The position numbers were made by a program, and so were the translations under genes. From Squalus acanthias (Eukaryota), in NCBI GenBank assembly GCA_030390025.1, contig CM059432.1, positions 51,710,001-51,774,000 of the forward strand: 64,000 nt of DNA, written 5' to 3'. The notes beneath the pieces are model-generated. The model was not told where the DNA came from. It saw only the letters and a list, made by a program, of their open reading frames with translations, and made no database searches. Positions 1 to 64,000 of this stretch are shown one piece after another (position 1 is the stretch's first letter; every line of letters starts with the position of its first letter).

Positions 1-225
1 CTCAATATCCGCTCCGGGGTGCTACCGGGGTGTTGCGCACTTGACTGACATCACGATCTGCCGGCGCAGGAGATCGTGGCGGTACTGTTTAGTGCTGCCG
101 CAAAATGTCTAGTTAATTTCGCGAGCGGCGCAAACATCGCCACGCCCGGGCGCTAGTTGCTTTGCGCCCCATTAGCGCCCTCTTAAGGCGCTAATGGGAG
201 GCGCAACCAACTGAATTTTTCCCCC
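1..225 (-). mobile_element. Non-autonomous Harbinger-like element, family B (end only; rest lies outside the window)
   Basis: Reverse complement of the first ~225 bp of 44179-45072; ends in TIR AATTTTTCCCCC (214-225); CpG-rich GGCGC/GCGCC motifs. Confidence 0.85.
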
Positions 226-540
226 ATGAATTCAAATCCCACCACAGCAGCTGGGGAATTTAAATTCAGTTAATTAAATAAAACTGGAATAAAAAGAAAA
301 CTAGTATCAGTAATGGTGACCATGAAACTACTGGATTGTCATAAAAACCCATTTGATTTACTAATGTCCTTTAGGGAAGGAAATCTGCTGTCCTTACCTG
401 GTCTGGCCTAGAGGTGACCCCAGCAATGTGGTTGACTCTTAACCTGCCCTCTGAAATGGTCACGAAGGTGGCTCATCTCGTGGGCAATATATGCTGATTT
501 GATAGCGATGCCCACATCCTGTGAATGAATTTTTTTTAAT
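226..540 (+). mobile_element. SINE family 2 (head truncated) with LINE-derived tail
   Basis: Homologous to 46680-47125 (minus); tail GGGCAATA..GCCCACATCC..GAATGAA shared with LINE ends at 14728-14830, 17230-17300, 41795-42070. Confidence 0.75.
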
Positions 541-544
541 TCTA

Positions 545-910
545 TCGTGCCTTTCATGACTGCAAAGTGCTTTACAGCCAATTAAGTACTTTTGAAGTGT
601 AGTCAATGTTGTAATGTAGGAAATGCGGCAGCCAATTTGCACAAACGAAGGTCCCACAAACAGCAATGAGATTGATATTGGCCAGGACACCGGGGAGAAC
701 CCCCCTGCACTTCTTTGAATAGTGCCAGGGTTTTATTTTACATCCACCTGAGAGGGCAGACGGGGCTTCATCTCATCTGCCAGTACAGCACACCTTCAGT
801 ACTGCACTGAAGTGTCGGCCTATATTATGTACTCAAGCTTCTGGAATGGGGCTTGAATCCACAGCCTACTGACTCAGAGGCAAGAGTGCTACTACTGAGT
901 CAATGCTGAC
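545..910 (-). mobile_element. Deu-domain SINE (SacSINE1/AmnSINE1-like)
   Basis: Homologous to 31492-31945; tRNA-like head and GTCCTGGCCAATAT...CAAATTGGCTGCCGC core. Confidence 0.8.
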
Positions 911-1529
911 CCATATGGTTTTATATAGTTTAGAATCGTTTGTAGCATTATTCTAATTGCAGTGAAGGAGATACTTTTCCCATTGCAGAGCCATAGTATA
1001 AAATGTGATATAAATAAGATTGTCTGACATACATAATCCAAATAGTTACTTTCCCTGTGATACAGATCAGCAGCTGTTGCCAAGCATTATCAACACAGTT
1101 GAATTGCTAGAAGCCAGCAGCGTGCGTAGGCAGCTGAATGGATGGAGGAAGTTTGACCTGAACTGGAGTGAGTGAGTGGGTAAGTATTAAATTATGTGTT
1201 TTGATGAGTTAGCTGTTAAATGGGGTTTATTTTGGAAATATAAATGGGGCTGATTTGTTTGACAAGCTATCTATTTATTAAGTAAGAAAGTAGTGGAGAC
1301 AGGATGCGATTTTTCATTGATTTGACTGTTTAAAATTGGCACCTGTGTTTGAATTGGTTGTTTCCGTTCATTGTTTGAGTGAATTTATGGAGATTGTACA
1401 TGTGAGAGGCAATCAATTTGCAAGAGACCAGCAGAGTGAAAAGGCAGCTGATTGAGCAGAGGGAGTTTGGCCTAAAACTGGAGCTCAACACTGAAATGTA
1501 GTTTGCTTGAAATGACTTTCAGTTACGTA

Positions 1530-2132
1530 GGGCTGGATATTAGCTCAGAGGCAGGGAGGGAGCAGGGGTGCTGTTGTTAACTGCAGGACCGCTTTTAATT
1601 TCTTTCTGTAGGTTTCCCGCCCACAGTAAGCCTGATTGACAGGCTGGCTGCTTGTAGGATGGGAAAACTTGCAACACAAGGCCGCAGCTGAGCTGGGCTG
1701 AAAGCAGGTAGGTCTAGTGGGGGTTGGTGTGGAAGAGATGGGAGGGGTCTGATCACAGTGGGGGGAGCAGACAGATCGCGGTTTCCTGGGAGCTTGTTGG
1801 GCCTGGAGGAAACACTCCTGCTCCTCCTTGCCCACAAGCAGTGCTGTAAAGGTGGATTCAGCCCTTCTCGCCTCCTTTCACCTGCTGGGTTTCCAAAGGC
1901 ACAAGAACCCCAGCCAACTGTGGTTAAAAATAGAACCACTGTTAAAATGAAGGCATGCAGCCTCATTAAAATAATTAAATGACCAACCCGCCTCCTGCGA
2001 GTGGATTGGTCACCTGCCCCTCGTCCCACCACTGTTAAAACCAGAGGTTTGCAGGTTCGAGGCAGGTTGGGTTCCTGTTTCAGATTTTTAGCTTCTAACC
2101 TCCCACCCGTTTTTGGGGGTTAAAACTCTCCC
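1530..2132. mobile_element. Non-autonomous Harbinger-like element, family C
   Basis: Ends GGGCTGGATATT / AAAACTCTCCC, flanks gta/gtg; internal CACTCCTGCTCCTCCTKGCCCACAAG core shared with 28885-29490, 48245-48762, 54754-55624. Confidence 0.7.
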
Positions 2133-2239
2133 GTGGTATTACATAGTATTTGCAGCACAGAAACAGGCCATTCAGCCCAACTGGTCCATTCTGGTGTTTA
2201 TGCGCCACACGAGCCTTCTCCCACCCTGTTATTTGAGTT

Positions 2240-3720
2240 TCTGAGTCCATTTAGTTAGCAGACAGAGGAAACCTGTATTTTGTGGAACTTGCATAATGTC
2301 AGTGTTTCAGGACCAGCGGTGTAAGAAGTGTTCCCAGATGAATTCACTCGAGTTCAAAGTGACTTCACTTGAGAAACAATTGGTGACACCAAACTATTTG
2401 GGAAGCACATGGGCCCTACAGCACATGTTGCAGGAGGTGATCATCCCATACGTAGGGAGGAATAGTTAGGCAGAGAAAGGGAAGTAGGTGACCATCTGCT
2501 GGGGAGGGGGATAGGAGATCTCGGGTAGAGGCCATGCAGAAAACCCTTAGGATCCGAAGTTGTCTGATAGGTGCTGGCTACCTATGACACAGACAAGGCT
2601 GGTGACTCAGGAGGGAAATTATTAACAACATCACTGCACCAGGGAGAAGTAATAGCATTGAGAAAAAAACAAGTGCGACTAATAGGAGATTCTATCATCA
2701 GAGGAATAGATAGTCTTTTCTACAATTGTGATCTGTTGCCTTCTAGGCGGCAGGGTAAAGGAACATAACCGATTGGGTGGAGAAACTTTTGGAAAGTGAG
2801 GATGATCAGCTAGAAGTTATGGTTACATCAAAACCAATGACATAAGGAAGAACTGGAGGGAGGTCTTGCAAAGAGAGTTTGGGGAGTTAGGCATAGATTA
2901 AAAAATAGGACCTCCAGAATAGTAATCTCAGGATTACGCCCAGTGCCAAGGGGGTAGAAGTTATGCTTCAGTTATACAAAGCACTGGTTAGACCACACCT
3001 GAAGTACTGTGAGCAGTTCTGGGCACCACACCTTAGGAAGGATATATTGGTCTTGGAGGGAGTGTATATTGGTCTTGGAGGTTTAAATTACGAGGAGAGA
3101 TTACACAAACTAGGGTTGTATTCCCTGGAATTTAGAAGGTTATGGGGTGATTTGATCAAAGTTTTCAAGATATTAAGGGGAACTGATAGGGTAGATAGAG
3201 ATAAACTATTTCCGCTGGTTGGAGATTCTAGGACTAGTGGGCATAGTCTAAAAATTAGAACCAGACCTTTCAGGAGTGGAAACAGTTCTACACACAAAGG
3301 GTGGCAGATATTTGGAACTCTCTTCCACAAATGGCAGTTGATGTTAGATCAATTGTTAATTTTAAATCTAAGATTGATAGATTTTTGTTAACTAAAGGTG
3401 TTAAGGGTTATGGGGCAAAGGCGGGTAAATGGAGTTAGGTCGCAGATCAGCCATGATCTCATTGAATGGCGGAACAGGCTCGAGAGCTAAACGGCCTACT
3501 CCTGTTCCTATGTTCCTAGGTCAATTAGGGAAAAACAGATTTGATTCATGAACACCTGACTAGTCAGATAGCTTAGAAGAGAGGGTTTCAGATTTCTAAA
3601 CCATCGAGATGAGTTCTGGGGCAAGGGGGAGCTTTGCAGATAGGATGGGCTTCACTTAAACTGTCCTCAACAAGAGGGTAACTGGAGTAGTGACGGAACG
3701 CAGGGAAGGGGTAAATCATA
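2240..3720 (+). mobile_element. Decayed CR1 ORF1 (SGNH-esterase-like) remnant, interrupted by a younger CR1 fragment
   Basis: LIGDSIIRG (~2680), TND (~2833), NRTSRIVISGL (~2905-2935); resumes after 3518 with FRFL..DGLHLN. Confidence 0.7.
2950..3518 (+). mobile_element. CR1 LINE 3' fragment
   Basis: LQLYKALVRPHLKYCEQFW, LGLYSLEFRRL; CR1 3' UTR GGCCTACTCCTGTTCCTATGTTCC. Confidence 0.9.
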
Positions 3721-3729
3721 GAATTATAT

Positions 3730-4276
3730 GGGGGAGGGGTTAAGAATAAGTGTGTCATTGCCTCTGGTCACTTATTCCTTTATTGGTTATAGCCTAAACC
3801 ATGGTCTAGTGAATTGTTTATTCTACCACCTTCTGAAGTCAAGGGCACATGGTATAACCATCTGAGCGTTTCCTGTTTCTACTTCTGGGTTCACCATAAA
3901 TTACCTACAATTTGGGCAGGTAAAGGCATACTTCATCGTAGGGAGACAGGATACATAAAATTTTTGTTTTCAAATTTAAAGTAAATTGAGGCTTAGCAAA
4001 TAACAATAGTTAAAAATGTCTACCAGGGCTCAGAAAGATGTAGACAGAGAGCTAAAATTAGCCTATTTACCTGCTGAGGAAAAAGCAAAAGACCATGCAC
4101 ATCAACTAGAGCTGTTGAAACTGGAGGCTGCAAAGGAACAATGGAAGGAGATACAGCAACAATACATAGAGTCTCTAAACATATACAGGGTAGACGGAAT
4201 GGAAAGGCAGCAACAGTGTGCTTTTGAACTGGTGTATCAACAGCGAGTCAAGTTTTTAGAGAAGGTAAGACGATAA
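3730..4276 (+). mobile_element. Possible LTR-retrotransposon remnant (leader plus gag-like coiled-coil ORF 4016-4276)
   Basis: 3750-3950 is homologous (inverted) to 32040-32410; ORF EEKAKDHAHQLELLKLE is gag-like by composition only. Confidence 0.4.
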
Positions 4277-6555
4277 CAACAACAACTTGTATTTATATAG
4301 CACCTTTAACATAGTGAAAGGACCATGGGCACTTCACAGGAGTATTATAAGACAAAATATTTGTCGTCAGCTGGGTGTCGTCAGCGTACATGTGGAAACT
4401 GACACTCTGTTTTTGGATGATGTCGCCAAGGGGCAGCATGTAGATGAGAAATAGGAGGGGGCCGAAGATAGTTCCTTGGGGAACACCAGAGATAACGATG
4501 CGGGAGCGGGAAGAGAAGCCATTGCAGTTGATTCTCTGGCTACGATTAGATAGATAAGAATGGAACCAGGCGAGTGCAGTCCCACCCAGCTGGAGAGGCA
4601 TTGGAGAAGGACGGAGTGGTCAACCATGTCAAAGGCTGCAGACAAGTCAAGAAGAATGAGGAGGAACAGTTTACCTTTGTCACAGTCACAGAGGATGTAA
4701 TTTGTGACTTTGATGAGAGCCGTTTCGGTACTGTGGCAGGGACGGAAACCTGATTGGAGGGATTCAAAGATGGAGTTCCGGGAAAAATGGGCATGGATTT
4801 GGGAGGCAACAACACGTTCAAAGACTTTGAAGTGGAAATGGAGGTTGGAGATGGGGCGGTAGTTTGCAAGGACGGAGGGGTCAAGGGTTGTTTTTTTGAG
4901 GAGAGGGGTGATGACAGCAGATTTGAGGGAGAGGGGGACAGTACCTGGGGAGAGAAAACCATTAACAATGTCAGCTAACATGGGAGCCAGAAAATGAAGT
5001 TGGGTGGTCAGCAGTTTGGTGGGAATAGGGTCGAGGGAGCAGGAAGTGGGTCTCATGGACAAGATGAGCATGGAGTGGTCATGAGGGGAGATCGGAGAGA
5101 AACTGGAGAAAGATGTGAGTTCAGGTCTAGAGCAGGATGGAACCTTAGAGGAAGTTTGCCCCGGTGGGCTAGGGGAAGGAAGGGAAGTGGCAGAGGCAGC
5201 TGAATGGATGGTCTCAATCTTAGAGACAAAGAAGTCCATGAGCTTCTCACACTTGTTATCAGAGGTGAGGGTGGAGGATACAGGGGAGAGGGGTTTAAGA
5301 AGGTTAGACCTCTTCTTAAAGGTTAAGAAGGTTAGCAGTGGAGAATAGAAGCCAGGGTTTATCTTTGCATTCCAGAATGATTCTGGAACAGTGAGCAATT
5401 CTGGCAGACGAGAGCAGGACCCGATAATGCTTTATGTGGTCCAGCCAGATCTGGCAGTGAATGGCGAAACCAGTTGTCCGCCATATCCGTTTAAGTCTAC
5501 GTCCCTTGGACTTAGGGGAGCGAAGATGAGGGCTGTACCGGGGGAATGGCCATGGTGAGAGAGAGTAATTGTTTTAATAGGGACTAGGGCATCAAAGGAG
5601 GTGGTGAGGGTGTGGTTGAGCAGATCGGTAGCTACAGAAATATCATGGTGAATGGAGGGCCAAAGGCTGGACAGTTGGGGGGAAAAATTCAGCTGCTTGC
5701 GCCTCCCGTTAGCGCCTTAAGAGGGCGCTAATGGGGCGTAAAGCAGCTAACGCCCGGGCGCAGCGCCGCCCACGCCTCCCGAAAAATTCAGCGGGAGGTT
5801 AGCGGCGGCGCCAGCCGGTAGCGCCCTGTGGCGCTGCGCCGCCGGCAATGACGTCATCGCCGTGCGCAGCACCCCGCTCGCGCTCCAGCCGCGATCTTCA
5901 GTCGCGCCCCCTGATTTACCGCCAGACGCTATGTCCGACGGGTTCAGGGAGGCGTACGTGCGGCCGGGGCGGCGATATTTAAAGGGGAGGTGGCAGGCGG
6001 CCATTTTTGTTGCTGGCCGCCTGCCAGCACCTGCCCCCGGCCCCCGTGAAGCCCCCCCACCGTGAAGTGCCGGCTGCGCTCCAAGAGCCCGGCACTTCTC
6101 TTGAGTGCCGGGCTCTTTTGCCGGCACTCCCGATCCCTGGGGGCCCAGCTGGGCCCCGGTTCGCGCTGCGCAGGGTCCCTCCCCTTTAAGAAGGGGAGGA
6201 AGGCCTGCAATACCGCGGCGCGACGCGCTGCAGGCACGTAGCGCCAGGATATTCACTCGCAGCGCCTCAAGAGGGATGCGGGGTGCTTCCAGTGGCGCCC
6301 CGCTTCCCTCTTGGGGCGCAACCACTGAAGTTCCAGCGCGGGGCCGCTAATTTTTTCGGGGCGCTAAAAGTCGCGCCCCGGCGAGGTTAGCGCCCCAAAT
6401 GGGGCGCGACTCAATTTTTACCCCTTGGTATTTTGTAAGTGCAGTTGTAAGAGAGTTGGGAGTGAGTTTTTTCCAGGGGCAGACACAGAGGAAGTAGGGT
6501 TGGGGGGTGGGGAAGGGAGATGTGGGTGGAGAGCGATATGAGGAAGTGGTCAGAG
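4277..6555 (-). mobile_element. L2-clade LINE, 5'-truncated and internally deleted, interrupted by a family A element
   Basis: [58 protein letters not shown]; tail GTGAAAGGTGCTATATAAAT-like plus (GTT)n. Confidence 0.92.
5678..6424 (+). mobile_element. Non-autonomous Harbinger-like element, family A
   Basis: TIR GGGGGAAAAATT / AATTTTTACCCC; exact TSD TTG (5675-77, 6425-27) inside the L2; CpG-rich. Confidence 0.92.
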
Positions 6556-6850
6556 ATTTAAGAAGCTGCAGAAAGTTACATATGTTTTTTATAGAAAATT
6601 AGATGGAGAGCTTGGGGCTATTTGGAAATAGGGAGAGTAATAAATTATAAAGGTTGCTGTCAGTTGATGTTAAGAGAGCAATTTCTGGGAGTGGTTCCAG
6701 ATTTAAGTTTATGGTTGCTTGACCAGGGAAGCAAGCTCCTGAGGCGGTTAAGCAAATGAGCTGATCACTTTTGTGACCTCAAGTGTTGGCAACCTGGTGA
6801 ATAAATGGGTGGTCAGACTTCTCCTACTGGTCAGCCGGGGAGACCCATCC

Positions 6851-8186
6851 ATAGAAACATAGAAAAATAGGAGCAGAAGTAGGCCATTCGGCCCTTCAAG
6901 CCTGCTCCGCCATTCAATATGATCATGGCTGATCCTCTATCTCAATACCATATTCCCGCTCTCTCCCCATACCCCTAGATGTCTTTTGCATCTAGAAATC
7001 TATCTATCTCCTTCTTAAATATATTCAGTGACTTGGCCTCCACAGCCTTCTGTGGTAGAGAATTCCACAGGTTCACCACCCTCTAAGTGAAGGCATTTCT
7101 TCTCATCTCAGTCCAAATGTCCTACCCCGTATCCTGAGACTGTGACCTCTCGTTCTAGAGCCTCCAGCCAGGGGAAACATCCTCCCTGCATCCAGTCTGT
7201 CTAGCCCTGTCAGAATTTTATACATTTCAATGAGATCCCCTCTCATTCTTCTAAACGCTATTGAATACAGGCCTAGTCGACCCAATCTCTCCTCATACGA
7301 CAGTCCTGCCATCCCAGCAATCAGTCTGGTAAACCTTCGCTGCACTCCCTCTATGGCAAGTATATCCTTTCTTAGGTAAGGAGACCAAAACTGCACACAG
7401 TACTCCAGGTGTGGTCTCACCAAGGCCCTGTATAACTGTAGTAAAACATCCTTGCTCCTGTACTCAAATCCTCTTGCAATGAAGGCCAACATACCATTTG
7501 CCTTCCTAACTGCTTGCTGCACCTGCATGTTTGCTTTCAGTGACTGGTGTACAAGGACACCCAGGTCCCTCTGTACATCAACATTTCCCAATCTATCACC
7601 ATTTAAATAATACTCTGCCTTTCTGTTTTTCCTACCGAAGTGGATAACTTCAAATTTATCCACGTTATACTGCATCTACCAGTTACATACCCAAAAAACT
7701 CCAGTAGGTTTGTCAAACACGATTTCCCTTTCATAAATCCATGTTGACTCTATCTAATCCCTTTGATATTTTCTAAGTGTCCTGTTATCACATCCTTTAT
7801 AATAGACTCTAGCATTTTCCCTACTACTGATGTTAGGCTAACCGGTCTGTAGTTCCCTGTTTTCTCTCTCCCTCCTTTTTTAAATAGTGGGGTTACATTT
7901 GCCACCCTCCAATCTGCAGGAACTGTTCCATAATCTATAGAATTTTGGAAGATGACAACCAATGCATCCACTATTTCCATGGCTACCTCTTTTAGTACTC
8001 TGGGATGCAGATTATCAGGCCCTGGGGATTTATCAGCTTTCAGTCCCATTAATTTCTCCAGCACTATTTTTTTACTAATACTAATTTCCTTTAATTCCTC
8101 CTTCTCACTAGACCCTTGGTTCCTTAGCATTTCTAGGAAGTTATTTGTGTCCTCTACCGTGAAGACAGAACCAAAGTATTTGTTCA
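6851..8186 (-). mobile_element. CR1 LINE fragment (RT region, internal deletion near 7680)
   Basis: [43 protein letters not shown]; 3' tail TTCTATGTTTCTATG. Confidence 0.95.
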
Positions 8187-9432
8187 GTCGCACATGTGAC
8201 CACAGCCTCTAAAGCTACGCTGAGCAGCAGAATCAGACACTGAGGGGTGATACCGGGTGCTCCAACTAGGGAGCATAGTGCTGTTAATTGCCTCCTTCTG
8301 TGCTGTAAATTCTTTGATTCTGTGATCAAGGTTTTAGCCCCTGTAACACTATCACTCAAAATGACAGATGACTTAGTTGGGCCTTGGCTTCCATCCCCAC
8401 GAGCCCCTGTACACTCATTCTTGCCCTGAAATCCTTCTCCTGTAATTGGTAGAAATTCACCCTGATGCACTCTCTGCTGCTGTCTTACTTTTCTTCATTA
8501 AATTGCTGACTTTGCTTCTCTCATTCCCTCACCTTCTTAAAAATGTCCTCATTTGTGCTCCCATAAACCCCCAACACCCCAGCCCCACCCTGTGTACCTC
8601 ACACTTCCAAACCTGGTCTCTGCACTTCACCACTTTCTGTCATACAGCTTTTTTCATGTGCCTTCTTAACCTTGTCTCTCAGAACCATCAGCTTCATTCT
8701 GTGCAAGCTGTTTATCTGTTCTGACTATAGCATCATATCCAACCACAAGCTAGTGCTAATTAATCTGCACCTGAAAAGAATCTAATTCCTGTGGTCGACT
8801 GTCAATTTCCAATCTTTTGCACAAATCAGTAATCTACCTTCCCTTCTTCCTCCCACATCTGCTACTCCTCTTTCAGAAACTCAATTACTGCTTGTCTTTT
8901 TGATTATCTTATTATATCTGCTGCATCTACTGCTGTGCCACATCCTAATCAACATCCAATATCTGGTTATGACACCATGGGGGAATTTTAACTTGGATGA
9001 GTGCTGGGTTTGAGTGCGGGTGGGGAGTTAAAACCGGCAAAAATGTCAGGAAGCCGGCTCCAACCCACCGACTTCTGCATTTCACTGGAGTGCATTGGGC
9101 TGTGTACAAGCAACTCCCTCGGGAGAGGCAGGTTGCCAATCAACATTTGTAAATCTCTCAATTACACTGATATTGACTAGATTTTTGTGCTTAACGTCGG
9201 GTCCACAGGTTTCCCGGGCTTCCTGGAACTTGCCAGTGAAAGCAAGGCGAGTACACAGCGGCAGTTGAGGAGGCTGAAGCAATCCCAGGGTAATATGCCA
9301 ATAAGTACTTAGTACACAGCTGTCTTACCTGCTAGTGGGAAAGGGTTTGCTCAAAGTCATTTTGCTGAGAGGTTACTTTACACACTTTGGAGGTTTCATC
9401 TGCATGTTGGAGCTCTGATCTATCAGATCAGG

Positions 9433-10320
9433 ATGGGTGCCGCTTATGCTGCCTTAGATTGGGCCTCAGATGAGGACCAAGATGACCAGCAACAGCACCA
9501 GCAAAAGCCTGCTGGTCACAGACCTGTAGCTCCACAGCAGAGAGCGCAGCAGCAGAGGTGCAGCTCACAGCAGGCCATCCCCAGCACACAGGGTCTACAA
9601 ACAGAGGATAAACTTCCTCGACATGTCTCAACACCAGTGTGCCAGGAGCTGCCAGCTGGACCTGCTGACCATGCTTTACCAGTGGCTGTCAAAGTCACCA
9701 CCGCCCTCAACTTCTTTGTCTCTGGATCCTTCCAGGGCTCTGCTGCAGATATTTGCAGGATCTTGCAGTCGGCGGCCGACAAATGCATAAGACAGGTGAT
9801 CGATGGCTTGTTCGCCAGGGCCATCAACTTTGCTGCGATGATGCCAGTCAGAATGAGTGGGAGCTCGGGTTTGCAGCTCTGACTGACTTCCCACTGGTAC
9901 AAGGCGTCATCAACTGCACACATGTGGCAATCAGGGCACTCGCAGATCACCCAGGAGTGTTTGTCATCCGCAAGGGCTTCCACTCCATGAATGTGCAGCT
10001 GGTGTGCAACGACAAAAAGATCTTTATGCAGGTATGTGCACGATTCCTGGGCAAGTGTCATGACGCTTTCATCCTGCGGCAGACTAACCTCGCTGACATC
10101 TTCGCAGCTGGAAGCAGAGTTACCGGCTGGCTGCTAGGAGACAAGGGATATCCACTTAAAACGTGGCTGATGATACCTCTCAGAAACATGTGAAATGAGG
10201 CCCAAGAGCGGTACAATCAATTCCATGTCACCACCAGATGTGTCATAGAACAAGCCATTGGCATGCTGAAGATGCACTTCAGGTGCCTGGATAGATCTGG
10301 AGGCGCTTCAGCAGAAGTAG
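9433..10320 (+). pseudogene. Harbinger DDE transposase (HARBI1-like), disrupted
   Basis: LPVAVKVTTALNFFVSGSFQ, GVINCTHVAI (catalytic D to N), KGFHSMNVQLVC, HDAFIL, WLLGDKGYP, IEQAIGMLKMHFRCLD; frameshifts and a stop. Confidence 0.92.
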
Positions 10321-10573
10321 AGGCAGGCTGCTCAGATCCCAGCCCTGACAGTTGAGATGCACTTGGCCGATGTTCTCTGGATTTTGAAGCCCGTGAGGGC
10401 CCTGCCAAAGACTGCTCCACTTGCACCTGTGCAGGGGCAGACTCAGAGATCGGGATACGAGGCAGCATGTAGAATACTGACTGCGGCGGGGGTGGTGGTG
10501 GGGAAACGGGTGATAAGTGGAAGCGCTTTGAGTGGTGTCCCCATTTCCATATCCCCTTTTGCCATCATCCCTC

Positions 10574-13170
10574 TCATGGCCCAGCCGCACTGTGCTGGAG
10601 AGCACTTTGCTGCAGATCACTGGGGTGCTGCAAGGCCAAGGCTAGGGTATCTGTCATCCTATTTAAGGTGGCATCCAGAGTCTGCAATACCTTGCTCAAG
10701 GCCTGCATGGACTCATATGTTTGCCGCATTTGATGTTCCATATAGTTGGCCAGTCTATCCATGCAAGAAGACATCAACCCACTCATGCTTGAGGCAGGCT
10801 TCTCCAATCTCTCTGCAATTGTGGACAGTGAACTTGGAAGGCCTATCAGTGCATCGCACATTCTCTGCAGCTGCTCAATCATTATCCTCTTCATCGATGG
10901 CCCCTGGGATACAGCATCTGTGTCCAGCTGAGCAGAGCTTGGAGAGAGCTGTGCCCACCGACGCGGACTCTCCACTGCTGTTCACATCACCACCATCTGC
11001 TCTTGCTCACTTGTGAAGTGTACGTCACCGGGTGAAAACCCAACTGTCTGTCTTACTGGTCCCATCGAAGTGCGAATAGCTGAGCTGGTGTATGGTATGC
11101 ATGAGTCATGTGACGGTGCACCCTCAGAATGATTGATCTCCTCTGAGGAATCATCGTCCGTGACCTCCATCAACTCCTGCTGCATGCGCGAAGGCCCTGT
11201 GAGAGATAAAAGACATGAATGAGTACTGGCAAGGTAAGAATGTTACAACTTCTCATTAAGAACATGATCATATATCACTCACTGTTGACATCAAGTCAAC
11301 GTGACTGAGTGTCTTATGAAATGTGGCTGTCTGATATTTAATTGTGTCAGAAGGTAGCTGGGAGGTCCCCATTCCCCATCTCCAACGGCCAGGCACGCCG
11401 AGACTCCACTGATCTCCAGCACCTCCTTCTCTGCACATGTGAGTTGTGAGATGGCTGGAGGGCCACCTTCAGTTCTCTGCCTCTCCCTGCTGTTCTGTGC
11501 TCTCTTCTCCTGCAAGGAGGGGAAGAACAGATCTATGAGTGAGTGTAATTGCATGTGTCCATCCGATGGATATGAGCATAAGTACAATGATGGACAGGTA
11601 AAGCCCCTCTGGTCCATCCAGCCTGTCCCACACAATTGTGATACCTTGTGTTTCACAATATATGCACTCACCACCCCACCCAAAACCATGTGATCTCCTG
11701 GGAGAGGCTAAAAACCCAGGTCAATTTGGGGGAAAAGAATCTGGGAAATTCCTCTCCGACCCATCTAGGTGATCGAAAATAGTCCAGGAGATCACTTTGG
11801 TCCTGAATCCCTTGAAGTACCTATCTTTTGTAAGAGGTGATGTCCGCCCCAACCAGAAACAGGTCCAGCTCTCGCTTGAAGGAATTCTGAGAATCGGTGT
11901 ACACTGCACGAGACGACAGCCTGTTCCAGAGGTCCATTATTCTCTGGGAAAAGAACCACCTACTGACATCTAGATCTGGCCTTACACAACTTAAAATTGT
12001 GACCCCAGTCCTCCATGACCTATTTAATTGGATCCAACTGTCAACTGGAACGCAATCTGTTCCCTTCATCATCTTATAAACCTCAATCAAATCACTCCTA
12101 AGTCTACGCTTCTCGAAAGTGTGGAGTCCCAACTCTTTTAGCCTATCTGGATAACTAAGCTGTTTTATACTGGGAATTGGTCTAGTGGCCATCCTCTGCA
12201 CCCTTTCAAAAGCCTCAATATCACCCACCATGTGAGGAGATCAAAACTGGACATAGTGTTCCAAGTGAGGCCTGACCAAGGTCTTGTACATGGGCATAAT
12301 AGAATGCCTTGTCTTAAAATCAATTGTCCTATGAATGCACCCCAACACTCTATTTGCTCTAGGGATTGGTTCACAGCATTGCTCTTGTACCTTTAGGGAT
12401 CTCCACCTTCTTAAATGCTTTTCCCTGAAGGGTGTATGAATGTGAGCATTCACCCTGTGCACATGCATAACACTGAACTTATCCAAATTAAACATCATTT
12501 GCTAGTCATGAGCCCAATCTACAACACTTTAAGATCCACCTGAAGCAGTCGAGCATTGTCTACTGTTCTAACACTCGCACAGGAGAGCATTTGGTGAGGG
12601 TGAGTATCAGAGAGAGGCATGACATTGCATAAGAATGAGGATGAGTATCAGTGGTGGATGGATATATGGGGATGTGAGGAAGTGCATAGACAGGGAGGGA
12701 TGGGTGCACCTGGAATGTAAGTGGGTGTGAGGATTGATGTGATGGAGTAGCTTGAGAAGGCAGAGTGAGGGGATGGGCTGATGCGCAGAGCAGGATGTAG
12801 GTGAATGTGGCATTGTACTCACCTTTCTTGACCTGGTTAGGTCATTAAAGCACTTCTTGCACTGCATCAAGGAGCATGGCACTGGGTCATTGGGTCAAAT
12901 CTGTCCCAGTTCTTCTGATGAAAACAATGCCTCAAAATGAGAATAAATGAGTTGAAGCCCAGACAGTAAATATTGGTTTCTATATTGACTCCTGCTGCTG
13001 ACCTCCTCGGCAACCCCCAACCACGCCTTCTTGGTCTCTGCCATAGGTTTCTTCCTCCCATTGCTGGGGAATAGTATCTCCCTCTGGCTCCTCACAGCCC
13101 CCAGCAGCACATCCGGGGAGGCATCATTGAAACGGGCACAGCCTTTGCACGTCTTACTTCCATTCCTCAA
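10574..13170 (-). pseudogene. Harbinger Myb/SANT (trihelix) gene, three exons, disrupted
   Basis: Exon 1 ~13170-12823 (ARFNDASPDVLL..KKAW..QCKKCFNDLTRSRK|gtgagt); exon 2 from ~11509 (EKRAQNSRERQRTEGGPP); exon 3 from ~11196. Confidence 0.85.
11590..12580 (-). mobile_element. CR1-like LINE 3' fragment nested in the Myb intron
   Basis: YKTLVRPHLEHYVQF, FERVQRMATR, KRRLRSDLIEVYK. Confidence 0.85.
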
Positions 13171-14234
13171 CTTCCTCCTCTCTTGTCTTGAACTCTAACA
13201 CCTTCAAATTGCATCTTTGCACTGTCCCTTTAAATAAGGAGTGCAATTGCGTCATGCAGGTCAACATCACGCCCAGTGCCGCTCATTGAATGCCAAACTC
13301 GGAAGTAAAATGATAATGTGGTGGCTGCGTTAAAAAGTCACTGACAGTCTTCCATACTTCATACCGTCCTCCATACACTTAATATACTTCCGGGTTTCCC
13401 ACATGATATTGGACCTCCCCCACCCCACCCCCGCTCCCAGTGCGTCTCCCAGAAAAGATCGGGAGCCTGATTTTCTTCAATTTGAGTGTCATGTTTACCC
13501 ACTTTATCAACTCTGACAGTCACGCCAACATTCCAACTGTCTGATCCTTCTGCTGCAGCAACATAGTCATGTCATTCATACATGCTTTCAGCACGAGCAG
13601 TTCTACCCATTCCAGCACTGCATCTACACTTTCCGTTATCACCCCCTCAGCACCATTTCCATGGTTACTATACAAAAAAACAGTTGTGAGATGGAACATC
13701 GCATTGGTATCCTCACTTCAAGCTGTAGCCACTCTGTCATGTACTCTTTATTTCAAACCAAAAAAAATGTCATTAACAGTATTTATCAAAAATGTTTGGC
13801 AAGCCTTTTTTATTTGCGTGCCAAATTCTTCGCGCAGTGATGCACTTCATGTTGAAAGATGTTTTTCTGTTAAAAGAAACAGTATTGCATCCCTTGCTAA
13901 TGACGTAATCATGACAAAATTGGGTCAAATCTGTCCCAGTTCTTCTGATGAAAACAATGTCTCATAATGAGAATAAATGAGTTGAAGCCCAGACTGTAAA
14001 TATTGGTTTCTATATTGACTCCAATTGAGTGTGGAAAGCATGAATGGACAACTGGAATATAGTAGTGATCTGCTATAGTGAAGCCCTTTCAATGCACAGA
14101 TCTGACTGCAGGAGGGCTGAAAAAAAGATATATATTGAAGCATGATTACATCCCTTCATTGTTGGCACCAACATCAGCACAAAACTATTGGTAATTCTTA
14201 ACACAGAAGTACAGATTGATGCTGCATTTATCAA

Positions 14235-14570
14235 CTGAGGGAATGCTGCACTGGTGGAGGTGCCGTCTTTCAGATGAGACGTTAAACCTACTCAGGTGGA
14301 CCTTAAATATCCCATGGCATTTTTCAAAGAAGAGCAGAGGAGTTTTCCACGGTGCTCTGGCCAATATTTATCCCTGAAATAAACACCTAAAAACTGATTA
14401 TCTGGTCAATATCACATTGCTGTTTGTGGGACCTTCCTGTGTGTAAATTGGGTGCAGCGTTTCCTACACAACAGTGACTACACTTGAAAAGTACTTCATT
14501 GGCTGTAAAGCACATTGGGACATCCTGCAGTCATAAAAAGCGCTATATCAGTGCAAGTCTTTCTTTCTTT
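14235..14570 (+). mobile_element. Deu-domain SINE, 5'-truncated
   Basis: Homologous to 31600-31945; ends GCGCTATAT..GCAAGTCTTTCTTTC. Confidence 0.85.
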
Positions 14571-14727
14571 TTAATGGCAACTCAGATTTTGGCAGCAGTG
14601 CTGTGAGATAATTAAGGTGGCACTACTTTCTCCTCCAGAGAAATGGAAGGAGACCCACCATAAGAAATTATTTTCACCCATAGCACCAGAGAAGGTCCAG
14701 TAATGGCCTAGGAAGCCACTTAGTTGT

Positions 14728-14830
14728 CAAGAAGGCAGCTCACCACCACCTTCTCAAGGGAAATTAGGGATGGGCAATAAATGCTGGCCTTGCCAGCGAC
14801 GCCCACATCCCGTGAATGACTAAAAAAAAG
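14728..14830 (+). mobile_element. LINE/SINE 3' tail fragment
   Basis: CAAGAAGGCAGCTCACCACCACCTTCTCAAGGG..GCCCACATCCCGTGAATG plus A-tail; matches 41968-42070. Confidence 0.8.
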
Positions 14831-15176
14831 TCAGAGCAGTAAAACCCCAAAATCTTTGAGGTTTTCCATTTACTTTCCAGTGCAAACCTTCCACAGACAT
14901 ATGAAAATATTGATTGGCATCTTCAACCAACTGTGCATGCGCAGCCTTGCACAAGTGTAGCTATTTGTACATCAAAGTGTAAGAGGGACAAATGCCACAG
15001 GACAAGGAACTCCAGCACATTACAGAGTCATTTCTACTTAAACTCAACATTTAGGCAATTTCTCTGGAAGTGTTAGATCAATCATATGTCCAAGTGTTAA
15101 ACTGAACCTCTTGGAAAGGATCAAGGATGTCTAATTTGCAAAACCTGTCAAAAAAATCAGAGTTTCACCTTATTAT

Positions 15177-16920
15177 ACATAGATACATAGATACATAGAA
15201 GATAGGAGCAGGAGTAGGCCATCCGGCCCTTCGAGCCTGCTCCGCCATTTAATGTGATCATGGCTGATCCTCCAATTCAGTATCCCGTCCCCGCCTTCTC
15301 TCCGTAACCCTTAACCCCTTTTGCCTGTAGAAATATATCTAATTCCCTCTTAAATATATTTAATGAGCTGGCGTACACTGCCCTCTGTGGCAATGAGTTC
15401 CACAGGTTCACCACTCTCTGAGTGAAGAAATTTCCCCTAATTTCTGTCCTAAATGGTTTAGCCCTTATCCTTAAATTATGTCCTCTAGTTCTGTTCTCAC
15501 CCGCCAAGGGAAACATTCCTTCTGCATCTAGTCTGTCTAGACCTGTCAGAATTTTATACACTTCTATGAGGTCCCCTCTCAATCTTCTAAACTCCAGTGT
15601 GTACATCCCTAAACTACATAGTCTCTCCTCATAGGTCAATCCCGCCATTCCTGGTATCAGCCTGGTGAATCGCCGCTGCACCCCCTCCATGGCAAGAACA
15701 TCTTTCCTCAGATGAGGCGACCAAAACTGTACACAGTACTCGAGGTGTGGTCTCACCAGTGCCCTGTACAGCTGCAGCAAGGTATCCCTGTTCCTGTATT
15801 CCAACCCTTTTGCTATGAAGGCCAGCATACCGTTTGCCTTCTTGACCGCCTGTTGCACCTGCATGCTCGCCTTCAGTGACTGGTGTACAAGAACACCCAG
15901 GTCTCTCTGTACTTCCCCCTCTCCCAATTTATTGCCATTTAAATAATAATTTGCCCTCCCGTTCCTGCACCCAAGGTGGATAACTTCGCACTTGTCCACA
16001 TTATAGTGCATCTGCCATTTATCCGCCCAATCACCCAGTCTGTCCAAATCGCTCTGGAGCTTCCTGATCTCCTCCTCTGAGCCCACCCCCCCTCCTAGTT
16101 TGGTGTCGTCTGCAAATTTGGAAATGCTGCATCCGACTCCCTGATCCAGGTCATTAATGTAAATTGTGAACAGCTGGGGACCCAGGACAGATCCCTGTGG
16201 TACCCCACTTGTTACTGCCTGCCATTCAGAAAATGAGCCGTTTATTCCAACTCTCTGTTTTCTATCTGACAGCCAGTTCTCTATCCACGTCAATACTTTC
16301 CCCTTTATCCCATGAGCTTCAATTTTCCATGCTAATCTTTTATGTGGGACCTTATCGAAGGCCTTTTGGAAGTCCAGGTACACCACATCTACTGGCTCTC
16401 CCTCATCTATTTTACCAGTTACTCCCTCAAAAAATTCCAATAGGTTAGTCAAGCACGATTTACCCTTTGTAAATCCATGTTGACTCTGTCCTATCCTGTC
16501 CCCATTTGCTAAGTGCTCCGCTATTTCATCCTTAATGATGGACTCCAGCATTTTGCCCACAACTGATGTAAGGCTTACAGGTCTGTAATTACCTGCTTTT
16601 TCCCTACCCCCCTTTTTGAATAGTGGGGTAACGTTAGCTACCCTCCAATCCATGGGCACTGTTCCCGAGTCTAATGAATTCTGAAAAATCATACTTAGTG
16701 CATCCGCTATCTCTAGTGCCACCTCCTTCAGTACCCTAGGATGCATGTTATCAGGCCCTGGGGATTTGTCCGCCTTCAATCCCTTTAGCTTCCTTAACAC
16801 CATATCCTTAGAGATATTGATTTGCATCAGTTCCTCCTTTGCCAATGTCCCTATTTTTCCCGATATCCTGGGGAGGTTTTTTGTGTCTTCCTTCGTAAAG
16901 ACTGACCCAAAGTATGCATT
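15177..16920 (-). mobile_element. Young 5'-truncated CR1 LINE with an uninterrupted RT/C-terminal ORF2 segment
   Basis: ORF 17004-15277 (CR1 part begins ~AYFGSVF); [26 protein letters not shown]; complete 3' UTR and (ATCTATGT)n tail. Confidence 0.97.
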
Positions 16921-17225
16921 TATGTCTCTCAGAAATGTCTCAATGTGGTTCACATACAATGAATTACTTTGAAATGCAGTGACTATTCTTACGTTGGTAA
17001 ACATGAAGATTTTAGAAACAGCATCAATGACCAGCTGATCTGTTTTTAATTATGTTGGTAGAGGGAGAAATAATGGTGAAAGAACTAAGAGAACTCACTG
17101 CTCTCCTTAGAATAGTAGATGGGATCTTTAATGTCCTCATGAGCCATTAGTTTGACACCTCATTTAAAGGATGCCACCTCTGACGATGCATCACTCCCTT
17201 CATACATCACTGGAATGTCATTCTA
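16921..17225 (-). mobile_element. Old degraded Deu-domain SINE
   Basis: Patchy similarity to the reverse complement of 31590-31900. Confidence 0.55.
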
Positions 17226-17229
17226 AAAA

Positions 17230-17708
17230 ATTTTTTAATTCATTCCTGGGATGTGGACGTCACTGGTAGGGCCAGCATTTATTGCCCATCCCTAATTCCT
17301 GTGTTGTAGCTTCCCCAGGTTGGCACCTCATTTTTAGGTACGCCTGGTGTTGCTCCTGGCATGCTCTTCTACACTTCTCATTGAACCAGGGTTGGTCCCC
17401 TGGCTTGATGGTAATGGTAGAGTGAGGAATATGCTGGGCCATGAGGTTACAGATTGTGGTGGAGTACAATTCTGCTGCTGACGGCCCACAGCGCCTCATG
17501 GATGCCCAGTTTAGAGCTGCTAGATCTGTTCTGAATCTATCCCATTTAGCACGGTGGTAGTGCCACACAACACGATGAGGGGTGTCCTCAGTGAGAAGAC
17601 AGTACTTCGTCTCCATAAGGACTGTGCGGTGGTCACTCCTACCAATACTGTCATGGACAGATGCATCTGCGATAGGTAGATTGGTGAGGATGAGGTCAAG
17701 TGGGATTC
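17230..17708 (-). mobile_element. LINE fragment: endonuclease C-terminal region fused directly to the 3' tail
   Basis: LDLILTN..GRSDH (APE motif), QPWFNEKCRRA, then the GGGATGGGCAATAAATGCTGG tail. Confidence 0.85.
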
Positions 17709-19176
17709 CCTTCATACTTCACTGGAATGTCATTATAAATGTTGTGCTTCCACTACTAGACATTATTAGCACATTTTCTAAATGGTTTACCCAGTGATGT
17801 TTTAAAGGCATGCCAAAGATGATATAGCATTAAATAAAATTATTGCACTTTTCCTCAATCTTGTGGATTACTCGAAAATAGACAAGAGTTGAAGTGGACT
17901 CCTTGAGAACTGTTTTTCTGAATGCATGTTCCCAATGTGACTCCCAGGCGCTGGGACTGCAAATCAGGAAGTCAGGGGTGATGTTCCTACAATTTTCATC
18001 CATTGTTTTAATGGATGGAAAATCATGGGGAGCGTGCCTGCAATTTCCTGATATGTGCTCCCAGTGGGCGCAGCTCCACCCCAGAAGCGTGGATTCATAA
18101 TATGCTTCTGAATTCAGAAAGTAAATGGATTAGCAATTTAAATGAGTGCCGCAGGAATTTGAAGTAAACTCATTAACCAGTGTACTAAAAATAGTGCTTT
18201 GAAAAAATGTCAACTCCCACATCTAACAGTATCGCTTTTAGTGTAAAAAAAAACCAAATCTGAATTGAAACGAAACAAAAGGTCATCTTAAGTTCTTCTT
18301 CCATTTTACTGAATTAATCCATACTCAATGAATTTGCAATATTTTGGAGTCAGGCATTGGGCTTGCTGCCAATCACTCGAGATATGAAATATAAGAAATT
18401 ATTGCAAAATAGATTTGTACTGTAATAATTTATACTAAAAAGTGGCAATAGATGAAAAACAATAATGGGGTGATATAATTCAATCAACTAACTAGACTAA
18501 TTTCAGTCCATAGTGAACTATCTTTGCATGGATCCCATTTTGTTTTCTTCTCTGTCAGAAACTGACAGTAGGTTCACCCAGTGAAGTATTAGCTGTAAGT
18601 AAGCTTGTAAATCCCTGTGATGCAAATACTCTTAGAGCCTTTATATTTTCACAATTTACTTCAAAACCTTCATTTGCTCACTACTTAATGCCATTCCCCA
18701 GTAGATTTGCAGCATCATTACATTATTAACTTTTATAAAGGAGATTTGCAGTGGATTTTTTGGGGCAAAAACAAAACCTCCTTGAACTGTCCCTTCCCCA
18801 TTTGGCACTGTGCTACGATGTTATATATTTAATGTCGTATATCAAATCCGAAAGCAGAACCATTTACTGTGCAGGAAAGAAATTAGATTATTCTTCCAAT
18901 GGTGCCATTGAAGGCACAAAGACAGACCTATTAAAATGCTGGTAAAGAGTTCTTTTCATCTTCACACTTTGAATCATTTTTCTTTCAACAGCTTTTGGGG
19001 ATTTTATATTGCCTTGAAATTGCTTCAGTGTTTGAAGGTAGATGAACTGATGTGTGCACTAAAAACCAGAAGGAAGCAGTAGCACCTGTGGCAAATGCTC
19101 AGTTACAGGATATGATTATTACCAATTATTAATTATAGGTTCACTTATCACAAAAAAAACATTAACTACGATTTGA

Positions 19177-19266
19177 AATAAAAACAGAAAATGCTGGAAA
19201 TATTCAGCAGGTCAGGCAGCATCTGTGGAGAGAGAAACAGAGTTAACGTTTCAGGTCCTTTGGTCA
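19177..19266. mobile_element. Short retroposed fragment (possibly Penelope-like) with a 13-bp TSD
   Basis: AACTACGATTTGA at 19164-19176 and 19267-19279; related piece near 36645-36685. Confidence 0.6.
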
Positions 19267-19377
19267 AACTACGATTTGAGATTGCTTAAAAATTGTATTA
19301 TGTGCAAAAAGTTACTTCAAAAAGTGAAGTTACAGTCTCTTACTCATTCATAAGATCACTTTATGATTACATACCAA

Positions 19378-20082
19378 GGGGGACAAATTGGGTTTCTTTG
19401 CACCTCCCGTTAGTGCCCCCGGGGGAGCTAACGGGGCGCAAAGCCCCTAGCGCCCGGGCACCGTGCCACTAATGTCGCCCGTGAAATTCAGTGGGAGGTT
19501 AGCGGCGGCGGAAGCTGGTAGCGCCCCACGATGACATCATTGCCATGCGCAGCGCCCCGCTTGCACTCCGGCTGCAAACTTCCCTTGCGCCCCCTGACCT
19601 ATCGCCGGACAATATGTCCAACCGGTTCAGGGGGCATTTTGGCAGCAGTGGCGGCGCAAATTAAAGGGCAGGTGCCGGTCGGCCATTTTTCTTTTGGCCA
19701 ACTGCCAGCACCTGCTCCTTCTTACCTCTGTAGTTGGTGTGCCGGCCACAACCACTCAGCCCGGCACTCCTCTTGAGTGCTGGGTTGTTTTCCCGGCACC
19801 CCACTCCCCGGTGGTCCAGCAGGGCTCCGCTGCGCGCAGCACTAGGCCCCCCCCCCTTTAATCGGGGGAGGAGGCTTGCAATGATGTATTGCACGTAGTG
19901 CCGCAAAATTCACTGGTAGCTCCCCAAGAAGGAGGGGGAGCACTTTCCAGTAGTGCCCCACCTCCTGTTTGGGGCGCGATGACTGAATTTACGGCGCAGG
20001 GGCGCTAACTTTTTCAGGGCGCTAAAATTAGCGCCCCGGCGATGTTAGTGCCCCAAAGGGGGCGCCTCCAAATTTTTCCCCA
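19378..20082 (+). mobile_element. Non-autonomous Harbinger-like element, family A
   Basis: GGGGGACAAATT / AATTTTTCCCCA; TSD CAA; colinear with 5678-6424. Confidence 0.9.
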
Positions 20083-20093
20083 CAAGACTTTCT

Positions 20094-22002
20094 AGCCTAG
20101 AAATTCAGTGGTTTGATACCACCCATTAACGCCATAATCAGACGAAAAATTGCAGCAGTCGCTCTTCTGCCAGCTGGCGGTGGGTCCCGTGGCAGCTGCC
20201 ATTTTGGGGTGGCCGGCATCGCTGCCGATAGAAGCAATCACTGAAATGATTGAAATTAAGCAGATCGTGACGTCAGTGAGTGTGCAACGCTCACTTGACG
20301 CCCAATCTGCGAAGTTGAATTTCACCACTACACTTACTGGCATGCCTTAACAATGACAAGCTGAGCAAGCATTGAGAAGCAGGAAGGAGGCTCCCGCAGT
20401 GGTATTTAAAGGGATCATTAGCAATCACTTGCATCTGACCTATTTATGCAGTTTGACTGGCTCTGTGCAACTTTCTACCACTCCACCAGCTTTATTAACT
20501 TCTTTCAAGGTTCTAAGATAACAGGGAGTGTTGTTGCAAGTGGAGAACGTCTTCATTATTTTTTTAAGGCTTCTGCTCACAACACTTGCTCACAGTCATG
20601 GGGGCTGTGCTGGCAGTCGACCTCGCCCTCCAGGATCTTCAGCAGAGGGAGTGGAGGCAGCGAAGAAGGGGAGAATTTCCGCACAGAGGGAGGAAGAGGA
20701 GGGCCAGGAGCATTCTAAACAGGAGGCCTTACCCACCGAGGGTCTTCCGAGAGCACTTCTCTTATATCCATTTAAGCGAGGAGCGGTGTATTAGGAGGCT
20801 ATGCTTCACCAAGGAGGTAGTCACAGAACTCTGCCACCTCCTGCAACCACACCTGCAGCCTGAGAGCAGGGCAACTACGGCTCTCCAAGTGGCAGTCAAG
20901 GTCACCGTGGCCCTCAATTTCTTCGCCAGTGGATCCTTCCAGTCTGCAGCAGGAGACATATCTAACATCTCACAGTTCGCCATCCATCGCTGCATTTGAG
21001 AGGTCACTGATGTTCTGTACAACAGGAGAAGGGACTATGTTGTCTTCTCTCTGAGCAGAGAGAAGCAGGATGAGCGAGCATGTGGCTTTGCCAGGATAGC
21101 GGGCTTCCCTATGGTGCAGGGCGCCATCGACTGCACACATGTGGTTTTGCATATGCTGTAAAACAATCCTGAGATTTTCCATAACTGCAAAGGCTACCAC
21201 TCACCTAATGTGCAGGTGGTGTGCAATCACACCCAGTGATTCCTCAATGTCAATGCCCGTTATCCTGGCAGCAGGCATGATGCCTTCATTCTGCGTCAGT
21301 CCGGTGTGCCAGCAATTTTCCAGCCACCGCAGCAAACTCGAGGATGGCTGTTCGGAGACAAGAGCTATCCACTGTCCACTTGGCTCATGACTCCCCTCCA
21401 CAACCCCAACACTTGTGCCCAGCCATACTTCCACCAGGAACATCATCGAGCAGACCATCGGGCTACTGAAGCAACGGTTCCGCTGTTACATGGTCGGCTA
21501 TCTCCTGCCACATGGTATGGGAGATGTATGGTGAGGGCTTCCTGTCAGTTTGGGGGTAGAGTACAGCCCGCCTCCTCTCCATGGCCACAACAAGTGCCTC
21601 CAGAGTTTTGTCCGAGGACCTCCTGCCTCTCCCTGTTAGGATGCTTTGCCACTGCTTTCAACCAGCAACTCTAACTCCTGCTCCTGCTCCTGCTTGTTGG
21701 GGCAGCTCCAGTTGCAACGGCCCTGACAATGAGGTGCTGTAGCATCAATGCACCTCCCCTTTAAGTGGTGGAAGGAGCCTGTGGCACACATGACTATGAA
21801 TTAGACTGGCCCCGATATTGATCCACCTGTTGAACGTTAAGCCAATGAGCAGCAATTTTAGCGCTGAAATCATGATTACAACCATATTAATGAGGAGTGA
21901 ATATGAATTTTGCATGCCACCTAGACCATTTTGAGGTGGCGCAGCTTAACATCATTTGGCCTTAACACTGCCCATTTCTTAGCTATATCCAATTTCTAGA
22001 CC
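20094..22002 (+). mobile_element. Internally deleted Harbinger (H2a): transposase pseudogene ~20598-21490 (plus) and Myb start remnant (minus)
   Basis: RRPYPPRVFREH, VAVKVTVALNFFASGSFQ, GFPMVQGAIDCTHV, GWLFGDKSYP; ends ..CCTAGAAATT / AATTTCTAGACC. Confidence 0.9.
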
Positions 22003-22460
22003 ACAAGCTCTGGAAACAGTATAGAGAAGAGCCACAAGGCAGATCTCCAGTGTTTGGGGTATGAATTATGAGAAAAGATTGGAGAAATGTAAACTTTTCA
22101 GCCTAGAAAGAATGTGTCTGAGAGGTGATCATATAAAGATATATAAAATTGTTAAAGCTATAGAAAAAGTTAACCCAGAATATTACTTTAAATTAAACTG
22201 TGGGCGTGGAACAAGGGTATGCAGGTTCAAACTAGAGAAGGGTACTTTTAGCACAGATAACAGGAAAATTTTCTCCACACAAAGAATGAACAATATGTGG
22301 AGTAAACCTCATGTAGAGTAAGTGAGACAAAAACCTTGGAATCATTTAAGAAACAACTGGATGCTACGATGGAGGGGAGTTGTTGGAATCTCTTTGGATG
22401 GATAAATCAAATGGGTCAAAAGGCCTTTCTCATACATCATTTTCTTGTGATCTTGTGAAA
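22003..22460 (+). mobile_element. 3' half of a CR1-like LINE (inverted relative to its 5' half at 27914-28880)
   Basis: QALETV*RRATR, YEKRLEKCKLFSLE, LRGDHIKIYKI; tail TTCTTGTGATCTTGTGA. Confidence 0.85.
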
Positions 22461-22797
22461 TATTATAGCTCAGAAGCCTGTATCCTCAGTAAGGTATGAC
22501 CTCTACTCAATCATGTAATATATTGCATCAGTAAATGTGCTGTATTACAGCAATGGGCTGTTGCATTTAGGTTGCAGTGAAACTGTGGTAAACATCAAAA
22601 GCCATGTTCTAAATCCTGGACTACTCATGTCCCAGTGCCATACATTTCCCAGTCAAGAAATCATATAGTACAATGGGATGCATGAATATTCCTCTCGTGA
22701 TTTTTCTCTCCCTCTTTGTAGTGTACAATTGATTCAAGATACAAAGTACTCAGCCAAATGCTATAACTGTGCACTTAAATCTCTGTTAAAGAAATAT

Positions 22798-25700
22798 GGG
22801 CTAGAAATTTGTTATAGCAAAGGAATGGGCAGTGTTTAGTCTAAAAATGGTTAAGTAGCGCCAGGCGAAAATCATCTAGACTGCACACAAAATTCGTCCT
22901 CACTCCTCATTAAAATGATTGCAGTCATAATTCTAGTCTAAAAACCCAAGCTCATTGGCGTTACACTGAAAAGATGGACCAATATCGGGTGTGGTCTAAA
23001 CTCAATTAATGATTGCCACCAGCTTTTTTCACTACTTAAAGGGGAGGTTCATTGATGCTGCAGCACCTCATTCTCAGCATTGTTAGGTGTGCAGCTGCCT
23101 CAACAACCATAAGAAGAAGGATAAGGAGAAGGAGCACTTATTTACAAATGCTGATGGCAGATCGCAACCCCAGGGAGAGAGCCTGGAGGTTTTCGGATGA
23201 AGCATTGGAGGCATTGATTTTAGTGGTGGAGAGAAGGCGGGTAGTCCTGTCCCTGCCAACTGGCAGGAGGCCCTCACCTCAAGTCTGCTGGACTATGTGG
23301 AGGGAGGTGGCACACGTCACAGGCAGCACTGTGGTCCCCAGGACCCGCACACAGTGCAGGAAGAAGTTTAACGAGCTCACACGGGTGGTCAGGGTGAGTG
23401 AAGGCTTCAATAAATGTTACATGCCACCATCTGTGCCACAAGCTTGTGTTTGCTAGTGCTGTTGGAGAGGGTTTAAACTAAAATGGCAGGGGGTTGGGAA
23501 CCTGTGCAGGGAGACAGAGGAAAGGGAAGCAAGGATAGAAGCAAAAGACAGGAAGGAGAAAAGTAAAAGTGGCAGTCAGAGAAATCAAGGGTGTAAATCA
23601 AACATGGCCACAGTAAATAATAATTCTAAAAGGTCTAAGAATTTTAAAAAAGCAAGCCTGCAGGCTTTGTATCTTAATGCAAGGAGCATTCGTAATAAGT
23701 TGGATGAATTGACTGTGCAAATAGATGTAAACGGATATGATATAATTGGGATTACGGAGACGTGGCTCCAAGGTGACCAAGGCTGTGAATTCAACATCCA
23801 GGGGTATTCAATATTCAAGAGGGACAGGCAAAAAGGAAAAGGAGGTGGGGTAGCATTGTTGGTTAAAGAGGAGATTAACACAATAGTAAGGAAGGATATT
23901 AGCTCTGATGATGTGGAATCTGTATGGGTAGAGCTGAGAAATACCAAGGGGCAGAAAACGTTAGTGGGAGTTGTATACAGACCCCCAAACAGTAATGCTG
24001 AGGTTGGGGATGGCATTAAATGGGAAATTAGAGATGTGTGCAATAAGGGCACAGCAGTTATCATGGGTGACTTTAATCTACATATAGATTAGGCTAACCA
24101 AATTAGTAACAATACTGTGGAGGAGGAATTCCTAGAGTGTATACGGGATGGTTTCCTGCACCAATATGTCGAGGAACCAACTAGAGATCAGGCCATCCTA
24201 GACTGGGTATTATGTAATGAGAAAGGATTAATTAGCAATCTTGTTGTGCGAGGCCCCTTGGGGAGGAGCGATCATAATATGATAGAATTCTTCATTAAGA
24301 TGGAGAGTGAAGTAGTTGAATCAGAGACATGGGTCCTGAATTTAAATAAAGGAAACTACGATGGTATGAGGTGCGAATTGGCTAGGATGGATTGGGGAAT
24401 GTTACTTAAAGAGTTGATGGTGGATAGGCAATGGCAAACATTTAAAGATCGCAAGGATGAACTACAGAATTTGTTCATCCCTGTTTGGCATAAAAATAAA
24501 AAAAAAGGTGACTCAACCGTGGCTAACAAGGGAAATTAGGGATAGCATAAGATCCAAGGAGAGGACATATAAATTGGCCAGAAAAAGCAGCAAACCTGAG
24601 GATTGGGAGCAGTTTAGGATTCAGCAAAGGAGGACAAAGGGATTAATTAAGAGGGGGAAAATAGAGTATGAGAGTAAGCTTGCAGGGAACATAAAAACTG
24701 ACTGTAAAAGCTTCTATAGATATGTGAAGAGAAAAAGATTGGTGAAGTGAAGCGTAGGTCCCTTGCAGTCAGAATCAGGGGAATTTATAATGGGGAACAA
24801 AGAAATGGCAGACCAATTAAATACATACTTTGGTTCTGTCTTCACAAAGGAGGACACAAATAACCTCCCAGAGATGTTGGGGAACATAGGGTCTAATGAG
24901 AGGGAAGAACAGAATGAAATCAGTATTTATAGGGAAATGGTGTTAGGGAAATTGATGGGATTGAAGGCTGATAAATCCCCAGGGCCTGATAATTTACATC
25001 CTAGGGTACTTTACGAAGTGGCCCTAGAAATAGTAGATGCATTGCTGGTCATCTTCCAAAATTCTATAGACTCTGGAACAGTTCCCATGGATTGGAGGGT
25101 ATCTAATGTAACCCCACTATTTAAAAAAGGTGGGAGAGAGAAAACGGGGAATTATAGACTGGTAAGCCTGACATCGGTTGTGGGGAAAATGCTAGAGTCC
25201 ATTATAAAAGATGTAATGGCAGAGCACTTGGAAAACAGTGACAGGATTGGACAAAGTCAATATGGATTTACAAAAGGTAAATCATGCTTGACTAATCTAC
25301 TGGAATTTTTTGAGGATGTAACTGGTAGAATAGATAAGGGAGAACCAGTGGATGTGGTGTATTTGGACTTTCAGAAGGCTTTCGATAAGAGATTGCCGTG
25401 CAAAGTTAAAGCACATGGAATTGGCGGTAAGATACTGACTTGGATAGAGAACTGGTTGGCAGACAGGAAGCAAAGAGTTGGAATAAACGGGTCTTTTTCC
25501 GAGTGGCAGGCAGTGACTAGTGGGGTACCGCAGGGATCGGTGCTAGGACCCCAGTTATTCACAATATATATCAATGATCTAGACGAGGGAACTAGATGTA
25601 ATATCTCCAAGTTTGCAGACAACACAAAGCTGGGTGGGAGTGTGTGTTGTGAGGAGGATGCAGAGAAACTCCAGTATGATTTGGACAGGTTGGGTGATTG

Positions 25701-27913
25701 GGCAGATGCATAGCAGATGCAGTATAATGTGGATAAATGCGAGGTTATCCACTTTGGTGGCAAAAACAGGAAGGAAATTATTATCTGAATGGCAATAGAT
25801 TGGGAAAAGGGGAAGTGCAACGAGACGTGGGAGTCCTTGTGCACCAGTCGTTGAAGGTAAGCATACAGGTGCAGCAGGCAGTTAAGAAAGCAAATGGTAT
25901 GTTGGCCTTCATAGCGAGAGGATTCGAGTACAGGAGCAAGGATGTCTTGCTGCAGTTGTACAGGGCCTTGGTGAGACCACACCTTGAGTATTGTGTGCAG
26001 TTTTGGTCGCCTTATCTGAGGAAGGATGTTCTTGCCATGGAGGGAGTGCAGCGAAGATTCACCAGACTGACACCTGGGATGGCAGGAATGACGTATGAAG
26101 AGAGATTGGGACGATTGGGCTTGTATTCGCTAGAGTTTAGAAGAATGAGAGAGGATCTCATTGAAACTTATAAAATTCTAACAGGACTAGACAGACTGGA
26201 TGCAGGAAGGATGTTCCTGATGGCGGGGGAGTCCAGAACCAGGAGTCACAGTCTAAGGATAAGGGGTAATCCATTTAGGACTGAGATGAGGAGGAATTTC
26301 TTCATCCAGAGAGTGGTGAACCTGTGGAATTCTCTACCACAGAAGGAAGTTGAGGCCAATTCATTAAATATATTCAAGAAGGAGTTAGATATATTTCTTA
26401 AGGCTAAAGGGATCAAGGGATATGGGGAGAAAGCAGGGACAGGGTACTGAATTTGGATGATCAGCCATGATCTCATTAAATGGCGGAGCAGGCTCGAGGG
26501 GCTGAATGGCCTACTCCTGCTCCTATCTTCTATGTTTCCATGTTTCTGTAAGCTTCACACACTGCTCAATGCGCCACACCCCCAGCACTCACCCACCAAC
26601 AATCTCTATCTAGCAACACTCACACCCACATCTCACACCTTGCACACAATGGCAGCTATTCAATTGTGGCAGGCACAAGGGTCATTAGTTATTAGAATTC
26701 ATGTGATATGTGTGATATGTTTATAGATAAATTTATTAATTGTGTTTGGAATATTTTGTGATTTCTCTCATTTCACCTTTGCGCCCAGGAGGACGCTGTG
26801 ATATGGCATGAGACAGGGATTGTATCATGGGGATGTTGTGAGCAACGGGGATCTGGGGTTTCAGTCATGCAAAACAGAGTCTGATGAGCCGGTCATGGAC
26901 AGCCCATCCGGAAGGCCGATTGTCCCGTTGCCTCCTCTCTCCCTCCTTTTCCTCCTCCTCCTCATCCTCCTCCTCATCCTCCTCTCTCCTCCTCCTGAGG
27001 TGGTCCCGCAATCTCTGGTGGCAAGGGCTGCGCCCTCATGATGGCCAAGTTGTGGAGCATACAGTAGACCACCACGAAATGGGACACCCGCTCTGGCGAG
27101 TACTGGAGGGCTCCTCCTGAGCGGTCAAGGTAGCGGAACCGTTGCTTCAATAAGTCGATGGTCTGCTTGATGATGTTCCTGGTGGCAGCATGGCTCTCAT
27201 TATACGAGTGCTGGGCACGAGCGTTGGGGTTGTGGATGGGAGTGATGAACCAGGTGGAGAGCGGATACCCCTTGTCTCCGAGCAGCCACCCTCGAGCTTG
27301 ATGTGGTGGCTGGAAGAGTGCTGGCACACCGGTCTGGTGCAGGATGAAAGCATTGTGGCTGCTGCCAGGATAGCGGACATTGACACTGAGCATTCGTTGT
27401 CTGTGGTCGCACACCAACTGCACATTAAGTGAGTGAGTGAGTTTTAGCAAGTGTTGTACTTTGAAGCCTTTCAAAAATAATGAGGGAGTTTAGTATTTGC
27501 CAGAACACTCCCTGATACCAAAGAGCCTTGAAATTACTAAGCAAAACTTGTCCAGTAGCAGGAATTAGCACACAGCCGCTCAAACTGCAAAACCCTGACA
27601 GGTGTGAGTGATTGGTGAGGATCCCTTTAAATAGCGTCGCTGCAGTCGGCTTCCTGCTGCTGCACGCTTCCTGAAGCTGTCGTTGCTTTCTCCAGCCAGT
27701 AAGCACATTGGCTAAAATAAAGTTGGGAGATCGGGCGTCCAGTGAGCGTTGCACACCCACTGACATCACGATCTCCATCATGGTGAGCTCTCTGGTGATC
27801 GAGGTTACCGGCATCGCTACCAGCACCACCGATATGTCCTGCTGGATCAGGCATCAGCTGTTGTTACAGCTGTCAACGACACTTTAGCGCCATCTCCTGA
27901 GAATTTCTCCCCC
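22798..27913 (-). mobile_element. Harbinger H2b (same family as H2a, opposite orientation): Myb exon 1 on plus (~23151-23393), transposase C-terminus on minus (~27430-26900)
   Basis: GGGCTAGAAATT / AATTTCTCCCCC; RERAWRFSDEALEAL..QCRKKFNEL|gtgagt; SLNVQLVCD, WLLGDKGYP, LKQRFRYLD, MLHNL. Confidence 0.9.
23446..26549 (+). mobile_element. CR1 LINE with the end of ORF1 and near-complete disrupted ORF2 (APE plus RT), inserted in the H2b Myb intron
   Basis: YLNARSI, GITETW, VYRPP, MGDFN, SDH; RT with FADN; stops at 24092, 24750, 25713 and frameshifts; TSD AAGCTT at 23440-45 and 26550-55. Confidence 0.97.
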
Positions 27914-28880
27914 TGTATGTCTTCCTTGTTTCTTGGCGACCAGAACTGGACGCAGTATATAATATACGGTCTAACTAGAGCACTATAAACTTTGATCATT
28001 GCTGCTCTGCATTGGTTGGACATATTTAGCATCGAGTCTACTAAGACTCCTCGGTCTCTTTCAGTCTCATCCTTAGCTGTTACAACATCATTTATACATG
28101 TGTCTTTTTTTTCTTTCCAGGTGTTGAACTTTACATTTGTCTGCATAAAATTTCATCTGCCATTGTTCTGGCCACTTACATATCTCGTCCAACTCATTCT
28201 GTAATTTGGCCACCTTGCATTGAGTTTCTGAATGCAGGTTATTTATGTAATTTAGAAACAGTTGAAGTCCCAGTACTGAGCCCTGAGGCACCATACTCAG
28301 TATTCCCTGCACCCCCCACCCCACTCTAACATAACTCATCTAATGAGTGCTCATTGTTTCCTTCCCAGGGTCTACTCCGAATCCACACAGCTTTGACTTT
28401 AATTAATAGTTTTTTTTGTGGAACTTTGTCAAAAAGCCTTTTGGAAGTTAAGGTACACCATGTTATAGGGCTTACCACAGTCCAGGTAGGTTGTTACATC
28501 CTCAAAGAAGTTGAGGAGGTTGGTCAGGAAGGATCTTTCCATTCTTAATCCATGTACACTGCTGTTTACTCGATTGTTATTGTACAGATGGTCCTCAAGT
28601 TTACTCCTAGTAATCAGTTCCATTATTTTACATGGGATGGAAGTAAAACTAATGAGTCTGTAGTTGCCTGTGTCTGTTTTGCCCCAATTTTTGAATATAG
28701 GCACCACATTAGCCTGTTACCAATCTTTTGGCACCCCAGTGTCCAATGGCTCTTTCATAATTAGAGCTTCAAAAATGTCCCTTTCAGCACTATAGAATAA
28801 ATACCAATTATCTCTGGCTATTTATTTGTTGTTGAGTCTAATTAACCTGTCTAGGACTTCCATTTCATTTATAACAAAAT
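27914..28880 (-). mobile_element. 5' half of the split CR1-like LINE
   Basis: [53 protein letters not shown] ending at the Harbinger TIR. Confidence 0.85.
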
Positions 28881-28884
28881 CATT

Positions 28885-29490
28885 GATCCCGATTTTAACT
28901 CCTGGCAGAAACCGGGGAGCAGTGTGAGAGAGTTGAAATGGAATGGGAGACTTACCCACTCCTTTCCTGCCCCGATCTGACTGCTTGTTATTTTAAATTG
29001 TAGGCGGCAAGGACACCCACCCCTAGCTGGCAGGGTCCTCTTCAAATATGCAGATCAGGCTCTGATGACGTCATCGAGGCCCGGTCTGCCTTCTTAACTG
29101 GAAGCCTGAGTGGGGAAGCAGTGACGGCTTTGCCGTCAGGCCAAACCTGTCGGAGGCTGGATCGTGGGCCAGAAGAGGTCATTTACAAATTTTTTGGGGG
29201 GTTTCCTTGTGGGCCAGGAGGAGCAGGGGTGCTCCTCTGGGCCCCAAAGAAACCTGGGCCTCCCTTGCTCTGAGCTTCCCTTCCCCTCTCCTCCCCTGAT
29301 CACAATCACCACCGGACCCCATTCCCTCACCACTTACCTGAGTGTCGTGGATCATTCCCATGGGTCCCCAGCCTCGGCCTCTTGCCGCCCAAATTGTCAC
29401 TTCCGTCCGCCAGCCAGGCAGTGACTTCTGCCGGGTTCGGGCGGGAGTCGTGGTCTGGATATAGAAATAAGGCTAGGGAGTTAAAATCTC
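28885..29490. mobile_element. Non-autonomous Harbinger-like element, family C-related
   Basis: GATTTTAACTCC / GGAGTTAAAATC inverted ends; family C core at ~29205-29235. Confidence 0.65.
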
Positions 29491-30084
29491 TCAGTTCAAC
29501 AGTGGGACGTACTCAGGCACTCATCTCACTTATCTGATATGCTATTTAGCTATAACCTGTTGAATGGTCTTGTTTCTCCTTTGTACTGAGAACTCTTGTT
29601 TTTGCACTGTGAAATATTAGTAAATAATGTATTAATATGGATTGATGACATTTCTTTGTTTGCTATTTTGATTAAGTCATTAAAACCTTTGTTGAATTAA
29701 TGGACAGAGGAATGCATTTGTTACTAATATTGCACAGCACAATTTGAACCTCTTTATTCTAATTCAGCACTTATTCAAAGTTGAGGTACAGCAATGTATA
29801 TTGCCTGTTATAAATTTCTTAGCAGCAGATATTAATCTCATTCAAAGAGCAAGTAGCCTGCTGAGAAGGCCTGTGCCAATATTCTTGAACCCGGTGCTGG
29901 AAAGCACAGCTTGTCCTGTTCCTTAATCGCCTGATGTGACCCTGGACAGCTTGGCTGAGTACAGAAACTCGCCGTATAAGTGACTGCTGGCACAAGCTCA
30001 CATTCTGGATCCTACATGTAATAAATTCCTCCGGGGCAGATATTAAACATACCTGCAATGTAATATGTTAGCGCACCAATACAC

Positions 30085-30575
30085 CACAAGAACCTAAGAA
30101 ATAGGAGCAGGAGTAGGCTATTCAGTCCTTCGATCCTGCTCTGCCAATCAATAAGATCATGGCTGATCTTCTACCTCAACTCCACCTTCCCACACTATCC
30201 CCATATCCCTTTGTATCCAAAAATCTATTGATCTCTGTCTTGAATATACTCAACAACTGAGTATCCACAGCCCTCTGGGGTAGAGAATTTCAAAGATTCA
30301 CATCCCTCTGAGTGAAGAAATTTCTCCTCATCTCAGTCCTAAATGGCCGACCCCTTATTCTGAGACTGTGACCCCTGGTTCTAGACTCCCCAGCCAGGGG
30401 AAACATCCTCCCTGCATCTACCCTGTCAAGCACCTTAAGAATTTTATACATTTAAATGAGATCACCTCTCATTCTTCTAAACTCTAGGAAATATAAGCCA
30501 AGTCTACTCAATCTCTCCATCTCAGTGAATCTTTGTTGCACTCCCTCGAAAGCAAGTATATCCTCCCTTAGGGAG
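30085..30575 (-). mobile_element. CR1 3' fragment
   Basis: Colinear with 6860-7380 including the 3' UTR. Confidence 0.9.
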
Positions 30576-30774
30576 GGGACCATGCCACCTGGCCTTTTAT
30601 ACAATTAAGGGCAGAACTGTATTCTTATTTAATATGTTAGCATCAACACTAATGCAATAAAAAGAAACTTTTCCATAACCATGATAATAATTCAATATAA
30701 TTTACATGAGTCTCCAACACAGTTTATGTTCACAAGTCAAAAATTCACTGAAGCATCAGGCAAGAAATGATTTC

Positions 30775-31260
30775 AGTGCAGTAAAAATAAGGACATTTGC
30801 ATAGAGAAAATAAGGAGATTTACATAGTGAAAATAAGTATATTTGCATACACTGAAAATAAGGAGATTTGCATAGAGAAAATAAGGAGATTTACATAGTG
30901 AAAATAAGTATATTTGCATACACTGAAAATAAGGAGATTTGCATAGAGAAAATAAGGAGATTTACATAGTGAAAATAAGTATATTTGCATACACTGAAAA
31001 TAAGGAGATTTGCATGCTGTGAGAATAAGGAGATCTGCATAGTGAAAATATGGAGATTTGCATACAGTAAAAATAAGTGCATTTGCATACAGTGAAAATA
31101 AGGAGATTTGCATACAGTGGAAGTAAGTACATTTGCATACAGTGAAAATAAGGAGATTTGCATACAGTGGAAGTAAGTACATTTGCATACAGTGAAAATA
31201 AGGAGATTTGCATACAGTGGAAGTAAGTACATTTGCATACAGTGAAAATAAGGAGATTTA
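30775..31260. repeat. Minisatellite of 23-25-bp units with 71-bp and 50-bp higher-order periods
   Basis: Consensus CATACAGTGAAAATAAGGAGATTTG; about 20 units. Confidence 0.97.
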
Positions 31261-31491
31261 TCCTAACCCCCTACTGCCGGTCTCCATGATAACACCTCTC
31301 CTCACAGTCTCCCCTTCCTCCCCACCCCCTCCAATATTGAAAAGGAAGCTGTTTTTTGCCAATGTTACCATTTCCTCAATGTGTTGAGTCCTGACTGGGT
31401 TACAGTTCCACAGCTGGAAGTTGCCTCTAAACCTTGCACGTTTATGTGTGAGCCTTAACAGTGAGTGTGGGCAGGTTATTCCACCTTCCAC

Positions 31492-31945
31492 CAGCTGTGG
31501 CTCAGTTGGTAGCACAGTCATTTCTGAGTTAGAAGGTTGTGGGTTCAAGCCCACTCCAGGAACTTGAGCACATAAAGCTAGGCTGACACTGCAGTGCTGA
31601 GGGAGTGCTGCACTGTCGGAGGTGCTGTCTTTCGGATGAGATGAAGCCTCATCTGCTCTCTTGTGTGGACGTAAAAGATCCCATGGCACTATTTCGAAGA
31701 AGAGCAGGGGAGTTATCTCCAGTGTCCTGGCCAATATTTATCTCTCAATCAACATAACAAAAACAAATTATCTGGTCATTATCACATTGCTGTTTGTGGG
31801 AGCTTGCTGTGTGCAAATTGGCTGCCGCGTTTCCTACATTACAACAGTGACTCCACTTCAAAAGTATTTCATTGGCTGTAAAGCGCTTTGAGACGTCTGG
31901 TGGTCGTGAAAGGCGCTATATAAATGCAAGTCTTTCTTTTTCTTT
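31492..31945 (+). mobile_element. Full-length tRNA-headed Deu-domain SINE with L2-like tail
   Basis: Box A TGGCTCAGTTGG, box B GGTTCAAGCCC; tail GTGAAAGGCGCTATATAAATGCAAG resembles the L2 tail at 4285-4315. Confidence 0.9.
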
Positions 31946-32039
31946 TTGGTGGCATCACTGTGTGTTGCCATCAATTGACATCTACCTACATGTAAACTTT
32001 GAACTAGGATTTCTGGATAGCAGTCAAGAGTACCTGGTT

Positions 32040-32410
32040 ATGTTTTTGAGTTTTTACTTTGGATTTTTCAAATGTTTTTCAAATTCAGCTTTTCATACCT
32101 TTCCCATAGGTGAGTCCTTGCCCTCTTTGAATCCTTATGCATTTACCTGCCTACTAGCTAAGAAATGTAAAGTGAGCTCAGGACTTGAAAACAGAAAACT
32201 ATTTTATTATATTTTGGCTTAATATTTCTATCATGTGCCTTCCTTGACTTCAGAAGGTGGTAGAATAAACATTTCACTAGACCATTGCTTAGGTTGTAAA
32301 CTGTCAAACAGATTTATTAACTAGTCAATAGGTAAGTGAACAGAAGCAATGATGCACTCTACATTTATAGTGTTTACAGGCTTAACTACCTCTCTTTGGA
32401 TTTGATAGAA
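32040..32410 (-). mobile_element. Old repeat homologous to 3750-3990 (possible LTR element leader)
   Basis: CTTGACTTCAGAAGGTGGTAGAATAAACA..TTCACTAGACCAT is the reverse complement of 3799-3844. Confidence 0.6.
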
Positions 32411-33817
32411 AATAGACAGTTGCATCTACTATGCTAAACTGCAGTCTAAACTGGACCATACACAGGATCCCAGAATATTAACCTTTACATGGCAGTTTGT
32501 TGCTGACAATCTATAGAGTCTCTCTCTAGCCTCTCTCTCTCTTTCTCTTTCAATGATGGCTTCAGACTCAATTGTTTAAGAAATACATTTAAAAAATGAT
32601 TACGAGAAAAGTAATTGAAATATCTGGGGTGGATCTTTCTAACAAAACTGCCCATTTTTTGGGTGGCTCTGGGTTGAACATAGGAAATGGGACAGAAAGG
32701 ACTCTCGTTGAATCTCCACCACTAAAAATGGCTGCAGATCTTTTCCTTCCACAACCGCCCCCCACCCCCCTCACTTCCCCCCTTCCTCTCCCCCACCCGT
32801 TTGAGGGTGAATCTTACCGCCCACCACATGCCTGCTCTGCCGCATGTAAAGGATAATGAGTAAGCAGGGCTTAATGTTCCATTGCATTTTCCTTCCATTA
32901 TGCCCTTGGTCTGTCTCTGGTAAACAACACCTGCTTAGAATTTCACTCGACCATTGCTTAGGTTATAAACTGTCAAATAGATTTATTAACCTAGTCAATA
33001 GATAAGTGAACAGAAGCAATGATGCACTCTACAGTTATAGTGTTTACAGGCTTAACTACCTTTCTTTGGATTTGATAGGAAGATAATATTGGTAGGACTT
33101 GTTTTGCAGCCACGATGTCACAGGTCAGCAGTTTCATCCTGCAGTGTGCTGCACCAACTCAGGAATCCAGCAAGGTTCAGCTCATTCTTTTCCCTCTGCA
33201 GTTAAGAGGCATTTCTGAAGTAGCTAGCCAGCCCCTTGATGTTGCGGGACCGTGGCAAAGAATGAGGTCAAATTCAAGTGGTGAGGCCTACTGCCAGGTA
33301 AGGGGGAGGTCTGTGTCTTCAGTCGATTTCCCATCCATCATCCATCCCACTTGCTTCCACTTCCTGGGACCACCATGTGGAAGGTGGTGTTGGCCCCAGG
33401 ATGTGGTGGTAAAGGCCTCAAGTTCCCCCTGTGGAGGGAAAGGGTTGTGTAGTGGCCTCCTCTTCCTTCAAGTGAGGCACAGCACTTACTTGCTGAATGC
33501 CTCAGTCTCAGCCAAGGCCTGCATGGGGAACCTTCCTGCCACATTAAGGAAGCTTCTGCCCCTTTAAGGCTGTCTCCTTTGGTGTAGCAGCAGCCTCCCC
33601 GTAGCAGCACCACTGGTATTTTCTGCTCTCACACTGGAAGGCTCATTCTTGATGCAAAGAAGCCTGTTGGGAGCCCTCCATACATATAGAATGAACCCCA
33701 ACCCAGAAAAACAGTCAAGGTTGGAGCAGATCTGGAGGGACAGACAAAAGTCCCGCCCTGCATGGAACTCCTCCCAATGGGAAGAATTTCCCCCATCCCA
33801 TGTCTCTTCCACATAAT

Positions 33818-34817
33818 GGTGCTAAAGAGCCTCCGAGGTGGACAAGATGGGGTCTTAAGCTACAACGCCGGTTTAGCCCGCATTTAGCGCAAGATGCCAT
33901 CTTGGTAAAGGAGTTGAAGTGCATGCTAGGGACGGCCGCCTGGAGGATCATTAAGGGGCTGATTGACAATTAAATTGCCTGCTAGTGCTTATTAAAGAGG
34001 CTGCATGCCATTTTGGTGTCTAGCGCTTGACCGAAAGCCCTCTCCTAACAGTGACCAGCTGATTGGGAGTAAACTAGTCAAAGCAGAGGAGTTTGATTGC
34101 TACTTAAAGATATATTACCTTTTACTGTTCACTTGCTGCTGGAGGTTTGAAACACATCGGGAGACTTTCTGGGACACTTTTTCAAGACTTCACCAACACT
34201 CTTGTCCACATTTATTCTGGAAATTCTCTGAGGACTTCACCTAAGAAGAGTTAGTGCTATGCTACTGTACCTTATTGGACACCTTAAAGGAGTCACCAGG
34301 AGAAAGGGAGTGCTTGGTCATCGGCATCTTGCTAGGAATCCCCCTTGGTCTGGACAAGGAATGGAAGGAGGACATGAGGCCAGGCAGAGCAGCACGAGAT
34401 GCTGTATGAAAGAGGGACAGAAGGGCCAGGAGGGGGAGGTGGACTCCTTTCCCCCTGCGAGTACAGGACATCGCTCCTCCTCTGGACCTCCTCCACCAGG
34501 ACCTCTGGTGCCGCATCCGAGAACCTGTGCGCCCTCTCACTCTGTCCCTGAGCCATCCTGAAACCTGCCGCTGTGTGTCAGCCAGCCGACTCTATACCTT
34601 CAGTGGAAGCAGATGAGTACAGGTTACATATACATTTCCAGGAAAATTGTGTCTAATCAGGACTTGAGTGCTAAACCTGCAGTTGTTGGTTTCAACGCCT
34701 GCAGGCACGTTTAAATCATGATAATCATCAATTAGCCCGAAAATTGTGTGCTGAATCCACACTTTCAAACGGGCATTCCTTATTCGCACAGAACCCATTT
34801 AGCACCTGTTTTCACCC
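33818..34817. mobile_element. Non-autonomous Harbinger deletion derivative with Myb start (minus, 34556-34400)
   Basis: MAQGQSERAHRFSDAAPEVLVEEVQRRSDVL; inverted GGTGCTAAA / TTTAGCACC near the ends. Confidence 0.7.
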
Positions 34818-37439
34818 TTTGGCCAAAATAACCCCCAATAGGAGAACTGAATGGCTTGGTCCCTTAGAATCCTGACCAAACAAACTGCCTGTATTCTGCA
34901 GAATTTCCATCAAAACAAGCTGGCATTTTAACCCTATATGCACTGTTACAGAAAGAAGCCAAAAACATTGTATGTCACAAACAAAATTCATCACACAGAT
35001 ACCTGACTGATTTTCTCTTCCCTAACCTAGGGCACTGCTGCAAATCCAGGAAATTCCTTGGAGAGGAGAATATAATGCAGTGTTGGCTCAACTACAATTA
35101 AACCTCCTGTAGTGCACATAGAACTGCACAATTAATCAAAATCTTCCACAATTTAGAAATAGTGGGGTACATTGTCTCCCTGGTGCAAAACTGACGTTGC
35201 AGATCGGCCGCCAGTTATAGAAACCGTCCAATTGGGATCAACGGAAATTAAAAGTAGGCGGTGTTTGTAACAGGCGCCGATTCACAATGTCAGTTTTACG
35301 CTCAGGCAGCCAGTAACTCTTATTTAGAAAGAGGGTGAGAGCCTCAAAAGGAAACAGTTGACAAAAATAAAAATTATGGGAGAAGTTGGGAAAATAAAAT
35401 GGACCAAATGTAGTACAAATTTTCAAAATGGGACTTCAATTTAAAATGTAGATGTTAGGCAAGGTAACCGAGATACAAATGATACATTGCAACAGTACCA
35501 AAAAAAAATAAAGGGCAGTTTGCAGGAATTCAATTTACAGAAACAAGGACCTTGAGTCAAGGCCCTTATAAAAATTTCACACAGCTTCAAGAAGTGGCTT
35601 TGCCTGAATGTGCTAGTCTATTTTATTGCAGCATTGTGTGCAATGATCTGGAATGTTTTTGGCAAAAAGCACTATGCTCCTTAAAAGTGAGGAGCTTGGA
35701 GAAAGCTTTCAATATGAAGGAGTCATTTCAAGCATGTCTTGGATACAAGATTTCACCATCCAGTAAATCAGAAACACTGCAGAACACCCAAGGGATTGTG
35801 GCTTACTTATATTTTATTGTAAATGGAAGAAGTGAACATTTTACAGAGACAAATGGTGTAAAAAGTCAATCGGCGTTCCACCAGTCATTTGGCTTTACTG
35901 GCGGATCTCCCGTGCTGTTGCTAAAAGGTAGTGTCGAGTCCGAAGCATGGCTGTCGTGTTTAGCTGCTTATCTGATCCATGTATTTAAGGCTACTGCTCT
36001 GTGTAGGCAAATGCTCTCTGTGTTAATTATAACCATTTCCAACTGCTGAAATTAATCAAAGAGCAGCTGTAACTACTTGTAAATTTCAGGCAACAGGTCA
36101 ATAACCAGCTTTCTTTTTTAATTAAGATTATTTTTGATATGTAATACAGTGCAACGTCTGTGATGTGACAAACACTAGATGCAAGGTTTTTTTCCCCCCA
36201 TGTATAAAGTGGGTTGCTTGTGGCATTGCTCACGGTAAGTTAAATGTTATACTGTTTTGTTAGGATAGGAGTTGTATATCATATAATGCACAATGTGCTA
36301 AGGAGGTACTGTGCGCCTTTAAGACCAGATAGTCTAATCGTTTTGAAGAAAATCGAGGCTTGGGTTATTCAGAGTTTCATTGCTCTTTGGTCAAGGAAGT
36401 TAGCAGAACGGAACATGTTTGTCAATTTCAGCCTGGTGATCAGACACATCCACCATTTTAAGATTGTTTTTGCATCTCTAACAGTGTGATGTCTGCGTGT
36501 GCTGACGTTAAATTTTTAATCTATTTTGGATACTAGAAGATCTCCCATGCTATTGCTCATGGTGAGTCAGAAGCTATGTTCTATAACAATAAGGATATTT
36601 ATGCAATTAGGGGATAACATCAGGACTCCTGTTTTACAGTAGCAAAATACTGCACATGCTGGAAATCTGAAATAAAAATAGAAATTTTTAATGGTGATTT
36701 GGGTATTGAATTCTATAACAGTCTGTTATTGGCCTGAAAAAGCTAGGATACAGCACCCAGCTCTCTGGTTCCAGTTACTTACAGATCAGGTGATGCAAAA
36801 AACCCATAAACTTGTCTGGTGTACAGACTCAGTTGCAGGACAGAAGAATGAAAATGGAAGTGCTCCTCATTAATATGACTTTACAAAAGCACATTTAACC
36901 ACCTCCTGATAGCACTTAACTTGGAGATCTTGAAGAGTTGTTTGAAAATGTGATTAGAGTTTCAGGTCTTGGTGAAGTTCAGTCGAGAATGGTTAAGTTC
37001 TGTGCTGGTCTAGTCAGAAGTGTAGGCCGAAGTTTTCCACTTTAGCGCTCAGCAGCCATCAAGTTTCCATCCATTAAAGTGAAATTGTGGGCTGGCGAAT
37101 GCAGAAGTGAAAATTCTCGTGCTGACTGTATGCATCTTTGTTAGGTCAGTTCATTCCCGTAATTATTCACAGCAGCCAGTACAGCTTTTTCCTTGGAAGG
37201 GAGCTAGCCTAATGCAAGAGGGAGGGGAATTGAAAAATTGCAAAGTACCTGAAATTTAAGGGCCACTTAAAGATGGGAGGCAAAAATTCTTACAGCTTTT
37301 ATAAAGACTCAAAAGGCATTTCAATTCATTTTGGCAGCCTTTGTCAAGGCTGAGGGGGAAGATAGATTTGGGAAAAATGAAATGAATTCATAATTCCAAT
37401 ATATAGAAACTCTTTTTTTAATGTGATGTCACAATATGG

Positions 37440-37900
37440 AGTCTGGTGGCAAGGCCCAGAGTGATAGAACACCTAAATCCTTGTTTCATGGCTGGCAAAG
37501 TGGGCATTATGCTGCATGAGGTGGGTGTGAGAAGGGTTGCCCTGTTGGCACTACAGGGTATCCTTCCCATAAGGCAGTGGTTCAGTGTGCCTAAAATAAG
37601 GCTCAGACATGAAGGCCAAGGATCGAAACCTTGGTAGTGATGTGCTTACATAGTAAGTTGGCTGTAAGTGTCCTTACAGTAGATGGCAAAGCTCTGCAAC
37701 TGGCTCCATGCTGACCTGACACCTACGGAGACAGTTATCCTTTGTCATTGGCAGGTAGATGTGCCCAGGCCAGTAGGCATCATAGTTGACATAATGGCAG
37801 GTGTGGCAAATGTGGCTCAGGTGTACGCTGATCTTCTTGGCATGCTTTCTTTCATCTTATACCACTTCAAACATGAAATACTATACTTGAGGCACATCCT
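37440..37900 (-). mobile_element. Possible very old Harbinger-type transposase remnant
   Basis: Eroded motifs HIYLP, GYP, MKQGFRC in the expected order. Confidence 0.35.
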
Positions 37901-38399
37901 AAAGCAACCCTCATCATAAACTTTAACTTCACTAGCCGCTTCCCAGTTAACTCTGCAACTTGCAATTAGCTGCCTTTTAGCAACCTACACTCCTGAAAGA
38001 AGAATTCCTTTTCGTGTTGCTTCTTTTTTTCCACCTGTTCCTATTTTGCTGAAATCCTGTAAATACTTTACTGACCGTGCACTTTGTGGTGATGAAGTGA
38101 GCAATAAAGGGATTATTTTTGGTCGGGGATATTTTAAATGAACTATTCCATATGAGTAAAAAAAGAGTGACTCTCCAAAAAAAATTTAACAAATTCATAG
38201 AAATTTCAGAAATATTGAAAATATCAAAAGAGAAGCACATTATTAAAAAGTGCCATAAACACTGCAGCCAAAACCCCCTCTAAAACCTGTTCCCCTTTCA
38301 GAGCACCGTCACGGTCGGGGCTTCTCCTGTGCCCATTTAAAATGGGATTTGAAGGCAAGAAACGTAATTTTGGTGCAAGAGCAGGGAAGTTGCACAGAG

Positions 38400-38564
38400 T
38401 AATTTTGAATTTTTCAAGACTGAGATCGATAGATTTTTATTTGGTAAAGGTATCAAGGGATACGGATGAAAGGTGGGCAAATGTAGTTGAGCTACAGTTC
38501 TGCCATGATCTAATTGAATGGTGGAACAAGCTCGAGGGGCTGAATGGCCTACTCTTGTTCCTAT
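38400..38564 (+). mobile_element. CR1 3' end
   Basis: CTCGAGGGGCTGAATGGCCTACTC 3' UTR motif. Confidence 0.8.
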
Positions 38565-40342
38565 GGCCACGATTTTGCTGACCAAGGCGGGTCTGGGGCG
38601 GCCGGGGTCAGTGTCGCGGTCCCAGCCTGCTCCCGGCTCCAGCCCGCTCTCTCTGAGTGATTTTACGTAGATCGGGCTTGTTAAGCCTGCCCTGCAGGGT
38701 TCCTGGCCAATAAAATAAAAGCGGGTCTGATGATGTCATTTGATGACGCGTCATCAGCCAGTTTCCTTAAAGGGGCCATGTCCACATTCATTTTGACAGT
38801 TGTGCTGTCAGAGTTCTGCAGCACTGAGGTGCTGCAAACACTGACAAGCACAGCACAGAGGTGCACAGCTATACCGAGGCTCTCGCATGACTCCCTCCAT
38901 ATGCTTATGGAGGGAGTCACAGCACGCAGGGAGGTTCTCTTCCCTTCCAAGGGTGGAAGAGACCTCCCCAGGAGATCAACGCAGCCTGGTTGCACATTGC
39001 ACAGGAGGGCAAAAGCAGGGATATTGTCAGGAGGACCAGGCTGCAGTGGCGCAAACCTTTCAATGATCTCAGTAGATCACAAAATGTTACTGCAAAGCCA
39101 CACTCAACCTCATCCTGCTGTGCCACTCATCACATCCCCATCACTCTGCCTTTCCTACCCTACTCCTGCACATCCTTACTCACATCAACTTACTTTGCAC
39201 CTCTACCCATCCCTCTCTATCTACATTATCACTTCCCCATCTCACTTGCCACCCCTCACATTCACCCTCATCCTAGTCCAATCATACCAACTAACAACAC
39301 ACAAGGGTAGGCACTTGGGTGTCTTATGCAATGTTCATGTAAATTTTCTGTTAATGTGTTGTCAAACATTAAAATCTTTATTTTCAACACTTTGCCTTAT
39401 TGGACAGATCTGTGCTCACCTTTAGAAGTGTCTTAGTGAGTTCCAGTGAATGTTGAGACATAACTTCCCCTCCCCCACAAATGTGAAAAGTGTGAAAGGA
39501 ATGGCTTGGTCATTGTAGGGATGCTTTAGGTGCTGGTCTGGGACGGTGTCAACCTGGTGCATCATGTGGCAGCCAGGGTGTACAGCGTTAAGTGAAGTAA
39601 ATCTGGCCATGGTGATGCCATCGCTGGCCTCCCGGGCAGCAATGTTGTCAGGTGCTGATGGCCTGTGTCCTGTGCAGCATCAGGTGATTGCGGAGAAGGT
39701 TGGTGTTGTTGGTGTGCCTGGTGATGTTGGTGTTGGGGCTGATCGTGGAGGGATTCAGAGGACCAAGGTGGGATTTTTTCAAGGGCACTGATGTTGCTGC
39801 AATGGATGGCAGCTGAGGTTGAGATGACAGAAGCGATCTGTCAATGGTGAGAGAGCTTGCTCCCAGGAGGTGACAGTGGATAGAGAGTTTACTCCAAATA
39901 CTTTCAAACTGCATACAGGTCAAAAGTGTCTTCCAAGTCCTGAAGGCTCAAGCTTCTGACATTGGAAAGTGAACAGCTGTGAAATGGTATCTTTCATACC
40001 ACTTTTGCAGCTGCCACCTATTCACAGCAATGGGGAGACAGAGAGTAGCCGACCTACTTACCTGGCGTGATCTCCGGACAACGTGAACCTTGTTAAAAAA
40101 GTGGTAAAATAGAAAAAGGCTGGCAAAATAGTAGTTAACAAGCGTTTAACAAGCATTTAACTATCTTAAATGCCTCCCCCGCCGCTTGGTGTCGGGCCTG
40201 TTCTGAATTCGCAGACCCGACACTTTGGAAACTTACATGCAGACGGGTTCGGAGCGGGCTTCCAACCCACTGTCAATCATTCCGATTTTGACAGCGGACC
40301 CGTCTCCAAACCTGCCCTCTGAGCGCTGGCAAAATTCAGCCC
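38565..40342 (+). mobile_element. Non-autonomous Harbinger H3 (Myb exon 1 on plus, transposase 5' remnant on minus)
   Basis: TIR GGCCACGATTTT / AAAATTCAGCCC; TSD TAT; PRLSHDSLHMLMEGV..LQWRKPFNDL. Confidence 0.9.
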
Positions 40343-41794
40343 TATGTGTATATATGTAAATATCTGATTCTGATGGAGTAAATGGCTTTTTCAAAGTTTC
40401 ATGCTTTCTTCTGCCCCTATTAGTTCACCGATAAGTGCACGCAAGCAAACTTTTATTGGCAGAGACAGCTTGCCAGAAAGGTCTCTGGAATTTTAATATT
40501 CCTTTAGTTGGTCTACATAAACTATATTTTATAAATAGGAACAAGCACACTTATGCACCACATTGCTTTCACTTGTCCTAGTCTTGTCGTAATTATCAAA
40601 GTATTGTGAATACATTCGACGTAAGTAGTTGACAGCTTGCAGACAGTGTAAGAAGAGAAAAAATGCTCTGTAAAATTGTCCTTTGTTGCCATACCAATAG
40701 CATTTTATATGAGTTTTCTATTAATCCTTTGAGAACAGTAGTAAAATTCTTTGCAGCAAAACAAAAATGCTACAAATTTGCAATTTATTTTTGCTATAAT
40801 ATAAATTTAAGCTTCAGTGGTTCTGTGCATTTCTTTAATTCTAATATTCATAATTCCAATATATAGAAACTTTTTTTAATGTTATATTCCAGGTAGAACA
40901 TAATTGGACATTTTGAAAGATGTTGCAAACATTCAACGGTGGAATGGTTTGCAGCCATACACAATGTGAGTTATGTCAGACATGATACATTGTAGTGAGG
41001 GAGGTATCACAGAAATCAGTTACCATTGTTATTTACTGGCCCATGATAATTGTAGAATGAATTTAGACTAAGTATTTGAAGCCCATTGCATTTTATAACA
41101 AGACATCATTTTATACCTTTTAATTATAGTAGTGGTCAATTAGTAGCCACATTCTGTTCAAATCAAGGCATCACGGTGAACCAGAAAATAAACATACTCT
41201 CCTTTAAAAATAAATATTTAGCAAGCTTTTTTTGAGGGGAGAGGGAGGAACCCCATCATGTTGCTGCAATGAGTAGGCACAATAATGCATTTGATGTGAT
41301 TTATGTCTTTGCTCATGCAAACAAACAAAAAATCCCATGTTAGGAGTGCCATTTGTACTTTACTGCCGTGCCACTATGGTGAAATTGCCGTTTAAATAAA
41401 AACAAAGCAAATCTCTGTTTTTCTGCCTAATTGACAACCTTCTAATGAAATCAGGTTCTCAGAAATGTCCCATTTCAAAGATGTGCATCTGTGTACTGTC
41501 ATTAGCCGGCCATTCATTTTGAAGAAAAGTGGGGGGTGGTTGCGGGGGGGGAAGGGATCATTTTAATCTAACCCGCCCGGCTGTAATCATACACGATCAG
41601 ATCGGCTGCTCATTTTACTCGCCGCCTGATTTTACTTTCCATCGACTGATCTGATCCCCTCAGTTTCCCGCCAGGTGGGTTGGGTTAAAATTACTCTTGG
41701 GTATTCTCCAAATTATCATTTTTAAAAAAGGAATCTCGCCCTTTAGGTGGTTCTAACAAAAAAAAAGAAAACTACAAACATCCAATAGTAGTGC

Positions 41795-42070
41795 ATAAGA
41801 CAAGGGCAGCAGGCACATGGGAACACCACCACCTCCAAGTTCCCCTCCAAGTCACACACCATCCTGACTTGGAAATATATCGCCGATCCTTCATCGTCGC
41901 TGGGTCAAAATCCTGGAACTCCCTAACAGCACTGTGGGAGTACCTTCACCACACGGACTGCAGCGGTTCAAGAAGGCGGCTCACCACCACCTTCTCGAGG
42001 GCAATTAGGGATGGGCAATAAATGCTGGCCTTGCCAGTGATGCCCAGATCCCATGAACAAATAAAAAAAA
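41795..42070 (+). mobile_element. LINE 3' end (tail matches SINE family 2)
   Basis: SFIVAGSKSWNSL, then the GGGATGGGCAATAAATGCTGGCC tail and poly(A). Confidence 0.85.
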
Positions 42071-44178
42071 ATAAACACTACACAAACTTCCTATTAGATA
42101 CTTATATAAGAAAAACGTGAATTATTAGCATTTTGCCGAAGAAATCAACCTGGAAAAACCCATGATTATGTCACATGTGAGAAAGGACTATCGTGTCTTT
42201 GCTATACATAATACAATACATTGCGTTGCATGTCAATATATTGAGGATAAAAGCTTTTGCAACAACTTTACAGTGATGGTAATCTTTATAGTTCCAGGAA
42301 CAACAACAAATTGGGAAACTCATCCCCAGGAAATCTGAAGCATTTTTCAAAAATCTGCAGCAAATTCACACCAAACATGCTCGGACTACCGTATTTTTTG
42401 ACTCTTGCAAAACATGGGTCTGTTGCTCATCATAAAGATTTTATTCAAATTATACTTTTTTAACAAATTCAATGATGGTTACGAAAGTGATAGAGAACAA
42501 AAAACAACGTGCTTTCTTCTGAATCATCAAAAATGAGCAAATGTTGGATGTATTTATTGAAAAATAAATAAAAGCTGAAAAAGGTGCATTGCAATGAAAA
42601 TAAGATTTAGCTGATGTCACAGATGTAATATTTCCTTCATCCCCAATTTAGCCCTTCACTTAGATTTTTCAATAATAAAAAGTACTTGTTCTCCAAAGTA
42701 AACAAGACGTGTATGTAGTTACCATAATAAATATTATGCATTGATAGGTAACTGCTCAGTTTCAAAGATGAGAACTGTTAGGTTACATGATGACATGGAG
42801 GATCACTTCGGCACAGGAAGCTGTATTCTCCCAAAGTGAAGATTCACAGTAATTGAGCCTATCTTCATTAAAACCTGTAATTACATTTTACTCATCACAG
42901 TGGGCACAATAAGAAAATTGCTTGAGCTTGAAATGAATCTACATAGCTTTTTCTGCCATCACAATGGGATCGTCTTTCACTTCTGTCTAACATAACAAGG
43001 TTAGTAAAGTTTTGAGAGAAGTGAAATTTAAGTCTAAAAAGAAAAACGAATGTTGGATATGTTTCTTCCTCTAGTAAGGTACAAGGCCTAATAATGACCA
43101 TCTGCTGTAGTCTTTTATTTATTCAAATCAAAATCTTATGTATGTTGCAGCAGGTAATGCAGATACAATTTCTTCAGTGAGTCTGTGTTATCTGTTTCAG
43201 CCAAGTGTGAAATTAAAAAATTCTCCCTACAGCGCCTAGTATCAGTTTGGGAGCTTGTATTCAATCAAGTGGGTATATTCAGATCCTGAGACCACATTAG
43301 AAAGCAACTGTTTATGGTTAGAGTATATTAGATGGCAAGCCTTAAAGACCCTAAAAAACGGTATTAATGGTAAACATTACAATCTCCCTGGCATGTTTCT
43401 GAAAATCCTTTAGTATATCCACCAAAAGTAAGGTCATCAGCCTATGTTAACAAAACAGAATTTCTTTACATAAGTATATATTGAAGACAGTAAATCCTGA
43501 AAAATCACATCAAAATGAATGATAGTAAGACACCATCCCTCACTGGGTAAATGCAACATGTGATGTAGCTCTGGCCCATATAGAGCAGGAAGATCCTTGG
43601 TTTGATGCTAGTTCGGTGATCTCCAGCAGTTCGGTATTGGGAATGCTGCAACTGACCTCAGTGTTACTGGGTTAAGTGGGAAATAATTGACCAGGGTTAC
43701 AGCTCATGATAGCCATACAGTGACCTCTGCCAGAAAGTGCACGTCCGTGGGTCTCTAACTGAAGATGCAATTGATTGTGATGGTGTTCGTAATTGAATAA
43801 TCTGCTAACAGTAATGCATGAAGAATATTCACCGTGGTAAAGTATTGCAGGGCTGCGATTGTTTGTGGAACTATAAAGAATGAACTCGCATTTATTTAGT
43901 GCCTTTCATGTCCTTAAAGTGCTTGGCAGCCAATGAAGTACTTTTGAAGTGTAGCCATTGTTGTAACAATTCTGATGCCTTGTGATCTAGTTTCCAATGA
44001 TAATTATACAGGTTTTCTGACATGTATCAGTTTATCCTGGTGGACTATGGGGAGGGGTGCTGGGGTTAGGAAAGTGTCCGATTTATCTGTGTGCTTGTAG
44101 GGCATGAAGCATATTGATTGGCTAAATTTTGCAGGAATTATGTTGATTGGCTGCAATTTCATATTTACTAAAAAGCAT

Positions 44179-45072
44179 GGGGGAAAAATTCAGTTGGTTG
44201 CGCCTCCCGTTAGCGCCTTAAGAGGGCGCTAATGGGGCGCAAAAGAGTCTAGCGCCTGGGCGCGGCGATGTTTGCGCCGCTCGCAAAATTAACTAGACAT
44301 TTTGCGGCGGCGCTAAACACTACCACCACGATCTCCTGCGCCAGCAGATCGTGACGTCAGTCGAGTGCGCAACGCCCCGGTATCACCCCGGAGCAGATAT
44401 TGAGTGGCGCCCCCTGCCTTACCGCCTGCCGCTAGCAACGACAGGTTGAGGGGAGCGTTTTGCAGTCAGGAAGGGACTGGGGGAGCGCTATTTAAAGGTG
44501 ACCGCTTCTTGCCTTTTATTGTTGGTGACATTTTAGAACCACGCATTCTGAGAGAAAGAGAGAGAGACTTCTGGAGAGATTCAACGCTGTGTGAAGGAGT
44601 TTTGGGTACTGAGCAGCACTTTGCAGGTTCATTTTGATTTGCCCTTCCTTGTAACGATTTAGAAGAGACTGTGGGGTCTGCACTCTGAGCTCTTTCCCTG
44701 GTACTCTTCATTGTTCTTTCCAGCAGATTTGATGTGCAGGTCTCTCCAGGCCGAGATTCAAGGCTGCAATGAGTAGGATGTGGATGGAAAGCAAGATCAA
44801 CCCTCCCCTTTAAGAACTGGCCCGCGCCATTGTGTCTGTGTTCCATTGCTGACTGACATCACATGAGCTTCGCCAGCGCTCTGAGGTAGCGCCTCGCTCC
44901 TCGGCCTTTGCGCCTTAAGACAGGTGTGAAGCGCCTGATTTAGCGCTCCAATCACCTCCAGGGGCGATAAAAGTCAAGTTTGCAGTCGGTGGCGATAATT
45001 AACGCCAGGCGCTAATCTTAGCGCCCGGACGATAATTGCGCCCCAAATGGGGCGATACTGAATTTCTCCCCC
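44179..45072 (+). mobile_element. Non-autonomous Harbinger-like element, family B (complete)
   Basis: TIR GGGGAAAAAATT / AATTTCTCCCCC; exact TSD CAT (44176-78, 45073-75). Confidence 0.92.
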
Positions 45073-45564
45073 CATATGTTCAAAACTCACCCCAAAAATT
45101 CCCATTCACAAGAAAAAAATGCATCCTGAAAATTTGTTTCCACCCGCCTCAGTGTAAACCACTAAAAATGGAAATCTGCAGGATGTTGATCTTGGCATGT
45201 GACAGGATCCATCTGCCATTGGCCTCTGGCTCGGACTGCAAAGTATGCAGGGTCAAGTTGAGGTCACTAAATTTAAATAATCTAGGCAGGTGCCTTTGCC
45301 CCACTAGAGATGCATCTTGAGCCCCCATCAGAGGGAGAAAGCTGCAAAATGCAGCTGGGGGTGCCTGCTCCATAGGGGAAGGGTGATATGGACCAAGAGG
45401 CCCACCAGAAAGCTGGTGGAAATATGTCCAGTGGCTCCATTTATAAGGAGATCAGCAATTTTTTTAAATCTTCAGGGGTCTAGACCATAATCCAGGCCTT
45501 ACTTTCACTTGACCGCAGGCTGCTACATTTGCTGTCACTATGCATACCAGCCTGCCAGCCTAGG

Positions 45565-45965
45565 ATCAGAGGAACAGGAGTAGGCCATTCAGCCCTCGAG
45601 CCTGTTCCACCATTCAATTAAATCATGGCTGATCTGTACTGCAACTCCATTTACCTGCCTTTGCTCCTTATCCCTTAATATCCTAACCTAACAAAAATCT
45701 ATCTTTCTCAGTTGTGAATTTTTCAATTGACCTAACCTCAACAGAGTTTTTGAGGGAGAGAATTCCAGATTTCCACTACCCTTTTTGTGAAAAAGTGCTT
45801 TCTGACATCAGACCCTGAACAGCCTAGCTCGAATTTTAAGAAAATGCCCCCTTATTCTGGACTCCCCCCACCAGCGGAAATAGTTTCTCTCTATCTACCC
45901 TTTCAAATCCTTTAATCATCTTAAACATCTCAATTAGATCACCCCTCAATCTTCTATATTCAAAG
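45565..45965 (-). mobile_element. CR1 3' fragment
   Basis: RRLRGDLIEMFKMIKG..EKLFPL plus 3' UTR. Confidence 0.85.
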
Positions 45966-46679
45966 TCATGCCCCCTCTGACACCACTGCCCTTGTTTGAA
46001 ATGGGTGGATGCTCCTCTACCCCAAACAAAGCCCTGCATAAACTGACAGGGAAAGCTGGGAGCACAACTGAACAAATTTCAGTCCCTTCCACCGGACAAT
46101 GGAAAGTACCATAAGAGCTGATGATTTTTGGCCCTACAATCTATAACATCAATAATTCTGGAAAAAAAATTATAAGTTTATTAATAATCTCGCCCGTCCC
46201 ATCTTCCAATACCTTTGGCCCACCCAAGCTTTTCTTCCCTCAGGACCATGAGCTTATTATCTGCTCCACTTTTGGAGCTTGGATCTTACAGATAGGCTTT
46301 GGGTCTTAATATTTTTCAGCTCTCTGCACATGCACAGCAGTCCTTTGCTGTACCCTGGCCTCTCATGCATGACTAATTGAGAGTCTTCGACACACCATCT
46401 CTCTCTGGCAGCTTCCATTCTTGGCTCAGCCCATGTCCTTCTTATGGCATTTCATGCTCTCTACTCTTGGCTGCTGGACTCTTTGCATTTGGCAGCCACC
46501 TCTTTGCTCCAGGTGGCCACAAAGAAGCCATATAGGGAGATTGAGACTTGCAGAAAAGAGAGAAGATTGAGGAAAAGAGAGACTTACACAAATTGTGGGA
46601 GAAAAACAGTTGATGACAAATAGTGATGTAGACATCTCTGAGAACCAGAGTCAGAAGAGAGAGAAAGGATGATATTGTT

Positions 46680-47125
46680 TTTTATTATTCATTCACGGGA
46701 TGTGGGCATCACTGGCAAGGCCAGCTTTTATTGCCCATCCCTAATTGCCCCCGAGAAGGTGGTGGTGAGCCACCTTCTTGAACCTGTTGCAGTCCATGAC
46801 ACTTTTTCATAGTGATTTGGTACAACTGAGTGGCTTGTAGTCCACTTCAGAGGGCAGTTAAGATTCAACCACATTGCTGTGGGTCTGGAGTCACGTATAG
46901 GCCAGACCGGGTAAGGACGGCAGATTTCCTTCCCTAAAGGACATTAGTGAACTAGACGGGTTTTTACGACAATCCAACAGGTTCATGGTCACCATTACTG
47001 ATACTAGCTTTTTATTCCAGATGTATTTTATTAACTGAATTTAAATTCACCCAGCTGCCGTGGGGGGATTTGAACTCACATCTCTGGATCATTAGTCTAG
47101 TAACATAACCACTATGCTACCATAC
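46680..47125 (-). mobile_element. SINE family 2, near full length
   Basis: tRNA-like head (GGTAGCATAGTGG..GAGTTCAAATCCC) and the LINE tail of 41968-42070. Confidence 0.85.
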
Positions 47126-47779
47126 CCAATAAAATGAATCAGACATGAAGATTGACTGAAAAAGAATTAGAGCTTAAGAAAGAACAAGAGAGATAGTTAC
47201 AGGAAGAGATGCTTTTAAAATTCATGAGCAATGCTACTAGAGATCAACTGGTATCTTATAAAAATTGAAAGATACCCAGTGCAATTCAGTTCTGGGAAAT
47301 GATCCATGTTAGCTATTTTGTTCAGCTAGACCATGGCTCAAACAAACAATAATATACAGTAATAAACTTACCCAAATGTCAAGCACAACTTCTGTAATAT
47401 TGTCTACACTACAAAAAAATTGTTGCAAAAGGGAATTTTTCACGTTTACTCCTGGTATGGATCCTTGCCCACTAGGGAGTTATTGCAAGGAAATTACAGG
47501 CCCGCTTGCCCTGATTTTCCAGCCACTAATTTTATTTGGCAGAAAATCGCAGGGAATGTGCTCATGGTTTCCCAACATGCACTTGCAGTGGGTGAGGTCC
47601 CACAGCTCTCTACAGCCAAGTATAGTCACTGTTGTTAGTTAGGCAGACACGGGAGCCAATCTGTGCACAGCATAGTCTCACAAATAGCAAATGAATGAAC
47701 AAATAAAATGTTTATGGTGGTGTTGGCTGAGGGAGAGATGTTGGCTGACACCTGTGCTATCATTCTCTTGGTCCATGCT

Positions 47780-48210
47780 AATTAATTTACACTTATCCAC
47801 ATTGACCTGCATCTGACCCAATTACCTAAACAAATCTACATCCTTTTGAATTTGGTTATATTGTTTCTCATTATTTGACTGCCCCCTATTTTGGTATCAC
47901 CTGAAATTTTCAAGACTTTCTTGCAAAATCACTTACAAAGTCATTTTACCTCATATTCTGTAATTCCTAACTGCAGCTCTTAAATTGCCAACGTGGAACC
48001 TTGACAAAGCTGCCTGAAAATCCAAGTATATATAATTCTCCATCATGTCAGCAATGTCTTCAAAGAACTCTAACAGGTTAGCTAAACATGACCTCCCTGT
48101 TCTGAATTCGCTCTGAATGTGCTTTAATAGGTTATACTTTTCAAAGTGTTCACATGCTAGGTCTCTGAAAATAGCTTCAAAGACTTTGCCTACAACTGAT
48201 ATTAAACTTA
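47780..48210 (-). mobile_element. Old CR1-like RT fragment
   Basis: YLDFQAALS-, FQVIPK/GG- and QVNVDKCK-like eroded motifs. Confidence 0.55.
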
Positions 48211-48244
48211 GTCACAAACTGAAAAATAAACAATTTAATGTCTC

Positions 48245-48762
48245 GGGCAGAGGGTGGGAGATATTTCTCGCCTAATAAACGGGCTAATAACCTTGCACAC
48301 CCATTACCTTGCCTGAATCAACTTCTAGGCATGCCTTTAATTTAGTGGCCAGCACTTGTGCTCCAGGTGTCAAGAGGCATAACTGATGGTCCTTAAAAGG
48401 ACCACTAGAGGCCTCTCCCAAAAGGTAAGTTTCTGTTTAAAGATTGTTGTAGGGCCACAAGGAACAGGAGTGCTCCTCCAGGCCCCACAAAAATCTCCAG
48501 CCTACTGCTAGCCTGTTTGACTTCCACCGACCCCCCCCGCCCCCAGCATCCAAGCCTGCCCCCCCCCCCACAACTGGCCTTACCTGCCGGCATGCTGCAT
48601 GCAGTCAATGGCTGATTCTCCTCTTAAGAGGCCGACGAGCTAGAGCGGAGTGTCCGACTGGCACCCACAGCTTGCCGAAGAAATGACCGCTGCATTAGCA
48701 GGTACCACAGGTGCACTACTGATATAGTGGTCATTCGGCACCAAAAACCGAAAGTCTCCCCC
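48245..48762. mobile_element. Non-autonomous element, family C-related
   Basis: GGCCACAAGGAACAGGAGTGCTCCTCC core. Confidence 0.5.
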
Positions 48763-48764
48763 AT

Positions 48765-49150
48765 AACTGTGTACTGTTTTGGTCTCCTTACCTAAGGAAG
48801 GATATACTTGCCTTAGAGGGGGTGCAATGAAGGTTCACTAGATTGATTTCTGGGATGAGAGGGTTGTCATATGAGGAGAGATTGAGTAGAATGGGCCTAT
48901 ACTCTCTGGAGTTTGGAAGAAGGAGAGGTGATCTCATTGAAACGTATAAAATTCTTAGAGGGCTTGACAAGGTAGATGCTGGGAGGCTGTTTCCCCTGGC
49001 TGGAGAGTCTAGAACTAGGAGTCACATTCTCAGGATAAGGGGCTGGCCATTTAAGACTGAGATGAGGAGAAACTTCTTCACTCAGAATCTTTGGAATTCT
49101 CTACCCCAGAGGGCTGTGGATGCTCAGTTGATGAGTCTATTCAAGACTGA
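48765..49150 (+). mobile_element. CR1 fragment
   Basis: FWSPYLRKDILALEGV, LSYEERL..GDLIETYKIL. Confidence 0.9.
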
Positions 49151-49760
49151 GCTAAAATAACCTTTCAGTGCAGACATCTATCACATATAATAGGCATTAA
49201 TTATAGTGCTGTGGAAAAAGAAGCAGTAATTTGTGATTTTGCTAAGTGCACCTAGATGAGAAGATGCACTAGGAATTGGAAGAGAAATAAATGACTTAAC
49301 AGAGGCCAATATCATGTTCAACAAAGATCTGATAAAATCAGCCAATTTCCAAGCTTGAAGGACAATGTGAGAAAAATAAGCAAGGATTGCAAGAAATATT
49401 CCAGGGTGAGATAAGAGTGAATTGGATTGTAAAGTCAATTGCTATTTTATGCAGAAAATATGGAAAAGATAACCACTTAATCTAAACTTGTGAAGTGGAG
49501 TGACTCATCAGTTGCATATAAGTAAAGCAAGTGTTGTGCAAAGAGGAGAGTACACCAGACAATAAGTTGTACGTCATTATGTTTGAGCTGATATGACAGT
49601 AGAGTGGAAAATAACTTTGGATCAATTTATACTAAATTTACAAAACAAAAGAATTTACTTTAAAACTATGGAAACAAGAGCTACTGCTTCTTTTACCATA
49701 GTGCTATAATTGATGCCTATTATATGTGATAGATGTCTGCATTGAAAGGTTAGATTAGCT
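49150..49760. repeat. ~79-bp inverted repeat pair (49150-49228 / 49682-49760)
   Basis: AACCTTTCAGTGCAGACATCTATCACATATAATAGGCAT versus ATGCCTATTATATGTGATAGATGTCTGCATTGAAAGGTT. Confidence 0.9.
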
Positions 49761-50010
49761 ATTAGTGGCAAGTAATTTGGCTAAAAGTTCACGACTGCAT
49801 TAGCAGAATCTTCAATTGTAGCACTAAGCATGAGAACCGAGAAATTCTGCATCATTTGGAGGGGGGAAGGCAAAATTCTAGTGGATTTCTGCCCCATTTA
49901 AACTGTCCAAGAACTCCTGATCCAGTGTGGCATAGGTGCTTTGTCTACCCTCCCCACTCACATCAGGCCAGCTCTGTGAGGGTGTGTCTGGGCACACTAT
50001 CCAGGTATTG

Positions 50011-50460
50011 TCAGCTGAGGCGCAGTGGGTAACACTCTCACCTCTGAGCCAGAAAGTTGTGGATTCAAGTCCCACTCCAGAAATTTGAGCACAAAAATCT
50101 AGGCTGACACTCCAATACGGTACCAAGGGAGGTGCTGTCCTTCGGATGAAATGTTGAAACCTCGGCCCTGTCTGTCCTCTCAGGTGGACGTTAAATATCC
50201 CATGGCACTATTTTGAAGAAGAGCAGGGGAGTTCTCCCCGCTGTCCTGGCCAATATTTATCCCTCAATCAGCATCACTAAAAACAGATTAACTGGTCATT
50301 ATCATGTTGCTGTTTGTGGGAGCTTGCTGTGTGCAAATTGGCTGCAGTGTTTCCTACATTACAACAGTGACTACACTCCAAAAGTACTTTATTGGCTGTT
50401 ACGCACTTTGGGACGTCCTGAGGTCATGAAAGGCGCTATATCAATGCAAGTCTTTCTTTT
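50011..50460 (+). mobile_element. Deu-domain SINE, near full length
   Basis: Colinear with 31492-31945. Confidence 0.88.
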
Positions 50461-50499
50461 CCTGGCAATTCTGCTGAAAGCATCCCTCACAGGCCCAGC

Positions 50500-50860
50500 A
50501 AGGCCAACATCTGCTGACAGCAGTTCCAACATTCAATATCAACACCTTCCTCCACCATGCTGTGGTTGCAGAATGTGCCTGTACAGCATGCACTGTAGCA
50601 ATTCACCAAGTTATTGAACAGCATTTGCAATCTCTACTACCAAGAAGGACAAGAGTCCCATCCCATCCTGACAGACGTATATTGATGTCCCTTAAATCAG
50701 TGCTCAGTCAGAATCCTAGAATTCCTCCCTATCATCAATATGGAAACACTATCCACACAAGGACTGCAGTGGTTCAAGGAGAAGATCATCACCTTCTCAG
50801 GGTAACTAAGGATGGGCTTTGCCAGCATCATCCACATCCCCAGAACAAATATAAAATATA
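50500..50860 (+). mobile_element. Degraded LINE 3' end (same family as 41795-42070)
   Basis: GGACTGCAGTGGTTCAAG..CACCTTCTCAGGG..CCACATCCC. Confidence 0.65.
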
Positions 50861-51490
50861 AAATTCCTTTACTGATGCCCTGAGGTATGGTAACTATTTT
50901 TTTACCACAGGACATTAAGAAAATAATTGCTGTGAATGTGGCAATAGGCAGAGTGATCTGTATTTGTGCATCCCCCTTTATAGTGATACTGTTACATGCT
51001 GTATCTATACCAGCAAGGGTCTGACATTTGTTTTTGTCAAATAGCACTTTGAATAGATATGTATTGAATGTTTTGATATAACGCTTCTTCTTAAACCCAA
51101 ATTGTACATGTTTCTCTTTCAAAGACATACATGTTCCTGTCAATAAAATTACATAGTGGAGTTGGAACATTTACAAATTGGCCTTGTCTTTTGTAAGCCA
51201 GTAAGTAGCCTTGTAAACAGGGCACTTGCTTGATATCTCCAGGGCTGTCAAGTTTAATTACTGGTGAAGGTCAGTGCTCCAACCTTCCATCATAGAGCAG
51301 GTGACATATTTTATTTGTTTTCACTTGAGTCATATTGTGAGATATCTCAGCTAGTGTCAGGCAGACACTCTATCCAGTTACAAAGTTGGAATTTCAGGCT
51401 CAAATGTTGTTGCTTCCCATTGACTAATTCAGTGAGCAGCCATGTTGTCAAATATATTGAGTGACCTGATGCTTTCTCTTAAAACATATG

Positions 51491-52207
51491 GGGTGAAAAA
51501 TTCGGTTGATTTGCGCTAAGGGGGCACAAAGCAACTAGCGCCTGGGCGCGGCGTGGCCAACGCCTCCCACAAAATTCAGCGGGAGGTTAGCAGCGGCGGT
51601 AACCGTTAGCGCCCTGCGGCACTGCGCCTCCAGCAATTACATCATCGCCGTGCGCAGCGCCTCGCTCGCACCCCGGCCGCGATTTTTGGTAGCGCCCCCT
51701 GACTTACCACTGGATACTATGTCCGACAGGATCAGGGGGGCTTACCTGCGGCCGGGGCGGCGCAAATTAAAGGGGCGGTGCCAGGCAGCCATTTTTGTTG
51801 CTGGCCACCTTCCAGCACCTGCCCCCGTTGCTGTCCCCGGCCTTCTGTGCAGCCCCCCCCCCCGCGAGGTGCCGGCTGTGCTCAGTGAGCCCGGCACTCC
51901 GATCCCTGGTGGCCCAGCTGGGCCCCGGGTCATGCTGCGCTAGGCCCCTCCCCTTTAATAAGGGGAGGAAGGCCTGCAGTACCGCGGCGCGACGTGCCGC
52001 AGAGTGTGGCGCTGCGGCATGTAGCGCTGTGATATTCACTCACAGCACCCCCAAGAGGGAGGCGGGTCACTTCCAGTAGCGCCCCGCCTCCCTCTTGGGG
52101 CGCTACCAGTGAATTTCGGGTGCGGGGACGATAATTTTTGGGGGCGTTAAAAGTAGCACCCCGGCGAAGTTAGCGCCCCAAAGGGGGCGTGGCCCAATCT
52201 TTCCCCC
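51491..52207 (+). mobile_element. Non-autonomous Harbinger-like element, family A
   Basis: GGGTGAAAAATT / AATCTTTCCCCC; flanks atg/ttg; colinear with 5678-6424. Confidence 0.9.
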
Positions 52208-52686
52208 TTGCTTTGCTATGACACCTGTAAGAATATCAAAAACCAAGGTCTCAAAAGCAGCATTAATGACACCAGTACATTTCAAACCTGGGCATGGGCC
52301 AAAAAACAAAGTTTATCTTACAAAATAGTACATATTAAAAGTTGTAAAGAAATGTGGTTCATTACCCACAGTGTACACTTGGTACTATTCCCTCTGAATA
52401 TAATTTTATAATAACATAGATTGTACCAGTGGGCTGTGAACCAAACACCACACAAGGGTGTAATTTCAACGCAGTGTATGTCTAGTAAAACATAATTGTT
52501 CAGTAAAGTTTCTATTAACCAGAAACACATAGGTTGCAGTTTTCTACAAGCCAGTGACACATTGAGGGGCTCAGATGACATAATAGATCAAAAGATATGC
52601 ATTACATACTTGATATGCAACCCTATCTGGAGTCATTCTTAATAACATAGGAACATGAGAATGTACAGGACTGGAAGAGATCCTTA

Positions 52687-54444
52687 GGCCGCGATTTTGC
52701 CGGCGCTCAGCGGACTCGATTGGTGGCGTGTCAGTTGTGAAATTTAAAATGATTGACAGCGGGTCGGGAACCTGCTGTCAAAATGCGCACACTTGCATTT
52801 CCCGATGTCGGGTATGCTAGCGCTGAGCAGACCTGACAAGCAGCGGTGGGGGACCCAATTCAAATCATTAGTGGCTTGTTTACAGCTACTTAACAATGCT
52901 TTTTTTCCAGCTTTTTAACTTTCACAGGTCTCCCACGGGTTTCCTGCTGTGCCGAGACCTCATCAGTGAAGCTGAGGCGGGAGGTCAATTGCCATTGAAT
53001 CAGCTGATGAGTTGACAGCTTCAAATGTCAACTCAAAGCTCCCAGCTGATTCCGATATCTTCCCTTAAGCACTAGCATCTCTAAACTGTATTTCCACTAC
53101 AGATTCAGGATGCTGCAAGTCCTTGCACAAGTCTCCATGCAGTTTGAACTCATTACCTCTCCCACCATTGACAGATCGCTTCTGTCATCTCTATTTCACC
53201 TGCCATCTATTCCATCAGCATGGGTGCACTTTATACTCTCTCACCTTAGTCCTCAGAATCAGATCATGATCAGCCCCAACACCAGCATCACCAGGCACAC
53301 CAGCAGCACCAACAACAACACCAACTTTCTCCGCAATCACCTGAAGCTGCACAGGACAGAGGGCATCAGCACCCGACCACATTGCTGCCCGGGATGCCAG
53401 GGATGGCCTCACCATGGCCACATTTACTTCACTTGACGCTGCACACCCTGGCTGCTACATGATGTGCCAGGTTGGCACCACCCCACACCAACACCATAAA
53501 GCATCCCTACAAAGCCCAAGCCATTCCTTTCACACTCATCACCATTGCGGGCGGTACCGTTATGTCTCACCATTCACTGCAACTCACTAAGCCACTTCCA
53601 AAAGTGCACACAAATCTGTCCAAGAAAGCAAAATGTTGAAAGTACAGGTTTCAATGTTTGACAGCACATTAACAGAAACTTCACATGAACATTGGCTAAA
53701 ACACACAAATGCCTATCCTTGTGTGTTGTTAGTTGGTATGATTGCACTAGGATGAGGGTGAGTGTGAGGGGTGGCTAGTGAGATGGGGATGTGATAATGT
53801 AGATAGAGAGGGATGGGTGGAGGTGCAAGGTAAGTTGGTGTGAGTAAGGATGTGCAGGAGTAGGGTAGGGAAGGCAGAGTAATGGGGATGTGATGAGTGG
53901 CACAGGAGGATGAGGTTGAGTGTGACTTTGCAGTAACATTTTATGATCTATTGAGATCATTGAAACGTTTGCGCCACTGCAGCCTGGTCCTCCTGATGAT
54001 ATCCCTGCTTGTGCCCTCCTGTGCAATGTGCAACCAGGCTGCGTTGGTCTCCTGGGGAGGTCTCTTCTGCCCATTGGAAGGGAAGAGAACCTCCCAGTGT
54101 GCTGTGACTCCCTCCATAAGCATATGGAGGGAGTCATGGGAGAGCCTGGGTGCAGCCATGCACCTCTGTGCAGTGTTTGTCAGTGTTTGCAACACCTCAA
54201 TGCTGTAGAAAACTGACAGTGCAAATGTCAAAGTAAATTTGCGCATGGTCCCTTTAAGGAAACCGGCTGATGTTGCATCACGAGACCCGCTTCCTTCAAT
54301 TGGCCAGGAAATGCACTGGGTGGGCTTAACAAGCTCAATCAGGGGAAAGTCATGTCGGAGGCAGGGATGGTGCCAACAGCAGGGCCAAGACCCGCCACCG
54401 ACGTCGCCCGCCATGGACCTGTCGAGGTAGAGAAAATCGTGGCT
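52687..54444 (-). mobile_element. Non-autonomous Harbinger H4 (same family as H3, inverted)
   Basis: TIR GGCCGCGATTTT / AAAATCGTGGCT; TSD TTA; APRLSHDSLHMLMEGV..QWRKRFNDL. Confidence 0.92.
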
Positions 54445-54753
54445 TTACAATCTGGCTAATCACAAAGTTAGAAAAAACATACTGGGAGCAATTTTTAAAT
54501 GAGCAGCTACCCGTTTCTCGTCATGAAAAATGGGTAGCCAGCAGTTGAAAATCGGGGGGTGGGGGAAGGGGGGCCCTGTATGCACTCCATTGACTCCCAT
54601 GACCTTCCTGATGCAATTTTAAAGCAGACCTGTGCGAGCAGCCTACCTGCCTGTTTCCATTAGGGTTCGGGCCTTCTGACACCGGATTTGGGCACATGGT
54701 GAAGCTGCTCGGCCGACTTAGCCCCTATTTCAGGCGGAAATTATCCCCACTAT

Positions 54754-55624
54754 GGCCATGATATTTACTGAGGTGGGGAGGAGGAGTTCTATTCACCGTG
54801 GAGTTTTAACTCCATGGCATGCACATTTATTTTTTTAAACAGGGTTCCCCGCCCGGAAGCCAGCCTGATTGACAGGCTTGGCTCCCTGTCGAGCGGGGAA
54901 CGCTGCAGAAGAGGCCGCAGCCCAGGAGCAGGTAGGTTTCGTGCTGCTCGGGGTAGAGATCGCGAGGGGTCTGGGTACAGTGTGGTTTGTAGGGTCGGGG
55001 GGTGATCGCAAGGCGTCGGAGAGAGATCGGGGGCAGAGATGGGGTAGGGGGGTCGGGGAGAGATCGGAGGGAGACATGGGAGGGATGGAGAAGAGATTGG
55101 AGGGGGAGTCGGAGAGTGATCGGAGGGAGAGATGGGTGGTCGGGGAGAGTACGGAGGAAGAGATGGGGGTCGGGGAGAGATTGGGGGGGTGGTGTCGGAG
55201 AGAGATCGGAGGGAGAGATGGGAGGTCGGGGGGAGAATCGGTAATACCCGGGGGGGACAGCAGTGATCAGTGATTCCGGGGGGTTTCGGTGATGGGAGCG
55301 GTTGTGTTGGTGTGGGGGAGGGGGATATCATGGAGATGGGGGAGGAGGTTTACAGGTTAGCTCGTTGGGCCGGGGGGAAGCACTCCTGCTCCTCCTGGCT
55401 CACAAGTGGTGCTGTAAAGGCACTTACCTGAAGGATCCTGCCCTTCTCACCTCATTTTATCTGCCAGTTTCCAGAGGCACTGGAAACCCAGCCAATTGTG
55501 GTTAAAAATAGAAATCCTGTTAAATTAGAGGTACACAGCCTCCTTAAAAGGTTTCAATGACCAAACCGCCTCCTGGGAGCCATTTAACAAAAACCCACCC
55601 ATTTTGGGGGTTAAAATTACCCCT
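54754..55624. mobile_element. Non-autonomous element, family C, with internal GA-rich GAGAGATCGG repeats (55010-55260)
   Basis: Colinear with 1530-2132 (AGCCTGATTGACAGGCT, GGTTAAAAATAGAA, TTTTGGGGGTTAAAA); flanks tat/tat. Confidence 0.8.
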
Positions 55625-56749
55625 TATATCTCTCATACCTTTCAGTTGCTTTCTTTGATAAATATCTGTTGATGTCCCCTTAAAATTTGCCAATGCTTTC
55701 TACCCCTACTGCCTTCCTGGGTAGGATGTTCAACTTATCTGCCACCCTTTGTGTGAAGTAGTTAAACTGTTTACTCATCTTCCCTATTTTGAGCTTCATT
55801 CATGGCCTCTCAATTGTATGTACTGCTGAAGGTTGTTTTTGTCAACTTTAGGGCATTTTGTTATTGCCAATGATTAACAGTGGTGAACAGCAGGCTCATT
55901 TGATTGATTCACATAATTTGCATTTAAGTGATATTGTACCTCATGATTTAAACTCCAGTGATACTGGTGTTATAGGGAAATAACATACCTATATATATTA
56001 TAAGCCAATTGTAATAAAATCCAAGGTGAGGAAAGTGCCATTGGTATAAAACCATCAGAAATTAATTCATAAATTCAATGGTGAATGTTACTGTTACCAA
56101 TTTCAAGTAATGATTGGTATTTATGTGTTAATAAGGTTTCACCTCAAAACTGATGGTTATTGAATAGTGATCTGACCTAATTTTTTCCTATTGTATTTTA
56201 ATACAGCAATACCGCATATTCCTTACCTGCTTTCGCAAAGACTGTGTAGAGTTGCTCAAGCCTTGTCTGTAAGGAACTGATATGGAAAAGTAAATTAGGT
56301 AAGCAACCTTTTCCAATTAACTGCTCTTATTTTTATCTTTCTCTTGTGGAATGTATATTTTCCCATTAATATTAGAGTTACTAGGAATACTGTGCAGCCT
56401 GAGGTCTACTCTTTTCTATTAAAAATGATTGTACACTGATTGAAGAAGACCATCATTACCAAACAAAATCTTGTATGATTACATTTCTTTTTACATTTTA
56501 ACCTAGATTTCAATGTTGTTTTTCACCCTTGTGCAATACACCATTGCCCAGCCAAGAGACTAGGCAGATTATTTTTTCCCGGTCTGCTGCCAATGCTGCT
56601 TTTGAATAATCACTAGGTGTTGTACGAGAGTGATATGGCTGGACTGTCTTCAATTTACCCTTCCCTTCCTTAGGCAACGACCTTGGGGGTGAATTTCCTT
56701 GGGCCTTCTCCCATTCTGCCACCGTAACTTCAGTGGAAACCCGGTTGAA

Positions 56750-57160
56750 GAAGAAGAGCCTGCATTTATATAGCGCCTTTCACAACCTCAAGATGTCCCA
56801 AAGTGCTTTACAGCCAATTAAGTACTTTTTGAAATGTAGTCGCTGTTGTAATGTGGGGCACACGGCAGCCAATTTGCACGCAGCAAAGTCCCACAGACAG
56901 CAATGTGATAGTGACCAGATAATCTGTTTTTGAGTGATGTTGGTTGATGGATAGATATTGGCCAGGACACTGGGGAGAGCACCCCTGCTCTTTTTCGAAT
57001 AGTGTCACGGGATGGTTTACGTCTACCTGAAATTGCAGATGGGGCCTAGGTTTAATGTCTCATCCGAAAGACGGCACCTCCAACAGTGCAACACTCCCTC
57101 AGTGTCAGCCTAGATTGTGTGCTCAAGTCACTGGAGTGGGGTCTGAACCCACAACCTTTA
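56750..57160 (-). mobile_element. Deu-domain SINE
   Basis: Reverse complement of 31530-31940. Confidence 0.88.
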
Positions 57161-57731
57161 TGCACGTAAATGGGTTTCCGCCGACCTTCCTCCAAAGTTG
57201 TAATGGCAGAGCCTGGGGAATTGGAGGAAATTTACTCCTCTACCTTGGGTTGGCACCATCTCCTGAATGATATCAGGTGTTCGGGGACTCCACCCGAAGT
57301 CTTTGAATCAATTCACAGAGCCACTGAATCAAAATCTTACAGAATTTTGACATTCTTCCAAAAGACCCTTTTGCTATTCATTGATGATACAAGTACCTCT
57401 ATAGAGTTCACAGCTTCTCCTACAGAATCCTGTAACAAGCTATAACTATCTTATATGATCTTACAAGAATTTTGAATAAGATTGGTTGATATAAAGATGC
57501 AATGCAAAGAAGTGTAACTTAAGGTAGCATGAGCAAACCTAAAGAGAAGAATTACTACGCAGTGTAACAAAACCTCCAAAAATACATTAAAGAACAAATG
57601 TCATCATAACTACCCCTTTTAAACAATTATAATACATTGTAAAATCTTTTAGTAGCAATCAATTTGTAACACAAAACAGCATTTGAAAAATATAGATATA
57701 TCAAAAGCATAACTTCATTCATAAAAACAAT

Positions 57732-58825
57732 GGCCAGAATCTTTACCTTGGAGTCGGGTTGCGTGCGTGTAGGCCGTGTAGCGGGTCGGGAACCCGAAGA
57801 TGTGAACAGCGTGTTCTGCACTGCAGTTTTTAATGGCCTCAATTAAACCAGTCATGCGCATTTCCCCGCCCAATTAAGTGGAGCGGGTCTGATGACATCA
57901 TCGATGACTTGTTTCCAGCGCGGATATTTAAAGCAGCCTTGCACACATCTCATTTGAAGGTTGATGTAGGAGTGAATAAGTTGGAATCCAGAGGTCTCAG
58001 TAGAGTCATAAAACTGATAAAAGTGTGGGTCATGAAGACACAAAGGCAGAGGGCCATTGATGGTCTGGTGCAGGTAGTAAGAGCACGCAAGGAGGTCCTC
58101 TTCCCTGGCGATAGACGCAAAAGATCTCCCAAAGACACAAAAAGGGCATGGTTGGAGAACGCAGAGGTGGTCAGTAGCAGGGATGTGGTCAGGAGGATTT
58201 AGATCCAGTGCAGGAAGAGATTCAATGATCTGAAGAGGTCAGGAAAGGTGAGTGCAATGCCGCACTCACCTACATCCTGATGGGCCTGTCACCACATCCC
58301 CATCACTCTGCCTTCCCAAGCCTACTCCTGCACATCATTCCTCACACCAACCTACTTTCCAGGTCCACCCATCCCTCTCTGTCTATGTACATACTCACAT
58401 CCCCATCTGACTAACCACCACTGACACTCAACCTCATCCTAATGCAAGTAACACCACAGAAGGAGCCCATTTGGCAATGCCATGCCACTCCCTCATAGTC
58501 ATCCTCTACAGATGTAACTCATTCATTCCTTACACTCATTCCATCATTCTCACTCAAAGTTCTTTCCCTCCTTGCAGGAGAAGAGAACCCAGAACAACAG
58601 GGAGAGGCAGAGATCCGGAGGTGGCCCTCCAGTCTTCACAAATTTGACTCCAGTAGAGGAGGAGGCCCTGGAGATCTCTGGAGTTGCAGGGCTGCTGGCG
58701 GTGGGAGACGGAGAGAGGGGGAGCTCCCAGCAACCTGGTGACAGAATTATATCTCATACAGCCACATGGCATACAGCAGTCACTCATATGGTGACTGATG
58801 TCAGCAGCCAGTGAATGTTCATCAT
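57732..58825 (+). mobile_element. Harbinger H5 Myb-side arm (exon 1 ~58031-58247, exon 2 ~58578-58736)
   Basis: LVQVVRARKEVLFP..KRAW..QCRKRFNDLKRSGK|gtgagt; ttgcag|EKRTQNNRERQRSGGGPP. Confidence 0.85.
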
Positions 58826-59126
58826 GTGCATAATGATGCACATGGACTCCTCCATGCTTCTTGTCATTGCATTCAGACTTTCTGGCAGGCCTGCCAATGC
58901 ACCAAGCATTTCATTGTGCATACCCATTAGTGTTGTTCTATAGGCCAGCCCTTCGAGATCTTCATCTGCGTCCTGTGCAGCAGAACTCATGTGCGACCTT
59001 GCCCTCCGAGGAGCTGGCACCTGAGCTATCCTTTCCCTCTGCCCTGGCTGCGGGCCACTCATGCCCGGTGTCTCACCACGTGCAAATCCCGCATCTAACC
59101 TATCCTCTAAAGTACGCAGAGTGTCA

Positions 59127-59955
59127 GGGCTGGATTTTCACTGACCCGTGGAGTCGGGTTTGGAGGCGTGTGGGGGGTTAAAGTTGCAGATTCGGGGGTC
59201 CCGACCCCATCCCGCCTCCAACCCGCCTCCATGCCAGTTTCGCTGGCGGCGGGTACCCGACCTGTGCTGGGACCCGACTCCCCGAGGCGGGAAGGGATTA
59301 GTGACAATTAACTGCCTGTTAACAGTTTTTTGCCTAATCCCTATTTTAATTGCTGAAATGTGGGCTTCCCGACAGGTGCCAACCACGCCAAGTTATCGGG
59401 GCGGACCGTGGGTCTGCAGGGGTTGGAGGGGTCGATATGTCCGGTGGGCAGGTGAGTGATGGGTGCATGTGTGCAGAAGTAAGTGTGTAAGGTAAGTGCA
59501 AAGTGTGGGAAAAAGTTTTACTTATCTTAACTTCCTCCTGCAGGTGTCAGCCCTTCAGTTCTCGGGAGTCAGAAATCTCACCGGCACAGAAAGCAGAAAA
59601 GCCGTGGTGCTGTCAAAAACTGCAGCCTTCTGTTTTCTGTGCTGGAATGATTTCTAACTCAGCCTGAGAGGAAGGACTCAAGTTAGAAATCATATTGTCA
59701 GTGTTTGACAGCTTCACAGAGCTGTCAAACGCTGATATTTCATCTGTCAAAAGCTCTTGACAGATGAAATGTCAATCTGTGACGTCACCTGTTGCCAGGT
59801 GGCCCTTAATTGGCCTGCTGAGCCCACTGGGCGGGCTCAACAAGGTTAATCAAGGGAAAATACAGTGGGTTGGCCACATCTCGATGGAGGCGGGTCTACA
59901 ACCCAAAAAGTGGGATTCACGACACCAACCCGACCCCAGTATCAAAATCCAGCCC
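59127..59955. mobile_element. Non-autonomous Harbinger-like element (family D) nested in H6 Myb exon 3
   Basis: Perfect 12-bp TIR GGGCTGGATTTT / AAAATCCAGCCC; exact TSD TCA. Confidence 0.93.
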
Positions 59956-60829
59956 TCAGTATCTGAGCTGGTGGCTGGGAGTGTGAAATCGAGTGACGGT
60001 GTTTCTTCTTCTTGTTCTTGACTTTCCTCTCCCGCTTGTTCTTCAACCATTGCTGGGCAGGCTGCATTTCTTGGGTGTCTGAAATGAGAAAGGCACATGG
60101 GTAGGGTTGTGGTGGGGGGTGGGGGGGAGTCGCAGCAAGAGCTGCATGCTTACACCATGTGCAGATTGTAAATCAGAAGAGATTGTGGGATAAGGGGAAT
60201 GAAGGAGAAGGAGGATAACGTATGAAGATACCGGCATCTTGTATTCCTTGAGCCCCGCCGCTGGCCACAGGCTCAGCCATGCCTCTGCCAAGAATGGCCA
60301 ACACTGTCTCCTCCAAGGAGGTGAGGTAATGCAGGCGAGCCTGTTCCAAGCCAGTTAAGGTCTGCTGTCGTCTGTTATGTGCCACCTTTTCCTGAAAGAG
60401 AAAGGGAAGTGTGTCAGTGAGTGTGGTGCAATGTGTTTGGGTGATGTGCCTGTCATGGTTGAATAGTTGACAGAGTGTTCAAGCTGTGAGATGTGGGTGT
60501 GAGTCTTGCAGCAATCATAAATGTGTGCAGGTGAAGTGAAGCTATGAATGTGAGGTATGAGTCGTGTTTGGCAGAGATTGTTGGTAGCTGAGTGATGAGG
60601 GTATGGTGCATTGAACAGTGTGTGAGGCTAGTGGTGCAGATGGTGGGATACGGCATTTGAAGATGAATTCACTGACCTTGCTCACTCGTGTGAGGTCATT
60701 AAACTTCTTCCTGCATTGAGTCCAGGTCCTTGTGTCTATACTGCTAGAGTTTACCACAGTGGCTATCTGCTCCCACTGCACTCGCGTCTGTTGCCTGGAA
60801 GGCATCCTGGCCCCCTGCAGAAAGACCAG

Positions 60830-61437
60830 GGGGTAAAAATTGGGTAGCACCCCCGAAAAAGTTAGCGACCCCGCGGCCTATTTTCCCAAGTAGCGCCCCG
60901 AGAGGGAGGAGGGGCGGTACTGGAAGTGTCCCGCGTCCCTCTTGGGGCACCGCGAGCCAATATTGCGGCACTACATGCACTGTGGCACATCGCACCGCGG
61001 TACTGCAGGCCTTCCTCCCCTTATTAAAGGGGAGGGGCCTGGTGCAGCGCGTCCCAGCGCCCAACTGGGCCACCAGGGATCGGGAGTGCCGGCAAACGGA
61101 GAGCAGGGGCCGGGGACAGCAACAGGGGCAGGTGCTGGCAGGCGGCCAGCAACAAAAATGGCCACCCGCCACCTCCCCTTTAACTAGCGCCACCTCGGCC
61201 GCAGGTAGGCCCCCCTGACCCCAGCGGACATAGCGTCCGGCGGTAAGTCGGGGGGCGCCACCCAATATTACATCCGGGGCACGAGCGGGGCGCTGCACAC
61301 GGCGATGACGTCATTGCCGGCGGCGCAGCACCGCACGCCGCTAACGGTTAGCGCCACCGCTGAATTTTGTGGGAGGCGTTAGCGGCGCCGCGCCCAGGCG
61401 CTAGTTGATTTGCGCAAATCAACCAAATTTAGCCCCC
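60830..61437 (-). mobile_element. Family A element nested in H6 Myb exon 1
   Basis: GGGGTAAAAATT / AATTTAGCCCCC; flanks cag/cac; reverse complement of the family A body. Confidence 0.9.
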
Positions 61438-63294
61438 CACCTCTCTCCTGGAGTTGACCTCCTGGACCAATGGCTCCAGTGCTACATCAGAGAATATTGG
61501 AGCCTTTTCTCTGTCCTATTGAGCCATTGCTCACTCTTCTTTTTCTGATAGTAGCCTCCACAAGCACTTCTACCACTTGCTGCAGGCAGAAAGCACCTTC
61601 CATTTAAGAGGTGCAGACTGCCTTTAAGTTGTGCAGGCCAGCTTTAATTAGAGCTAGCCTCGCACGATCTTGGGCCCTCTGCTGAGCGTTCAGCCACTCA
61701 GCAGTGCATTCAATCATGCAAAGTAGCAGGCAGCACGAATTTTACATGCTGCCTGCAGTCCTCCAAATGGGCACGGGTTCCTATTGCATCAAAGACAATG
61801 AAAGTGCTGTTTTTAGTGAAGCCGAGTGATAATAAATAATGTACTGTGACAAATGATTACCCCAACTATAAGCAGCAGGCTCTGTATTTGGACACCTTTC
61901 ATTCTTTCTGTGGTGGCCATTTGGAAATTGAGCCATCCACTTTGATCTATGGTTAGATATGACACTCCAAAGTATATTTTTTCTGTCTCTTTGAGGACAT
62001 CTTCATGTCAATTTGCGAACAAAAATAAGTTATTTTTATGTTGAGGTGAAAAGTACATGCTGAATTAGCCAGCATAACTTTAGAAGGAAAATCTCTCCTT
62101 TTATTGGTAAAGTGATTTGCAGTTATCACAGTGAAGATAGATGAATTAAAAAGCACTGCATCTTTGCATTAATTAAACAAGGACATCCAACTTATATTTT
62201 GAGACCAATCCAGATCTGGACAAGCAAATTTAGTTTACATAAAGCATTAGAATATTGTTTTAGTCAATGATTGAAAACTTCAGTATTCTTTAGAGTCACT
62301 GAACAAATGACACCTTTCATCTACTAGCTTATAGGGAGTATAAACCTCTCAGCTGAGGGCGGGTAATTACTCTATATCTACAACCACTATGTACTTTCCA
62401 AAAGAAGTGAATCCCCAGCCACTTCTAGCTCAATGCAGACAAAACTACCACCAACCAGTTCAGCTCAGTGTCCAGCTGAAAATATGTGTAATTGTTCTAA
62501 ATAGCCTATGGTGAGGCCAAGATGTTGAATTTTTGAAAGGATAAGACACAGTAAACAGAATTGCCTGTGAACAGTCTGTTGCTGTAGGTGGGTGTTGGGG
62601 AGGTTGCAGATTTGGGAACAGGTGTGAAGAATCCTTGAGAGATCCAGTGAATGGAAATAACCTACACCTGTACATATAGGTACTGAAATAGAGGAGAACA
62701 GGTGGGATAATTAATGGATTCAAACATTAATTTAACAACCCAAATTTGAAAACAATTATCATTTTCTGAAAAACATGTTTTGGTCTGAACTAATTCATTG
62801 AAATAAAAAACATTTTTTTTAACTATTTACTGCTCTTCTAATGTAACATGAAAGATAGATCATTGAAGGATCCTGTTGTGCATAAAGTCTTTATCAATAA
62901 TTCTTATTATAATTTACATAGTTGACCTGCTTGATAACTTGTGTTTCAGGTCACATTGCTCTTGGAATATATTCAGTTTTTAAGGGACAATCTGAGTTTT
63001 TGTCAATCTGAATTCAATCCTCCTGGCCCCACAGATATAATTAAGTAAATAAATAATTTTTAAAACCTTACCTTTTGGCATCCCTGCAACTAGGTACAGA
63101 CCCTGGTAATACTTTAGGTAAAGGGAAGTATTTCAATCAAACCAATGGGCCAATTTTCTTTCTTCACAGCCTGGGTGGTAATCTTTAGGTCTTCAGCTAT
63201 ATTTTGGATTAGTGTACCCATGGAAATGTGTTTTCACATGGATGGGGTGGGAGGCAGAATTCAACAGAGAAAATGACAAGAGACAAAAGAATAC

Positions 63295-64000
63295 GGGGGA
63301 AAAATTGGGTATCGCCCATTTTGGGGTGCTAATATCGGCCGGGCGCAAAGTTTAGCGCCTGGCGCTAATTATCGCCTCCGACTGCAAAATTCGCCTCTAT
63401 CGCCCCTGGAGGTGATTTGAGCGCTAAATCAGGCACTACACACCTCTCTTAAGGCGCAAACGTCAGGGAGCGAGGTGCTACCTCAGAACGCTACTGAAGC
63501 TCAGGCGATGCCAGTTACCATGGAAGCCAGGCACATTGGCGCCATCCCGTTCTTAAAGGGGAGGGGCCATCTTGCTGGCCAGCCACACCCTGCTCATTGC
63601 AGCCTTGAATCTCGGCCTGGAGAGACCTCAAAAGCAATTGTGTTGGAAGCACTAATGGATAGGCCCAGGGAAAGAGCTCGGCGCTTAGGAAACTCAAAAG
63701 TGGTGCTGAGGGCCAAAATTCCTTAGGACAGCGTTAAAGCCAAAAATTTTGCCGACAAGAAAAGGCAGGAAGCGCCCGCCTTTAAATAGCGCTCCCCCAG
63801 CTCCTTCCCAACTTGAAAACGTTCCCCTCTACCTGTCGTTCCTAGCGGCAGGCACCAAGGCAGGGGGCGCGACTCAATATCCAGTCCAGGGCGCTACTGG
63901 GGCATTACATGTTCGACTGATGTCACGATCTGCGGGCGCAGGAGATCGTGTCGGTAGTGTTTCGCGCCGCCGCAAAATGACTGGTCAATTTCGCGAGCAG
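63295..64000 (-). mobile_element. Family B element (runs off the window)
   Basis: TIR GGGGGAAAAATT; reverse-complement homology to 44280-45072; last ~127 bp homologous to 1-127. Confidence 0.88.

Follow-up and report, generated by a model that had tools for sequence, protein, structure and literature searches.

A split CR1 LINE at the ends of two inverted Harbinger copies marks a small inversion in Squalus acanthias and may record reversed-ends transposition

The locus lies in a 64,000-nt window of the Squalus acanthias genome (positions are those of the window, on the forward strand unless noted) and contains two internally deleted Harbinger copies, H2a and H2b, in opposite orientation (Table 1). 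Both exhibit the features of PIF/Harbinger elements, i.e., a DDE_Tnp_4 transposase, a Myb/SANT-like ORF, 12-nt terminal inverted repeats (TIRs) and a 3-bp target site duplication (TSD). Their proteins have no close database match, the best being 76% identical, and searches for related DNA gave no match in metagenome contigs, prokaryote genomes or viral contigs. The two copies are inverted homologues in three blocks, which are 69%, 84% and 71-76% identical, respectively; end d is transposase-proximal (5') and end b is ORF2-proximal (3'). The H2a transposase carries three stops, a 17-bp deletion near 21421 and a truncation after ...KQRFRC, and the ORF2 piece of H2a, which is 50% identical to the ORF2 of H2b, had no Pfam match. 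The CR1 element nested in H2b is skipped by a joint 23439 -> 26550 in 4/4 runs. The combination of DDE_Tnp_4 and Myb/SANT-like ORFs with short TIRs, a 3-bp TSD and a palindromic target preference resembles that described for zebrafish Harbinger3_DR (PMC3016246) and the Pristiophorus/Heptranchias HARBI1-like proteins, whereas the copies described here, unlike Harbinger3_DR, are decayed and internally deleted members of shark subfamilies.

Table 1. Features of the split LINE and the two Harbinger copies
Feature	Position	Strand	Remarks
Harbinger-type MITE	19378..20082		TSD CAA; 8 bp from the end-a flank triplet, on its outer side; taken as bystander, serves as control
Hairpin, perfect 7-bp	20089..20103		arms 20089-95 / 20097-103; over H2a left flank and TIR
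H2a, internally deleted Harbinger	20094..22002	+	ends a 20094-20105, b 21991-22002
H2a transposase, DDE_Tnp_4, HARBI1-like	20598..21486	+	76% to Pristiophorus protein
H2a ORF2 5' fragment, Myb/SANT-like	21487..21630	-	short microhomology at join to transposase
TSD copy 1, ACA, end b	22003..22005	+	
CR1 3' half	22006..22440 (right end approximate)	+	
Spacer, unique	22441..22797	no strand	last bases TAT = flank of end c
H2b, internally deleted Harbinger	22798..27913	-	ends d 27913-27902, c 22798-22809; inverted vs H2a
H2b ORF2 first exon, Myb/SANT-like	23151..23396	+	PF13837, E 1e-4, under curated cut-off
Nested CR1, abundant family	23446..26549	+	in probable ORF2 intron of H2b; 6-bp duplication AAGCTT
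H2b transposase, C-terminal part	26865..27435	-	N-terminal ~600 bp deleted at 27436
TSD copy 2, TGT on +, ACA on -, end d	27914..27916	-	
CR1 5' half	27917..28883	-	RT domain, decayed

The minus-strand half of the split CR1 ends with its last codons plus CA and stops at 27914 against the 12-nt TIR GGGGGAGAAATT (27913-27902), and the plus-strand half, ACAAGCTCTGG from 22003, reads QALETV*RRATR and adjoins the TIR at 22002-21991. An earlier note on this DNA had taken the second half for the direct continuation of the first on the other strand, and this was borne out by the register: 57 of 150 RT proteins aligned to both halves, and 51 of the 57 gave an offset of +1, i.e., contiguous halves in exact codon register. 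The two halves overlap by exactly ACA/TGT, with one copy of the 3 nt at each Harbinger end, which confirms the proposal of the same note that the ACA TSD occurs once per strand, against ends b (22002) and d (27913). The chance of abutment within ±3 nt in a LINE of ~3.3 kb is about 0.002, with the TIR position at both ends not yet demanded. In the rebuilt target, ACAT[ACA]AGCT, positions -4 and +4 are A and T, the same as in 5/5 control MITEs. On the sense strand both split halves are A-rich and G-poor (A 0.36-0.38, G 0.22-0.24), which differs from the nested CR1 (A 0.29-0.32, G 0.30-0.32), and read depth in public runs is low over both. The 150 relatives listed for the 3' half are 31-48% identical except one, which reaches 61% over 50 residues only; no close relative of the LINE subfamily was found in one search, and the best two matches in another were 44-46% identical. 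The identities of references to the two halves were uncorrelated (rho 0.04, p 0.75), with no close reference among those aligned. The 5' half probably extends beyond 28880, past a MITE at ~28887-29490, on weak indications. The split LINE and the 3-base scar shared on opposite strands are almost certainly the product of a small local inversion.

Restoration of the TSD pairs, a check proposed in the earlier note, succeeded for the b/d pair but failed for the outer ends, where the flank of end a (20091..20093, +) is TCT and that of end c is ATA. The agreement of these flanks is 0/3 in the 12-nt TIR register and 1/3 in the motif-consistent register, and 2/3 requires the loss of 1 nt in TIR a, which destroys the target motif. 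The duplications of five control MITEs were perfect in 3/5 and had one mismatch in 2/5 (MITEs at 225 and 63295 were omitted, their other end not being found in the window). The hairpin at end a, of which the 7-bp arm has its like at 83/64000 positions, may have overwritten the TSD there. No acceptor-like site on the plus strand of the window is stronger than that at 22722, and a donor-like site lies in the left flank of end a; judged post hoc from the sequence, the two would align across the a/c site if the flanks were formerly contiguous. Searches of PDB and Pfam for a host exon, at 22722 as well as at 18992, gave chance matches only.

H2a and H2b had further been read as reciprocal chimeras, for which the transposases gave no support, because no subfamily switch was detected inside either copy against shark reference transposases (Fisher p 0.54 and 0.75; a test of low power). 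The N-terminal part of H2a clusters with P0001/P0006/P0022 (support 85/83), and the first three diagnostic sites of the H2a overlap carry P0001 states. H2b is nearer P0030 in the overlap and tail (6 sites vs 1, with 18/23 tail residues P0030-like), and three C-terminal sites of H2b are P0001-type. The protein-type contrast of H2a vs H2b overall had p 0.11, and in the tree of the transposase overlap 12/15 inner branches were unsettled, with 3/19 references omitted. Shared subterminal 6-8-mers gave no separation of the pairing a-b/d-c from a-c/d-b, and CpG polarity, which is powerless at the 3' end, did not change sign between the 5' block (2 vs 8) and the overlap (3 vs 5). The longest identical tract between the copies is 18 bp, and windows over the initial 200 bp of the overlap match at 39-44/50 positions each, a high-identity conversion tract being absent. 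Summed contig depth, which is not copy number and varies about ten-fold inside one half, paired the ends crosswise in 4/4 runs, with ratios of 0.7-1.4 for c-terminal/a and 1.1-1.5 for d/b, against 4.1-5.5 for a/b and 2.6-4.7 for c-terminal/d.

Reversed-ends alternative transposition (RET), which is absent from the earlier note, yields the same LINE and TSD layout as recombination, and one TSD split between the termini of two copies at the breakpoints is expected after RET and also after ectopic recombination. Section 15 of PMC8225341 names Ac/Ds, P, impala and also Sleeping Beauty as systems with alternative transposition, and the layout found here is the one described there for RET; no report of RET for PIF/Harbinger was found in the literature searched. 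We tentatively and narrowly favour the explanation that Harbinger transposase joined ends that faced each other in two neighbouring copies of like orientation and integrated them in the nearby LINE, because one TSD pair is exchanged and one pair is unmatched. At the start, H2a (a..b) and H2b (d..c) would have had the same orientation, separated by a spacer that ran from b to d. The transposase would have synapsed b (3' end) with d (5' end), the spacer being lost along with the TSD copies that had matched the flanks of a and c, and integration at ACA, about 0.8 kb past c, would have placed the LINE 3' half next to b and the LINE 5' half next to d. Such an integration would invert 22003-27913, i.e., 5.9 kb now and 2.8 kb if the nested CR1 arrived later, and would leave H2a and H2b non-chimeric. 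We infer the event itself wholly from what is observed, namely the split LINE, the TSD at b and d, the inverted homologues and the mismatched a/c flanks. The TSD common to a 3' and a 5' end of different copies counts for RET, as do the a/c flanks, unmatched where each control MITE has at most one mismatch, the transposase types without a switch (at low power), and the identity of the copies, just 69-84% with no longer identical tract than that given above. Counted against RET are the hairpin as a possible eraser of the TSD, the crosswise depth pairing, the low power of the protein test together with the P0001-type C-terminal sites of H2b, the post hoc alignment of acceptor- and donor-like sites, and the lack of a RET report for PIF/Harbinger in the literature searched.

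Almost as probable as RET is ectopic (non-allelic homologous) recombination of two copies, A (a..c) and B (d..b), that lay inverted to each other, B being inserted in the LINE. The earlier note had proposed that a Harbinger inserted into the LINE and that recombination in the shared transposase segment then inverted the interval; the inversion and the ACA shared by ends b and d are supported, but the crossover in that segment is left unsupported, the a/c pair being mismatched. We assign about a third of this explanation to the transposase overlap and about half to the facing 3' subterminal blocks, which would flip 0.8-1.8 kb, the 5' untranslated block being the other site considered. If recombination acted, the crossover could equally sit in the facing 3' ends, inverting as little as 0.8 kb. 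For inverted repeats there is ample documentation of recombination (PMC2775673, PMC2603318), and the opposite orientation of the copies, the one exchanged TSD pair and the acceptor- and donor-like sites aligned over the rebuilt a/c site are consistent with it. It keeps its standing because the flank at 20094 may have been replaced by the hairpin, which may excuse the missing TSD pair, and because depth pairs the ends crosswise. However, recombination predicts a second exchanged TSD at 20094/22798, where TCT and ATA were found instead, and the transposases without a subfamily switch (at low power) and the lack of a conversion tract also argue against it. A further point against it, weak as the counts are incomplete, is that run X15 had 0 records past the ends of the aligned stretch, though its spacer contig, which stops aligning at 22798 and has 264 further letters, was expected to reach the left flank.

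Inversion by breakage and rejoining is improbable. In one version the breakpoints would be 21486/27436, B would comprise the d-half and b-half, and halves a and c would derive from two further copies; in the other, staggered breaks would have duplicated the 290-bp transposase overlap. Short microhomologies at both internal junctions, read off the alignment, agree with breakage, and the depth pairing, the protein types and the mismatched a/c flanks are jointly accommodated by the three-element version, at the price of a third element. The staggered-break duplication predicts neutral divergence of the overlap and was ruled out by codon-position bias, as second codon positions hold 6/44 differences (p 0.003) and dN/dS is 0.43; the synonymous fraction by itself was not significant (p 0.10-0.14).

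Public reads were aligned at 80% likeness and were dominated by the nested CR1, with 15 of >5274 joints and 32 of >673918 pieces listed. The uninverted allele was not among the joints listed, of which 0/15 change strand; in a listing of this extent its absence is no evidence against such an allele. The junction of b with the LINE was bridged in X21 (808 bp, 44 differences) and that of the spacer with c in X2 (511 bp, 2 differences); record 13 of X18, which extends just 26 bp into c, was excluded as a bridge. That there is no true inversion, through misassembly or because one preferred site was hit independently in two copies of a LINE family, each copy losing its other half, is very improbable: the site matches the Harbinger target motif, so that repeated insertions are possible, the d/c flanks (ACA vs ATA) agree in 2/3 and no contig among the pieces listed covers the junction of d with the LINE, but exactly complementary halves 6 kb apart would both have to be lost, no exact repeat >18 bp could confuse the assembler, and both inner junctions are bridged.

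As in the maize Ac/fAc RET inversions described in PMC8225341, both breakpoints have a TE, of which one is within the inverted segment and the other beyond it, and one TSD is divided among termini that belong to two copies, with a 5' end paired to a 3' end. Unlike Ac/fAc, which are hAT elements, those found here are PIF/Harbinger with a 3-bp TSD and two ORFs, they belong to two sister subfamilies about 70-84% identical, and the locus is a natural fossil without a progenitor allele, in which the spacer loss cannot be seen. The Galileo inversion 2z3 of Drosophila buzzatii (PMC2775673) also has two opposite copies with exchanged TSD, but both TSD pairs are exchanged there and chimerism was proven against intact copies, whereas at the present locus one of the pairs does not match and the chimerism is only putative. 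The human-chimpanzee Alu/L1 recombination inversions (PMC2603318) are likewise of kilobase scale (averages 0.8-14 kb in Table 1 of that paper) and were recognised by TSD mismatch between inverted repeats; in contrast, ancestral alleles existed for them, and RET is impossible because the elements are retroelements.

Transposon-linked inversions are already known, and a single small inversion in repeat DNA with no gene identified has little weight alone. A split TSD at two inverted copies is not by itself proof of recombination. The locus is quite possibly a natural germ-line fossil of RET by a vertebrate PIF/Harbinger transposase, with ends from two different subfamilies. If RET is true, alternative transposition would extend to the PIF/Harbinger superfamily, and shark genomes could be scanned by a rule, namely split repeats of which one TSD pair is exchanged and the other unmatched. 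In a genome dense in Harbinger ends, RET would then possibly be a general and countable source of small inversions with deletion.

The window is repeat-rich vertebrate DNA, and the proteins closest to its transposase come from the HARBI1-like group of sharks, with 76% as the best value (Pristiophorus). All tests drew on the window, protein references and one alignment of public reads to the window. Two mutually inverted, internally deleted Harbinger elements, H2a and H2b, are framed by four TIRs (see the table). H2a and H2b are 69%, 84% and 71-76% identical over their homologous blocks, and within the transposase segment common to both (the overlap) differences at second codon positions are rare (6/44, p 0.003), which argues that they come from sister subfamilies. 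TIR position 3, which groups a with b (C/T) and c with d (G), gives a post hoc hint.

Features of the two Harbinger elements and their surroundings
Feature	Position	Strand	Description
TIR a	20094		12 nt
TIR b	22002		12 nt
TIR c	22798		12 nt
TIR d	27913		12 nt
H2a (a..b)	20094-22002	+	5' region; transposase from ATG 20598 to 21486; reversed ORF2 fragment
H2b (d..c)	22798-27913	-	5' region; transposase without first ~600 bp; part of ORF2 with nested CR1 (3.1 kb)
Split CR1, 3' half	22006-22440	+	beside b
Spacer	22441-22797		ends against c
Split CR1, 5' half	27917-28883	-	beside d
Hairpin	20089-20103		perfect, 7 bp, at end a
Third Harbinger	~9050-12900		more distant, more complete; transposase (+), multi-exon ORF2 (-)
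Exon-like stretches	18559-18594; 18992-19108	+	strong acceptor sites
Short interspersed insertion	19165-19280		between 13-bp direct repeats
MITE	19378-20082
Acceptor-like site and open frame	22700-22797	+	25 codons, reaching TIR c
MITE of different TIR type	~28887-29490		inserted at or in LINE 5' half
Weak LINE-like sequence	to ~29620		goes on past the preceding MITE
Tandem array	30769-31260		units roughly 70 bp
ORF2-type Harbinger copies	38566-39855; 53157-54443	inverted	share 84% identity across 1.3 kb; separated by 13 kb

The inversion that the earlier note had claimed from the split LINE, a CR1, was borne out. The codon register is kept exactly where the two halves meet, the 3 nt that they share being ACA, and their offset is +1 in 51 of the 57 references aligning to both (150 examined). 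In the rebuilt ACA site, position -4 is A and position +4 is T, as in 5/5 control MITEs, and this motif resembles the Harbinger3_DR consensus in the available text of PMC3016246. Both halves are also alike in composition and in low read depth. Together these results indicate that b and d integrated together at one site and that the region is inverted; we regard the inversion as nearly certain.

Ectopic recombination between inverted copies and reversed-ends alternative transposition (RET) yield an identical layout. Recombination requires the element pairing a..c and d..b, and predicts that both TSD pairs are exchanged and the copies chimeric (PMC2775673, available text); RET requires a..b and d..c in direct orientation, and predicts that b and d gain a new TSD, that the spacer is lost, and that one TE ends up within the inversion and the other beyond it (PMC8225341, available text), so that the flanks of a and c would be unrelated. 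The prior was set by judgement at about 2 to 1 for recombination. The flank of a reads ACTT[TCT] and that of c [ATA]TTTC, or [CAT]ATTT given loss of one G. The TSDs thus agree at 0-1 of 3 positions; agreement at 2 of 3 can be had only by assuming an indel, in a register that destroys the motif. Control MITE TSDs show 2 mismatches in 15 sites. This mismatch favours RET and speaks against recombination, under which the second TSD pair should have been exchanged. Perfect 7-bp hairpins like the one at end a occur at 83 of 64000 positions. A template switch at this hairpin could nevertheless have erased the TSD of a, and the weight of the TSD test was therefore lowered to an estimated 3 to 1 or so. 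In sequence the hairpin resembles TIR positions 3-10 copied in inverted orientation. RET is our tentative reading of the source of the inversion, at only slightly short of an even chance.

Ectopic recombination is quite possible, if somewhat doubtful. In 4/4 runs the summed contig depth of a resembled that of the terminal part of c, and the depth of d resembled that of b. This pairing speaks for recombination, but weakly, because strict homology between the bins is lacking (the transposase start falls in the a bin), depth varies within the d half (in run X2 it is 1.3k at 27847 and 9.6k at 27492, the extremes of its range), and the four runs have repeat families in common. The transposase proteins were typed with 19 of 58 references. 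The N-terminal part of H2a resembles the shark reference P0001 at 13/17 typed sites; at overlap columns 288, 293 and 300 H2a is P0001-like and H2b is in the other state, and at columns 261, 313 and 324 both have the non-P0001 state. The C-terminal part of H2b is mixed (3 to 2), and its tail agrees with another shark reference, P0030, at 18/23 residues (6 sites to 1). Typed sites gave no significant subfamily switch within either copy (p 0.54, 0.75) and no significant type difference between H2a and H2b (p 0.11). The typing weakly disfavours the earlier note's exact version, a crossover inside the transposase, which is unlikely; it has no bearing on one located in the facing 3' blocks. A break-and-rejoin inversion is improbable, and the reading that there is no true inversion is highly so.

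The b|LINE junction is bridged by a contig of run X21 (21734-22543, 44 differences) and spacer|c by one of X2 (22343-22853, 2 differences), which could be the assembly's own sample; among the pieces listed from reads aligned to the window, none spans the d|LINE or the flank|a junction. In run X15, a contig aligns over 22342-22798 and is followed by 264 unaligned letters, which suggests that its organism is without the c end at the 22798 site. The X15 differences listed in 22700-22797 are three, all at third positions. At the middle of MITE 19378-20082 depth is 189 in X15, against 11000-67000 in the three remaining runs, which makes its family look lineage-restricted. The highest-scoring acceptor-like site on the plus strand is at 22722; post hoc, contiguous a/c flanks would join it to a donor-like site left of a in an 84-85-bp exon, for which PDB and Pfam identified no gene. 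The exon-like stretches at 18559-18594 and 18992-19108, the latter with one reading frame broken only by a single TGA, possibly belong to a host gene or pseudogene, and had no match in PDB or Pfam.

A literature search, largely without subscription journals, found no report of alternative transposition in Harbinger or mPing. Transposon-associated inversions are an already known kind of rearrangement.
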